Shown: positions 1 to 39,236 of the stretch, in pieces
How the letters are laid out: each line of letters begins with the position of its first letter
Numbering within the stretch: the first letter of the stretch is position 1
Source: a virus
Length of the DNA stretch: 39,236 nt
IMG/VR virus record: IMGVR_UViG_3300028453_000006
Direction: 5' to 3' (one strand)
Translations under genes and position numbers: made by a program
Notes under the pieces: model-generated
Told to the model about the DNA's origin: nothing
The model's input: only the letters and a program-made list of their open reading frames with translations
Databases searched by the model: none

Positions 1-127
1 GCCCAGCGCCAAGAAACGTCCTGATTGACAACTTTGCCACCTTTCCATAATGTGGCTTTTACTAGACTTTCGCCCTCGTTATTTTTAAACATCGTTCCAT
101 TATCCGTCGAAATGCGAATATTGTACG
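1..127. repeat. Terminal self-overlap: bases 1-127 are identical to 39110-39236 (circular molecule, unique length 39,109 bp)
   Basis: Both ends compared base by base; 127/127 identical in the same orientation. Confidence 0.95.
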
Positions 128-1337
128 GTTTTGCATTTTCTACTAAACGTTCAAGCTCGCTCTGGATGTCGTTAGATAGCTTGCTTTGCAAAGCTCTAAA
201 GTTTCCAAGCGTGGTTTTCCAGTTTTTTCTAGTCGAAAAACTTAGCTTTTGTTCAAAAATACGTGCTTCAATCAGCAATGTGTTAGCAAAGCCACTATCT
301 GATAGCTCTACCGTGTCCCCGATGTCGGCATCAATGTAGCCGTCAAATTCATACGTTAGCTCAGGATAAGCTGATGCTTTCAACTGCTTTAATCCTTCTG
401 TCTCAAGCTGTTGTATGCTTTTAACGTTAAAGTCCATATCACGTCTAGTCCATTGGTCTGATTGAGTTTCCGACGTAAACGTTGACGGATAAAGCTGTGC
501 TGAAATAGGCGCATAGAGAGCATCGCCACGCTTGTAAAACTCAACGATGCCTTTATCATTCTTGAGCTCCCAGTTTGGCAAGTTTCCGATAGTCAATTTC
601 TGATCACTGTTCTCTTCACTTTGAGCAGTTGGCACAATCATATTAAAGATGTTCGTCTTATCAATCTTGCGCCTAATTGACTTGATGTTTTTTCCGTAAA
701 CAAGCGTGATGTCTTTTCTGTCACGCCCAACGCCGTGGTAATTCACGCCATCATTTTCGTGATAAACATTGACCAAAAACTGCTTGATAGTACTGTCATC
801 GTTGAGATAGGTTTTAAATTCGATTTCAGCATCAAATTTGTTCGCAAGTGAAATAAGTCTGGCAAGTTTCGTGTCTTGTCCTTCCCATTCCAACGTACGC
901 TTGTAGTCCGAAACCTCGTTAATACCTACGGATAATTTAGTCATATTTAGTAAATCCATAGCATTGCAATACTCAACGAATGACATAGCTCTGTCAGCTT
1001 TAAACGGATTTGAATATTCGTTAATGAGCTCTAAATTTAAATTCTCACAATAGCATTTGATTTTCTTTTCATCTTCTTCAACAGTCATCACATTAAAGAG
1101 AAACGTCTCGCCTTTGTACTCGAACGACACAAAAGCACGTTCATTCAAATAACTGTAAGTCCTGTTAAAGACCGTGTCAGAAACAAGCGATTTTTTTGAA
1201 ATACTAAATTCATATGTTGATGATCCTGTTTGCAAATTGCGTGTCCAGGTGTCATCAAAAAAATCTAACGTGCCTTGCTTCTCGTTATCAACGAATGCTA
1301 CTTTTCTCAGTTGTGCATCGTGTATTGTTAGAAGCAT
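1..1337 (-). CDS. Tail tip/baseplate hub protein (Tal, phage minor structural protein N-terminal family), 5' part; the ORF continues across the contig junction into 39109-38695 (583 aa in total)
   Basis: ATG at 1337 overlaps the Dit stop (TAATG). The minus frame is open to base 1 and is in frame with ORF 38695-39201 through the overlap. The N-terminus MLLTIHDAQLRKVAFVDNEKQGTLDFF... and the position after Dit fit Tal. Confidence 0.85.
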   Translation of the reverse strand, partial: MLLTIHDAQLRKVAFVDNEKQGTLDFFDDTWTRNLQTGSSTYEFSISKKSLVSDTVFNRTYSYLNERAFVSFEYKGETFLFNVMTVEEDEKKIKCYCENLNLELINEYSNPFKADRAMSFVEYCNAMDLLNMTKLSVGINEVSDYKRTLEWEGQDTKLARLISLANKFDAEIEFKTYLNDDSTIKQFLVNVYHENDGVNYHGVGRDRKDITLVYGKNIKSIRRKIDKTNIFNMIVPTAQSEENSDQKLTIGNLPNWELKNDKGIVEFYKRGDALYAPISAQLYPSTFTSETQSDQWTRRDMDFNVKSIQQLETEGLKQLKASAYPELTYEFDGYIDADIGDTVELSDSGFANTLLIEARIFEQKLSFSTRKNWKTTLGNFRALQSKLSNDIQSELERLVENAKPYNIRISTDNGTMFKNNEGESLVKATLWKGGKVVNQDVSWRW

Positions 1338-2824
1338 TACAAACTCCTATTCTCAAACTCCACCTTAACTGTAGGCGCTTTTTTAATCCACGATGAGAAA
1401 TAGATGTCTAACTCAGATTCCCCAGGCGGAACACTCAAGAAATGGTGTGAGCCTTGGATGATGTCCGAATTTTTGTTAAGACCGTCTTTAGTCACTGTGT
1501 TTGTTTCGTTGTCGATGACAACTGTTGAGCCCATAGCGTAGCGGTTCGGGATGTCTCTAGTACCTGTCACAAAATCTTTGCGATAAACAATATCGTCAAG
1601 ATAAACGTGTGTCACTCCAGGTTTGCCCCCTACGCTCCCAAATATAACACTGACTTTAGCGGACTTTTTACCCTTTATCTCAGGGATGTTATATTCTTTA
1701 TATTGCCCGAACCAATAGAACTGTATCCATCCATCTTTTCTAAAGATGTCGGATGCTCCCCGTGGCTCGTTAAAAGGGTTTTGACTATCTAAATGCGTAC
1801 ACCAAAATGTATAGCGGTCAAGAAAACGATAGCCGCCTTTCCCGTCTGAAACCATGAAATTATATTCAGTCGTTAGACTGTTAGAGCGTTTAAATGTCTC
1901 TGTCCCGTATAGAAACTGACCATTTTCATCCGATACAACAACTTTCATAAATCCGTATTGTGATTGATGTCCAGCCCAAAAAATCTGCCTCCACCAGATG
2001 TAGTCATAGAGTGCTCCTGCCTCTCCTGCACTGTCTGCTGGTATGTCCCAAGTAATGGACGCAGACGTCCCGTTTTTCAAATGGATGTGTGGTCTTCCCC
2101 AAGCGTTGTCTATCTCAAGCTGTCCGTCTAGTACCTCTTGAACATTACTAATTGCCTCGTTAAATTTTCCCTCTTCAAATCCGTTTAAAATCCTTGTTGG
2201 TCCAGTGTTTGATGTGTAGTCAAACAAGATTTCAGATTTCTTGTATTCTTCCGAGTCTGCTTCTTCCTTACTTCCAAGCTCAAAAGCGCCATTTTGACTA
2301 ACAAGTCCGACATAGCCGTTTTCTGAATTATGTTTAATTGTGATGATTGGATAAGCATCTACATTGCCTTCATTGTTAATTTGGAACGTCATTTTATTGC
2401 CGTTCCAGGTAGGCTCTTCAAAACGTGCATCCGTCACCGAATGAGCCACCCCGTCTGGGATTAAAAGAGTGATTTCTGAACGCTGAAACCAGCGTGTTAT
2501 GTTATCGTGAGAAATATCGTCAACAGGCAAACCTAAATAATACTTGTCTGGTTCATCTGCATATGTAATTTTGACTGGTTTATCAACGTTGAAAACGCCA
2601 GCTAAATCATGTTTAAGCTGTTCAATTTCAATCTCTGATTTCCCTTTGATGTCAAATTTGATTTTGTGTTCTTTAGCTCCGATTTTAATTTCTTGGATAT
2701 TCACCCCCAAAAAAGGAGAAGTGTCAGTTGACACTGTCCTTTTGTTACCAATTGGGCGAATAATGTCAGTAATTCTAAAGTATTGAGACATTCCAACACC
2801 GTTAAAAGTCATTATTTCTGTCAT
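1337..2824 (-). CDS. Distal tail protein (Dit, siphovirus tail component), long form of 495 aa
   Basis: ORF track. Lies directly after the TMP with a 4-nt overlap. N-terminus MTFNGVGMSQYFRITDIIRPIGNKR is typical of Sipho_tail/Dit proteins. Confidence 0.85.
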   Translation of the reverse strand: MTEIMTFNGVGMSQYFRITDIIRPIGNKRTVSTDTSPFLGVNIQEIKIGAKEHKIKFDIKGKSEIEIEQLKHDLAGVFNVDKPVKITYADEPDKYYLGLPVDDISHDNITRWFQRSEITLLIPDGVAHSVTDARFEEPTWNGNKMTFQINNEGNVDAYPIITIKHNSENGYVGLVSQNGAFELGSKEEADSEEYKKSEILFDYTSNTGPTRILNGFEEGKFNEAISNVQEVLDGQLEIDNAWGRPHIHLKNGTSASITWDIPADSAGEAGALYDYIWWRQIFWAGHQSQYGFMKVVVSDENGQFLYGTETFKRSNSLTTEYNFMVSDGKGGYRFLDRYTFWCTHLDSQNPFNEPRGASDIFRKDGWIQFYWFGQYKEYNIPEIKGKKSAKVSVIFGSVGGKPGVTHVYLDDIVYRKDFVTGTRDIPNRYAMGSTVVIDNETNTVTKDGLNKNSDIIQGSHHFLSVPPGESELDIYFSSWIKKAPTVKVEFENRSL

Positions 2825-5800
2825 GGTCTACCCCACATTCTGTTATTGCGTGTAATCTGTGTTTGTTGATAATCTTGATATCTATCGCTAGTAGATGCGA
2901 TAAGCGTGTCGTCATTCAATCGCATATCGATTGGACGGTCTGCGAGTCTGCCCATTGCATCTATAGCTTTTTCCATTACTTCGTTTGATTTTTCTTGTAC
3001 AATCTCAACTTTTGCTTTGATTGCTTTATCTAAATCGGATTTAACCTGGATACTGTGTGAGAAATTAGTTGATCCAGCTCCGATTAGGTCTTCAGCTTTA
3101 TAGCTAAACGCTTGAACTTTGTCATACATTGCTCCCAAAGCATCATTAACTGTATAGCTATCTTTCTCAATACCAACCGCAACACCTTGTGCAATATAGC
3201 GACCTACATTGTCACGAAATAGGCGTGATGGTGAATGAATTTTGGCTTTTGCTCGTGCTGCTCTCTCTGCTTGTGCTACTAACGCATTAGCAGCTGCCGT
3301 CACGCTTCCAAGAGCTGACATCATACCACTAGCTAAACCTTGCCCGATATATGCACCAATTGCACGCATTGAACCAACTCCAGACATTCCTGCTGCACGT
3401 ACAGATGCCATAAGAGAGCTCATTGCGCCTCTAGCATTACCAGCACCGCTAGCAATCCCTTGTGCGATGTTTTGAGCTGTTTGTTGCCCAATCATGCGTC
3501 CTTGATTTTTCATCTGATTTCCAATGGATGTAACAGCACTAAGCATTGCTTGCATTGACGATTGCACTTGAGCACGCATTGAGCTAAACGCTGAAATAAC
3601 AGACTGTGTCGCTGAAATGATCGAACGCATTTGAGACGCTGAACTTGCCGCACTCGCACCAATATTTGCAAAACCGCCTGAAACTGACGATAGAATTCCA
3701 CCTAAAGCGCCTACACTACCAGCTAACGCACCAAATGATGCTCCTGCCATTGCTGTTGCTGCGCCCATTGACAAGATGCGTGCATTGAATGCACTGATAA
3801 GCCCACCGATGACGGTAAATGTGCCATTAATGACCATCGCTCTAGCACCAAACATTACAAAACCTGCTGTAGCAGATAAGATTGTTGGTGTTAAACTCAT
3901 CAATTGTGCTTTAAATGCTGCAATTGGTGCATTAACAGCTGATAATCCAGCAATACCAGCTACTGCTTGAGAAACGAATGCTGGGAAACCCGCACCAGCA
4001 ACTGTCATCATCGCTGGCAAAAGAGACAAATTGGTCTTGAGTGTTGTAATCACTGCATCAAACTGGCTTAAAGCAGCTAACGAAATCATTGCACCAGTCG
4101 CAAACTGAGTCATACCAGTTCCAACTTGTGTCATTGCCGAGCCGAGCTGGCTCATCCCTGCTGAATGACTAGCCATTTTACCGAGACCGCTAGCTGTAGT
4201 AGCTAAAGTCGCTGCTAAATCGCCTAATTTTAAATCAACTAGCATCTTGACACCTTGCGCCATCTGCTTAACGCCATTACCAGCATTAAGAGCGGCATTT
4301 CCCATTGAGTCGAAAATACCCGCAATGCCATCTAAAACGTTTCGAACGGCGTCGCCAAAACCAGTGATAACACCCTTAGCACTGTCTAGAATGTTGCTGA
4401 TTTGCTCACCTAACGTCTTGAACAGGTTGGCGATTGAGTCAATAATTGGACTGATTTGACTAACTAGGTTGTTAAACGCATCTACGATTTGAGATAGTAC
4501 TGGAGCTACTGCTACGACCATCTCTGTAATCGCTGGGATAAACGGTGATAGCGCTTGAATAATTTGAACAATAGCGTTAGACACTACCGTCACAATTTGA
4601 ACAAATGCACTGCTGATAATCCCTACAATAGGTGTTATTGCTGTAGCTATTTGAGAAATAGCTGAGCCTAACGCTGTAATAATCGGTGGGATTGTCCCTA
4701 AAATTGACGTAAACGCATCTCCTAACGCTGTGATTGCGGGAGCGGCTGCACCAACTGCAACTCCTACTGCCACAACCAAAGGTGCTAGGTTAGCTAATGC
4801 ACTTGTGACAACTGGCAATACACCAGAAACTGTTACAATTGCTTGAGCGAACGCTCCAATAATTGCTGTTGCAACTGTTGCGAATGCATTACCTAACGCT
4901 GTGATAATCATTGACACGCCAGCACCTTGCGTTGACAACAATGTTAAAGCTGAGACGATAATACCAATCCCTGCGCCAATACCAACAGCTGCAATACCGA
5001 CTGCTGTGCCTAATGCAATAATATTTGCTGGTCCAGCCATTTTAAGAGCTGTACCTAATCCAACAAAAGCATTTGCTAAGCCTGTGCCAATCCCTTTTGC
5101 TGCAACAGCAATACTAGTACCCACTGATTTAATGACCGAGGCAAGACCTTGTAAGATTTGAGCAATCTTAGATTTACTTTGACCTACAGCTTCTGTCGCA
5201 CCATCTGCCCCGTCCTTAGCGTTCTTATTGAACATTTTGAACGGATTAAATGACTTGATAAATTCAAGTCCCTTCATGCCTTTTGAAACTAAGTTAGTCC
5301 CTGCTGAAAACGCCATCAAGCCAGCAATGCCACCGACTAATACGTTTGTAAAGCCTTGTACAATGCTTGGATCTAAACGAGAAACAAAGTCAGCTATCGC
5401 TTTAACCACTTGAGCTATAACTTTTGCAACATTACCAATTACTGTCCCGAGCGTTGACCAAATAGAAGCTTCACCAACCTCTGAAACAAGATAGCTATAT
5501 GCTGCAATCACGCTATCAATAGCCCATTTAATCTGTTGCATCGCTCCTGTTTCTGCAAAGCTGTCCATAAATTTCTTGACGGCTTTTGCTCCTGTTCTAA
5601 CCGTTACTATCAGAGCTGATACGTAATTACTAGCTGTCATGAGCCATGACCAGCCACCACCAGCAACACTATTAAAAGCACCAGCTATTGAACTCAACGC
5701 ACCTTTAACACTGTCTAATGCGCTTTTGAATTTCATGACAAAAACGGGGTTAAAGAACGCTTTCATAGCTTGCTCGGCTTTAGCCATTATTCCCTCAATG

Positions 5801-6693
5801 TCGATACCATCAAGCGCTTTGCCGAGATTGTCAGCTAACTTATCAAAGTTAATTTTGTCTAAAGCATCTGTAAGCGCTACGACTGTCTTAATCCCGAATT
5901 GATTAAGCTTCTCAAACGCTGGCATAAGCTTGTTAGATAGTGTTTCTTTCGCACCATCTATGGCTTGGTCAACTGTCTTGAATTCTGTAGCCATTTTCTT
6001 AAATTGGTCACTATTACCAACTTTTGCTACTGCGTTAAAGAAGTCTTCTGTCGCAATTTTCCCATCTTGAACGGCTGTTACCATTTCAGATGTAGACATA
6101 CCCATTTCTTTAGCAACTGCTGCGATACCTGCTGGCGTTTGTTCGAGCATCAATTTAAAATCTTGCCATTGTACCTTAGGCTTAGCAGCCATTTGTGTAG
6201 CTTGTTGTGACAAGGTCTTCATAGCTTGCGTTGGGTTTTCGGCGGCTGCTGCAAGACCACCAAACCCCATAACAAGTTGATCAGTATTTTTGATACCAAC
6301 CGCAGCTAACTGACTGTACGTTTGTGCCATGTCAGACGCACTGTAGATTGTCTGTGTAGCATAATCCTGCAAGGTGCTTTTGACTTGACTAATCTTCTTG
6401 CTGGTTTCTTCTGATGCTCCCCAGACTTGCGTCAAGTTACCTTCAAACGTCTTCCAAGCTTTTGTATTAGAGCTCAATTCGCCGTACATACTAGTAAGAC
6501 CGCCTTTAAGTGCTCCAATACCAGACATCAAAGCAGAACCAACTACATTAGCAGCTAACAGTGATTTAAATGAGCTACCAATCTTATTAGCGCCATCACC
6601 TAAACTAAGCAAAGTGCTTTTAAGTGATTTCACTTCCGACTGTGCTTTTTTACCATCCATATCAATCTGGATAGTAACTTTACCTTCTGCCAT
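2821..6693 (-). CDS. Tail tape measure protein (1290 aa)
   Basis: Largest ORF. Has Ala/Gly-rich hydrophobic central segments and lies after the two chaperone-like genes and before Dit. Confidence 0.92.
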   Translation of the reverse strand: MAEGKVTIQIDMDGKKAQSEVKSLKSTLLSLGDGANKIGSSFKSLLAANVVGSALMSGIGALKGGLTSMYGELSSNTKAWKTFEGNLTQVWGASEETSKKISQVKSTLQDYATQTIYSASDMAQTYSQLAAVGIKNTDQLVMGFGGLAAAAENPTQAMKTLSQQATQMAAKPKVQWQDFKLMLEQTPAGIAAVAKEMGMSTSEMVTAVQDGKIATEDFFNAVAKVGNSDQFKKMATEFKTVDQAIDGAKETLSNKLMPAFEKLNQFGIKTVVALTDALDKINFDKLADNLGKALDGIDIEGIMAKAEQAMKAFFNPVFVMKFKSALDSVKGALSSIAGAFNSVAGGGWSWLMTASNYVSALIVTVRTGAKAVKKFMDSFAETGAMQQIKWAIDSVIAAYSYLVSEVGEASIWSTLGTVIGNVAKVIAQVVKAIADFVSRLDPSIVQGFTNVLVGGIAGLMAFSAGTNLVSKGMKGLEFIKSFNPFKMFNKNAKDGADGATEAVGQSKSKIAQILQGLASVIKSVGTSIAVAAKGIGTGLANAFVGLGTALKMAGPANIIALGTAVGIAAVGIGAGIGIIVSALTLLSTQGAGVSMIITALGNAFATVATAIIGAFAQAIVTVSGVLPVVTSALANLAPLVVAVGVAVGAAAPAITALGDAFTSILGTIPPIITALGSAISQIATAITPIVGIISSAFVQIVTVVSNAIVQIIQALSPFIPAITEMVVAVAPVLSQIVDAFNNLVSQISPIIDSIANLFKTLGEQISNILDSAKGVITGFGDAVRNVLDGIAGIFDSMGNAALNAGNGVKQMAQGVKMLVDLKLGDLAATLATTASGLGKMASHSAGMSQLGSAMTQVGTGMTQFATGAMISLAALSQFDAVITTLKTNLSLLPAMMTVAGAGFPAFVSQAVAGIAGLSAVNAPIAAFKAQLMSLTPTILSATAGFVMFGARAMVINGTFTVIGGLISAFNARILSMGAATAMAGASFGALAGSVGALGGILSSVSGGFANIGASAASSASQMRSIISATQSVISAFSSMRAQVQSSMQAMLSAVTSIGNQMKNQGRMIGQQTAQNIAQGIASGAGNARGAMSSLMASVRAAGMSGVGSMRAIGAYIGQGLASGMMSALGSVTAAANALVAQAERAARAKAKIHSPSRLFRDNVGRYIAQGVAVGIEKDSYTVNDALGAMYDKVQAFSYKAEDLIGAGSTNFSHSIQVKSDLDKAIKAKVEIVQEKSNEVMEKAIDAMGRLADRPIDMRLNDDTLIASTSDRYQDYQQTQITRNNRMWGRP

Positions 6694-6707
6694 ATTTCCC
6701 TCCTTTC

Positions 6708-7289
6708 CTAATCAGGCAATGCGTACTCTTCTTGTAAAGCACGCATGCGCTGTTTTTCTTTTGAGCTATCGCCTTTTTGTGGCTTCCATGCCCTAATCTT
6801 CATTACTTCGATTAGTTTCGTACCATCTGGCAAACCAGCTAACAAAGCATTAAATTTTGACCAATGCAATTTCCCTTGTTCTTCAATCAAATCAATGTGA
6901 TAGGCTTGCATAAACGATGAAAAAATGAACTCGCCGTCATATTTAATCGAATACAAAGGTTTTCCGTCGTCTGAGTCTTCTCGTGGTTTTCTTGGGATAA
7001 CATTTCCTTCTAAGTCATAGCGCTCAACTGCATCAATCGCTCTAACACTCTTAATATGCTTGTCAAACACTTCTGAATAAATATTCAAAGCTGTTTCAAA
7101 ATCCATATTTTTAAAATCAGAGCTATTAGTGAGCTTGACAAGCGCTAACTGTGGCTTAATTTGTACTGGAAATCTGTCATCTGACCACATATCAAAGACT
7201 TTCAAGACGTTATCGAACGAAAGAAAAAGCTGGTACTCTTTTCCATTGAGCACCAGCCTATCATCCATTCTTTTGGAAATGTCAAACAT
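6708..7289 (-). CDS. Tail assembly chaperone-like protein (Gp15-like)
   Basis: ORF track. Sits between the major tail gene and the TMP. Its ATG overlaps the stop of the upstream gene (TAATG). Confidence 0.75.
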   Translation of the reverse strand: MFDISKRMDDRLVLNGKEYQLFLSFDNVLKVFDMWSDDRFPVQIKPQLALVKLTNSSDFKNMDFETALNIYSEVFDKHIKSVRAIDAVERYDLEGNVIPRKPREDSDDGKPLYSIKYDGEFIFSSFMQAYHIDLIEEQGKLHWSKFNALLAGLPDGTKLIEVMKIRAWKPQKGDSSKEKQRMRALQEEYALPD

Positions 7290-7666
7290 TACTCAGATAG
7301 AAACTGTTTAAAATATTCATCGTTTTGACGTTCAGCATTAACTTCGTTAATTGCTTTTGAGATTTGCAAGAATACCTTGAGATAGGTCATTGTATTCTGA
7401 CCAACAGCTTTATAGAGTTTTTCAGGTGTTTCATTGTCAAACATCGTTTTAAAGAACTCATCTAAGATAGCTTTGATTTCTTGGATTGCTTTCCAAGAGT
7501 CATCGTTAGCAGTTCCGTCAATGCTATTAGCACGCTGTTTCAACTCATCAGCTTTTGCTTGCATTTCTTTGCTTTGCTCGTCGCTTGGCATAAATTCAAG
7601 CGTACAATCTCCTACTACGAACTCAATCGCATCTTGTTTTGCGTCAAAATTATAAACTCGTGACAT
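7289..7666 (-). CDS. Tail assembly chaperone-like protein
   Basis: ORF track. An acidic 125-aa protein directly downstream of the major tail gene. Confidence 0.7.
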   Translation of the reverse strand: MSRVYNFDAKQDAIEFVVGDCTLEFMPSDEQSKEMQAKADELKQRANSIDGTANDDSWKAIQEIKAILDEFFKTMFDNETPEKLYKAVGQNTMTYLKVFLQISKAINEVNAERQNDEYFKQFLSE

Positions 7667-7679
7667 ATTTCAAACCTTT

Positions 7680-8138
7680 CTATTCTGTTGTTCCTGTTTC
7701 AATTGGCTTTTTAATCCATTTCATCTTAACTTCAAACTCTTCGTAGCCTGTCGCATCTCCAGAGCCTGCTTTAATACCTGACAAATTAGCCACTTGCGTA
7801 AATGTCTTTTTGCCATTTGATTCAACAACACGATGCCAAACACGACGATTGTCGCCTACTTCGTATTTTTTAGATGCGATTAGAGCTTGTGCTGGGTCAT
7901 CTGGATCATACGAACCAGACGCTGTGTAAGCTCCAGAAACAGATGTAACTGTTTCTTCGGGTGAACCGTCGCCGTCATAGTAGCCAACGTCATCTGTTTC
8001 TTCGTCTGTGTCATCATCAATAGTTTCGATGTATTTCGCTAAACGTAGAAATGCTTCGTCAGCTGGTACGGTGTCAGGTGTTTTTGGGTCAAATGGTGCT
8101 ACAAAGTGTTTTCGTTGCGCATTTTTTTGACGTGCCAT
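7680..8138 (-). CDS. Major tail protein
   Basis: ORF track. A 152-aa protein at the canonical position after the head-tail joining genes and before the chaperones. Confidence 0.75.
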   Translation of the reverse strand: MARQKNAQRKHFVAPFDPKTPDTVPADEAFLRLAKYIETIDDDTDEETDDVGYYDGDGSPEETVTSVSGAYTASGSYDPDDPAQALIASKKYEVGDNRRVWHRVVESNGKKTFTQVANLSGIKAGSGDATGYEEFEVKMKWIKKPIETGTTE

Positions 8139-8148
8139 AATTTCCTCC

Positions 8149-8547
8149 TCAAATTTCTAATTTTGCTTGTAATTGCAATGTGTAGACGAAATAACCGTGT
8201 TCGTCTTTGCCATTAATACCAGGTTTACCGACTGAAAGAGATAAGAATGTGTAAGAGTCGTCTGTGCTTGGCAAATCAATATCAAACGCTGATAACTCGC
8301 CATTCAGAAACCAAATGACATCACTTGCCAGCTGATTGCTCTTACTTTTGACTGCAATTTCAAACGGTAGGCTTACTTCTCTCGTACCGTCCATGAATTC
8401 TCTGTCAATCGTCCCGCCTGGAATAGCGTTGACAACCAAATCATCTTGATCATCTTTGAAATAATCTAGCCGTGCCTTTAACGGCAATTGTTTAAAACTG
8501 TTAATGTATTTTAAAAGTACTATCTGAAAGTTTTTGTTATCTTGCAT
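8149..8547 (-). CDS. Head-tail joining/tail terminator-like protein
   Basis: ORF track. Fourth of four small, translationally coupled neck genes. The specific role is assigned by position only. Confidence 0.65.
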   Translation of the reverse strand: MQDNKNFQIVLLKYINSFKQLPLKARLDYFKDDQDDLVVNAIPGGTIDREFMDGTREVSLPFEIAVKSKSNQLASDVIWFLNGELSAFDIDLPSTDDSYTFLSLSVGKPGINGKDEHGYFVYTLQLQAKLEI

Positions 8548-8897
8548 CAGAACCCCATCCCTTTAGCTGCAACACGTTTCCACTTATCAACATTTGCTTC
8601 TGCTGATTTGTCATACCAAAGTTTTCCTGTACCTGGTGTTGTATACTTCTTAAATACAACAATGCCGTTTGTCCCATAAAATTGAGCTCGTGCATATACT
8701 GTATTCCAAGAAACAGCACTACCATCTATAGCTATTTGTCCGCTGGCTCGCAAAGCACCGCCCTTCATTGGGATGTACTTGTCAGTATCCATCAGAACTT
8801 GGTTAGCTAGTGCACGTTTTCCCCTCAAAACATTGGCATCAGACACCTTCCGTTCAGCGCCACTCAAATCAGCCTTTGTCCGAATACGAAACATCAA
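8547..8897 (-). CDS. Head-tail joining protein (HK97 gp10-like/minor capsid family)
   Basis: ORF track. Overlapping start and stop with its neighbours; position in the neck module. Confidence 0.65.
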   Translation of the reverse strand: MMFRIRTKADLSGAERKVSDANVLRGKRALANQVLMDTDKYIPMKGGALRASGQIAIDGSAVSWNTVYARAQFYGTNGIVVFKKYTTPGTGKLWYDKSAEANVDKWKRVAAKGMGF

Positions 8898-9220
8898 ATC
8901 ACTCCTACTTCATAGCTAAAGATTTTGCCATTTAAGTAATTGGGCTCATGACTTTTAACAATGTACGTGTTAACGCCATCGCTAACAGTCGCCTCATCCC
9001 AACTGTTGTCTACAACAACACCAGAAATGGCTGGATAAATGAAAATTGTTCCTGCTCTGTCTTTTTTCTTAGAGTTATTCGCTCCAGAAACAGAATTAGA
9101 GCGGTCAAAGCGAACGTGTTTGACCGTCAACGGTTCTGAATAAGTTAAATCACCAAAATCATTTTCTTTTTGTACTTTTTGAACAATAACAGTGTCAGTT
9201 AACAAACGTTTATCTATCAT
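8894..9220 (-). CDS. Head closure (stopper-like) protein
   Basis: Start moved to the ATG at 9220 (MIDKRLL...), which is preceded by GGGAG. Position in the neck module. Confidence 0.65.
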   Translation of the reverse strand: MIDKRLLTDTVIVQKVQKENDFGDLTYSEPLTVKHVRFDRSNSVSGANNSKKKDRAGTIFIYPAISGVVVDNSWDEATVSDGVNTYIVKSHEPNYLNGKIFSYEVGVI

Positions 9221-9602
9221 AATCAACTCCCACAACAAGGCTAAATCCTGCCTGTTTCAGAACGTTTTCGGCATCAATCGATAAATTATATTGCTGACCG
9301 CTAACGGTGCTCTCAGATGCCTTGTAATCGATTTTGGTACGTCCGATAGAAACGCTTGTCATTGTTTTCTTGTCATCAGCCGTCATGATGCCTGAAACAT
9401 CCAAGTAAGCAATCTGAAATGCCATCGCAAGCTTGACTGCTTGCTTGCGATAATCAAAATCATCTTCAAAGTTGATAAAACGCTCGTAGATGTTTTGTGT
9501 GTACATATCAATGGCAATTTCAGCACGTTTTGCTAACTTATCAAAGTTCTCAACATCATCAAAACCAAGGTCCGAAAACTCTGCTTTAGTTAAATAAGTC
9601 AT
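9210..9602 (-). CDS. Head-tail connector/adaptor protein (gp6-like)
   Basis: Start moved to the ATG at 9602 (MTYLTKAEF...), which is preceded by GGGAGG. First neck gene after the capsid module. Confidence 0.7.
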   Translation of the reverse strand: MTYLTKAEFSDLGFDDVENFDKLAKRAEIAIDMYTQNIYERFINFEDDFDYRKQAVKLAMAFQIAYLDVSGIMTADDKKTMTSVSIGRTKIDYKASESTVSGQQYNLSIDAENVLKQAGFSLVVGVDYDR

Positions 9603-9630
9603 GGTAACCTCCCTAAAGGTGTTATCACCC

Positions 9631-9855
9631 TCATTCTTCTGTTTTGGCTTTCTTACCACGTCTAGCTTTCTTAGGCTCTACTGCTGTTTCTTCCTCAAGC
9701 GGTACTAGCACCTTTTCAACGTCTGGAAAAGCTTTAGCTAAATCAGCATTGACGTGGTCAGCGTATTCTTTATCAAGCTCAATAGTTTCATCAACCATCA
9801 CGCTTTTTTTGAGTGATTTAAAGAATAGGTTTTTAGTGGCTTTGTATTGTGGCAT
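9631..9855 (-). CDS. Hypothetical small head-module protein (74 aa)
   Basis: ORF track. Starts 2 nt after the major capsid stop. Confidence 0.6.
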   Translation of the reverse strand: MPQYKATKNLFFKSLKKSVMVDETIELDKEYADHVNADLAKAFPDVEKVLVPLEEETAVEPKKARRGKKAKTEE

Positions 9856-9856
9856 G

Positions 9857-10744
9857 TTATTCTCCTGCGACTACGTTAGTAACTTTGACAATAGCTTTCT
9901 TGTTGTCGTCGAGTGTGTATGTTCCACCTTTAGCAGCACCTTGCAATTGAACGCCGTCAAAATCAACAGACTCAATAGTACGTGTTGTTGAAATACCAAC
10001 AAACGGCAAGACGATTTTGTCTGGTGAGAAGATTGCTTGTGTTCCTTCTGCAAAATATTGCGCTGGTGTTTCTACTAAGTCAAAGCCTTTGTAACGATAC
10101 AGACCGTTTTCATCTAGAGACACGCTAGAACCTTTAGAAGTATTTGTTGATTGCATGTCAACAATCGCATTGTAAAGGTCAGGTTGCAAATAAGCTGTTA
10201 CTGGCGCTGTCACCTCGTTATTGACGTAGTAAGTATTGATTGCGTTAAACAAAGCTTTTACAGACGCCTCAGAGAAATCAGCTAACTGCTCTGATTTTCC
10301 AGCGTTATCTGACAAGTATTGTCCGATACGCTTATTCATCTGACGTACTTTAGCTTCCGACTGCAATTTCAAACGGTCTGCAATAGCAGCGTTAAAGTCA
10401 TTGTTGACTGTGTAGCGGTCAATTCCTTCGTGGATGGTCATTGTGTAGTCATACGGCACATTTGTGTTGGCGTATTTGACTTCCGTCATCTTTCCAAAAC
10501 GAGATTTAGCACCAGAACCATCGCCGAAACCACCGTCATTGCCACCTGTTTTATATTCACCGATTACAACAGGCGTACCATTTGTTTTAAGAGAAAATGC
10601 TGTGTCATTTTCTTGCACACCGTCCAAGACTTGAATAGGAGCAAGTGCTCCTGCGAATGCGGCTTTTACGCCAAAAGCAGCAGATAGAATACCTGCAAAT
10701 TGTTTTTCATAGCGACGAACCGCAAGATTTTGATTTGTTGGCAT
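9857..10744 (-). CDS. Major capsid protein
   Basis: ORF track. A 295-aa protein directly after the scaffold gene, preceded by a strong RBS (AAGGAGA). Confidence 0.85.
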   Translation of the reverse strand: MPTNQNLAVRRYEKQFAGILSAAFGVKAAFAGALAPIQVLDGVQENDTAFSLKTNGTPVVIGEYKTGGNDGGFGDGSGAKSRFGKMTEVKYANTNVPYDYTMTIHEGIDRYTVNNDFNAAIADRLKLQSEAKVRQMNKRIGQYLSDNAGKSEQLADFSEASVKALFNAINTYYVNNEVTAPVTAYLQPDLYNAIVDMQSTNTSKGSSVSLDENGLYRYKGFDLVETPAQYFAEGTQAIFSPDKIVLPFVGISTTRTIESVDFDGVQLQGAAKGGTYTLDDNKKAIVKVTNVVAGE

Positions 10745-10758
10745 GTTAGTCTCCTTTC

Positions 10759-11325
10759 CTATTTGCCGTAGCTATCAATAATCGCTTGAAACGGGTCAAC
10801 AGTCCCGCTGGGATTACCTGCTGGGTTACCAGTAGCAAAAATGCTTGGATTAGGTGTGCCATCTTCTTCTGGTTTAAACAAGTAAGCATCACTTTCTTTC
10901 AAACCGTTGATAACATCGTCTAATTTAGGCTTGCCATCTTCACCCATTTCAATCGCATCAACATCGATGAATTTCATTAATTTTTCTGGATTGTAGGCAT
11001 TTGTGTCCTTTAAAGCTAAATTGATAGCATTGATTTTTTGTGTCATTGCAAGTTCTGCTTCAGCATCAGCTTTGAATTTGTCATATTCAGCTTGCAATTT
11101 ATCAAGTGCTTCTTTTTGTTCGGCACTTGTATTCGCATCAGCTTTCAATGTTTCAATCTGTGTCTCAGCATTTTGCAATTGGTTTTTAAGACTGTCTCGC
11201 TCTTGCGTGATAGTGTCCAAAGCTGATTTAGTTTCATTCAAATCTTTGCCATGCAAAGTAAAAACTTCTTTAGCTTGTTCATCTGTCAATCCAAGATTGA
11301 TAAGGTCATCTTTTGTAAATGGCAT
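10759..11325 (-). CDS. Scaffolding protein (GP20-like coiled coil)
   Basis: ORF track. Acidic and helical (LKNQLQNAETQIETLKADAN...). RBS AGGAGG. Lies upstream of the capsid gene. Confidence 0.8.
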   Translation of the reverse strand: MPFTKDDLINLGLTDEQAKEVFTLHGKDLNETKSALDTITQERDSLKNQLQNAETQIETLKADANTSAEQKEALDKLQAEYDKFKADAEAELAMTQKINAINLALKDTNAYNPEKLMKFIDVDAIEMGEDGKPKLDDVINGLKESDAYLFKPEEDGTPNPSIFATGNPAGNPSGTVDPFQAIIDSYGK

Positions 11326-11439
11326 TTTGTCCTCCTAGTCCTTTTTGTAGGTGGCTAACCCCCACCACAAAGGTAAAATCTTATTTACTTCTTCAGTTTA
11401 CCCTTGAACTAAGCGGACTTTTTACGCTTTTTAAGACAC

Positions 11440-11468
11440 AAAAAAAGCACCTAGATTTTTCTAGGTGC
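11440..11468 (-). terminator. Rho-independent terminator inside the morphogenesis cluster
   Basis: Minus-strand RNA GCACCUAG-AAAAAU-CUAGGUGC followed by U7. Confidence 0.8.
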
Positions 11469-11488
11469 AATTCATAAAAATAACTTTA

Positions 11489-11692
11489 TCAAATCACTTC
11501 AATTGACTTTATTTCATTTTCAAAAAAACTAACAACGCCATTTCTTTGTTCTGATGGTTTTAAAATTAATTCGTCGTACTCTGTGTCGTTGTTTATTGCA
11601 TAGTCTAAGCCAATGACTCTACCTTGCCACTCAGCGTTATCGATATCTATAATTTTTACGTTTTTTTGTACGAATTTTTTCATTTTGTGCAT
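11489..11692 (-). CDS. Small protein downstream of MuF (67 aa); candidate immunity/partner protein
   Basis: ORF track. GGGAG RBS. Starts 4 nt after the MuF stop and is followed by a terminator. Confidence 0.65.
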   Translation of the reverse strand: MHKMKKFVQKNVKIIDIDNAEWQGRVIGLDYAINNDTEYDELILKPSEQRNGVVSFFENEIKSIEVI

Positions 11693-11695
11693 GTT

Positions 11696-13339
11696 TTAAT
11701 CTCCCTTGTCATCAATTGGCACTATATGCACGCCTTTTTTACCATACATTATCTTAAAGGTACGAGTTAATTCAATTTGACCATTTTTTTCTGGCATATT
11801 AAAACCTACAAAATCAGAAATAGAAATAATTTCTTGGTTTCGCCACCTATTCTTACGATCTCTTTGAATAGAACCAGTTCCAGCGTACTTATTAACTAAC
11901 TCTTGAGCATCTACACCATCAAGTAAATAACTTCTTCCTGGTTTATAGTCATGATGTCCTAAAATATGTTTGTTTTGCTGACCGTTTAATTTAAGATTGT
12001 ACTCTCCTGAACGTATACGTTCTTGGAGTTTCAAATCTTTGTATTCTCTAGTGTCATTATACTTCATTTCCAAAAATTCTGCCATTGATTTAGGCGCTTT
12101 TGAGCCGAATTGAGACACTAATTTTCTGTATTCTTTCTCCTGTGTCTTATGCAATGTCTTATTAACGTCAGCGCTTGTTTTAGCAAGTGTTTTCTCTGTA
12201 CTAAACAATCTTTCTCGTGAATAGTCACGATGCAAGAAATCGTGCTGATCAACATAAGCACGCATCTTACCTTGTAAGTTTCTAAGTTTTAAGCGTTCAG
12301 ATGTGATAAGTTCATCATCTCCCAATTGATTAGCAATGTGTAGGCGCTCTTTTTGGTTTCTGATAGCACGTTCAAGCGCTCGCTGTTTAGCTTGTATGCG
12401 TGCATTTTCTTCTGCCTGCTCAGGCGTTAAGTCTTTTAGATGGTCTGGGTCTTCTGGTAGCTCATTGACCCCGATAATAAAAGGTGTCAAATAATGCCCA
12501 CAATGCACACCCAAACACCCACCAGCATAACCATAGCCGTAATCAGACAACGCAAGCACCTTGACCCCTTGCTCTGTGTGTGTCGTGCCTTCCATTGTTA
12601 CTATACGACCCTGCAAAGGCGCACACATTTCTCTTGCTGTAGCTTTCTTTGAGTAGTAATAAGTGTCAATACCTATTTCTTTTGCTGGTGCTGTTCGCAT
12701 TTCGTTATAGACTCTAAACGTTGTTGTTTTGATAACCGCTCTAGCATACGCATCAGCTCGCCACTCTCTGCCGCCTTTATCGACAAAACCTGTAAAATTC
12801 TTCTTTTGCCATTTCATGATAGTGTCACGAATAGCTTTATCAGCTGATTTTGAACTGATAACCACTTCGGCTACGGACTTCTCAATAATTGATTTGTATG
12901 TTTTTTGGATTGACTTCGGCAAAGTCGTATTGATAAGGTTCAAATCACTAATCGCTTGCGATGTGTAAGCTTCAAGGCTATCTGTCACGCCGTTGGCAAT
13001 ATATTCACCATCTCTCCTACCTAAATCCTCTGCAAGTTGCTGTTTAGTGTCTTTGTAAACCTTTAATCCTTCGTTAGCTATAACGTCACGTAACAAGTCC
13101 TCTGCTATGCCTGTACGTTCAGTGATAATTTTCAAGTTTTCTTCGTTTAGCATGTGCATATCATTCAACTTTTGCATTTGCCAAATGTATGGATTTTCTT
13201 GCAAATCAGCACTACCACGAACAATTAAACGCTTGATCATATTATCAAAGAGTTCTTGCTGCATCTGAGCGTAAATATCGCTAACTCCTTGCATCTGCAA
13301 AGAGAATTGCTGGTCATTTAAGACTGGTCTCTTACTCAT
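11696..13339 (-). CDS. Minor head protein, SPP1 gp7/MuF family, with an extended toxin-like C-terminal domain
   Basis: ORF track. MuF core (...GGREWRADAYARAVIKTTTFRVYNEMR...CAPLQGRIV) lies after the portal gene. The C-terminal ~100 aa carry KHILGHHDY...GVHIVP motifs. Confidence 0.85.
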   Translation of the reverse strand: MSKRPVLNDQQFSLQMQGVSDIYAQMQQELFDNMIKRLIVRGSADLQENPYIWQMQKLNDMHMLNEENLKIITERTGIAEDLLRDVIANEGLKVYKDTKQQLAEDLGRRDGEYIANGVTDSLEAYTSQAISDLNLINTTLPKSIQKTYKSIIEKSVAEVVISSKSADKAIRDTIMKWQKKNFTGFVDKGGREWRADAYARAVIKTTTFRVYNEMRTAPAKEIGIDTYYYSKKATAREMCAPLQGRIVTMEGTTHTEQGVKVLALSDYGYGYAGGCLGVHCGHYLTPFIIGVNELPEDPDHLKDLTPEQAEENARIQAKQRALERAIRNQKERLHIANQLGDDELITSERLKLRNLQGKMRAYVDQHDFLHRDYSRERLFSTEKTLAKTSADVNKTLHKTQEKEYRKLVSQFGSKAPKSMAEFLEMKYNDTREYKDLKLQERIRSGEYNLKLNGQQNKHILGHHDYKPGRSYLLDGVDAQELVNKYAGTGSIQRDRKNRWRNQEIISISDFVGFNMPEKNGQIELTRTFKIMYGKKGVHIVPIDDKGD

Positions 13340-14882
13340 CGTCTTCCTCTACTCGTTTTCTGCCATAAAGCGCTAAGTCTGCATCGTTTTCTGGCGGTAA
13401 TTCCCCATTGATTTCAGCTAGATAGTCTTTAGCTTCTTCTTCGGACACATTCAATGTTTTCTGGATGCCTAAACGTTGTGGTGCAAAGCCTGCTGATACC
13501 ATCTGCATCCAATAAGCAAGCTCTGCGTTTCGGTCTGTAAAGACACCGTCGTCAAGATTGACTGAAATGTCTTCTAGCTCTGGTATTTCGCCCTTGTACA
13601 GACCTGTAGCCTTACCGAGTTCGCAAATAGACACACACAACTCTTTGATTGATTGCTCAACAAGAGCAGCAATACTATTACGCATTTGATATGTGTCACT
13701 GTTCTCGCTAACTACTTCAGTAGCTGTCTTCATGCTCTTACCGTCAAAGGAGAACATGCCAGCAGACACGCCAATCTGCATCTCAAACAGTTTCAGACCT
13801 TCTGAAATGGCTGTAATGTAGTCGTTTGAGCGGATAGGTGTAGTAATGTCCTTGATGTTGTTAGCGTCCATATTACCACCGCCCAACTGCGTATAGACGT
13901 TTTGGTCCGTCTCAAAGCGTCGTTTGAAAGTGATTGAGCCATCTTCTCGCTGTGCTGTTAGTTTCGCCATTTGTTCAGGGATAATAACACGACGTTGACC
14001 CATTCGGACTTCCCACATAAACTCATCATAAGTACGATTGATAAAGTCAATTGTAGTTTTTGCATTGTCAAAGATTGATAAACCAAGCGGACTGTTGATG
14101 TCTTTGTTGTTCATTCCTGGAGTTTTAAGGTATGTAAACAATGGACGTGATAAGTCTTTAAACATCGTTACTGGTTCAAGGTCTGGATACAATTCAGACA
14201 AGTTCACACGTTGACCTAATACGTCGCTAATTTCCGACTTGTAAAGCTCGTTAGTAATGCGATAAAAGCTCTTATCTTTCGTACTTCCTTGCTCGTTTCC
14301 GTCCGCTGTCACCCACTCGTGAAACTCTACGAGTGTGTAATACACGTTTTTTCTGCCTTCTGACTTGATTGTTTTAGTCAAGATAGCAGCATTCGACACA
14401 TCTTGCGTATTTGATTGCAACGGCAAGAATACTGGTGCTTGAACGAATGCTACACGAATTCTGTCACCGTCAACATACGGACGCATGGCAAGACCACCCA
14501 ACGCCAAACCGCTTTCCAAATAGCGCTCAAAATTCTTGTTAAAGCGGTCATTGTCAAGCGTGTAGCTGATGAACTCATCAACTGATTTGTTGTCTGATGT
14601 GATTTCTGCTTGTTCGTTATAAACCAAGCTAGCAATCTTTTTCGATGCTGTTCGTGCAATCGGCAAATGATTAAACTTGCGACGTTTCACATCACCCTCG
14701 CTGTTAATATATTCGACGTCATCAAATTTAGATTGATAGTAAGTTAGATTGTGTTGAATACGACTGTACTCCTCTTGACTAACTGCGATTTTTGGATGAT
14801 CAAGAATACTGTTTAAATTTGAAGTCTGCATGTTATACCTCCCACGATTAAAGAAATCTTTTACTTTTTGGATTAGACCCAT
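13332..14882 (-). CDS. Portal protein (SPP1 Gp6 type)
   Basis: ORF track. 516 aa with a GGAGG RBS, between TerL and MuF. Confidence 0.9.
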   Translation of the reverse strand: MGLIQKVKDFFNRGRYNMQTSNLNSILDHPKIAVSQEEYSRIQHNLTYYQSKFDDVEYINSEGDVKRRKFNHLPIARTASKKIASLVYNEQAEITSDNKSVDEFISYTLDNDRFNKNFERYLESGLALGGLAMRPYVDGDRIRVAFVQAPVFLPLQSNTQDVSNAAILTKTIKSEGRKNVYYTLVEFHEWVTADGNEQGSTKDKSFYRITNELYKSEISDVLGQRVNLSELYPDLEPVTMFKDLSRPLFTYLKTPGMNNKDINSPLGLSIFDNAKTTIDFINRTYDEFMWEVRMGQRRVIIPEQMAKLTAQREDGSITFKRRFETDQNVYTQLGGGNMDANNIKDITTPIRSNDYITAISEGLKLFEMQIGVSAGMFSFDGKSMKTATEVVSENSDTYQMRNSIAALVEQSIKELCVSICELGKATGLYKGEIPELEDISVNLDDGVFTDRNAELAYWMQMVSAGFAPQRLGIQKTLNVSEEEAKDYLAEINGELPPENDADLALYGRKRVEEDDE

Positions 14883-14891
14883 ATTGTCCTC

Positions 14892-16202
14892 CTAACTGTT
14901 TCCGACACGTAAGCCAAGGATTTTAGCGTTGTCCAAGGCAAAATACTGCGATACGTCGCATGTGTGGTCATCTTCTTTGATGACGTTTGGATTATCTGAC
15001 TGGATTGTCTTCTCATCCCAACGATACATACGATGCTCTTCGATAAATATCTTATTGGCTTCCGTGTCCAAGTAATAAAAACGCCCTTGAGCAAGCAACG
15101 ACTGAAAGCTGTCAATCATTGTCACTTTTTTAAGTTTGGCTACTGGATGCCAACGAATAGCAAAGTCTAAATACATTTGGTTTCGTAAAGCGCCCTCTGC
15201 GCTATCGATTGTGTACTGTAGCACTTGCACTCTGTACTTATCCACAATTGAACGAGTAAAACTGTGTATATCTTGCGATAATTGACTAGGCGCTTTCTTG
15301 ACTACTTTCCCTGCTGGTGAATAGTAGTAAGTATCAAGCAAGATAACGTTACCTTTTGCCGTGATGCCAAACGCACCGCAAGCTGTTGCTGACTGCTGAT
15401 GCCCACCGTCAAGCGCAAATGATATTCCGATTAGTCTGTCATCACTTGGTAAACTATCCAACGGATGGAACGTGCTCATGTTATATACGTTGTTTCCAAG
15501 TCCGACTGGCTCGCCCAGGTAGATATATCTGTAATAGTCAAAGTCATTAGCTTTAATACGTTCGATGTCTTTTAGCATCTGCTCAGTGACAAAGCCCAGC
15601 TCATCATCAAGATAGCTAGATGAGTGGCAAAGATACTCATCACGTATTTTCATGGTTTCAAACCACTTGTTAATCCAACTGTATGGATTACGTGGCGGGT
15701 TATAGGACCAAAAGAACTGCACGCATTTAGCTTTTGCATGTTTCTGGCGCATGAAAGTAACATTTGACTGGTCAAAATCTTCTTCGCTGTCAAATTCGGC
15801 TGCCTCTTCGTACCAAACCGCAATAATATTCCCGATATCGTTTGATTTCAGCTTTTGAAAGTCGTCCTGACCGTAAAAATAGAACGTTGACCCTGTCTTT
15901 TTATGAATAATCTTAAACGGGCTAACAGTCGTCTTAAAACCGCCGAAAACGCCGTACAGTTGCAACGCCCATTGTATTTTATTGAATACACTGTCACGGA
16001 TTGTATTGGCTACTTTACGAATAATAACAACGTTAGCTGTGTCGCCCTTTTTGATGTATTTAATCATCATGTAGACAAGTTTCAGTGCAATTACTGATGA
16101 TTTAAACGAGTTACGTCCACCTTTTAAAATGTTGTATGGTTCGCTTGATATCCAAACAGGCTTAAAATGTGGATTGACGTTTTTCTGTACATTAAATATC
16201 AT
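14892..16202 (-). CDS. terL: Terminase large subunit (PBSX/Terminase_3-like)
   Basis: Start moved to the ATG at 16202 (MIFNVQKN...), with GGAGG 6 nt upstream. Contains ILKGGRNSFKSS (Walker A-like). Overlaps the TerS end. Confidence 0.9.
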   Translation of the reverse strand: MIFNVQKNVNPHFKPVWISSEPYNILKGGRNSFKSSVIALKLVYMMIKYIKKGDTANVVIIRKVANTIRDSVFNKIQWALQLYGVFGGFKTTVSPFKIIHKKTGSTFYFYGQDDFQKLKSNDIGNIIAVWYEEAAEFDSEEDFDQSNVTFMRQKHAKAKCVQFFWSYNPPRNPYSWINKWFETMKIRDEYLCHSSSYLDDELGFVTEQMLKDIERIKANDFDYYRYIYLGEPVGLGNNVYNMSTFHPLDSLPSDDRLIGISFALDGGHQQSATACGAFGITAKGNVILLDTYYYSPAGKVVKKAPSQLSQDIHSFTRSIVDKYRVQVLQYTIDSAEGALRNQMYLDFAIRWHPVAKLKKVTMIDSFQSLLAQGRFYYLDTEANKIFIEEHRMYRWDEKTIQSDNPNVIKEDDHTCDVSQYFALDNAKILGLRVGNS

Positions 16203-16674
16203 CGTCAACCTCCTCAGCCCACTCATCAACAATGATGATTTGGTCATCTTGCGCTTCGTTAGCGTTGACTTGTTCACGTAATTTAGTCAATTCAAGCTCT
16301 AATTTTTCAGCTTGCTTAGCAGTTGGATAACGTTTCAAGATTTCCGTAATAGCTTTGATGACTGTTGCATTATCTGCTTTCTTCCTGAGCCTTTTGACTT
16401 CACCTGTAACTGGGTTCATCATCAAAACTTCTTCATCACGATTTCCTCTGGCAATGTCTGATAGTATACTCAACGCCTCTTCAGCATCCATGATGTTTTT
16501 CTTGTGTAATTCAGAAAGTTGATCATCAATGTACGCTCGAATTTTAGTATTTTTTAGTAGCTTATCAGCATTAGCGCCTGCATATTTCTCAGAATATCCA
16601 GCATTAATTGCTGCTTTCGTTGCATTTCCTAGCTTGATAAATTCATCTGCAAATCGTTTCTGACGTTCATTCAT
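16192..16674 (-). CDS. terS: Terminase small subunit (Terminase_2-like HTH)
   Basis: ATG at 16674 (MNERQKRFADEFIKLGNATKAAINAGYSEKYA...) after AAAGGAGAGG. Confidence 0.88.
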   Translation of the reverse strand: MNERQKRFADEFIKLGNATKAAINAGYSEKYAGANADKLLKNTKIRAYIDDQLSELHKKNIMDAEEALSILSDIARGNRDEEVLMMNPVTGEVKRLRKKADNATVIKAITEILKRYPTAKQAEKLELELTKLREQVNANEAQDDQIIIVDEWAEEVDDDI

Positions 16675-16690
16675 TACCTCTCCTTTCACA

Positions 16691-16720
16691 CAAAAAAATC
16701 ACGAGTCTTAACTCATGATT
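16691..16720 (-). terminator. Rho-independent terminator between the late-activator gene and terS
   Basis: Minus-strand RNA AAUCAUGAG-UUAAGA-CUCGUGAUU (9 bp including one G.U) followed by U7. Confidence 0.75.
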
Positions 16721-16755
16721 TCATTGTAATATCAAAGAAAAGGGATTTTTTACTG

Positions 16756-17136
16756 TTATTTCCTCAAAGGTAAATATTTGTATGTTGAATAGAAATAGTT
16801 ATCAAACCACCGATTAAGATCCTTGTATGCTTTTGTTGTTCCTGAAAAATAAATCATTTGACAAGCTCCGACAATGTTTATCGACTCATAAACATAGACT
16901 TCTTTAATCATTTTCAGCAATCGCTCGTCAGTTTTCGCTACGATTTCGTTTGTGACTGTAATCAAGTTGACATAAAAAGCTGCACCGTCTTTTTTATTTT
17001 CTAAAAAAGCATTGTGTATTTTTTGCTCCAAAATCGTCTTCTTAGGATTAGCTTTGTCTCTTAAAAAATACCACTTCAACCACATGATTTCCCTTCTGTG
17101 AATTACTGATAGTCTTTCAATTTTAGTCAGCGCCAT
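16756..17136 (-). CDS. Putative late-gene transcriptional activator (ArpU/RinA/DUF1492-like)
   Basis: ORF track. A 126-aa protein at the conserved position just upstream of terS. The family assignment is tentative. Confidence 0.55.
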   Translation of the reverse strand: MALTKIERLSVIHRREIMWLKWYFLRDKANPKKTILEQKIHNAFLENKKDGAAFYVNLITVTNEIVAKTDERLLKMIKEVYVYESINIVGACQMIYFSGTTKAYKDLNRWFDNYFYSTYKYLPLRK

Positions 17137-17155
17137 AACTTCACCTTAAACTATT

Positions 17156-17371
17156 TTAATCACTGTAGATCGTCATCCATTCTTCTTTCGGGATGACCTT
17201 ACCGCATTTCGTGCATTTAACACCTTCTACCTCGTAAGTTCCTGTGAAAAATATTTTATGGATAGTCGTTCTCACATAATGATGTTTACAAAAGAAACGA
17301 CGTACACCCAGCTTGAATTGGCTATTTGTTTCCTTGATTACGTATTTTAAAGCTTCCCAATAATCAAACAT
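17156..17371 (-). CDS. Small Cys-containing (zinc-ribbon-like) protein
   Basis: Start moved to the ATG at 17371 after GAGGAGG. Contains CKHH...CTKCGK. Confidence 0.6.
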   Translation of the reverse strand: MFDYWEALKYVIKETNSQFKLGVRRFFCKHHYVRTTIHKIFFTGTYEVEGVKCTKCGKVIPKEEWMTIYSD

Positions 17372-17918
17372 TATCCTTTTCCTCCTCAATTGTCAGCACA
17401 AATCTGTAATAACCTTTTTTCCCGCTCAATCCGCCTAGCTGAAATTTAGTGGATTTAATCACATTATCATTGTCATCCGTCCAAATTCCAGCCTCTGTCA
17501 TGCCATCCACTAAAGGTTTGACCGTCGGATAAAGATTGGGCGTGTCTAATCTTCGTCTTGTCGGTTTGTAAACTGTAACCGTTAAATGACACGGTCTTTT
17601 TGGACTAAATGGCAACATGTGCTTATCTTTTTTGGCTTTAGTCTCATAAGCTGCTAGCTTTCTAATCCTGCTCACCATGTGACCTGTAACTTTATTATGG
17701 TCTCTGTCATTCGAATTAATGACCATATTCAGCTTTTTGTTTTTTGTATTTCTTGGCAACCAAAACTCAAATTTTGTGTTCTCGTTGTCTTCCGACTCGA
17801 TTAACACAACACCACAATCAGCACAATAATAATTGCCTGGTTTTTCGGGAAATGACTCTAAATCTGCCAATTCTTTCCATTCATAGCAATCAGCACAAAA
17901 TATTCTTTTAATGTTCAT
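17364..17918 (-). CDS. rusA: RusA-like Holliday junction resolvase with an N-terminal CxxC...CxxC zinc-ribbon extension
   Basis: Start moved to the ATG at 17918 (MNIKRIFCADC...). The C-terminal part RRRLDTPNLYPTVKPLVDGMTEAGIWTDDND fits the RusA DxDN...D...DD pattern. Confidence 0.7.
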   Translation of the reverse strand: MNIKRIFCADCYEWKELADLESFPEKPGNYYCADCGVVLIESEDNENTKFEFWLPRNTKNKKLNMVINSNDRDHNKVTGHMVSRIRKLAAYETKAKKDKHMLPFSPKRPCHLTVTVYKPTRRRLDTPNLYPTVKPLVDGMTEAGIWTDDNDNVIKSTKFQLGGLSGKKGYYRFVLTIEEEKDNV

Positions 17919-18114
17919 GTTCAACCTCTTCCTCGAACTTGATATATATAATATTCTGTGGATTGATAATAACCCCGTTTTTGCCGACCCACGGACGCCC
18001 TTTCTTGATGCATTTTCCAAATTCGTAATTCAAACGATTTTTCTGACGTTCTGTCACTCCAGGCGCTCCGAACTCGCTGCCATCGCTTAAATGAATTATC
18101 ATTTCGTATGTCAT
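17908..18114 (-). CDS. Hypothetical protein (68 aa)
   Basis: ORF track. Translationally coupled to both neighbours. Confidence 0.6.
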   Translation of the reverse strand: MTYEMIIHLSDGSEFGAPGVTERQKNRLNYEFGKCIKKGRPWVGKNGVIINPQNIIYIKFEEEVEHEH

Positions 18115-18257
18115 TCTTTCACCTCATCTCTGCTCACAAGCTTGATTTCAAGTCTTGCTTTAAGCCCATTGATCTCAAAATCTACTTCAGCATAGTTTGT
18201 GTTGTCTTCAGCCATAGCATGTAACACATCTACTAATGTTATCTCGTTAATTTTCAT
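18111..18257 (-). CDS. Hypothetical small protein (48 aa; below the ORF-track cutoff)
   Basis: My own translation: MKINEITLVDVLHAMAEDNTNYAEVDFEINGLKARLEIKLVSRDEVKE. Its stop overlaps the next ATG (ATGA) and it fills an otherwise empty gap. Confidence 0.5.
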   Translation of the reverse strand: MKINEITLVDVLHAMAEDNTNYAEVDFEINGLKARLEIKLVSRDEVKE

Positions 18258-18483
18258 ACTCAACTCCTAAATCTTCAAGCTCTTTCCTAATTTCAACCAT
18301 ATAGCCTAAAATGGCTCCAGTAATCTTTTGGCTTAGTCGTTTGCTTCTAGGCAGCTCATACTCATGGACTCGCATAAATGATACACATTTGATTGAACTA
18401 ATCCTATGTGAAGCAACTATGCCATCTAATAAGTCATATTCTGATTTTAGTTTATTAACTCTCTTTAAATCAGTTATTTTCAT
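18247..18483 (-). CDS. Hypothetical protein (78 aa), paralogue of the C-terminal half of the upstream gene
   Basis: ORF track. Shares the ending ...ELEDLGVEYEN with ...LKELGVEYENN. Confidence 0.6.
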   Translation of the reverse strand: MKITDLKRVNKLKSEYDLLDGIVASHRISSIKCVSFMRVHEYELPRSKRLSQKITGAILGYMVEIRKELEDLGVEYEN

Positions 18484-18853
18484 ACTCTACCCCCAACTCT
18501 TTCAATTCTGCTTTTAATTCATCAGCATAGCCTTCAAATACTTTTTGGATTCTCTTCTCAATTTCACCGTCAATATGCACGTAATCAATTTTTCCATTCG
18601 GGTGTTTTATCCTGATATTGCAAAGCTCGCTTTCAGCTATCACTTCTAAATTTTTTAGGTCTTTGACAAGTATATTCGCTCGCTCTAACTCTTCCAGATT
18701 CATCTTGGTTTTATCAGATTCTTCAAGCTGTTCAGCGGTTTTCATCGCATAAATGAGCCCACTATTGAATGCAGCTGCCCATTCACCATTGTTACTACGC
18801 TCGGTATCTTTGAGCTCTCCTTGTAATTTAGCTAAAAATTTTTTCAGATTCAT
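18470..18853 (-). CDS. Hypothetical protein (127 aa)
   Basis: ORF track. Confidence 0.6.
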   Translation of the reverse strand: MNLKKFLAKLQGELKDTERSNNGEWAAAFNSGLIYAMKTAEQLEESDKTKMNLEELERANILVKDLKNLEVIAESELCNIRIKHPNGKIDYVHIDGEIEKRIQKVFEGYADELKAELKELGVEYENN

Positions 18854-18856
18854 CGC

Positions 18857-19105
18857 TTACTCCTTCACAATTGTAATATTGCAGCCTTCAATAGTTCGCC
18901 CATCTGTTGTTTTAATCCAAATTCCTTCGTCTCCGTAGCAATCATAGTCTTTGACCTCTACACGCTCCCAACCACAATTCTGCTTATCAGTTGGTATGTA
19001 AGCGTACGTGCCATGACTTGCCGCGCTTCCACTTTCTGAACACCCAACAAGACCAATTACGGTCAACACTAGACCGACTAGCATTATTAGTGTTTTATTC
19101 TTCAT
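18857..19105 (-). CDS. Small putative lipoprotein (82 aa)
   Basis: ATG at 19105 after GGAGG. Signal peptide MKNKTLIMLVGLVLTVIGLVGC carries a lipobox-like LVGC. Confidence 0.65.
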   Translation of the reverse strand: MKNKTLIMLVGLVLTVIGLVGCSESGSAASHGTYAYIPTDKQNCGWERVEVKDYDCYGDEGIWIKTTDGRTIEGCNITIVKE

Positions 19106-19271
19106 CGTCTTCCTCCAAAATTTCAATCCCTACAACTACCCCTCTGCCTTTATCCGTGTAAAAAATAACATCGTTTCCGTTGAGAAAGTGAGGCAAAATT
19201 TCCTCATAAGCTTTTCTGCTATGCTCGCAAATAAGTGTTTGCTTATTGTCCAGTCTATACGCAACTTTCAT
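19095..19271 (-). CDS. Hypothetical protein (58 aa)
   Basis: Start moved to the ATG at 19271, which overlaps the upstream stop (TGATG). Confidence 0.5.
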   Translation of the reverse strand: MKVAYRLDNKQTLICEHSRKAYEEILPHFLNGNDVIFYTDKGRGVVVGIEILEEDDEE

Positions 19272-19705
19272 CACGACTCTCTTTCTATCTTTTGAGCACG
19301 TTCTAACCAATATTGACGTGAGACCTTGCGCTCAAGCGGTGTCATCTTGTGGCTTTCAATGTCACTATAGTAGACTTTCTTAGCACTCTTTTTTATCTTC
19401 TTGACGTCAATCACTCCAAGTTTTATGCGCTGTTTCAGCTGATAATAGCTCAAATCCCACTCTCTACACACTTCTGTGTAATGACCAGTGAATTTTCTTC
19501 CAAGTGCCTTGTCATTGAATTCATACGCATCATGTGGTTTTCCATTCTCTTTAGAACCTACTTCCTTTTTGGTGACACGACCCTTGTAGACCCTTTTGTA
19601 AATCGTCCGAGAAAGCACACCAACTTTTTTAGCGTATTCTTCAATAGTTCCTGTAAATGTTTCGTTGGTTGAATTATCAGTAAATTCATACACTTTAACA
19701 ATCAT
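19271..19705 (-). CDS. Hypothetical DNA-binding protein with two NUMOD1-like HTH modules
   Basis: ORF track. Has an internal repeat: YEFTDNSTNETFTGTIEEYAKKVGVLSRTIYKRV versus YEFNDKALGRKFTGHYTEVCREWDLSYYQLKQRI. Confidence 0.55.
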   Translation of the reverse strand: MIVKVYEFTDNSTNETFTGTIEEYAKKVGVLSRTIYKRVYKGRVTKKEVGSKENGKPHDAYEFNDKALGRKFTGHYTEVCREWDLSYYQLKQRIKLGVIDVKKIKKSAKKVYYSDIESHKMTPLERKVSRQYWLERAQKIERES

Positions 19706-19953
19706 TGCTTAACCTCGCTTTCTTGTGTTCCGCCCCAGTTGTCAGCGTGATAAATAATTACTTGATTTTCTAATAGAGTCCTGTTCTGCTCTCTGAGCTC
19801 TCTATTCTCTTGTTTTAATTTATCCATTTCTGGCTCATAATTATTCATCGTATGAACACACCCTAACACGTATACAATGCTCAATAGCGAATATAGTGCT
19901 ATTCCAACCAGTAAAATATCCCAGATGTGGTTTTTAATTATCTTTACGAACAT
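19702..19953 (-). CDS. Membrane/coiled-coil protein (83 aa)
   Basis: ORF track. N-terminal TM segment ILLVGIALYSLLSIVYVLG. Confidence 0.55.
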   Translation of the reverse strand: MFVKIIKNHIWDILLVGIALYSLLSIVYVLGCVHTMNNYEPEMDKLKQENRELREQNRTLLENQVIIYHADNWGGTQESEVKQ

Positions 19954-20059
19954 TCATTTTTACCTCAATCGGTTTGTTTTTAATTCCTCTCAAGACACGG
20001 ACATTGATAGCTATTGCTGTCAAACTTAATATGATGGCTATTACGTCAAAAATATTCAT
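19934..20059 (-). CDS. Small hydrophobic protein (41 aa; below the ORF-track cutoff)
   Basis: My own translation, MNIFDVIAIILSLTAIAINVRVLRGIKNKPIEVKMNVRKDN, preceded by GGAGG. Confidence 0.45.
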   Translation of the reverse strand: MNIFDVIAIILSLTAIAINVRVLRGIKNKPIEVKMNVRKDN

Positions 20060-20060
20060 T

Positions 20061-20402
20061 CTAACCTCCGTAAATCAAATACACAGCTGCTTCCATTTGA
20101 GCTAACCCACTGGCAAATCCAATCCAATCAGAAAATTCTTGCGACATCGGTAACCAGTCTTTAGTAGCTCCCCAATCATAGTCATCTGGTTTTTCTTTGC
20201 TAAAAATACAATCCAAACAACCCAAAAAAGTCATTCCGTCTTCCATCATTTCAGAAAAATAGTCAATTCGTTTTTTTACTGCTGGTGGTAATTCGTGAAC
20301 TGGCGGAACAACTTTACCGTCTTTAATGCCCCACTTATAAATCCCTTCCATTTTAATATCAATTGCATCTTTCATTTTCTTTGTTAGTCCTTCTGAATAC
20401 AT
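20061..20402 (-). CDS. Hypothetical protein (113 aa)
   Basis: ORF track. Confidence 0.6.
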   Translation of the reverse strand: MYSEGLTKKMKDAIDIKMEGIYKWGIKDGKVVPPVHELPPAVKKRIDYFSEMMEDGMTFLGCLDCIFSKEKPDDYDWGATKDWLPMSQEFSDWIGFASGLAQMEAAVYLIYGG

Positions 20403-20413
20403 ATTACTCTCCT

Positions 20414-21148
20414 TTACACGCTCAAAGATAACTGCTTGTTAGCTTGCTCAATTTCTAGACGCAAGTTTGTTTGTGGTTGCCACTGTTTCCAATAATCGTA
20501 AGCACGATCAATATCTTTTTTCTTCAATAAGTCGTAGCGTGGGATTTTAAACAGCTCTTTGAAATCTTTAGCGGCTTGACAAAACACCTTCTGTCTTAGC
20601 TTGCTATCAGAATACGCTGGCGCATCATAACCGCCCAAGCATTTAACTACTGCCTTGTTACGTTCTTTGGTCAAATCCTGGTTGATTGACGGATTGACTG
20701 GCTGTTCTTCTTTCAAATAGACAATATCGCCACGCATCTCAGCTTGTTCTGCTTTGATTTCTTTCTGTGTTTGAAACAATTGGATAAATGCATCCTCTGC
20801 TGTCAAAGCGTTTTGAGTAGGAGCAATATAAGCGCCGTGTTTGCGAATGGCTGGTAACACCTCATCTGTCACCCAGTCAGCAAATTTTTCAGCTTCTGGC
20901 TTGCGTGATTGAAAAACCAACTTGTAGAAATTGCTTTCGTTAATGAAATTAGCTTTCTGGACACCTCCATTTGTAAGGAGGTCGGTAATAACTACCCCCT
21001 TTGGATTTAATCGTGATGCCGCATCTTTATGGTTCTTGATATCTAACACACGACAACAATCTTTAAGATTAAAATAAAATTCATCCTCAATTGTTACTGT
21101 ACGCACTTGACCAAATTCTTCATTATTGAATACTTGTACATCCATCAT
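20414..21148 (-). CDS. Bro-N domain antirepressor-like protein
   Basis: ORF track. N-terminal FGQVRTV...FNLKDCCRVLDI...ESNFYKLVFQSRKPEAEKFADWVTDEVLPAIRKHGAY matches the Bro-N signature. Confidence 0.8.
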   Translation of the reverse strand: MMDVQVFNNEEFGQVRTVTIEDEFYFNLKDCCRVLDIKNHKDAASRLNPKGVVITDLLTNGGVQKANFINESNFYKLVFQSRKPEAEKFADWVTDEVLPAIRKHGAYIAPTQNALTAEDAFIQLFQTQKEIKAEQAEMRGDIVYLKEEQPVNPSINQDLTKERNKAVVKCLGGYDAPAYSDSKLRQKVFCQAAKDFKELFKIPRYDLLKKKDIDRAYDYWKQWQPQTNLRLEIEQANKQLSLSV

Positions 21149-21360
21149 TTGAACACCTCTTCACCGTTTCTAAGCATATTGTTAGCTAAAACATGACTTG
21201 TAATTTGTCGCTGAGTTTCTGGATCTTGATAATATTTTAAAGTTGCTTGATAAGCTTGTTTAGCCTCTGTGATTTTCTTATTTGCCCATTTAGTAAATAG
21301 CGCTAGATACGTAAATCCTAAAATTCCAAATAAGATTACAATAAACTGCTCTTGTGTCAT
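21145..21360 (-). CDS. Small membrane protein (71 aa)
   Basis: ORF track. One TM segment (FIVILFGILGFTYLALF). Confidence 0.55.
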   Translation of the reverse strand: MTQEQFIVILFGILGFTYLALFTKWANKKITEAKQAYQATLKYYQDPETQRQITSHVLANNMLRNGEEVFK

Positions 21361-21584
21361 TTGCCATTCTCCTCAAATAATTTCTCAAATTCTCGTGTAA
21401 TATTTCTCATTCCAAAAGCTTCAGATGCTCTGAAATAGAAATCTTTATCATGTATTTTCTTGAGATATAACTGTTCTCTACATCCTGGACAAGAAACTGA
21501 TTTTCTATGATTTTTAATCTTCAAAATCGTGTACGTCCCACAAAACGGACACATTACTTCTGCCTTAACTCGTTCTTCTTTCAT
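21357..21584 (-). CDS. Zinc-ribbon protein (75 aa)
   Basis: ORF track. Contains CPFC...CPGC. Confidence 0.6.
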   Translation of the reverse strand: MKEERVKAEVMCPFCGTYTILKIKNHRKSVSCPGCREQLYLKKIHDKDFYFRASEAFGMRNITREFEKLFEENGK

Positions 21585-21593
21585 GCCACACCT

Positions 21594-22148
21594 CTAAAAT
21601 GGTAAATCGTCTTCGTTGATATCCATAGGGCTAGAGTTCCCAAAATTTCGGCTAAAATCAGGATTAGTCTGCATTGATTGACCTTGGAAAAAGCTTGTCT
21701 GTTGCCCTTGTGGTTGTCCAAAATTCCCTTGATTTGGATTTTGATAGCCATTATTTGGATTTTGTGGCTGTTGATTTTGGAAATTGCCACTATTTTGGAA
21801 ATTGCCTTGGTTCTGATAACCTTGATTTTGCCCAAAATTGCCATTGTTACCATTATTTTGGTTTTGAGCTGGCGCATATCCATTGATTGCATCGATGATA
21901 ATTTGTGGGTATTTATTGCCTTCGTGCTCATTTTGACGATAGCGACCTGTAATAGTCACCAAATTTCCGACATTGTCATATAGGACATTTCCTAGCTCAC
22001 CGAAAGCAATTACTTTGATGTAGCCATGTTTGTAATTGCCATCTTCACCTTTACCATTGGCAAAGCTCATGCTTGCTGTTGTAAAGTTTTGATCGTGCTT
22101 GTTGTATTCATTATTAAAGTTGATATAACCTTTATTCGTTACTTCCAT
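21594..22148 (-). CDS. ssb: Single-stranded DNA-binding protein with a long Q/N/G-rich linker
   Basis: ORF track. C-terminal acidic tip INEDDLPF. Lies next to the ERF/DUF1351-like genes. Confidence 0.8.
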   Translation of the reverse strand: MEVTNKGYINFNNEYNKHDQNFTTASMSFANGKGEDGNYKHGYIKVIAFGELGNVLYDNVGNLVTITGRYRQNEHEGNKYPQIIIDAINGYAPAQNQNNGNNGNFGQNQGYQNQGNFQNSGNFQNQQPQNPNNGYQNPNQGNFGQPQGQQTSFFQGQSMQTNPDFSRNFGNSSPMDINEDDLPF

Positions 22149-22290
22149 TGTCGTCCTCTTTCCTATTTCTTACACTACTTGTAAACAATAACGCTAAGAA
22201 CATCCATAGCGGCTGTTTGAAATAAACAGCGATGAATGCACATACAAGCAAAGCACCAACATCGTGTAATAGCCAAGCTAACCAAATCAT
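22132..22290 (-). CDS. Small membrane protein (52 aa; below the ORF-track cutoff)
   Basis: My own translation: MIWLAWLLHDVGALLVCAFIAVYFKQPLWMFLALLFTSSVRNRKEDDNGSNE. Its start overlaps the upstream stop. Confidence 0.4.
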   Translation of the reverse strand: MIWLAWLLHDVGALLVCAFIAVYFKQPLWMFLALLFTSSVRNRKEDDNGSNE

Positions 22291-22454
22291 TCAACTTCCT
22301 CCACTTCTCTAACTTCTAACTCGTGCACGCCAAATTTTAAAAGTGGCGCATATCTCTCATTAAATTTAATCGCTGCTGCATATGGATTAGAAGCCTCTAC
22401 TTCAGCCCCTAAATCCAATGCCGCAATTTTTCCGCTGACGTAATATTTTTTCAT
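22287..22454 (-). CDS. Hypothetical small protein (55 aa; below the ORF-track cutoff)
   Basis: My own translation: MKKYYVSGKIAALDLGAEVEASNPYAAAIKFNERYAPLLKFGVHELEVREVEEVE. ATGA overlap with the upstream gene. Confidence 0.45.
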   Translation of the reverse strand: MKKYYVSGKIAALDLGAEVEASNPYAAAIKFNERYAPLLKFGVHELEVREVEEVE

Positions 22455-23464
22455 CCTTCAAACCCCATTTCCATGATCATGTTTTGTTGTTCATACTTAA
22501 TGCCATTCATCTCCAAGAAATCTTTAAACATTTTGGCTTGTTTAACACCTCCAGGAAACGTCAAACGCAAATCAAGTGTCAACGCTTTGTCAGGCTCAAA
22601 TTTTGGCTCATTTTCAGCCGTGTTTTGTGTCTCGGGTGTAATTGTATTACCTTCCAAAATCTCTCCAGTTTCAGCGTTATATGCCTTAATTTGAGAGTTA
22701 GCATTTTCTTGCGCTAGACGTTCAATCTCCGCTTTACGTTCAGCCTCTGCTTTAGCTCGTGCTTCCGCTTGCTCTTTACGTAAAGCAATAGCATCTCTAT
22801 CAGATTTCATGATTTTAAGAACATCAACAAGTGATTTTCCATCTTCAAGATAGCGAACATAAGCATCTGGAAGTAATTCATAATCTTTAGCTTGTTCAAT
22901 GATTGTCTCTTTACTTTCTTCAAATTCACGTACAGCTTTGTATTCTTCCAAGACAATCTGATCAATTTCCTCAAGCGTTGCTGTTTTAAGTTCAAATTTG
23001 CCTGCTTTAAAGTATTTCTTCAAGCTATATGAATTGTATTTATCCTCAAAAGTTGATTTATCCAGTTGAGCTAGTTCGCATTTTTCTTCAAAAGCAGCAC
23101 GTACTGCGTCAACTCGTAGCAATCGCTCTTGTTCGTCGATTGCATTAAGACCTGCCGTGATGTTGTCAATTACTTCGTCAAGCGGTTTGATTGTTTGGTC
23201 ATACCATTTTTTAAACTCTTTGTATGGCTCGCTGATAACCGAATTAATTTCTTTGCGTCGTGCTTCAAGCGCTTGTTTTAGCTTGTTCAAACGTGTACGC
23301 TCTTCGTAGTCAGCTTTGTAAGTTGCTGCTGTCACTTCATAGTCAGCATATTGAGCAACTACTGCACTTAGCTGACGCTCTACTGCTTCATAATCTACTT
23401 TGATTTCCGCTGGTTTAAATTCAACATTGATTTCTGTTAGTGCATTATTTGTTACGTCTTTCAT
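22451..23464 (-). CDS. DUF1351-like coiled-coil protein (recombination module accessory)
   Basis: ORF track. A 337-aa protein between ERF and SSB, as in many streptococcal and lactococcal phages. The family is recalled, not searched. Confidence 0.65.
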   Translation of the reverse strand: MKDVTNNALTEINVEFKPAEIKVDYEAVERQLSAVVAQYADYEVTAATYKADYEERTRLNKLKQALEARRKEINSVISEPYKEFKKWYDQTIKPLDEVIDNITAGLNAIDEQERLLRVDAVRAAFEEKCELAQLDKSTFEDKYNSYSLKKYFKAGKFELKTATLEEIDQIVLEEYKAVREFEESKETIIEQAKDYELLPDAYVRYLEDGKSLVDVLKIMKSDRDAIALRKEQAEARAKAEAERKAEIERLAQENANSQIKAYNAETGEILEGNTITPETQNTAENEPKFEPDKALTLDLRLTFPGGVKQAKMFKDFLEMNGIKYEQQNMIMEMGFEG

Positions 23465-23476
23465 TATTTATCTCCT

Positions 23477-24151
23477 TTACAAGTCGTTAAAATTAATTTG
23501 ATTTGGATTTGGATTTTGTTGTGGCATCAGTGATTTGATGTAATTTACCACTTCGTTAAAATATCCGCTTGGAACAGCTCTAAAATCGTTGATGTTGTAA
23601 CGAACCAAAATACCACTTGCTACAATATCTGGGTTTTGGTTAGTCATCTGTGCAAGCTGATTGATGCCGTTATAAATCTGCTGCAATTGATTATCATTGA
23701 TGTATTGCGTTTGCTGTTTTGTGTTCGTGCCCTGCTTTTGCTGTTTCTGATATTCATTCGTATCAGCATCTTTAGCATCATCAATTAAGAAAATACCGTT
23801 TAAGGCATATTTTCTGGCATAGCTTGACGCTGCTCCTGTTATCTGAGATGCATCCATACCTTTTTTCTTTTCTTCCTCACGGGCTCTTGCCTCAACCGTA
23901 ATTTTTTCGCCTGTACTTACATCAACAAAATCAAATGTAGCTACTAGATAATATCTATCGCCAACTTGCTCAATGACATCTTTTCTAAAGAAAGCTGTAC
24001 ATTCGTTTTCCCACAACAATGGCTTTATAGCGTTCAAAATATCCTCAGCATTCCTGTAGCTATAGCCTCCAAATTTGTTATATTGACCTTTAGGAACGTT
24101 TAAAACTTTTTGGATATTAAGGAGTTTTTTATAAATCGTTACATTTTCCAT
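23477..24151 (-). CDS. ERF-family single-strand annealing protein
   Basis: Start moved to the ATG at 24151 after GGAGG. Contains ...YSYRNAEDILNAIKPLL...QITGAASSYARKYALNGIFLIDD... Confidence 0.8.
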   Translation of the reverse strand: MENVTIYKKLLNIQKVLNVPKGQYNKFGGYSYRNAEDILNAIKPLLWENECTAFFRKDVIEQVGDRYYLVATFDFVDVSTGEKITVEARAREEEKKKGMDASQITGAASSYARKYALNGIFLIDDAKDADTNEYQKQQKQGTNTKQQTQYINDNQLQQIYNGINQLAQMTNQNPDIVASGILVRYNINDFRAVPSGYFNEVVNYIKSLMPQQNPNPNQINFNDL

Positions 24152-24165
24152 TCCTGGTCCTCCAA

Positions 24166-24285
24166 CTATTCTTCTTTCCAACGATCATAAGCCTCGTCTT
24201 CATCGCCCTGAAATACTTCTTCATGGTCCTCATACGTGCTTAACCAATTATCATAGTCAAAGTCACCAAATAATCCATGTGTCAT
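24166..24285 (-). CDS. Small acidic protein (39 aa; below the ORF-track cutoff)
   Basis: My own translation: MTHGLFGDFDYDNWLSTYEDHEEVFQGDEDEAYDRWKEE. ATGA overlap with the upstream gene. Confidence 0.4.
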   Translation of the reverse strand: MTHGLFGDFDYDNWLSTYEDHEEVFQGDEDEAYDRWKEE

Positions 24286-24512
24286 TTATTCACCTCGACA
24301 GCTTGCATTAAGTAGTAGCAAGTCTTTAAACCATAATCAATGCGAACGATGTCGTTAGCTTCATTGTATTTCTTATCCCACTTTGGCTTATCAATTGCTG
24401 AATTAATAGCTACATCACGTTTTAGTGCCTTAACAGCATCTTTGATGTTATCGTAAAATCCAACGTGAAACTTGCGGTGACCGTTGACAACGTGTAATAG
24501 TTCGATTTTCAT
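24282..24512 (-). CDS. Hypothetical protein (76 aa)
   Basis: ORF track. Confidence 0.6.
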   Translation of the reverse strand: MKIELLHVVNGHRKFHVGFYDNIKDAVKALKRDVAINSAIDKPKWDKKYNEANDIVRIDYGLKTCYYLMQAVEVNK

Positions 24513-24784
24513 TAATCTTTATCCTCGTCAAAATTTGCTTTCAACTCTTCCAATTTAACCTTGAACGCTTCTTCAGCATCCGCTCCATTTAAAACATCTT
24601 CTAAAACTTCAGACAGTAGCAAGAAACCGTCAAGCATTCCTTTTTCTGCATCATTAAGATTGACCATGCCAACCATGTCGCCGAATTTTCCAATAGCGAC
24701 GATATGAGTAATCTCGGTTTTAAGCTCTTTTACTCGTTCAAGTGTTTTGTGTTCATCTAAAATTGTTTGTTTTAAATCTGCCAT
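24512..24784 (-). CDS. Hypothetical acidic protein (90 aa)
   Basis: ORF track. Confidence 0.6.
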   Translation of the reverse strand: MADLKQTILDEHKTLERVKELKTEITHIVAIGKFGDMVGMVNLNDAEKGMLDGFLLLSEVLEDVLNGADAEEAFKVKLEELKANFDEDKD

Positions 24785-24793
24785 TGTGTTCTC

Positions 24794-25183
24794 CTATTTT
24801 TGAAATTCTCTGTACAAGCTAATTTGGTGCTCTCTGCTTTCCTCGTCATCGTCCCAAAGCTCAGCAGCTGCTATCAGCATTTCCAGGAAGTCGTTATCAA
24901 CCTCAACTGGTTTACTACTTCCTTGCTTTAGCTGTTCAGCAGCTCTCAACTGCTCAACGTTTGTAATACCTTGCGAACGCATGCGAACTAGGATACCGAC
25001 AACATAATTTAGAAACAGTTTTCCGTTTCTAACAGATATCTTCAAAGCCTCGTTGATTAATTCAATAGAGTAGCCGTCTTCTTTAACAAGCTTTTGGATA
25101 TCTTCCAATTCAAACGGTGAAAGCATACGACCAAAATTAGCTTCAAAATTATTAATAAGTTCCTTTAAGTCCATAACACCCAC
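24794..25183 (-). CDS. DnaD/DnaB_2-domain replication protein
   Basis: ORF track (the ATG at 25174 is the more likely start). Contains LSPFELEDIQKLVKEDGYSIELINEALKISVRNGKLFLNYVVGIL. Confidence 0.75.
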   Translation of the reverse strand: MGVMDLKELINNFEANFGRMLSPFELEDIQKLVKEDGYSIELINEALKISVRNGKLFLNYVVGILVRMRSQGITNVEQLRAAEQLKQGSSKPVEVDNDFLEMLIAAAELWDDDEESREHQISLYREFQK

Positions 25184-25193
25184 TTATTAATCT

Positions 25194-25323
25194 TTAGTAA
25201 TTATTTATTATTAGTAGTTATTTATTGTTAGTAATTATTAGGTGGTGATTTCTCAACTTTGAGAAACTCAACTTTGAGAAACTCAACTTTGAGTTTTCTA
25301 CATTTGAGTTTTCTACATTTGAG
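25194..25323. repeat. Putative origin of replication: three AT-rich 17-bp tandem repeats plus five 15-bp iterons
   Basis: TTAGTAaTTATTTATT-type units at 25194-25240. CTCAACTTTGAGAAA x2.8 (25252-25293) and TTTTCTACATTTGAG x2 (25294-25323). Lies between the winged-helix and DnaD-like genes. Confidence 0.7.
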
Positions 25324-25609
25324 TCAGCTCGTTATCTAGCTGTTGTTTTAACTGCTCAAAGATTTCATCAGTAATTTTCCTATCAGCACAAAACCTAAAG
25401 TAAGATATCCCGCTTTTATCACCTAGTCCTTTTCTGTAAGTTCTTATGTATTGATGTTCTTCAAGCTCTTTTAAACCAGTCCTAACAGCTGAAACTTTGT
25501 CTTTTGATCGTTTCGCTATTTCTTCTGGATACACTCGCCAATTTTCTTTATTTCTTAAAATGACCATCAGTATTCCTTTGGCTTTAAAAGAAAGCTCATC
25601 ATCGTCCAA
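25313..25609 (-). CDS. Winged-helix DNA-binding protein, replication initiator/replisome-organiser N-terminal-like; the 5' end is anomalous (see findings)
   Basis: ORF track (TTG start with no RBS). Contains ...LSFKAKGILMVILRN...VSAVRTGLKELEEHQYI. The frame stays open upstream to the TGA at 25669. Confidence 0.65.
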   Translation of the reverse strand: MDDDELSFKAKGILMVILRNKENWRVYPEEIAKRSKDKVSAVRTGLKELEEHQYIRTYRKGLGDKSGISYFRFCADRKITDEIFEQLKQQLDNELTQM

Positions 25610-25666
25610 GAACTCATTGCTAACAGCTGTATAACTTGATGTTGTATTTCTGAAATATGTACTGCA

Positions 25667-25837
25667 TCAGCTTGCCTCCTGAGCTCTCTTGACTGATAAA
25701 ATCGTTCTATAAACAGAATGTCCAGCTGGGATTGTGAATGTTGACGGTTTAAACTCAACAAGTTTCACTTTGCCATCTTCGTTTATTTCACGATAACAAG
25801 TGACTTTCGGTTTCCATTGTTCTTTTTTTCGTTTCAT
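25667..25837 (-). CDS. Hypothetical basic protein (56 aa), first gene of the early operon
   Basis: My own translation: MKRKKEQWKPKVTCYREINEDGKVKLVEFKPSTFTIPAGHSVYRTILSVKRAQEAS. Its stop overlaps an ATG (TGATG) that is preceded by AGGAGG. Confidence 0.55.
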   Translation of the reverse strand: MKRKKEQWKPKVTCYREINEDGKVKLVEFKPSTFTIPAGHSVYRTILSVKRAQEAS

Positions 25838-25870
25838 GTTAAAATATCCTTGTAAATGTTTATGTTTGTT

Positions 25871-25906
25871 CCTGACTAATCGCTGTTAGTCGGGTTTTTT
25901 GTTTTT
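25871..25906 (+). terminator. Terminator-like hairpin, functional only in the plus direction
   Basis: CCTGACTAA-tcgctg-TTAGTCGGG followed by T6GT5. Confidence 0.45.
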
Positions 25907-25907
25907 A

Positions 25908-25932
25908 AAAAGTTGTTGTTTTCGAAACTTTT
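25908..25932. promoter_or_regulatory. Distal operator-like dyad O4 (AAAAGTT-N11-AACTTTT)
   Basis: Same 7-11-7 dyad as at 26277-26301. Lies just downstream of cro. Confidence 0.6.
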
Positions 25933-25956
25933 GTTTTAAAAAAAATTAGGTTCACT

Positions 25957-26178
25957 TTAAAAATCCTCCATTTTAATACCTAGCATGTGAGCAATTTGGC
26001 ACGCTTCTGAGTAAGAAAAATCTCGTCCATTATGTCGATTGATTTTAGCGCTAAAAGTAGATTTATTCATATCAAGCCTTTCCGCTATTTGTTTTTGTTT
26101 CATTCCTTTTGAAACAATAATACTTTTTAAATTGATATACGGACGCTCAAAATCGTGTCTTTCAAGAACAGCGTTCAT
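25957..26178 (-). CDS. Cro-like XRE-family HTH regulator
   Basis: ORF track. Contains GMKQKQIAERLDMNKSTFSAKINR. Divergent from the cI-like gene. Confidence 0.8.
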   Translation of the reverse strand: MNAVLERHDFERPYINLKSIIVSKGMKQKQIAERLDMNKSTFSAKINRHNGRDFSYSEACQIAHMLGIKMEDF

Positions 26179-26192
26179 ATTTCGTCTCCTTT

Positions 26193-26311
26193 CTAAGTTG
26201 CTGATTTCGCAACCTTTGTGATTTTAGTTTATAACTTTTCTGTTTCGTTGTCAACAACTTTTTTGTTTTTTTATAAAAAAGTTTGCGAAAACGAAACTTT
26301 TATGTTAATAT
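26193..26311. promoter_or_regulatory. Genetic switch region: divergent promoters plus operator-like dyads O1-O3
   Basis: O1 26193-26217 (CTAAGTT-N11-AACCTTT), O2 26238-26262 (half-site) and O3 26277-26301 (AAAAGTT-N11-AACTTTT). Minus-strand promoter: TTGACA (26254-26249) with TAAACT/TATAAA. Plus-strand promoter: TTGCGA-17-TGtTAATAT (26283-26311). Confidence 0.65.
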
Positions 26312-26339
26312 TACATTATCTTATGAAAGGTAAAACATT

Positions 26340-27086
26340 ATGATTGGTAATAAGATAAAAGAACTCAGAAAAGAGCGGAAACTAACACTACAAGAACTAG
26401 CTGATACACTAAACGAAAAATATCCAAACACTATTAATTTTAATAAAGGAAAAATTTCAAAATGGGAAAACAATAAAGAAGAACCTAGATTGTCTTCTGT
26501 AAAAATCATTGCAGATTTTTTCAATGTTCCTCTAGATTATTTTGATGGAAAAGATGTTTCTCATTCTGAAATTGTTTCTATATATGAAAAACTAAACGAA
26601 AATAGACAAAAAAAGGTCTTGAACTTTGCTAGTGATCAACTCGCTGAACAGGAGCAAGAAAATACTGTTTCTTCTATCTTTAGTAAAAAAGAAGAAGATG
26701 ACAAATACATCACCGACTATGTTCAGGGATTGGTAGCTGCTGGACATGGTGTTTTCCAATGTGATAACTTATACATGGAAGTCAAGTTAAGAGCTGATGA
26801 TGTCCCAGAAGAATATGACACTATCGCTAAAGTGGCTGGTGACTCAATGGAACCGTTGATACAAGATAATGACTTGTTGTTCATTAAAGTAACTAGTCAG
26901 ATTGAGCCTAATGAGATTGGTATTTTTCAGGTTAATAACAAAAACTTTGTCAAAAAACTTAAACGTGACTATGACGGTAGATGGTATTTGCAAAGTCTAA
27001 ATGATAAATACGAAGAAATCTACTTATCAGAGAACGACGACATCCGAACAATCGGAGAAGTCGTTGATATTTATAGAGAGGATTAA
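26340..27086 (+). CDS. CI-like repressor (XRE HTH plus S24/LexA-type autopeptidase domain)
   Basis: ORF track. Has an N-terminal HTH, a candidate cleavage site VAAGHG, GDSMEP (Ser) and VKKLK (Lys). Confidence 0.88.
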   Translation: MIGNKIKELRKERKLTLQELADTLNEKYPNTINFNKGKISKWENNKEEPRLSSVKIIADFFNVPLDYFDGKDVSHSEIVSIYEKLNENRQKKVLNFASDQLAEQEQENTVSSIFSKKEEDDKYITDYVQGLVAAGHGVFQCDNLYMEVKLRADDVPEEYDTIAKVAGDSMEPLIQDNDLLFIKVTSQIEPNEIGIFQVNNKNFVKKLKRDYDGRWYLQSLNDKYEEIYLSENDDIRTIGEVVDIYRED

Positions 27087-27089
27087 AAT

Positions 27090-27830
27090 ATGGGATTGTT
27101 TAGCCTTTTATTTGGTAAAAAAAGAACAAATATACAGCCAAAAACTTCTATGACATTTTCATCTTCTGATGAATTTGACTACTACACCCCAGAATATTTC
27201 AAAATATTAGATACAAAACCTAATATATTTGAAATTTACGGTAGACCTCACAATTTTCCAAAGTATGACGATAGTTTTATCACTAACGAGAACTACAAAT
27301 TGAGAGAGCTTTTACTATTAGTGTGGTGGGGAAATCCAAAGAATGGTCGAAAATCTACTGTAACTATTCCTAAATACTTTTTTTATAGTTACAATTTAAA
27401 TGCTGAGAAATTGACTAATGATTTTAAATCCAACGGTCTTCTAGTAGATATAGAAGAAAAAACGCTATTAACAGAAAAAGGTCGAACAGTTTACGATAAA
27501 TACAAAGCTTTATGGGAAATCCATGTTGTAAAACAGTATCCAACTAATCTTGATATCGATTTTCCGTCATGGGACAAAGAACAATTTGAGTTAAAATTGT
27601 ATCAAATGGAACTAACATACTATAAAGCTCACGCAAATCATTGTAAAAAGTTGGTAGACTTTTTCAACTCTCTCAACATACCTTCTACTTCTACTGCTAC
27701 TGCTCAAGATGTACATGATCAAATCAACTACTACATAAACGAAGGTAACAGCGACCTCGCAAAAGTTAATGACTATCAAGAAAAAATAGCTATTCTAAAA
27801 GAAAAAGCCGCCCATAGGTTAAGTGACTAA
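27090..27830 (+). CDS. Hypothetical protein (246 aa) coupled to the repressor gene
   Basis: ORF track. Starts 4 nt after the cI stop. No family recognised. Confidence 0.7.
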   Translation: MGLFSLLFGKKRTNIQPKTSMTFSSSDEFDYYTPEYFKILDTKPNIFEIYGRPHNFPKYDDSFITNENYKLRELLLLVWWGNPKNGRKSTVTIPKYFFYSYNLNAEKLTNDFKSNGLLVDIEEKTLLTEKGRTVYDKYKALWEIHVVKQYPTNLDIDFPSWDKEQFELKLYQMELTYYKAHANHCKKLVDFFNSLNIPSTSTATAQDVHDQINYYINEGNSDLAKVNDYQEKIAILKEKAAHRLSD

Positions 27831-27885
27831 AAACAACGTGCAAAGGACTGAACCACGTTAAAAGCTGGAAATGGAGAAAAATACA

Positions 27886-28293
27886 ATGAAGAAGAAAACT
27901 GCTATTATCATTGCTACAGCTTTCTTGTTTGTCGCTAGTCCTGCTATTGAGACAGCTGTTTTTCCTCAAGCTCATACAGCTTACGCCGTATCAAAAGAGT
28001 ATAAAAACGCTCTTGAAACAGCTGAGTTGATGAAAGACGCAAACATGTCTAAAAAAGCTTTCTATCAAGCATTACAAGATGAAAGCGGCTTTGAGAAAAA
28101 AGCGGTAGATTATGCTGTTAAAAAACTGAAAATCAGTTGGAAAAAGAATGCTTTAGCATCTGCTAAAAACTTTCAAGACTATGGCATGTCTAAAGAGAAA
28201 ATCAAAGAAACATTGCTTAGCGAAGAGGATGGCGGAGGTTTTACAAAATCAGAAGTCAACTACGCTATTAAACATTTAGAAGACGAAGATTAA
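27886..28293 (+). CDS. Ltp-like superinfection exclusion protein (two Ltp repeats), with a signal peptide but no lipobox Cys
   Basis: ATG at 27886 after GGAG (the track start at 27871 is the alternative). Repeats YKNALETAELMKDANMSKKAFYQALQDESGFEKKAVDYAVKKL and KKNALASAKNFQDYGMSKEKIKETLLSEEDGGGFTKSEVNYAIKHL. Confidence 0.75.
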   Translation: MKKKTAIIIATAFLFVASPAIETAVFPQAHTAYAVSKEYKNALETAELMKDANMSKKAFYQALQDESGFEKKAVDYAVKKLKISWKKNALASAKNFQDYGMSKEKIKETLLSEEDGGGFTKSEVNYAIKHLEDED

Positions 28294-28353
28294 AATAAAC
28301 AAAAAAGCCCACGCTCAAATTTGGACGAGGAGAGCGTGAGCTAATAATTGGTA

Positions 28354-28395
28354 GTATAGTAAAAAGCCTGCTTTTAGTAGGTCTCTTTACTATAC
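28354..28395. repeat. Dyad GTATAGTAAA-N22-TTTACTATAC upstream of int (candidate attP or int regulatory site)
   Basis: Perfect 10-bp inverted arms read from the sequence. Total span 42 bp. Confidence 0.5.
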
Positions 28396-28426
28396 CCATT
28401 TTAACACAGAAATGAGGTATAAATCA

Positions 28427-29845
28427 ATGCAAACAAAACGAAAAGTAGCTATATATAGCCGTGTCTCTACACTACATCAAGCCGAGGAAGGCTATTCAAT
28501 CGGTCAGCAAATCGAAGCACTGGCGAAGTATTGTCAAGCTATGGATTGGAGTATTTATGACAACTATTCTGACGCTGGTTTCTCTGGTGGAAAACTTGAA
28601 AGACCAGCTATGCAAAAAATGATACAAGACGCTGAATCTGGCAAGTTTGATACTGTAGTCGTATATAAGCTTGACCGTCTTAGCCGAAACGTCAGAGACA
28701 CGCTCTACCTAGTCAAAGACGTTTTTAACGCTAACAACGTTGATTTTGTTAGCTTACAAGAAAATATAGATACTAAATCAGCTATGGGAAATCTCTTTAT
28801 CACACTACTTTCTGCTATCGCTGAATTTGAGCGGGAGCAAATCAAGGAACGTATGCAGCTGGGTGTAAAAGGACGAGCAAAGTCAGGGAAAACAACTTCT
28901 TGGACCACGCCACCCTTTGGCTACGAGTACGACACTAACACCCAATTAATGACCATCAATCACTATCAAGCTGAAATTGTGCGCGATATGTTTGATAAGA
29001 TCATTTCTGGCTGGTCTATCATGGGTATCACAACCCATTTAAGAAAAACCAATAATAAAAAATGGACTCATGTAAGAGTTAAACGCATTTTGGAGAATGT
29101 AGCTTATATTGGTAAAGTGAAATACCGTGATGAAATCTTTGACGGAGAGCACGCGCCTATATTGACGGAAGAAATATTTTATAAGGCTCAAAAAGCTTTA
29201 GAAGAGCGGACAAGTAAGAAAGATAATACTAGACCTTTTCAAGGGCTTTACATGCTTTCGAACATCGCAAAATGTGGATACTGCGGAACGCCTTTGAAAA
29301 TAGATAGCTACAAGCCTCGTAAAGACGGCACTAGAAAACGTACCTACACTTGTATCAACAGAAACCCAAAACGAATAAAGACGGCAACCTACAACGATGG
29401 TAAGCAATGTAAAGAGTCAGGGCGCTACGATGTCAAAGACGTTGAAAAGTATGTCTTAACAGAAATAAGCAAGCTACAGCTAAATCCTAAATCAATAGAA
29501 TCACTGTACAGAGATAAGCCCGAAGAAAATATAGCAGCTCACCAAGAACGATTAAAAAAACTTGAAACTAAGTTATCAAAGCTAAACGACTTGTATATAA
29601 ATGAACTTATTTCTATGGAAGTGTTAAAACAAAAAAGCGCTGAACTTCTCAAAGAGAAATCCAGCTTAGAAACATTTATAAATAACAACAAAAGAAAGAC
29701 AAATAACAAACCAGCTTTTGAGAAACTTGCTAAAATGGACGATATTTTTAAAATGTCCTACGACGACCAAAAGAGAATTGTTAAAACATTAATTAAACGT
29801 GTAGAAGTTAAACGTGATGAAATCAACGTTATTTTTAAATTGTAA
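28427..29845 (+). CDS. int: Large serine recombinase (phage integrase)
   Basis: MQTKRKVAIYSRVSTLHQ... (catalytic Ser), VVVYKLDRLSRN, a recombinase domain, the zinc ribbon CGYCGTPL...YTCINR and a C-terminal coiled coil. The ATG at 28427 is preferred over the one at 28412. Confidence 0.9.
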   Translation: MQTKRKVAIYSRVSTLHQAEEGYSIGQQIEALAKYCQAMDWSIYDNYSDAGFSGGKLERPAMQKMIQDAESGKFDTVVVYKLDRLSRNVRDTLYLVKDVFNANNVDFVSLQENIDTKSAMGNLFITLLSAIAEFEREQIKERMQLGVKGRAKSGKTTSWTTPPFGYEYDTNTQLMTINHYQAEIVRDMFDKIISGWSIMGITTHLRKTNNKKWTHVRVKRILENVAYIGKVKYRDEIFDGEHAPILTEEIFYKAQKALEERTSKKDNTRPFQGLYMLSNIAKCGYCGTPLKIDSYKPRKDGTRKRTYTCINRNPKRIKTATYNDGKQCKESGRYDVKDVEKYVLTEISKLQLNPKSIESLYRDKPEENIAAHQERLKKLETKLSKLNDLYINELISMEVLKQKSAELLKEKSSLETFINNNKRKTNNKPAFEKLAKMDDIFKMSYDDQKRIVKTLIKRVEVKRDEINVIFKL

Positions 29846-29969
29846 AATTACAGTATTTAGGAGCACCTACTAGTATAGTTGTGCATGAATCAGAACTTTT
29901 TACCATGTATGTTTTCTCCCTTGTTTGTTATGATATTATTATATCAAATAACCCGACAAAAGTAACAAA

Positions 29970-29999
29970 GACGGTCTAACCAGACCGCCTTTTGTTTTT
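29970..29999 (+). terminator. Terminator shared by int (plus) and, more weakly, the convergent HTH operon (minus)
   Basis: CGGTCT-AACC-AGACCG, followed by CCTTTTGTTTTT on the plus strand and UCUUUGUUACUUUUGU on the minus strand. Confidence 0.65.
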
Positions 30000-30036
30000 A
30001 TTACAAGCCAAATCGTTTTTTAAGTTCCATATTTTT

Positions 30037-30423
30037 CTATTCAAAAGTTACGTCGCCGTTATCAACAGAACCGATATATTGCATTTTGCGTTCACGTTCA
30101 TCGGCTGGTGCCATTCCACGAGCTTCAATGCTGATATTTCCGTCTTTATCTTCCCAGATATCAAGCATATCTGCTTCAAGTTCCATATCTTTGATAATAT
30201 CCAAAATTTCTTGTTCAGTGTGTTTCATTGTTTCTACCTCGTTTTCTTTTGCGTATTGTGTTAGCTTGATAGCGTTGTTATATGACATGTTTCCGACATC
30301 GGTCCTACCTTTAACGTAGTTTGATAAAGTCTGTTCAGATATTCCTGTTACTTTAGAAATCTGATAACGTGAATTATTTGTTAATAAGTTTAAAATTTCT
30401 TGTTTTGATAATACTTCAATCAT
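30037..30423 (-). CDS. HTH protein (128 aa): AcrIIA1-NTD-like/Aca-like XRE HTH fused to an unrecognised acidic C-terminal domain
   Basis: ORF track. RBS AAGGAG. The HTH SRYQISKVTGISEQTLSNYV resembles AcrIIA1 TRYQLSKLTGISQNTLKDQ (recalled). The C-terminal ~69 aa have 21 D/E. Confidence 0.7.
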   Translation of the reverse strand: MIEVLSKQEILNLLTNNSRYQISKVTGISEQTLSNYVKGRTDVGNMSYNNAIKLTQYAKENEVETMKHTEQEILDIIKDMELEADMLDIWEDKDGNISIEARGMAPADERERKMQYIGSVDNGDVTFE

Positions 30424-30432
30424 GTTTGCTCC

Positions 30433-30534
30433 TTATTTAAGCAAGAGCCAAGCGATTAGCCCGATAACGACCAACCAGCCTAGAAATGCTTTCCAATCAA
30501 AAGAATGTTTTGTTACTTTAAATTTTACTTTCAT
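30433..30534 (-). CDS. 33-codon hydrophobic sORF (MKVKFKVTKHSFDWKAFLGWLVVIGLIAWLLLK)
   Basis: My own translation. Its stop lies 9 nt before the HTH ATG. No convincing SD, so translation is uncertain. Confidence 0.3.
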   Translation of the reverse strand: MKVKFKVTKHSFDWKAFLGWLVVIGLIAWLLLK

Positions 30535-30547
30535 AGCATTTTTTGTT

Positions 30548-30695
30548 AATATTTAAGTACACCCCCGAGGGGGTGGATAGTGAAAATCACTATCCGATTT
30601 CGATGTGCCATTCAAGCGTTATGACTAACAAGTTGATTTTGATGACCACTTTGTTCGTTTTAACTTTGAATGGCTTTTTTAAGTACTTAAACATT
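30548..30695. ncRNA. Structured RNA element (closing 13-bp stem plus three hairpins); possibly a leader structure on the minus strand and/or a ~120-nt plus-strand antisense sRNA
   Basis: Inverted repeats 30548-30560 and 30683-30695. Hairpins at 30560-30575, 30575-30595 and 30607-30674. T6 at 30675-30680. Plus-strand promoter-like TTTACT-17-TGtTAATAT at 30524-30552. Confidence 0.45.
30590..30694 (-). CDS. 34-codon sORF (MFKYLKKPFKVKTNKVVIKINLLVITLEWHIEIG) embedded in the structured element
   Basis: My own translation, with AAAGGA 7 nt upstream. The coding sequence coincides with a long hairpin, so it may not be translated. Confidence 0.25.
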   Translation of the reverse strand: MFKYLKKPFKVKTNKVVIKINLLVITLEWHIEIG

Positions 30696-30763
30696 TGTTT
30701 TTCCTTTCTGTAGTTTCCTTGTCTAAGGTTTTGTTTTTTTACCTCCCTCAACCTTACATATAT

Positions 30764-30792
30764 ATTATACCATTATATATAATAGTAGTCAA
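30764..30792 (-). promoter_or_regulatory. Near-consensus sigma-70-type promoter TTGACT-17-TGgTATAAT with the palindrome ATTATATATAAT in the spacer
   Basis: -35 at 30792-30787, -10 at 30769-30764, extended TG at 30772-30771, palindrome at 30772-30783. Confidence 0.7.
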
Positions 30793-30834
30793 CACTTTTT
30801 ATAAACTTTTTTGATATTTTTTAAAATTTTTTTG

Positions 30835-30857
30835 GTCCGTTAAAACGGACTTTTTTT
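30835..30857 (+). terminator. Plus-direction terminator hairpin shielding the lysin gene from antisense transcription
   Basis: GTCCGT-TAAA-ACGGAC followed by T7. Confidence 0.5.
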
Positions 30858-30880
30858 GATTTTGTGGTTATAACAGCAAC

Positions 30881-30910
30881 AAAAAAAGCCCCTAGCTTTT
30901 TAGCTAGGGG
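30881..30910 (-). terminator. Rho-independent terminator of the late/lysis operon
   Basis: Minus-strand RNA CCCCUAGC-UAAAAA-GCUAGGGG followed by CU7. Confidence 0.85.
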
Positions 30911-30944
30911 TGTTAAAGTATTCGCTTATTTAATTATATCAAAT

Positions 30945-31790
30945 TTACTTGTAATAGTTGACTAAATCGTCCTTATCTCGGCAAGAAAGCCATACAGTAC
31001 CGAATTGACCGAACTCAAATTTGCGCCAATAGTATCCACCGTAATATCCGCCCTCTCCAGTGTCCGTGATATGAGCCTCGTCAATTTCAAAACTAAAGTA
31101 CATACCTGCTTTAAAGTCCTTGTCTTGACCGTCAGGCAAGTTATTGCCGTTTTCATCAACCCAATTGACCAAGCCGACGGGGATTCCGTTATCCACGTAA
31201 TTGAACCCAACAGGCGCTAGGTAGTCACATTTGATTTGGTAAATACCGTTAACGAATGCTACATCATTTGCTAGATAGTAAGCTTTACTGTCTGGTTTAC
31301 GACCACCTGAAACAACCGTGTTAGGCTGTGTAGCTGTTGACCCGCTAAAGCGCCAAGCTTCAATATAGGCTGGTTTCTCGATAGCGTAATATTGGTCCCA
31401 GTTGTGAGATGACACTGCTGTCCCTGCTTGTCCGCCAGTCCAGTAGTCAACGCTGATAAATGTGTTAGCGTCCTCTAGTACTCCGACGTGACCACCAGCT
31501 CCGCCAGATTGCGACATGTCAGCGCCCCATGACATGAGAATAATGTCACCTCGTTGACCGTTCCAATCTTCGTTTTTGCTTACTCGATAAAAGCCGTTAT
31601 TTGCCAATTGTGAGCCAAGAGTGACCGTTGACGGCAATCCGATGATATTTACCCCCGCTTCTTTCAAAGCCTGAGAGATTGAACCTGAACAGTCTGCTGT
31701 GCCGTCTGAGCCGTTACGTGAACCATACATGCTATAAGTAAGCTTACCTCGACGGCTTTCAAACCAATTAATTAAAACGTCTGTATTCAT
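30945..31790 (-). CDS. Endolysin: Pal-like Amidase_5 N-terminal domain plus a C-terminal cell-wall-binding (SH3b-like) domain
   Basis: ATG at 31790 (ATGA overlap with the holin). RGKLTYSMYGSRNGSDGTADCSGS and RGDIILMSWGADMSQSGGAGGHVGV resemble Dp-1 Pal (recalled). Confidence 0.85.
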   Translation of the reverse strand: MNTDVLINWFESRRGKLTYSMYGSRNGSDGTADCSGSISQALKEAGVNIIGLPSTVTLGSQLANNGFYRVSKNEDWNGQRGDIILMSWGADMSQSGGAGGHVGVLEDANTFISVDYWTGGQAGTAVSSHNWDQYYAIEKPAYIEAWRFSGSTATQPNTVVSGGRKPDSKAYYLANDVAFVNGIYQIKCDYLAPVGFNYVDNGIPVGLVNWVDENGNNLPDGQDKDFKAGMYFSFEIDEAHITDTGEGGYYGGYYWRKFEFGQFGTVWLSCRDKDDLVNYYK

Positions 31791-32113
31791 TTGTTTTCTC
31801 CCTTCCAAGCGTCATTCATTTCTTTTACTGCTGCCTCGATAAACATTTCCAGCTGACTATCTGTTAAATAAATATTGTGAGCCTCTAGACTCTTTCTTGC
31901 CTTAGTTTTCGCCTCGCTAAGTTTTTGATAGCCTTTAGTGTCCTCTTCAGCAATCTGCTCAACTGCGTTAACAGCGTTCTTTGCGATGATTTCAACGATT
32001 TTGAGCGCTTTCTCACCGCCTTCTTTGTAAAGATAGTCTTTTACGGTTTTAACGATAAAACCAGCTAAACCTGTCAAAATAAGCATAGCTGCTTGTACAA
32101 TCACATCATTCAT
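31787..32113 (-). CDS. Holin (LL-H family-like)
   Basis: ATG at 32113 after GGGAG. Has an N-terminal TM segment VIVQAAMLILTGLAGFIV and lies directly upstream of the lysin. Confidence 0.7.
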   Translation of the reverse strand: MNDVIVQAAMLILTGLAGFIVKTVKDYLYKEGGEKALKIVEIIAKNAVNAVEQIAEEDTKGYQKLSEAKTKARKSLEAHNIYLTDSQLEMFIEAAVKEMNDAWKGENK

Positions 32114-32157
32114 GTTCTTCTCCCTTCTGCGCACTACTGCGCATTGCTGCGCGTGGT

Positions 32158-32490
32158 CTAAAACATCTGCGTTTTCCTGACCACGTCTTCCAGACCGTCC
32201 ACCTTGTCTTGTAGGACCGATATGTCCTTACGAGTTTCCAGCGATAGACTATTGACTGCCTCGGTCAATCTAGCCATTTGTTGCTGGTTCTCCGTCGCTA
32301 TACGGTTGTTAGACGCTAGTAGCTCTTTGTTAGTTTCTTGGAAACCAGTGACTAATTTTTTTGTGACCCATAGCATACCGCTGATTAAAATCAAAATGAC
32401 AACAATAATTGCCGTTGCTAGGATTCCGCCAACTTTATCAATAGTCCAAGTCGCTTGCATTGCTTCGTGTATTACATCTTGACCCACCAT
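32158..32490 (-). CDS. Membrane protein (single TM plus coiled coil), possible second holin or lysis regulator
   Basis: ORF track. TM segment GGILATAIIVVILILISGMLWV. Confidence 0.6.
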   Translation of the reverse strand: MVGQDVIHEAMQATWTIDKVGGILATAIIVVILILISGMLWVTKKLVTGFQETNKELLASNNRIATENQQQMARLTEAVNSLSLETRKDISVLQDKVDGLEDVVRKTQMF

Positions 32491-32512
32491 AGACCCACGC
32501 TATCTAAGCTGA

Positions 32513-32656
32513 TTATTCAGCGGTTTCTTCGTCTTCTTGCAAGCCTGCATGAGACAAGTCTACAAGTTCTTGCACTTGTTTACGGAAACGTTTTGGCACG
32601 GTCTCAATAGTAATCCAGCCTAATTCGATTTGCATCGCGAAATAATTAATCATCAT
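32513..32656 (-). CDS. XkdX-like small protein (47 aa)
   Basis: Start moved to the ATG at 32656 after AGGAGG (MMINYFAMQIELGWITIETVPKRF...). Confidence 0.55.
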   Translation of the reverse strand: MMINYFAMQIELGWITIETVPKRFRKQVQELVDLSHAGLQEDEETAE

Positions 32657-32681
32657 TGTTCTTCCTCCTAAAATAATCTTT

Positions 32682-33065
32682 TTAATTTTCTGTATTAGTT
32701 TCATCTGCTGCTTCCTCATCAGCATACATTTGATTGATTAAACCATTCAAAGTAGCTGTTGCTAGCTTTGTCATCTTTTCCGAGTCATCAATGGCTTTTT
32801 GCATTTTTTCAATCATCTCATCATACTTAGTGATTTTCTCGCCAATTTCATTAAATTTCTCGTTTTCAGCACGTTGTGGGAAATTCTCCTGATAGACGAC
32901 TTCCAGTGCTAACTTTTCAAGTTCTGCGTTTGAAAGCTCGATTTTGTCAGCTGGGAGCATGACGGGAAGAAATCCACCGTCATCGTTGGTCAAGGTTACT
33001 TTCGTACCTTTAACCGTGCCGTCTGTTTCAAATTCTTGCGACTTCGAACTAAATTTTAGTTTCAT
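32682..33065 (-). CDS. DUF1366-like streptococcal phage protein
   Basis: ORF track. A 127-aa protein at the conserved position between the fibre genes and the holins. The family is recalled. Confidence 0.6.
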   Translation of the reverse strand: MKLKFSSKSQEFETDGTVKGTKVTLTNDDGGFLPVMLPADKIELSNAELEKLALEVVYQENFPQRAENEKFNEIGEKITKYDEMIEKMQKAIDDSEKMTKLATATLNGLINQMYADEEAADETNTEN

Positions 33066-33077
33066 ATTTTCTCCTTT

Positions 33078-35159
33078 CTATTCGCTCGGAAATGGGTCTG
33101 TGGTAATCCATGAGATTGTAGCACCAAACCAAAGCGGATTAGCTTCCAGCTTAATACGACCGCTGATAGAGCCGTCGGGCTTGTACGACAAGTGAACATA
33201 GCTACCGTTAAATAGTGACGCACCAGTTCCACCACCACCTTCACCTATTGCATTAATAATTGCTTGACTTACAGGTCTCCAGCCGACTGGTATGGTTTCG
33301 TTAGCGGTACCGCTCCAGTTCGTGTTTGAGCGGTGAATATAATCCATAGTGGCGGTTACGACATTTCCTGAGCGAGTTACAGCTATCCCAAAACCGTACG
33401 GACCTGCTAAAGTGGTTTTATACACTTTCGTCTGATTGACTGCCGTAAATTCAGCGACTGTGTTTTGAATTGCATAGTATTGCCAAGATTGCCAACCTGC
33501 GTCGGTTTTAACTCGATAAGCAGCTGCGTGACCTCGATAATCGACTGCTTCCTGCCAGAACCAGCGGTCATTGTCTGGGTGTTTGGTCACACGAAGGTAA
33601 GTCCAGCCTGATGTTGAGCCTAAAATCGGTCTATTCGCTGCATTGTAACAGCGGTAAAAACCAGCTGTAGTAATTGAATTGTAATCCGTACCATCAGCTA
33701 ACAAAATAGCTGTACCGTCATTATTAGTTAGCTGATGGTGCTGAATAGGCTTGTTGTTTGCGTAAATCTCACCAGCGACATCAAGAGCACCATGCTCACG
33801 AATTTTACCAACGCCGATGCCGTCTTTAGTCTTGCTAACCAGCACTTTATCCGTTGATACAGGATAAGAATAGCTAGCCTTGTCAAACAAGTCTTCAACC
33901 GTCATCATGACTTCCCATGACTGTGCTCCTGCGAACGTACCCGCTAAATTAGCAGCACTTGCTGTTAACTCGCTTTGAGTTGTCCAAACACCAGACGCCG
34001 AACCGTTGTTAGTTGTCCACTCAGTAGCGCCCATTGGTCTTGTTTTAAAGGTGATGGTCATCTTGTTAAGCTGCTTGTCACCGACTGTTAAAGGTGATAT
34101 TTTAGCCGTCCTAATGACTGTCAGTGTATTTCTTGCCGAACCCGAACGCTCAGCAGTAAACACTGCTGTCGGTCCAGTGTATTCAAGAAAAGTGACTTTT
34201 GTGTCTTTACTATCCGACCAGCGCCCTCGACTGTCTTGAACGCTCGACCTGATAGTCACTTCACCCGATTTCTTGGCTAGCCCAAAGACACCACCGTCAG
34301 CCGTAATAGTCTGATTCTCGCCAACCATTTCGGCTTTATAGCCTGTAATGGTAGAGCCTTGGATACCAGCAGCGCCATTGAAAGCTACCTTAACGTTAGA
34401 CAAAATTTCCACAAACGTGTTAGCTGTCGTAACAATATTAGATACTACTGTATTAGTATCAGACAAGGTCACACCACTGAACGTTGGTTTCATGCTTTCG
34501 GGTACGTTAAGAGTCAGCTTACACATAGCCGAACCAATCTTAGTAGACCCGTTATAAGTATCGACTGTAATATTCCCCCAGTCGCTTGTCTTTTTAGGCA
34601 TAGCGGTCGCAAGATTAAGCGGCGGTGTCCAGCTAACAGACGTTCCGACACCAGTCGCAATAGTCCCAGATAAAGCGCCAAAATTGTATTTAACAGTGTG
34701 TGTGAAACTGCTGTTCTTGCGATTGATATTAATAGTCATCGCGCTTCCAAGCGTTCCCGTCATATCACTGATTGAGCTTGCTCGGGCTATATCTGTACAT
34801 CTAAATGTACTTGACCCGACCGTCAACGTCCCTGGTGAATATCCACCAGAACCGTTAAAATGTGCCATCAAGCCAAATGTCTTCTTACCGTCACTGTCGT
34901 GATTGACTCGTATTGTTTGGTCAATCAGCATAATGGTTTGATTGTAAGATAGCATTGACGGACGACCCGACCAGTTTAATCGTTGACCTGCTAGGTCCAC
35001 ATAAGCACTACAGTTATATTCTGCGAACGTTGTTGTCGTATTCAGCAATGCTAAGCGAACACGAATATTTGAGTAGTTTTCAGCTGTACTCTGCCCTGTC
35101 TGGTCAATCCATAATCTTAAACGATAGCCTCGGTCATTATTTGACCAATATTCAGTCAT
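33078..35159 (-). CDS. Tail fibre/receptor-binding protein (DUF859-like N-terminus, pyocin-knob-like domain near the C-terminus)
   Basis: ORF track. N-terminus YWSNNDRGYRLRLWIDQTGQSTAENYSNIRVRLAL. The C-terminal region has DYNSITTAGFYRCYNAANRP...WTYLRV. Confidence 0.7.
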   Translation of the reverse strand: MTEYWSNNDRGYRLRLWIDQTGQSTAENYSNIRVRLALLNTTTTFAEYNCSAYVDLAGQRLNWSGRPSMLSYNQTIMLIDQTIRVNHDSDGKKTFGLMAHFNGSGGYSPGTLTVGSSTFRCTDIARASSISDMTGTLGSAMTININRKNSSFTHTVKYNFGALSGTIATGVGTSVSWTPPLNLATAMPKKTSDWGNITVDTYNGSTKIGSAMCKLTLNVPESMKPTFSGVTLSDTNTVVSNIVTTANTFVEILSNVKVAFNGAAGIQGSTITGYKAEMVGENQTITADGGVFGLAKKSGEVTIRSSVQDSRGRWSDSKDTKVTFLEYTGPTAVFTAERSGSARNTLTVIRTAKISPLTVGDKQLNKMTITFKTRPMGATEWTTNNGSASGVWTTQSELTASAANLAGTFAGAQSWEVMMTVEDLFDKASYSYPVSTDKVLVSKTKDGIGVGKIREHGALDVAGEIYANNKPIQHHQLTNNDGTAILLADGTDYNSITTAGFYRCYNAANRPILGSTSGWTYLRVTKHPDNDRWFWQEAVDYRGHAAAYRVKTDAGWQSWQYYAIQNTVAEFTAVNQTKVYKTTLAGPYGFGIAVTRSGNVVTATMDYIHRSNTNWSGTANETIPVGWRPVSQAIINAIGEGGGGTGASLFNGSYVHLSYKPDGSISGRIKLEANPLWFGATISWITTDPFPSE

Positions 35160-35175
35160 TAAAACTCCTTTCTAG

Positions 35176-37395
35176 CTAGTCAACCCAGCGAATTACATTT
35201 ATATTTTTATCTCCTTCATACACTTCTTCGCGATAGTGCCCAATTTGCAAGCTTTTGGCAAAGATACCGTTATCAATAGTTAACGTACCGTTTGACATGC
35301 TAGCTACTTCCGAACCACCAGAGAAGAAAGAAATACGGTCATTTGAAATCATGATTGACGTTGGGCTGCCTTTCTTACCAAGCCTTAGCCCTTCTTCGCC
35401 AAAATCCATATTTGTATCAAGGAAAGACCATTGAACCTTTTTGTCTTCCCAGTCCTTGACCCATTCAGCCAACCGTGTAGAGAGTGTGACAAGGTTTTGC
35501 TCGTGATTGCTCTTGTCTCTGTCATTTTGAGCGACATAAGCGTCATAAGCTTGTTTCCATTGCTCGATGGTTTCAAGACTTGCTTTCGCTGCAAGTTCTG
35601 CTTCCATGTTGCGATTCTTTTCCGCTAACGCATTAAGCTGTTGCTGTGTGAGTGCTTGGTCTGCTTTGCTGTCAATGTCTGATTGAACGTCTTCGGGGTT
35701 GCGTGTGTAAGGTGTTGGAACGTTGCCGTTCTCTAGCTTGTAACCAGCAACCCAAAACTCTTCTTCAGCAGTACTACTTAAGTGTCTGAGAAGAAAATGT
35801 TTAGCTACAGTCGTATCGGTTGTTGGAAAACTAGATTTTAACTTATACGTAACCCAATAACGTTTCCATTCTGTCGTTACAGTGAAATCAATAGAGCCAT
35901 CACCTGCTGATGTAGTCACGTTTTGAGATGTGATACCGCTTAACACAGGTAAATAGTTTGGGTCACCATAAAAATAAGCTCTGATTTTACCATTCCCTTT
36001 AGCCCAAAAGCTAGCTGTATACACACTATTCACTTCAGGTACTACGCATTTGCTAAACTGAGCAATTTCGCCCCAAGCCGAGGTTTTTAAATACCTAACA
36101 GCACAACCGTTGTAAGTTTCAGTTAATAATTTAGCTGAACCACTAATATTCGAGCCCGTGAAAGATTTCGAATTACGTAGCAAGTTCACCCCGCCAACTT
36201 TCACGTTAGCCAATCTATCCACCCAAACATACTTGGTTGGGTCTGTACTGCTTGTTTGCGTGAAATCAGTGTAATATCCTTGATACTGTTGACCAGATTC
36301 CGTGAAACTAAAACCAGTTCTACCATCTGCTGAATCTGCGTAAGCCATGTGAAAATAAGACGTTTTACCGTCAGCACCCGGTTTCCCTGGCAAGCCTTGG
36401 TCGCCTTTCCACTTACCCCATCTATACTTGGTCGGGTCTGTACTTGCTGCCTCGTTAAAATCAGCGTACCAACCCATGTAAGCTTTAGGCGTAGTCAAGC
36501 TAAAACCACCACCCGTTGCATTATCGGCGTAGGCAATATGCGTGTACTGTGTCTTACCGTCAGCGCCCTTTGGTCCTTGTATTCCTTGGTCGCCTTTAGG
36601 TCCCTGAATACCTTGAATACCTTGCGGACCTCTGTCACCAGTAGCGCCTTTATCACCTTTCGGACCTTGTGGTCCAGTTGCTCCTGTAGCCCCTTTGTCT
36701 CCCTTGGGTCCTTGCGCTCCAGTTGCCCCAGTAGCACCCTTGTCACCTTTATCACCTTTTTCGCCTTTTGCGCCTGTATCACCTTTAGCACCAACTCCAC
36801 TGTATTCCCAGACAGTACTGCTTGTTCCGTCTGTGTAATACGTGATAGTTCGTTTCCAGATGTACGTGCCATCTGGTGCAGCCATTGGACTTGTTAAAGC
36901 ACCAAAATTATTTTGGTCAGTGACAAGTGGTTGACCATTTTCGTCAAAAACCTGTCCATCATATATACGCCAAGCCGTTGAATAACCACCGCCTGCAGTT
37001 TGTTCAAGCTGAATATATATTTTCGCTTTGGTTTTACCGCTTGCTACAACAAGCTTCCGCTCGTATATACCTAGACCGTCCTCACTAGTTTCACCGACCA
37101 AAGTAAAAGGTGCGTATGAGTCATATGCGTGTCCTGACGTCATAGCTGTATACCAGATTCCACCTGCAAGACGAATTGAACCCTTTGTCTGTTTGGCAAT
37201 CACACGCACCGTGTACGTCTTACCGCTGGTTACGTTAAATTCATTTGCCCAAGAGTGGTCACGACCACCGCAATCATAAACCCCTAGCGGGTGTTTAGTT
37301 GCGGATAAGCCGTGCCAAAACGTTACCTCAGTTCGCTCAATCGCCCTTTCCTTTAGATTTGTCAGTGTTGTCTGATTTACCGCTATCAGCTTCAT
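35176..37395 (-). CDS. Tail fibre with collagen-like triple-helix repeats
   Basis: ORF track. 26 uninterrupted G-X-Y triplets (aa 202-280) plus a short second stretch (aa 331-343). Two ~55-aa Y.H.AYAD...DPTKY.W repeats. Confidence 0.85.
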   Translation of the reverse strand: MKLIAVNQTTLTNLKERAIERTEVTFWHGLSATKHPLGVYDCGGRDHSWANEFNVTSGKTYTVRVIAKQTKGSIRLAGGIWYTAMTSGHAYDSYAPFTLVGETSEDGLGIYERKLVVASGKTKAKIYIQLEQTAGGGYSTAWRIYDGQVFDENGQPLVTDQNNFGALTSPMAAPDGTYIWKRTITYYTDGTSSTVWEYSGVGAKGDTGAKGEKGDKGDKGATGATGAQGPKGDKGATGATGPQGPKGDKGATGDRGPQGIQGIQGPKGDQGIQGPKGADGKTQYTHIAYADNATGGGFSLTTPKAYMGWYADFNEAASTDPTKYRWGKWKGDQGLPGKPGADGKTSYFHMAYADSADGRTGFSFTESGQQYQGYYTDFTQTSSTDPTKYVWVDRLANVKVGGVNLLRNSKSFTGSNISGSAKLLTETYNGCAVRYLKTSAWGEIAQFSKCVVPEVNSVYTASFWAKGNGKIRAYFYGDPNYLPVLSGITSQNVTTSAGDGSIDFTVTTEWKRYWVTYKLKSSFPTTDTTVAKHFLLRHLSSTAEEEFWVAGYKLENGNVPTPYTRNPEDVQSDIDSKADQALTQQQLNALAEKNRNMEAELAAKASLETIEQWKQAYDAYVAQNDRDKSNHEQNLVTLSTRLAEWVKDWEDKKVQWSFLDTNMDFGEEGLRLGKKGSPTSIMISNDRISFFSGGSEVASMSNGTLTIDNGIFAKSLQIGHYREEVYEGDKNINVIRWVD
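36556..36792 (-). repeat. Collagen-like (G-X-Y)26 coding repeat
   Basis: GAKGDTGAKGEKGDKGDKGATGATGAQGPKGDKGATGATGPQGPKGDKGATGDRGPQGIQGIQGPKGDQGIQGPKGADG. Confidence 0.9.
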
Positions 37396-37537
37396 CTTCT
37401 ACCTCTTCTAATTTCCAAATTTGAGTCAGAAAGCCAAACTGCTTAGAAAGTAGAAATTCGATTGCTTCTTCTTTCGTTTTAACATCGACATGAACAACTT
37501 CAAGCTTTCCGCCCAATTCAATTTCAGCTCTAATCAT
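37337..37537 (-). CDS. Hypothetical small protein (66 aa)
   Basis: ATG at 37537 after GGAGG. Its last 59 nt overlap the start of the fibre gene. Confidence 0.5.
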   Translation of the reverse strand: MIRAEIELGGKLEVVHVDVKTKEEAIEFLLSKQFGFLTQIWKLEEVEDEADSGKSDNTDKSKGKGD

Positions 37538-37552
37538 GTGTCGCACCTCCTT

Positions 37553-38677
37553 TTACTCAAATACTTCGCAGAAAAATGTAGCTTTATCGCTTACATTACC
37601 TGCTGAGACTGTAATGGATTTACCAACTTTATACTGGTTACCAGTTCCGCCAAAATTAGCATCCAAAGTTCCGTTTTTATCACGTCTGGACCATTTGTAA
37701 GTGTAAGCCTTGCTAGTACCGTCTGCATCCAACTCTTCACCCTTACGATAAAGACGTGCTTTTAATGTTGTTGAACCAGATGAGTTTTTGAATGTACTAC
37801 CTGCTGTTGACTCAATAACTACTACAATTGGGTCTGAAAAGTCAAGAATTGTCGCAACACCAATAGCTTTTTGACCATTAGTACCACCAACTTTGTCGAT
37901 GCAGACAACCTTAAATGTTTGCGAGTTTGTAACTTTATCAGGTGTTACTGTGAGGATACCTTGAGCAGTTGTATTTGCAGACGGCTCTACATTTGGCGTT
38001 TGACCAGTTGTTGTACTAGAACACAAGTGCCATCCAAGTCCACCATCTGCGTCATAACCCGTTGAATTTGTAGCTGAAACTGAACTGTCAAAGTAGAAGA
38101 ATTTGAACTGTTTGTTTCCGCCTGAAAGGTTGTTACCTTTGTACAAATCAGCATTGACAGTTAGACTGCCTGGTTGGTTATTGTAGAATGTATTACCTTT
38201 ACCTGTATATACGTTCAAAACAAGTGATTGTTTACCGAGTTGTACTGCTAGCAAATCAATGCTTGCTCGGAAATCGACTTTAAGACCAGTTACTGGGTCA
38301 GTCCATGTACCAACTGCTTCATAACGTTTAGCTCCAGCGTTTGCTGGCACGTTGACCTTAGTATGCAAAGCTTCGTTGTGTGAGCCAGTTAAATACTGAT
38401 TATCTTTATCAGACGTGCTTGTAATAGCTGTTTTAGTTGAGCCGTTATATTCGTACCAAGACACTTTACCAACTTGCCCAATAATTGAAGCTGTTTGACC
38501 TGCCTTAGTTAAGTTAAGGGTCAATACTTGCGGATTTCCTGCATATGATGGATTGTAGCCATTTGTTGTTTGGTCAAACACTTGTGTAGTCGTTTGACTA
38601 GCTGTGATAAAAGCGCTCAGTACGGGCGCATCTGATAAGTCTGTGATTGTAATTTGTCCACTTGAAATAATACCCAT
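37553..38677 (-). CDS. Tail/baseplate structural protein with a C-terminal Ig-like module
   Basis: ORF track. RBS AAGGAG. Its C-terminal module is homologous to the two modules at the Tal C-terminus. Confidence 0.75.
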   Translation of the reverse strand: MGIISSGQITITDLSDAPVLSAFITASQTTTQVFDQTTNGYNPSYAGNPQVLTLNLTKAGQTASIIGQVGKVSWYEYNGSTKTAITSTSDKDNQYLTGSHNEALHTKVNVPANAGAKRYEAVGTWTDPVTGLKVDFRASIDLLAVQLGKQSLVLNVYTGKGNTFYNNQPGSLTVNADLYKGNNLSGGNKQFKFFYFDSSVSATNSTGYDADGGLGWHLCSSTTTGQTPNVEPSANTTAQGILTVTPDKVTNSQTFKVVCIDKVGGTNGQKAIGVATILDFSDPIVVVIESTAGSTFKNSSGSTTLKARLYRKGEELDADGTSKAYTYKWSRRDKNGTLDANFGGTGNQYKVGKSITVSAGNVSDKATFFCEVFE

Positions 38678-38694
38678 TTTCTTTTTCTCCTTTT

Positions 38695-39236
38695 TTAACC
38701 TAAGGGCTCAACATTACATTCAAATTGAGCTCTTCTAAATACATCCTTTTGTGTGATTTCGATTGCTTTCTGCGAATAGCTATGGTCTTGATTCCAGATT
38801 TCATCAGGATTACCTTCATCATCTGTCTTTGTCCAGATATAGCTATAATCTTTACCTTCTTTATCAATCTCTTTCCCGCCACGCCAGAGCGTAGCAGTCA
38901 GTTTTGTATTGATAAGATTGTTTTTAAAAATGTTTCCGCTCGATGTCTTGATAATTAGATTTGTTGGCTCAACGAGGTTTGCCAACGTGATTTCCGTCGT
39001 GGCTACTTCCGTATTTCCGACGTAACCAGCGACGGTTAGCACCGCTGTCTCGTCTATGTCTTTTGCTTTAACTAAGTACTGCATTCCGACTGTGACCACA
39101 CCGTCAAGCGCCCAGCGCCAAGAAACGTCCTGATTGACAACTTTGCCACCTTTCCATAATGTGGCTTTTACTAGACTTTCGCCCTCGTTATTTTTAAACA
39201 TCGTTCCATTATCCGTCGAAATGCGAATATTGTACG
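38695..39236 (-). CDS. 3' part of the Tal gene (continues from 1337-1 across the circular junction; 39110-39236 duplicates 1-127)
   Basis: In frame with the minus-strand ORF that starts at 1337. The track ORF 38695-39201 begins at an internal Met. Confidence 0.85.
   Translation of the reverse strand, partial: YNIRISTDNGTMFKNNEGESLVKATLWKGGKVVNQDVSWRWALDGVVTVGMQYLVKAKDIDETAVLTVAGYVGNTEVATTEITLANLVEPTNLIIKTSSGNIFKNNLINTKLTATLWRGGKEIDKEGKDYSYIWTKTDDEGNPDEIWNQDHSYSQKAIEITQKDVFRRAQFECNVEPLG
39110..39236. repeat. Second copy of the 127-bp terminal self-overlap
   Basis: Identical to bases 1-127. Confidence 0.95.

What the first reader, a model, noticed from the sequence alone, without database searches (positions are those of the whole stretch)
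30037..30800. Autonomous operon between lysin and integrase: candidate anti-CRISPR/anti-defence (acr-aca-like) locus with an unrecognised acidic domain
Sequence: the lysis operon ends at a strong terminator (30881-30910). About 90 bp further on lies a near-consensus minus-strand promoter, TTGACT-17-TGgTATAAT (30792-30764), with a perfect 12-bp palindrome ATTATATATAAT in its spacer. The transcript would have a ~330-nt leader containing two sORFs and several hairpins. It ends with a 128-aa ORF (30423-30037) followed by a terminator. Residues ~15-60 form an XRE-type HTH (NNSRYQISKVTGISEQTLSNYVKG). Residues ~60-128 have 21 D/E against 7 K/R and match no family I recognise. Knowledge (from memory, not searched): the HTH is very close to the N-terminal domain of Listeria AcrIIA1 (..LTRYQLSKLTGISQNTLKDQ..). 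That domain autorepresses acr promoters through a palindrome. Its homologues, often fused to unrelated C-terminal domains, mark acr loci in Firmicutes prophages. Inference: this is an anti-CRISPR or other anti-defence operon. The inhibitor could be the acidic C-terminal domain, an sORF product, or an RNA from the leader.
Basis: partly seen in the sequence, partly recalled or inferred. Interest (0 to 1): 0.85.

Follow-up and report, generated by a model that had tools for sequence, protein, structure and literature searches.

The report
Self-repressing anti-CRISPR fusion gene operon
The 128-aa gene between the phage's lysin and integrase joins an Aca11-type DNA-binding repressor to a domain of the known Cas9 inhibitor family AcrIIA31, so it is a new member of a known kind; the supposed "leader" in front of it encodes two conserved tiny proteins of unknown function.

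Summary

The acr-aca reading is right in substance, but the parts belong to known families.
- **N-terminal domain (residues 1-62):** closest to Aca11 and to the AcrIIA15 N-terminal domain, not to AcrIIA1.
- **Acidic domain (residues 66-128):** homologous to AcrIIA31, a published inhibitor that stops St1Cas9 binding DNA (55% identity over the 40-aa core). AcrIIA31 orthologues fused to Aca proteins have already been reported.
- **Promoter:** its flanks resemble the experimentally validated acrIIA25.1-aca11 promoter. Only the inverted repeat in the spacer differs.
- **Operator evidence:** across related prophages the repeat changes whenever the HTH type changes. This argues that the repeat is the operator for autorepression.

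The "330-nt leader" is not a leader. It holds two small genes (34 aa and 33 aa) under purifying selection, separated by conserved hairpins. This sORF-hairpin-sORF-regulator unit recurs in streptococcal prophages that carry no Acr at that position. That unit is the unexplained and possibly new part.

The window phage has also lost an acrIIA24-like gene that follows the fusion in a relative.

Verdict: new member of a known kind, moderate interest. No activity was tested.

The parts
30881..30910 (-). Intrinsic terminator of the lysis operon, which sets the upstream boundary of the unit
   Evidence: 9-bp GC-rich stem followed by a T-run; coordinates checked.
30835..30850 (.). Conserved hairpin GTCCGTTTTAACGGAC between the lysin terminator and the promoter. 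On the + strand it reads as a terminator (hairpin followed by T7).
   Evidence: It is conserved in all S. equinus-type loci. Its function was not studied.
30793..30813 (-). A-rich element upstream of the -35 (CAAAAAAGTTTATAAAAAGTG). It is conserved across streptococcal acr promoters.
   Evidence: Alignment A6 with the validated acrIIA25.1-aca11 promoter and seven related loci.
30764..30792 (-). Sigma-70-type promoter: TTGACT, 17-nt spacer, TGgTATAAT
   Evidence: 11 of 12 consensus positions with an extended -10. Same geometry as the Aca11-regulated promoter (PMC12658196).
30768..30787 (.). 20-bp inverted repeat TACTATTATATATAATGGTA, the candidate operator of the HTH domain
   Evidence: Unique in the window, with 0 expected by chance. 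It fills the spacer as the Aca11 inverted repeat does. The repeat sequence changes together with the HTH type across loci.
30590..30694 (-). sORF-A, 34 aa (MFKYLKKPFKVKTNKVVIKINLLVITLEWHIEIG), preceded by an AAGGA Shine-Dalgarno sequence
   Evidence: Conserved in S. equinus, S. suis and S. gordonii phages. pN/pS 0.07-0.35 with an excess of third-position changes. No family hit.
30560..30595 (-). Two adjacent hairpins at the stop codon of sORF-A (GGATAGTGAttttCACTATCC and CACCCCCtcGGGGGTG)
   Evidence: Minimum free energy -22 kcal/mol. Hairpins are kept in homologous loci with some compensatory changes, 4 of 14 pairs among 6 sequences. No Rfam match.
30433..30534 (-). sORF-B, 33 aa, a single-pass hydrophobic peptide (MKVKFKVTKHSFDWKAFLGWLVVIGLIAWLLLK)
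   Evidence: Conserved. pN/pS 0.04-0.5. No family hit.
30238..30423 (-). Residues 1-62 of the 128-aa ORF: Aca11-type HTH domain
   Evidence: PDB profile search: Aca11 E 2.4e-11, AcrIIA15 N-terminal domain 1.3e-9. The AF2 model (pLDDT 81-89 in this part) superposes on Aca11 at 1.4 A over 61 residues.
30040..30228 (-). Residues 66-128: acidic AcrIIA31-family domain (pI 4.2). It starts at an internal Met with GAGG 9 nt upstream.
   Evidence: BLASTP against AcrIIA31 and AcrIIA31.1. Stand-alone homologues of 59-69 aa reach 92% identity. The AF2 model has pLDDT 83.6. Charge counts.
29967..29992 (-). Terminator of the operon; it also reads as a terminator on the + strand
   Evidence: The same terminator follows the acrIIA24-like gene in the S. 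equinus NM-7 prophage.

Best explanation
The locus is a self-limiting anti-CRISPR operon of a Streptococcus equinus/lutetiensis-type temperate phage. It lies at the prophage end, between the lysin gene and attP/integrase. None of the steps below was tested experimentally here.

**Transcription.** A strong promoter (30792-30764, minus strand) drives three genes: sORF-A, sORF-B and a 128-aa fusion protein. This is inferred from the sequence and from a homologous promoter that has been validated experimentally.

**Inhibition.** The C-terminal domain of the fusion (residues 66-128) belongs to the AcrIIA31 family. By homology, it most likely binds a guide-loaded type II-A Cas9 of the St1Cas9 kind and prevents it from engaging target DNA.

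**Autorepression.** The N-terminal domain (residues 1-62) is an Aca11-type HTH. It most likely dimerises on the 20-bp inverted repeat that fills the promoter spacer. That would shut the operon off after the initial burst and keep it low in lysogens. This is inferred from Aca11 and AcrIIA15 and supported here by HTH/operator covariation.

**Origin of the fusion.** It arose by joining an aca gene to a downstream stand-alone acrIIA31 gene. The old start codon (M66) and a GAGG upstream of it survive, so a separate 63-aa Acr product is possible; this is speculative.

**The small genes.** sORF-A and sORF-B are co-transcribed cargo of unknown function.
For: **C-terminal domain**
- 55% identity over the 40-residue core of AcrIIA31 (E 3e-12), and 36% identity over 104 residues of the Aca13::AcrIIA31.1 fusion (E 2e-15).
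- The family motif D-x-W-x-D-K-D-G...R-G-M-x-P-x-D...G-x-V-D-N-G is conserved in alignment A1.
- pI matches the family: 4.22 here, 4.12 for AcrIIA31.
- A search of 1.84 billion representative proteins returns only 13 hits. Twelve are 58-123 aa, stand-alone or fused, including an AcrIIA31-like 67-mer.
- AcrIIA31 and AcrIIA31.1 inhibit St1Cas9 by blocking DNA binding (PMC8934645).

**N-terminal domain**
- Aca11 (9lx2) and the AcrIIA15 N-terminal domain are the top hits by sequence and by structure.

**Promoter**
- The flanks align with the validated acrIIA25.1-aca11 promoter; only the inverted repeat differs.

**Covariation of HTH and operator**
- Phage PH15 carries the HTH closest to Aca11 and the Aca11 repeat TATATAACAAATGTTATATA.
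- Four other HTH-type regulators (two of them variants of the window's own type), plus the non-HTH Aca13-type regulator of phage LF1, each sit behind a different palindrome at the same position.
- The two variants are ...YVKGRTD... with TACTATTATATATAAT(G/A)GTA and ...YANGVTD... with TACTACTATAAATAGTAGTA.

**Context**
- Relatives carry an AcrIIA24 homologue (57% identity, E 2e-40) or an AP2-domain gene resembling Song's orf2 directly downstream.
- S. suis Javan597 has the HTH and the AcrIIA31 homologue as separate genes.
Against: - Nothing was tested experimentally: no Cas9 inhibition, no DNA binding, no transcript mapping.
- Identity to the tested AcrIIA31 proteins is moderate, and the window protein has a 4-residue insertion (ERER) in a loop. 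Target specificity could therefore differ.
- Two DNA-contact residues that matter in Aca11 (Q28, R39) align with E30 and T41 here. Operator recognition is therefore not the Aca11 one and rests on covariation only.
- I could not establish which Cas9 types the host carries. The literature says only that S. equinus has II-A, 'II-C' and III-A systems.
- In the full-length AF2 model the C-terminal domain had low confidence (pLDDT 40-56). It folds confidently only when modelled alone.
Confidence: 0.8

Rival explanations
1. The conserved functional unit is promoter/operator, sORF-A, hairpin, sORF-B and regulator. On this view the regulator's primary job is to control the two tiny proteins. These could act in superinfection exclusion, as a non-CRISPR anti-defence, as a toxin-like membrane peptide pair, or as a peptide signal. 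The AcrIIA31 domain would then be an optional passenger added at the 3' end. This complements rather than excludes the best explanation.
For: - The same unit ends with a bare regulator, with no Acr in the operon, in four phages. These are S. pyogenes Javan471, S. suis Bonnie, S. anginosus Javan73 and S. agalactiae LF1; LF1 uses an Aca13-type regulator.
- The two sORFs swap as a pair. Loci L007 and L008 share promoter and HTH but carry different sORF pairs.
- Both sORFs are under purifying selection.
- The second type of sORF-A matches phrog_3399, a phage family of unknown function.
Against: - No function is known or predictable for the sORFs. Pfam, NCBIfam and PADLOC give nothing, and PHROGs gives nothing for the window's own sORFs.
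- Some records are cut at the prophage end, so a downstream Acr may be missing from them.
- sORF-B lacks a clear Shine-Dalgarno sequence in most loci.
- The Acr homology of the fusion protein stands regardless.
Confidence: 0.35
2. The protein is an ordinary phage transcription regulator, and its C-terminal domain no longer inhibits Cas9. The domain might instead serve oligomerisation or sensing. The operon would then not be an anti-CRISPR locus in this phage.
For: - The window phage has already lost the neighbouring acrIIA24-like gene by deletion, which shows that the locus is decaying or being remodelled.
- Identity to the tested AcrIIA31 proteins is only 36-55%.
Against: - The C-terminal domain is strongly conserved, with 19 invariant columns among 15 fused and stand-alone homologues.
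- It exists as a free-standing 59-69-aa gene in acr positions.
- Song et al. suggest, from AcrIIA32 and its unfused orthologue AcrIIA32.1 having similar activity, that an Aca fusion does not obviously impair an Acr (PMC8934645).
Confidence: 0.08
3. The inhibitor is an RNA from the hairpin region (an RNA anti-CRISPR or decoy) or one of the sORF peptides acting on Cas9, rather than the acidic domain.
For: - Hairpins are conserved between the two sORFs, with some compensatory changes.
- The sORFs occupy the position upstream of aca where acr genes usually sit (PMC12282945).
Against: - No Rfam family matches.
- By eye, the hairpins do not resemble the type II repeat or tracrRNA sequences as I recall them. 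No comparison against actual host CRISPR arrays or tracrRNAs was run.
- The second type of sORF-A, and sORF-B in both types, have a hydrophobic segment typical of membrane peptides. That would be unusual for an inhibitor of a cytoplasmic Cas9.
- A bona fide Acr-family domain is present in the same operon.
Confidence: 0.05

Closest known systems
AcrIIA31 and AcrIIA31.1 (Song et al. 2022, NAR; WP_033585134.1, WP_155213713.1)
   Same: - The C-terminal domain is homologous, with the core motif DxWxDKDGxxxIExRGMxPxD...GxVDNG.
- It has the same size and the same acidity (pI about 4.2).
- It sits in streptococcal prophage acr loci.
- AcrIIA31.1 is likewise an N-terminal Aca fused to a C-terminal AcrIIA31 domain.
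   Different: - The fusion partner here is an Aca11-type HTH, not Aca13.
- Identity is 36-55%.
- There is a 4-residue insertion after the RGMxPxD motif.
- Activity and Cas9 specificity are untested.
Aca11 (WP_009730540.1; PDB 9LX2)
   Same: - The fold is the same (1.4 A over 61 residues) and the sequence is 35% identical.
- The promoter architecture is the same, with an inverted repeat filling the 17-nt spacer and homologous promoter flanks.
   Different: - Aca11 is a free 63-aa protein; here the domain is fused.
- The operator differs: a 20-bp TACTATTATATATAATGGTA instead of the 24-bp AGTATATAACAAATGTTATATACT.
- Contact residues Q28 and R39 are not conserved.
AcrIIA15 (Staphylococcus; PDB 8JFO, 8JFR, 8JFU)
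   Same: - The N-to-C architecture is the same: an HTH autorepressor domain that dimerises on a promoter palindrome, followed by an acidic C-terminal inhibitor domain that blocks Cas9 from engaging DNA.
- Its N-terminal domain is the second-best sequence and structure match.
   Different: - The C-terminal domains are unrelated.
- AcrIIA15 targets SaCas9 by mimicking PAM-side DNA. The contact surface of AcrIIA31 is unknown.
   Same: - It is a bifunctional HTH-plus-inhibitor protein that represses acr promoters.
- An 18-residue stretch of the HTH is 61% identical.
   Different: - It is not retrieved by sequence or profile search.
- The C-terminal domains are unrelated.
- AcrIIA1 is not the closest relative.

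Membership tests
AcrIIA31 family | Significant sequence similarity to the tested proteins AcrIIA31 and AcrIIA31.1, including the conserved core motif | tested here: met
   BLASTP E 3e-12 (55% identity over 40 aa) and 2e-15 (36% over 104 aa). Motif columns are nearly invariant in A1.
AcrIIA31 family | Small acidic protein or domain encoded in an acr locus next to, or fused with, an aca gene | tested here: met
   63 residues, pI 4.22. Fused to an Aca11-type HTH. Relatives have an AcrIIA24 homologue next door.
AcrIIA31 family | Inhibits St1Cas9 by preventing the Cas9-guide RNA complex from binding target DNA | not testable with these tools
   Known for AcrIIA31 and AcrIIA31.1 only (PMC8934645).
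Aca11 family | HTH domain of about 60 aa with the Aca11 sequence and fold | tested here: met
   Profile search against PDB E 2.4e-11. Foldseek top hit 9lx2, rmsd 1.4 A, target-normalised TM-score about 0.8.
Aca11 family | Conservation of the DNA-contact residues Y18, K22, Q28, S32, K38, R39 | tested here: not met
   Read from the alignment. Y20, K24 and S34 are conserved and K38 aligns with R40. Q28 aligns with E30 and R39 with T41. This is consistent with a different operator, so the domain is best called Aca11-like rather than an Aca11 orthologue.
Aca11 family | Inverted repeat between the -35 and -10 of its own promoter | tested here: met
   A 20-bp repeat fills the 17-nt spacer. The promoter flanks are homologous to the acrIIA25.1-aca11 promoter.
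Aca11 family | Binds the inverted repeat as a dimer and represses transcription | not testable with these tools
   Support is indirect only: the HTH type and the repeat sequence covary across loci.
   AcrIIA1 (5y6a) is absent from phmmer and profile hits at E <= 10. Pairwise BLASTP aligns 18 residues at 61% identity, E 6e-6.
Bifunctional Aca-Acr fusion proteins (AcrIIA1, AcrIIA13-15, AcrIIA29, AcrIIA31.1, AcrIIA32) | One polypeptide with a DNA-binding autorepressor domain and a separate inhibitor domain, encoded behind a promoter that carries the cognate palindrome | tested here: met
   Two-domain model. Both domains are found separately elsewhere. Palindrome in the promoter.

The most novel reading that the evidence does not exclude
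The part not described in the literature I searched is the unit in front of the fusion gene: an Aca-repressed promoter driving two micro-proteins separated by a conserved hairpin. sORF-A is 34-51 aa and sORF-B is a 21-33-aa hydrophobic peptide. In several prophages of S. pyogenes, S. agalactiae, S. suis and S. anginosus this unit, with either an Aca11-like or an Aca13-type regulator, is the whole operon. The micro-proteins would then be the real conserved cargo: a new class of early-expressed, Aca-controlled membrane effectors. Possible roles are anti-defence, superinfection exclusion or peptide signalling. Acr genes would be optional add-ons.
Probability: 0.3. Interest if true: 0.65.

Novelty: new member of a known kind. 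Interest (0 to 1): 0.38.

Why it matters
**For the fusion gene.** It adds an Aca11-like::AcrIIA31 combination to the known set of self-regulating anti-CRISPRs. It also provides a natural series of HTH/operator pairs that could serve as orthogonal repressor-operator parts. These include a two-variant pair that differs in the region aligned with Aca11's KKR motif and in position 6 of the half-site. In addition, it suggests that phages of the S. equinus group face St1Cas9-type immunity.

**For the field.** Guilt-by-association screens around Aca11 and Aca13 have looked at annotated genes. The small-gene pair upstream of aca is mostly unannotated in the records I inspected and may be an overlooked functional module at the toxin/paratox end of streptococcal prophages.

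Tried and rejected
**Family scans**
- For the 128-aa protein, Pfam, NCBIfam and PADLOC gave only sub-threshold HTH hits or nothing.
- Its best PHROGs hit is phrog_1529, of unknown function.
- Neither of the window's two sORFs hit any library.

**Similarities tested and dropped**
- The acidic tail of Aca12 looked similar by eye, but BLASTP gives E = 20.
- AcrIIA1 as closest relative: not supported.

**RNA families**
- Rfam found nothing at the locus or anywhere in the window.

**Structure**
- The first full-length AF2 model had an unreliable C-terminal domain.
- The domain modelled alone is confident. It has no fold match in PDB, and its only matches in BFVD are its own homologues. The fold therefore says nothing about mechanism.

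**Searches that failed or were uninformative**
- The search for related loci with the mixed alignment A1 failed because no conserved stretch was found.
- The 43-aa sORF query was too short for that tool.
- tblastn with the window-type sORF-A found nothing in the phage collection, probably because of low-complexity filtering and query length.

**Readings rejected or left open**
- The hairpins are not canonical intrinsic terminators, since no U-tract follows them.
- An internal promoter inside sORF-B (TTAACA, 16 nt, TAAAAT) is not conserved in phage PH15. I did not adopt it.

**Literature**
- A search for paratox together with anti-CRISPR found no description of the sORF unit.
Full report
**Observation.** On the minus strand, the lysin gene (31808-30945; Amidase_5 plus ZoocinA_TRD) ends at a strong terminator (30910-30881). 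About 90 bp further on lies the best promoter match of the region: TTGACT, a 17-nt spacer, then TATAAT preceded by TG (30792-30764; 11 of 12 consensus positions). The spacer contains the perfect 12-bp palindrome ATTATATATAAT. This sits within a 20-bp near-palindrome, TACTATTATA|TATAATGGTA (30787-30768), which is unique in the window with none expected by chance. The 128-aa ORF (30423-30037) has a strong AAGGAG ribosome-binding site. Residues 60-128 contain 21 D/E and 7 K/R, and the ORF is followed by a terminator (29992-29967).

**Context.** The window is a temperate phage of the S. equinus/lutetiensis group, resembling Javan210 and Javan284. The lysogeny genes run on the opposite strand: a serine integrase at 28412-29845, an Ltp-like lipoprotein, and a CI-type repressor. 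The match to the Javan210 prophage stops exactly at the end of the integrase gene. attP should therefore lie between 29846 and about 29966, and the operon sits at the prophage end.

**The N-terminal domain.**
- A sequence search of the PDB gives Aca11 (9lx2, E 1.8e-5) and AcrIIA15 (8jfr, 8jfo) as the only significant hits.
- A profile built from 11 homologues raises these to 2.4e-11 and 1.3e-9.
- The AF2 model is confident for residues 1-60 (pLDDT 81-89). Its best structural matches are again Aca11 (rmsd 1.4 A over 61 residues) and the AcrIIA15 N-terminal domain.
I confirmed my recalled AcrIIA1 sequence against 5y6a; pairwise BLASTP then aligns only 18 residues of the HTH.
- Aca11 is an experimentally characterised repressor. 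It binds a 24-bp inverted repeat lying between the -35 and -10 of two acr promoters (PMC12282945; PMC12658196).

**The acidic domain.** It is not an unknown family.
- Table S1 of Song et al. 2022 lists AcrIIA31 (69 aa) and AcrIIA31.1 (125 aa, an Aca13::AcrIIA31 fusion).
- BLASTP of the window protein gives 55% identity over the 40-residue core of AcrIIA31 (E 3e-12). Against AcrIIA31.1 it gives 36% over 104 residues (E 2e-15).
- The alignment shows the shared motif ADMLDxWxDKDGxxxIExRGMxPxD...YxGxVDNG. Size and pI are the same.
- AcrIIA31 and AcrIIA31.1 inhibit St1Cas9, and AcrIIA31 blocks binding of the Cas9-guide RNA complex to DNA. The same paper notes that orthologues of AcrIIA24, 29, 31 and 32 occur fused to Aca proteins.
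- The family is small. It comprises 13 clusters at 50% identity among 1.84 billion representative proteins. Twelve are short stand-alone or fused proteins of 58-123 aa, and one is a 1112-aa repeat protein.
- Modelled alone, the domain folds confidently (pLDDT 83.6; helix, two strands, short helix, two strands). It has no structural match in the PDB, and in BFVD it matches only its own homologues from PH15 and Javan597.

**Evolution of the fusion.**
- The AcrIIA31-like domain is found fused to at least four different HTH N-terminal domains. One of these is the type closest to Aca11, in S. gordonii phage PH15.
- The window-type HTH also occurs alone (63-70 aa), and once with a different C-terminal domain.
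- In S. suis Javan597, the HTH (67 aa), a 61-aa ORF and a stand-alone AcrIIA31 homologue (59 aa, MKHTEKEIL...) are separate genes.
- The window protein keeps that start as M66-KHTEQEIL, with GAGG 9 nt upstream. Stand-alone versions up to 92% identical exist in the same lysin-integrase gap.
- The fusion is therefore a recent joining of aca and acr. A separate product starting at M66 is possible but unproven.

**Promoter and operator.**
- The region from the A-rich upstream element through the -35, and the -10 with the TGTAAG that follows it, align with the validated acrIIA25.1-aca11 promoter of Streptococcus sp. F0441. Only the spacer differs.
- Across homologous loci the spacer palindrome changes with the regulator:

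| Regulator | Spacer palindrome |
|---|---|
| PH15, Aca11-closest HTH | TTATATAACAAATGTTATATAA (the Aca11 repeat) |
| Window and Javan597, ...NYVKGRTD... | TACTATTATATATAAT(G/A)GTA |
| Sister variant, ...NYANGVTD... | TACTACTATAAATAGTAGTA |
| MSKADFNKIQ-type HTH | AACGCAGTGTAATGCGGT |
| MRKQIE-type HTH | TCACGGTGTACCGTGA |
| S. agalactiae LF1, Aca13-type regulator | TAGTACATGTACTA |

- This covariation is the best evidence available here that the N-terminal domain binds the palindrome.
- Consistent with a new specificity, Aca11's key contacts Q28 and R39 correspond to E30 and T41 in the window protein.

**The 'leader'.** It contains two genes.
- sORF-A (30694-30590, 34 aa) and sORF-B (30534-30433, 33 aa, one hydrophobic helix) are conserved in S. 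equinus, S. suis and S. gordonii phages.
- Pairwise pN/pS is 0.04-0.5, with a clear excess of third-position changes.
- Other loci carry a second pair type. Its sORF-A is 43-51 aa with a glycine-rich transmembrane segment and a basic tail (phrog_3399, unknown function); its sORF-B is 21-23 aa. The two genes always swap together.
- Between the two genes there are always GC-rich hairpins. The window type has two adjacent hairpins. The other type has one long hairpin capped by a GNRA loop in most of the loci (four of the six). Some compensatory changes are seen, but only six sequences were available per type.
- No U-tract follows the hairpins and no Rfam family matches.
- The unit of promoter, sORF-A, hairpin, sORF-B and regulator occurs without any Acr in the operon in S. 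pyogenes Javan471, S. suis Bonnie, S. anginosus Javan73 and S. agalactiae LF1. In two of these it lies next to paratox.
- The function of the small genes is unknown. This is the one part I could not assign to anything described.

**A lost neighbour.** In the S. equinus NM-7 prophage and several viral contigs, the fusion gene is followed by an AcrIIA24 homologue (57% identity, E 2e-40). In the window, the sequence just after the fusion's stop codon joins directly to the last 30 nt of that gene and its terminator. About 330 bp carrying the second acr have therefore been deleted.

**Mechanism and confidence.**
- Most likely (0.8): on entry the promoter fires and the AcrIIA31-type domain neutralises a St1Cas9-type effector by blocking DNA binding. 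The Aca11-type domain then dimerises on the 20-bp palindrome and shuts the promoter, as shown for Aca11 and for the architecturally equivalent AcrIIA15 (PMC10901769).
- Shown here: homology of both domains, homology of the promoter, operator/HTH covariation, and coding status of the sORFs.
- Inferred: binding, repression, Cas9 target and timing.

**Novelty.** Both families, and the principle of Aca-Acr fusion, are published. This is a new member: a new partner combination with a new operator. The sORF-hairpin-sORF module is the only element with potential for something new.

Noticed in passing
window 30433-30694 (-); also L002 370-620, L003 1440-1735, L042 1800-2060, L047 1641-1902: A promoter, sORF-A, hairpin, sORF-B and regulator unit is conserved across streptococcal prophages. 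It comes in two interchangeable sORF-pair types, and in several phages no Acr follows it. The sORFs are mostly unannotated in the public records I inspected.
   Followed up: partly
window 29993-30039 compared with L015 3388-3800: The window phage has lost about 330 bp carrying an AcrIIA24 homologue that follows the fusion gene in the S. equinus NM-7 prophage. Only the last 30 nt of that gene (MELKKRFGL*) and the shared terminator remain.
   Followed up: yes
window 30835-30850: A conserved hairpin, GTCCGTTTTAACGGAC, is flanked by A- and T-runs between the lysin terminator and the acr promoter. On the + strand it looks like a terminator that would stop antisense transcription from entering the lysis genes.
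   Followed up: no
L010 (phage PH15) 3462-4028: A full-length ROOL RNA (Rfam RF03087, 349.6 bits) lies directly downstream of the Aca::AcrIIA31 gene of PH15. The window has no ROOL or any other Rfam match.
   Followed up: partly
L001/L010 (PH15) 1480-2511: PH15 has a second operon between lysin and the sORF unit. It uses the same promoter cassette but another palindrome (AGCACGCAATGCGTGCT). By eye, its genes resemble Song's untested-negative candidates orf4 and orf7. It also encodes a 107-aa protein whose C-terminal part looks like an HTH (not checked).
   Followed up: no
protein P0041 (1112 aa, metagenomic): This large protein is made of repeats whose core (DADGTPWVETRGTGSPRD); 10 stretches of it match the AcrIIA31 motif DKDGNISIEARGMAPAD (E 3e-11). 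Its origin and meaning are unknown.
   Followed up: no
protein P0035 (134 aa): A window-type HTH is fused to a different, unrelated C-terminal domain. This is a further candidate Aca-Acr fusion.
   Followed up: no
L004 sORF-A; L013/L014 fusion gene: Single-base changes in A-runs break sORF-A in one metagenomic contig and split the HTH from the AcrIIA31 domain in two others. These may be real variants or assembly errors.
   Followed up: no
window 27090-27830 (+) and 27871-28293 (+): Between the CI-type repressor and the integrase lie a 246-aa protein of unknown function (phrog_19811, E 1e-140) and an Ltp-type superinfection-exclusion lipoprotein (PF07553, phrog_4980).
   Followed up: no
L011 3481-3556; L012 3421-3496: Weak csRNA-like matches (RF02379, 42-46 bits, below the gathering score of 57) lie just downstream of the fusion gene in two viral contigs, possibly at the host junction.
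   Followed up: no
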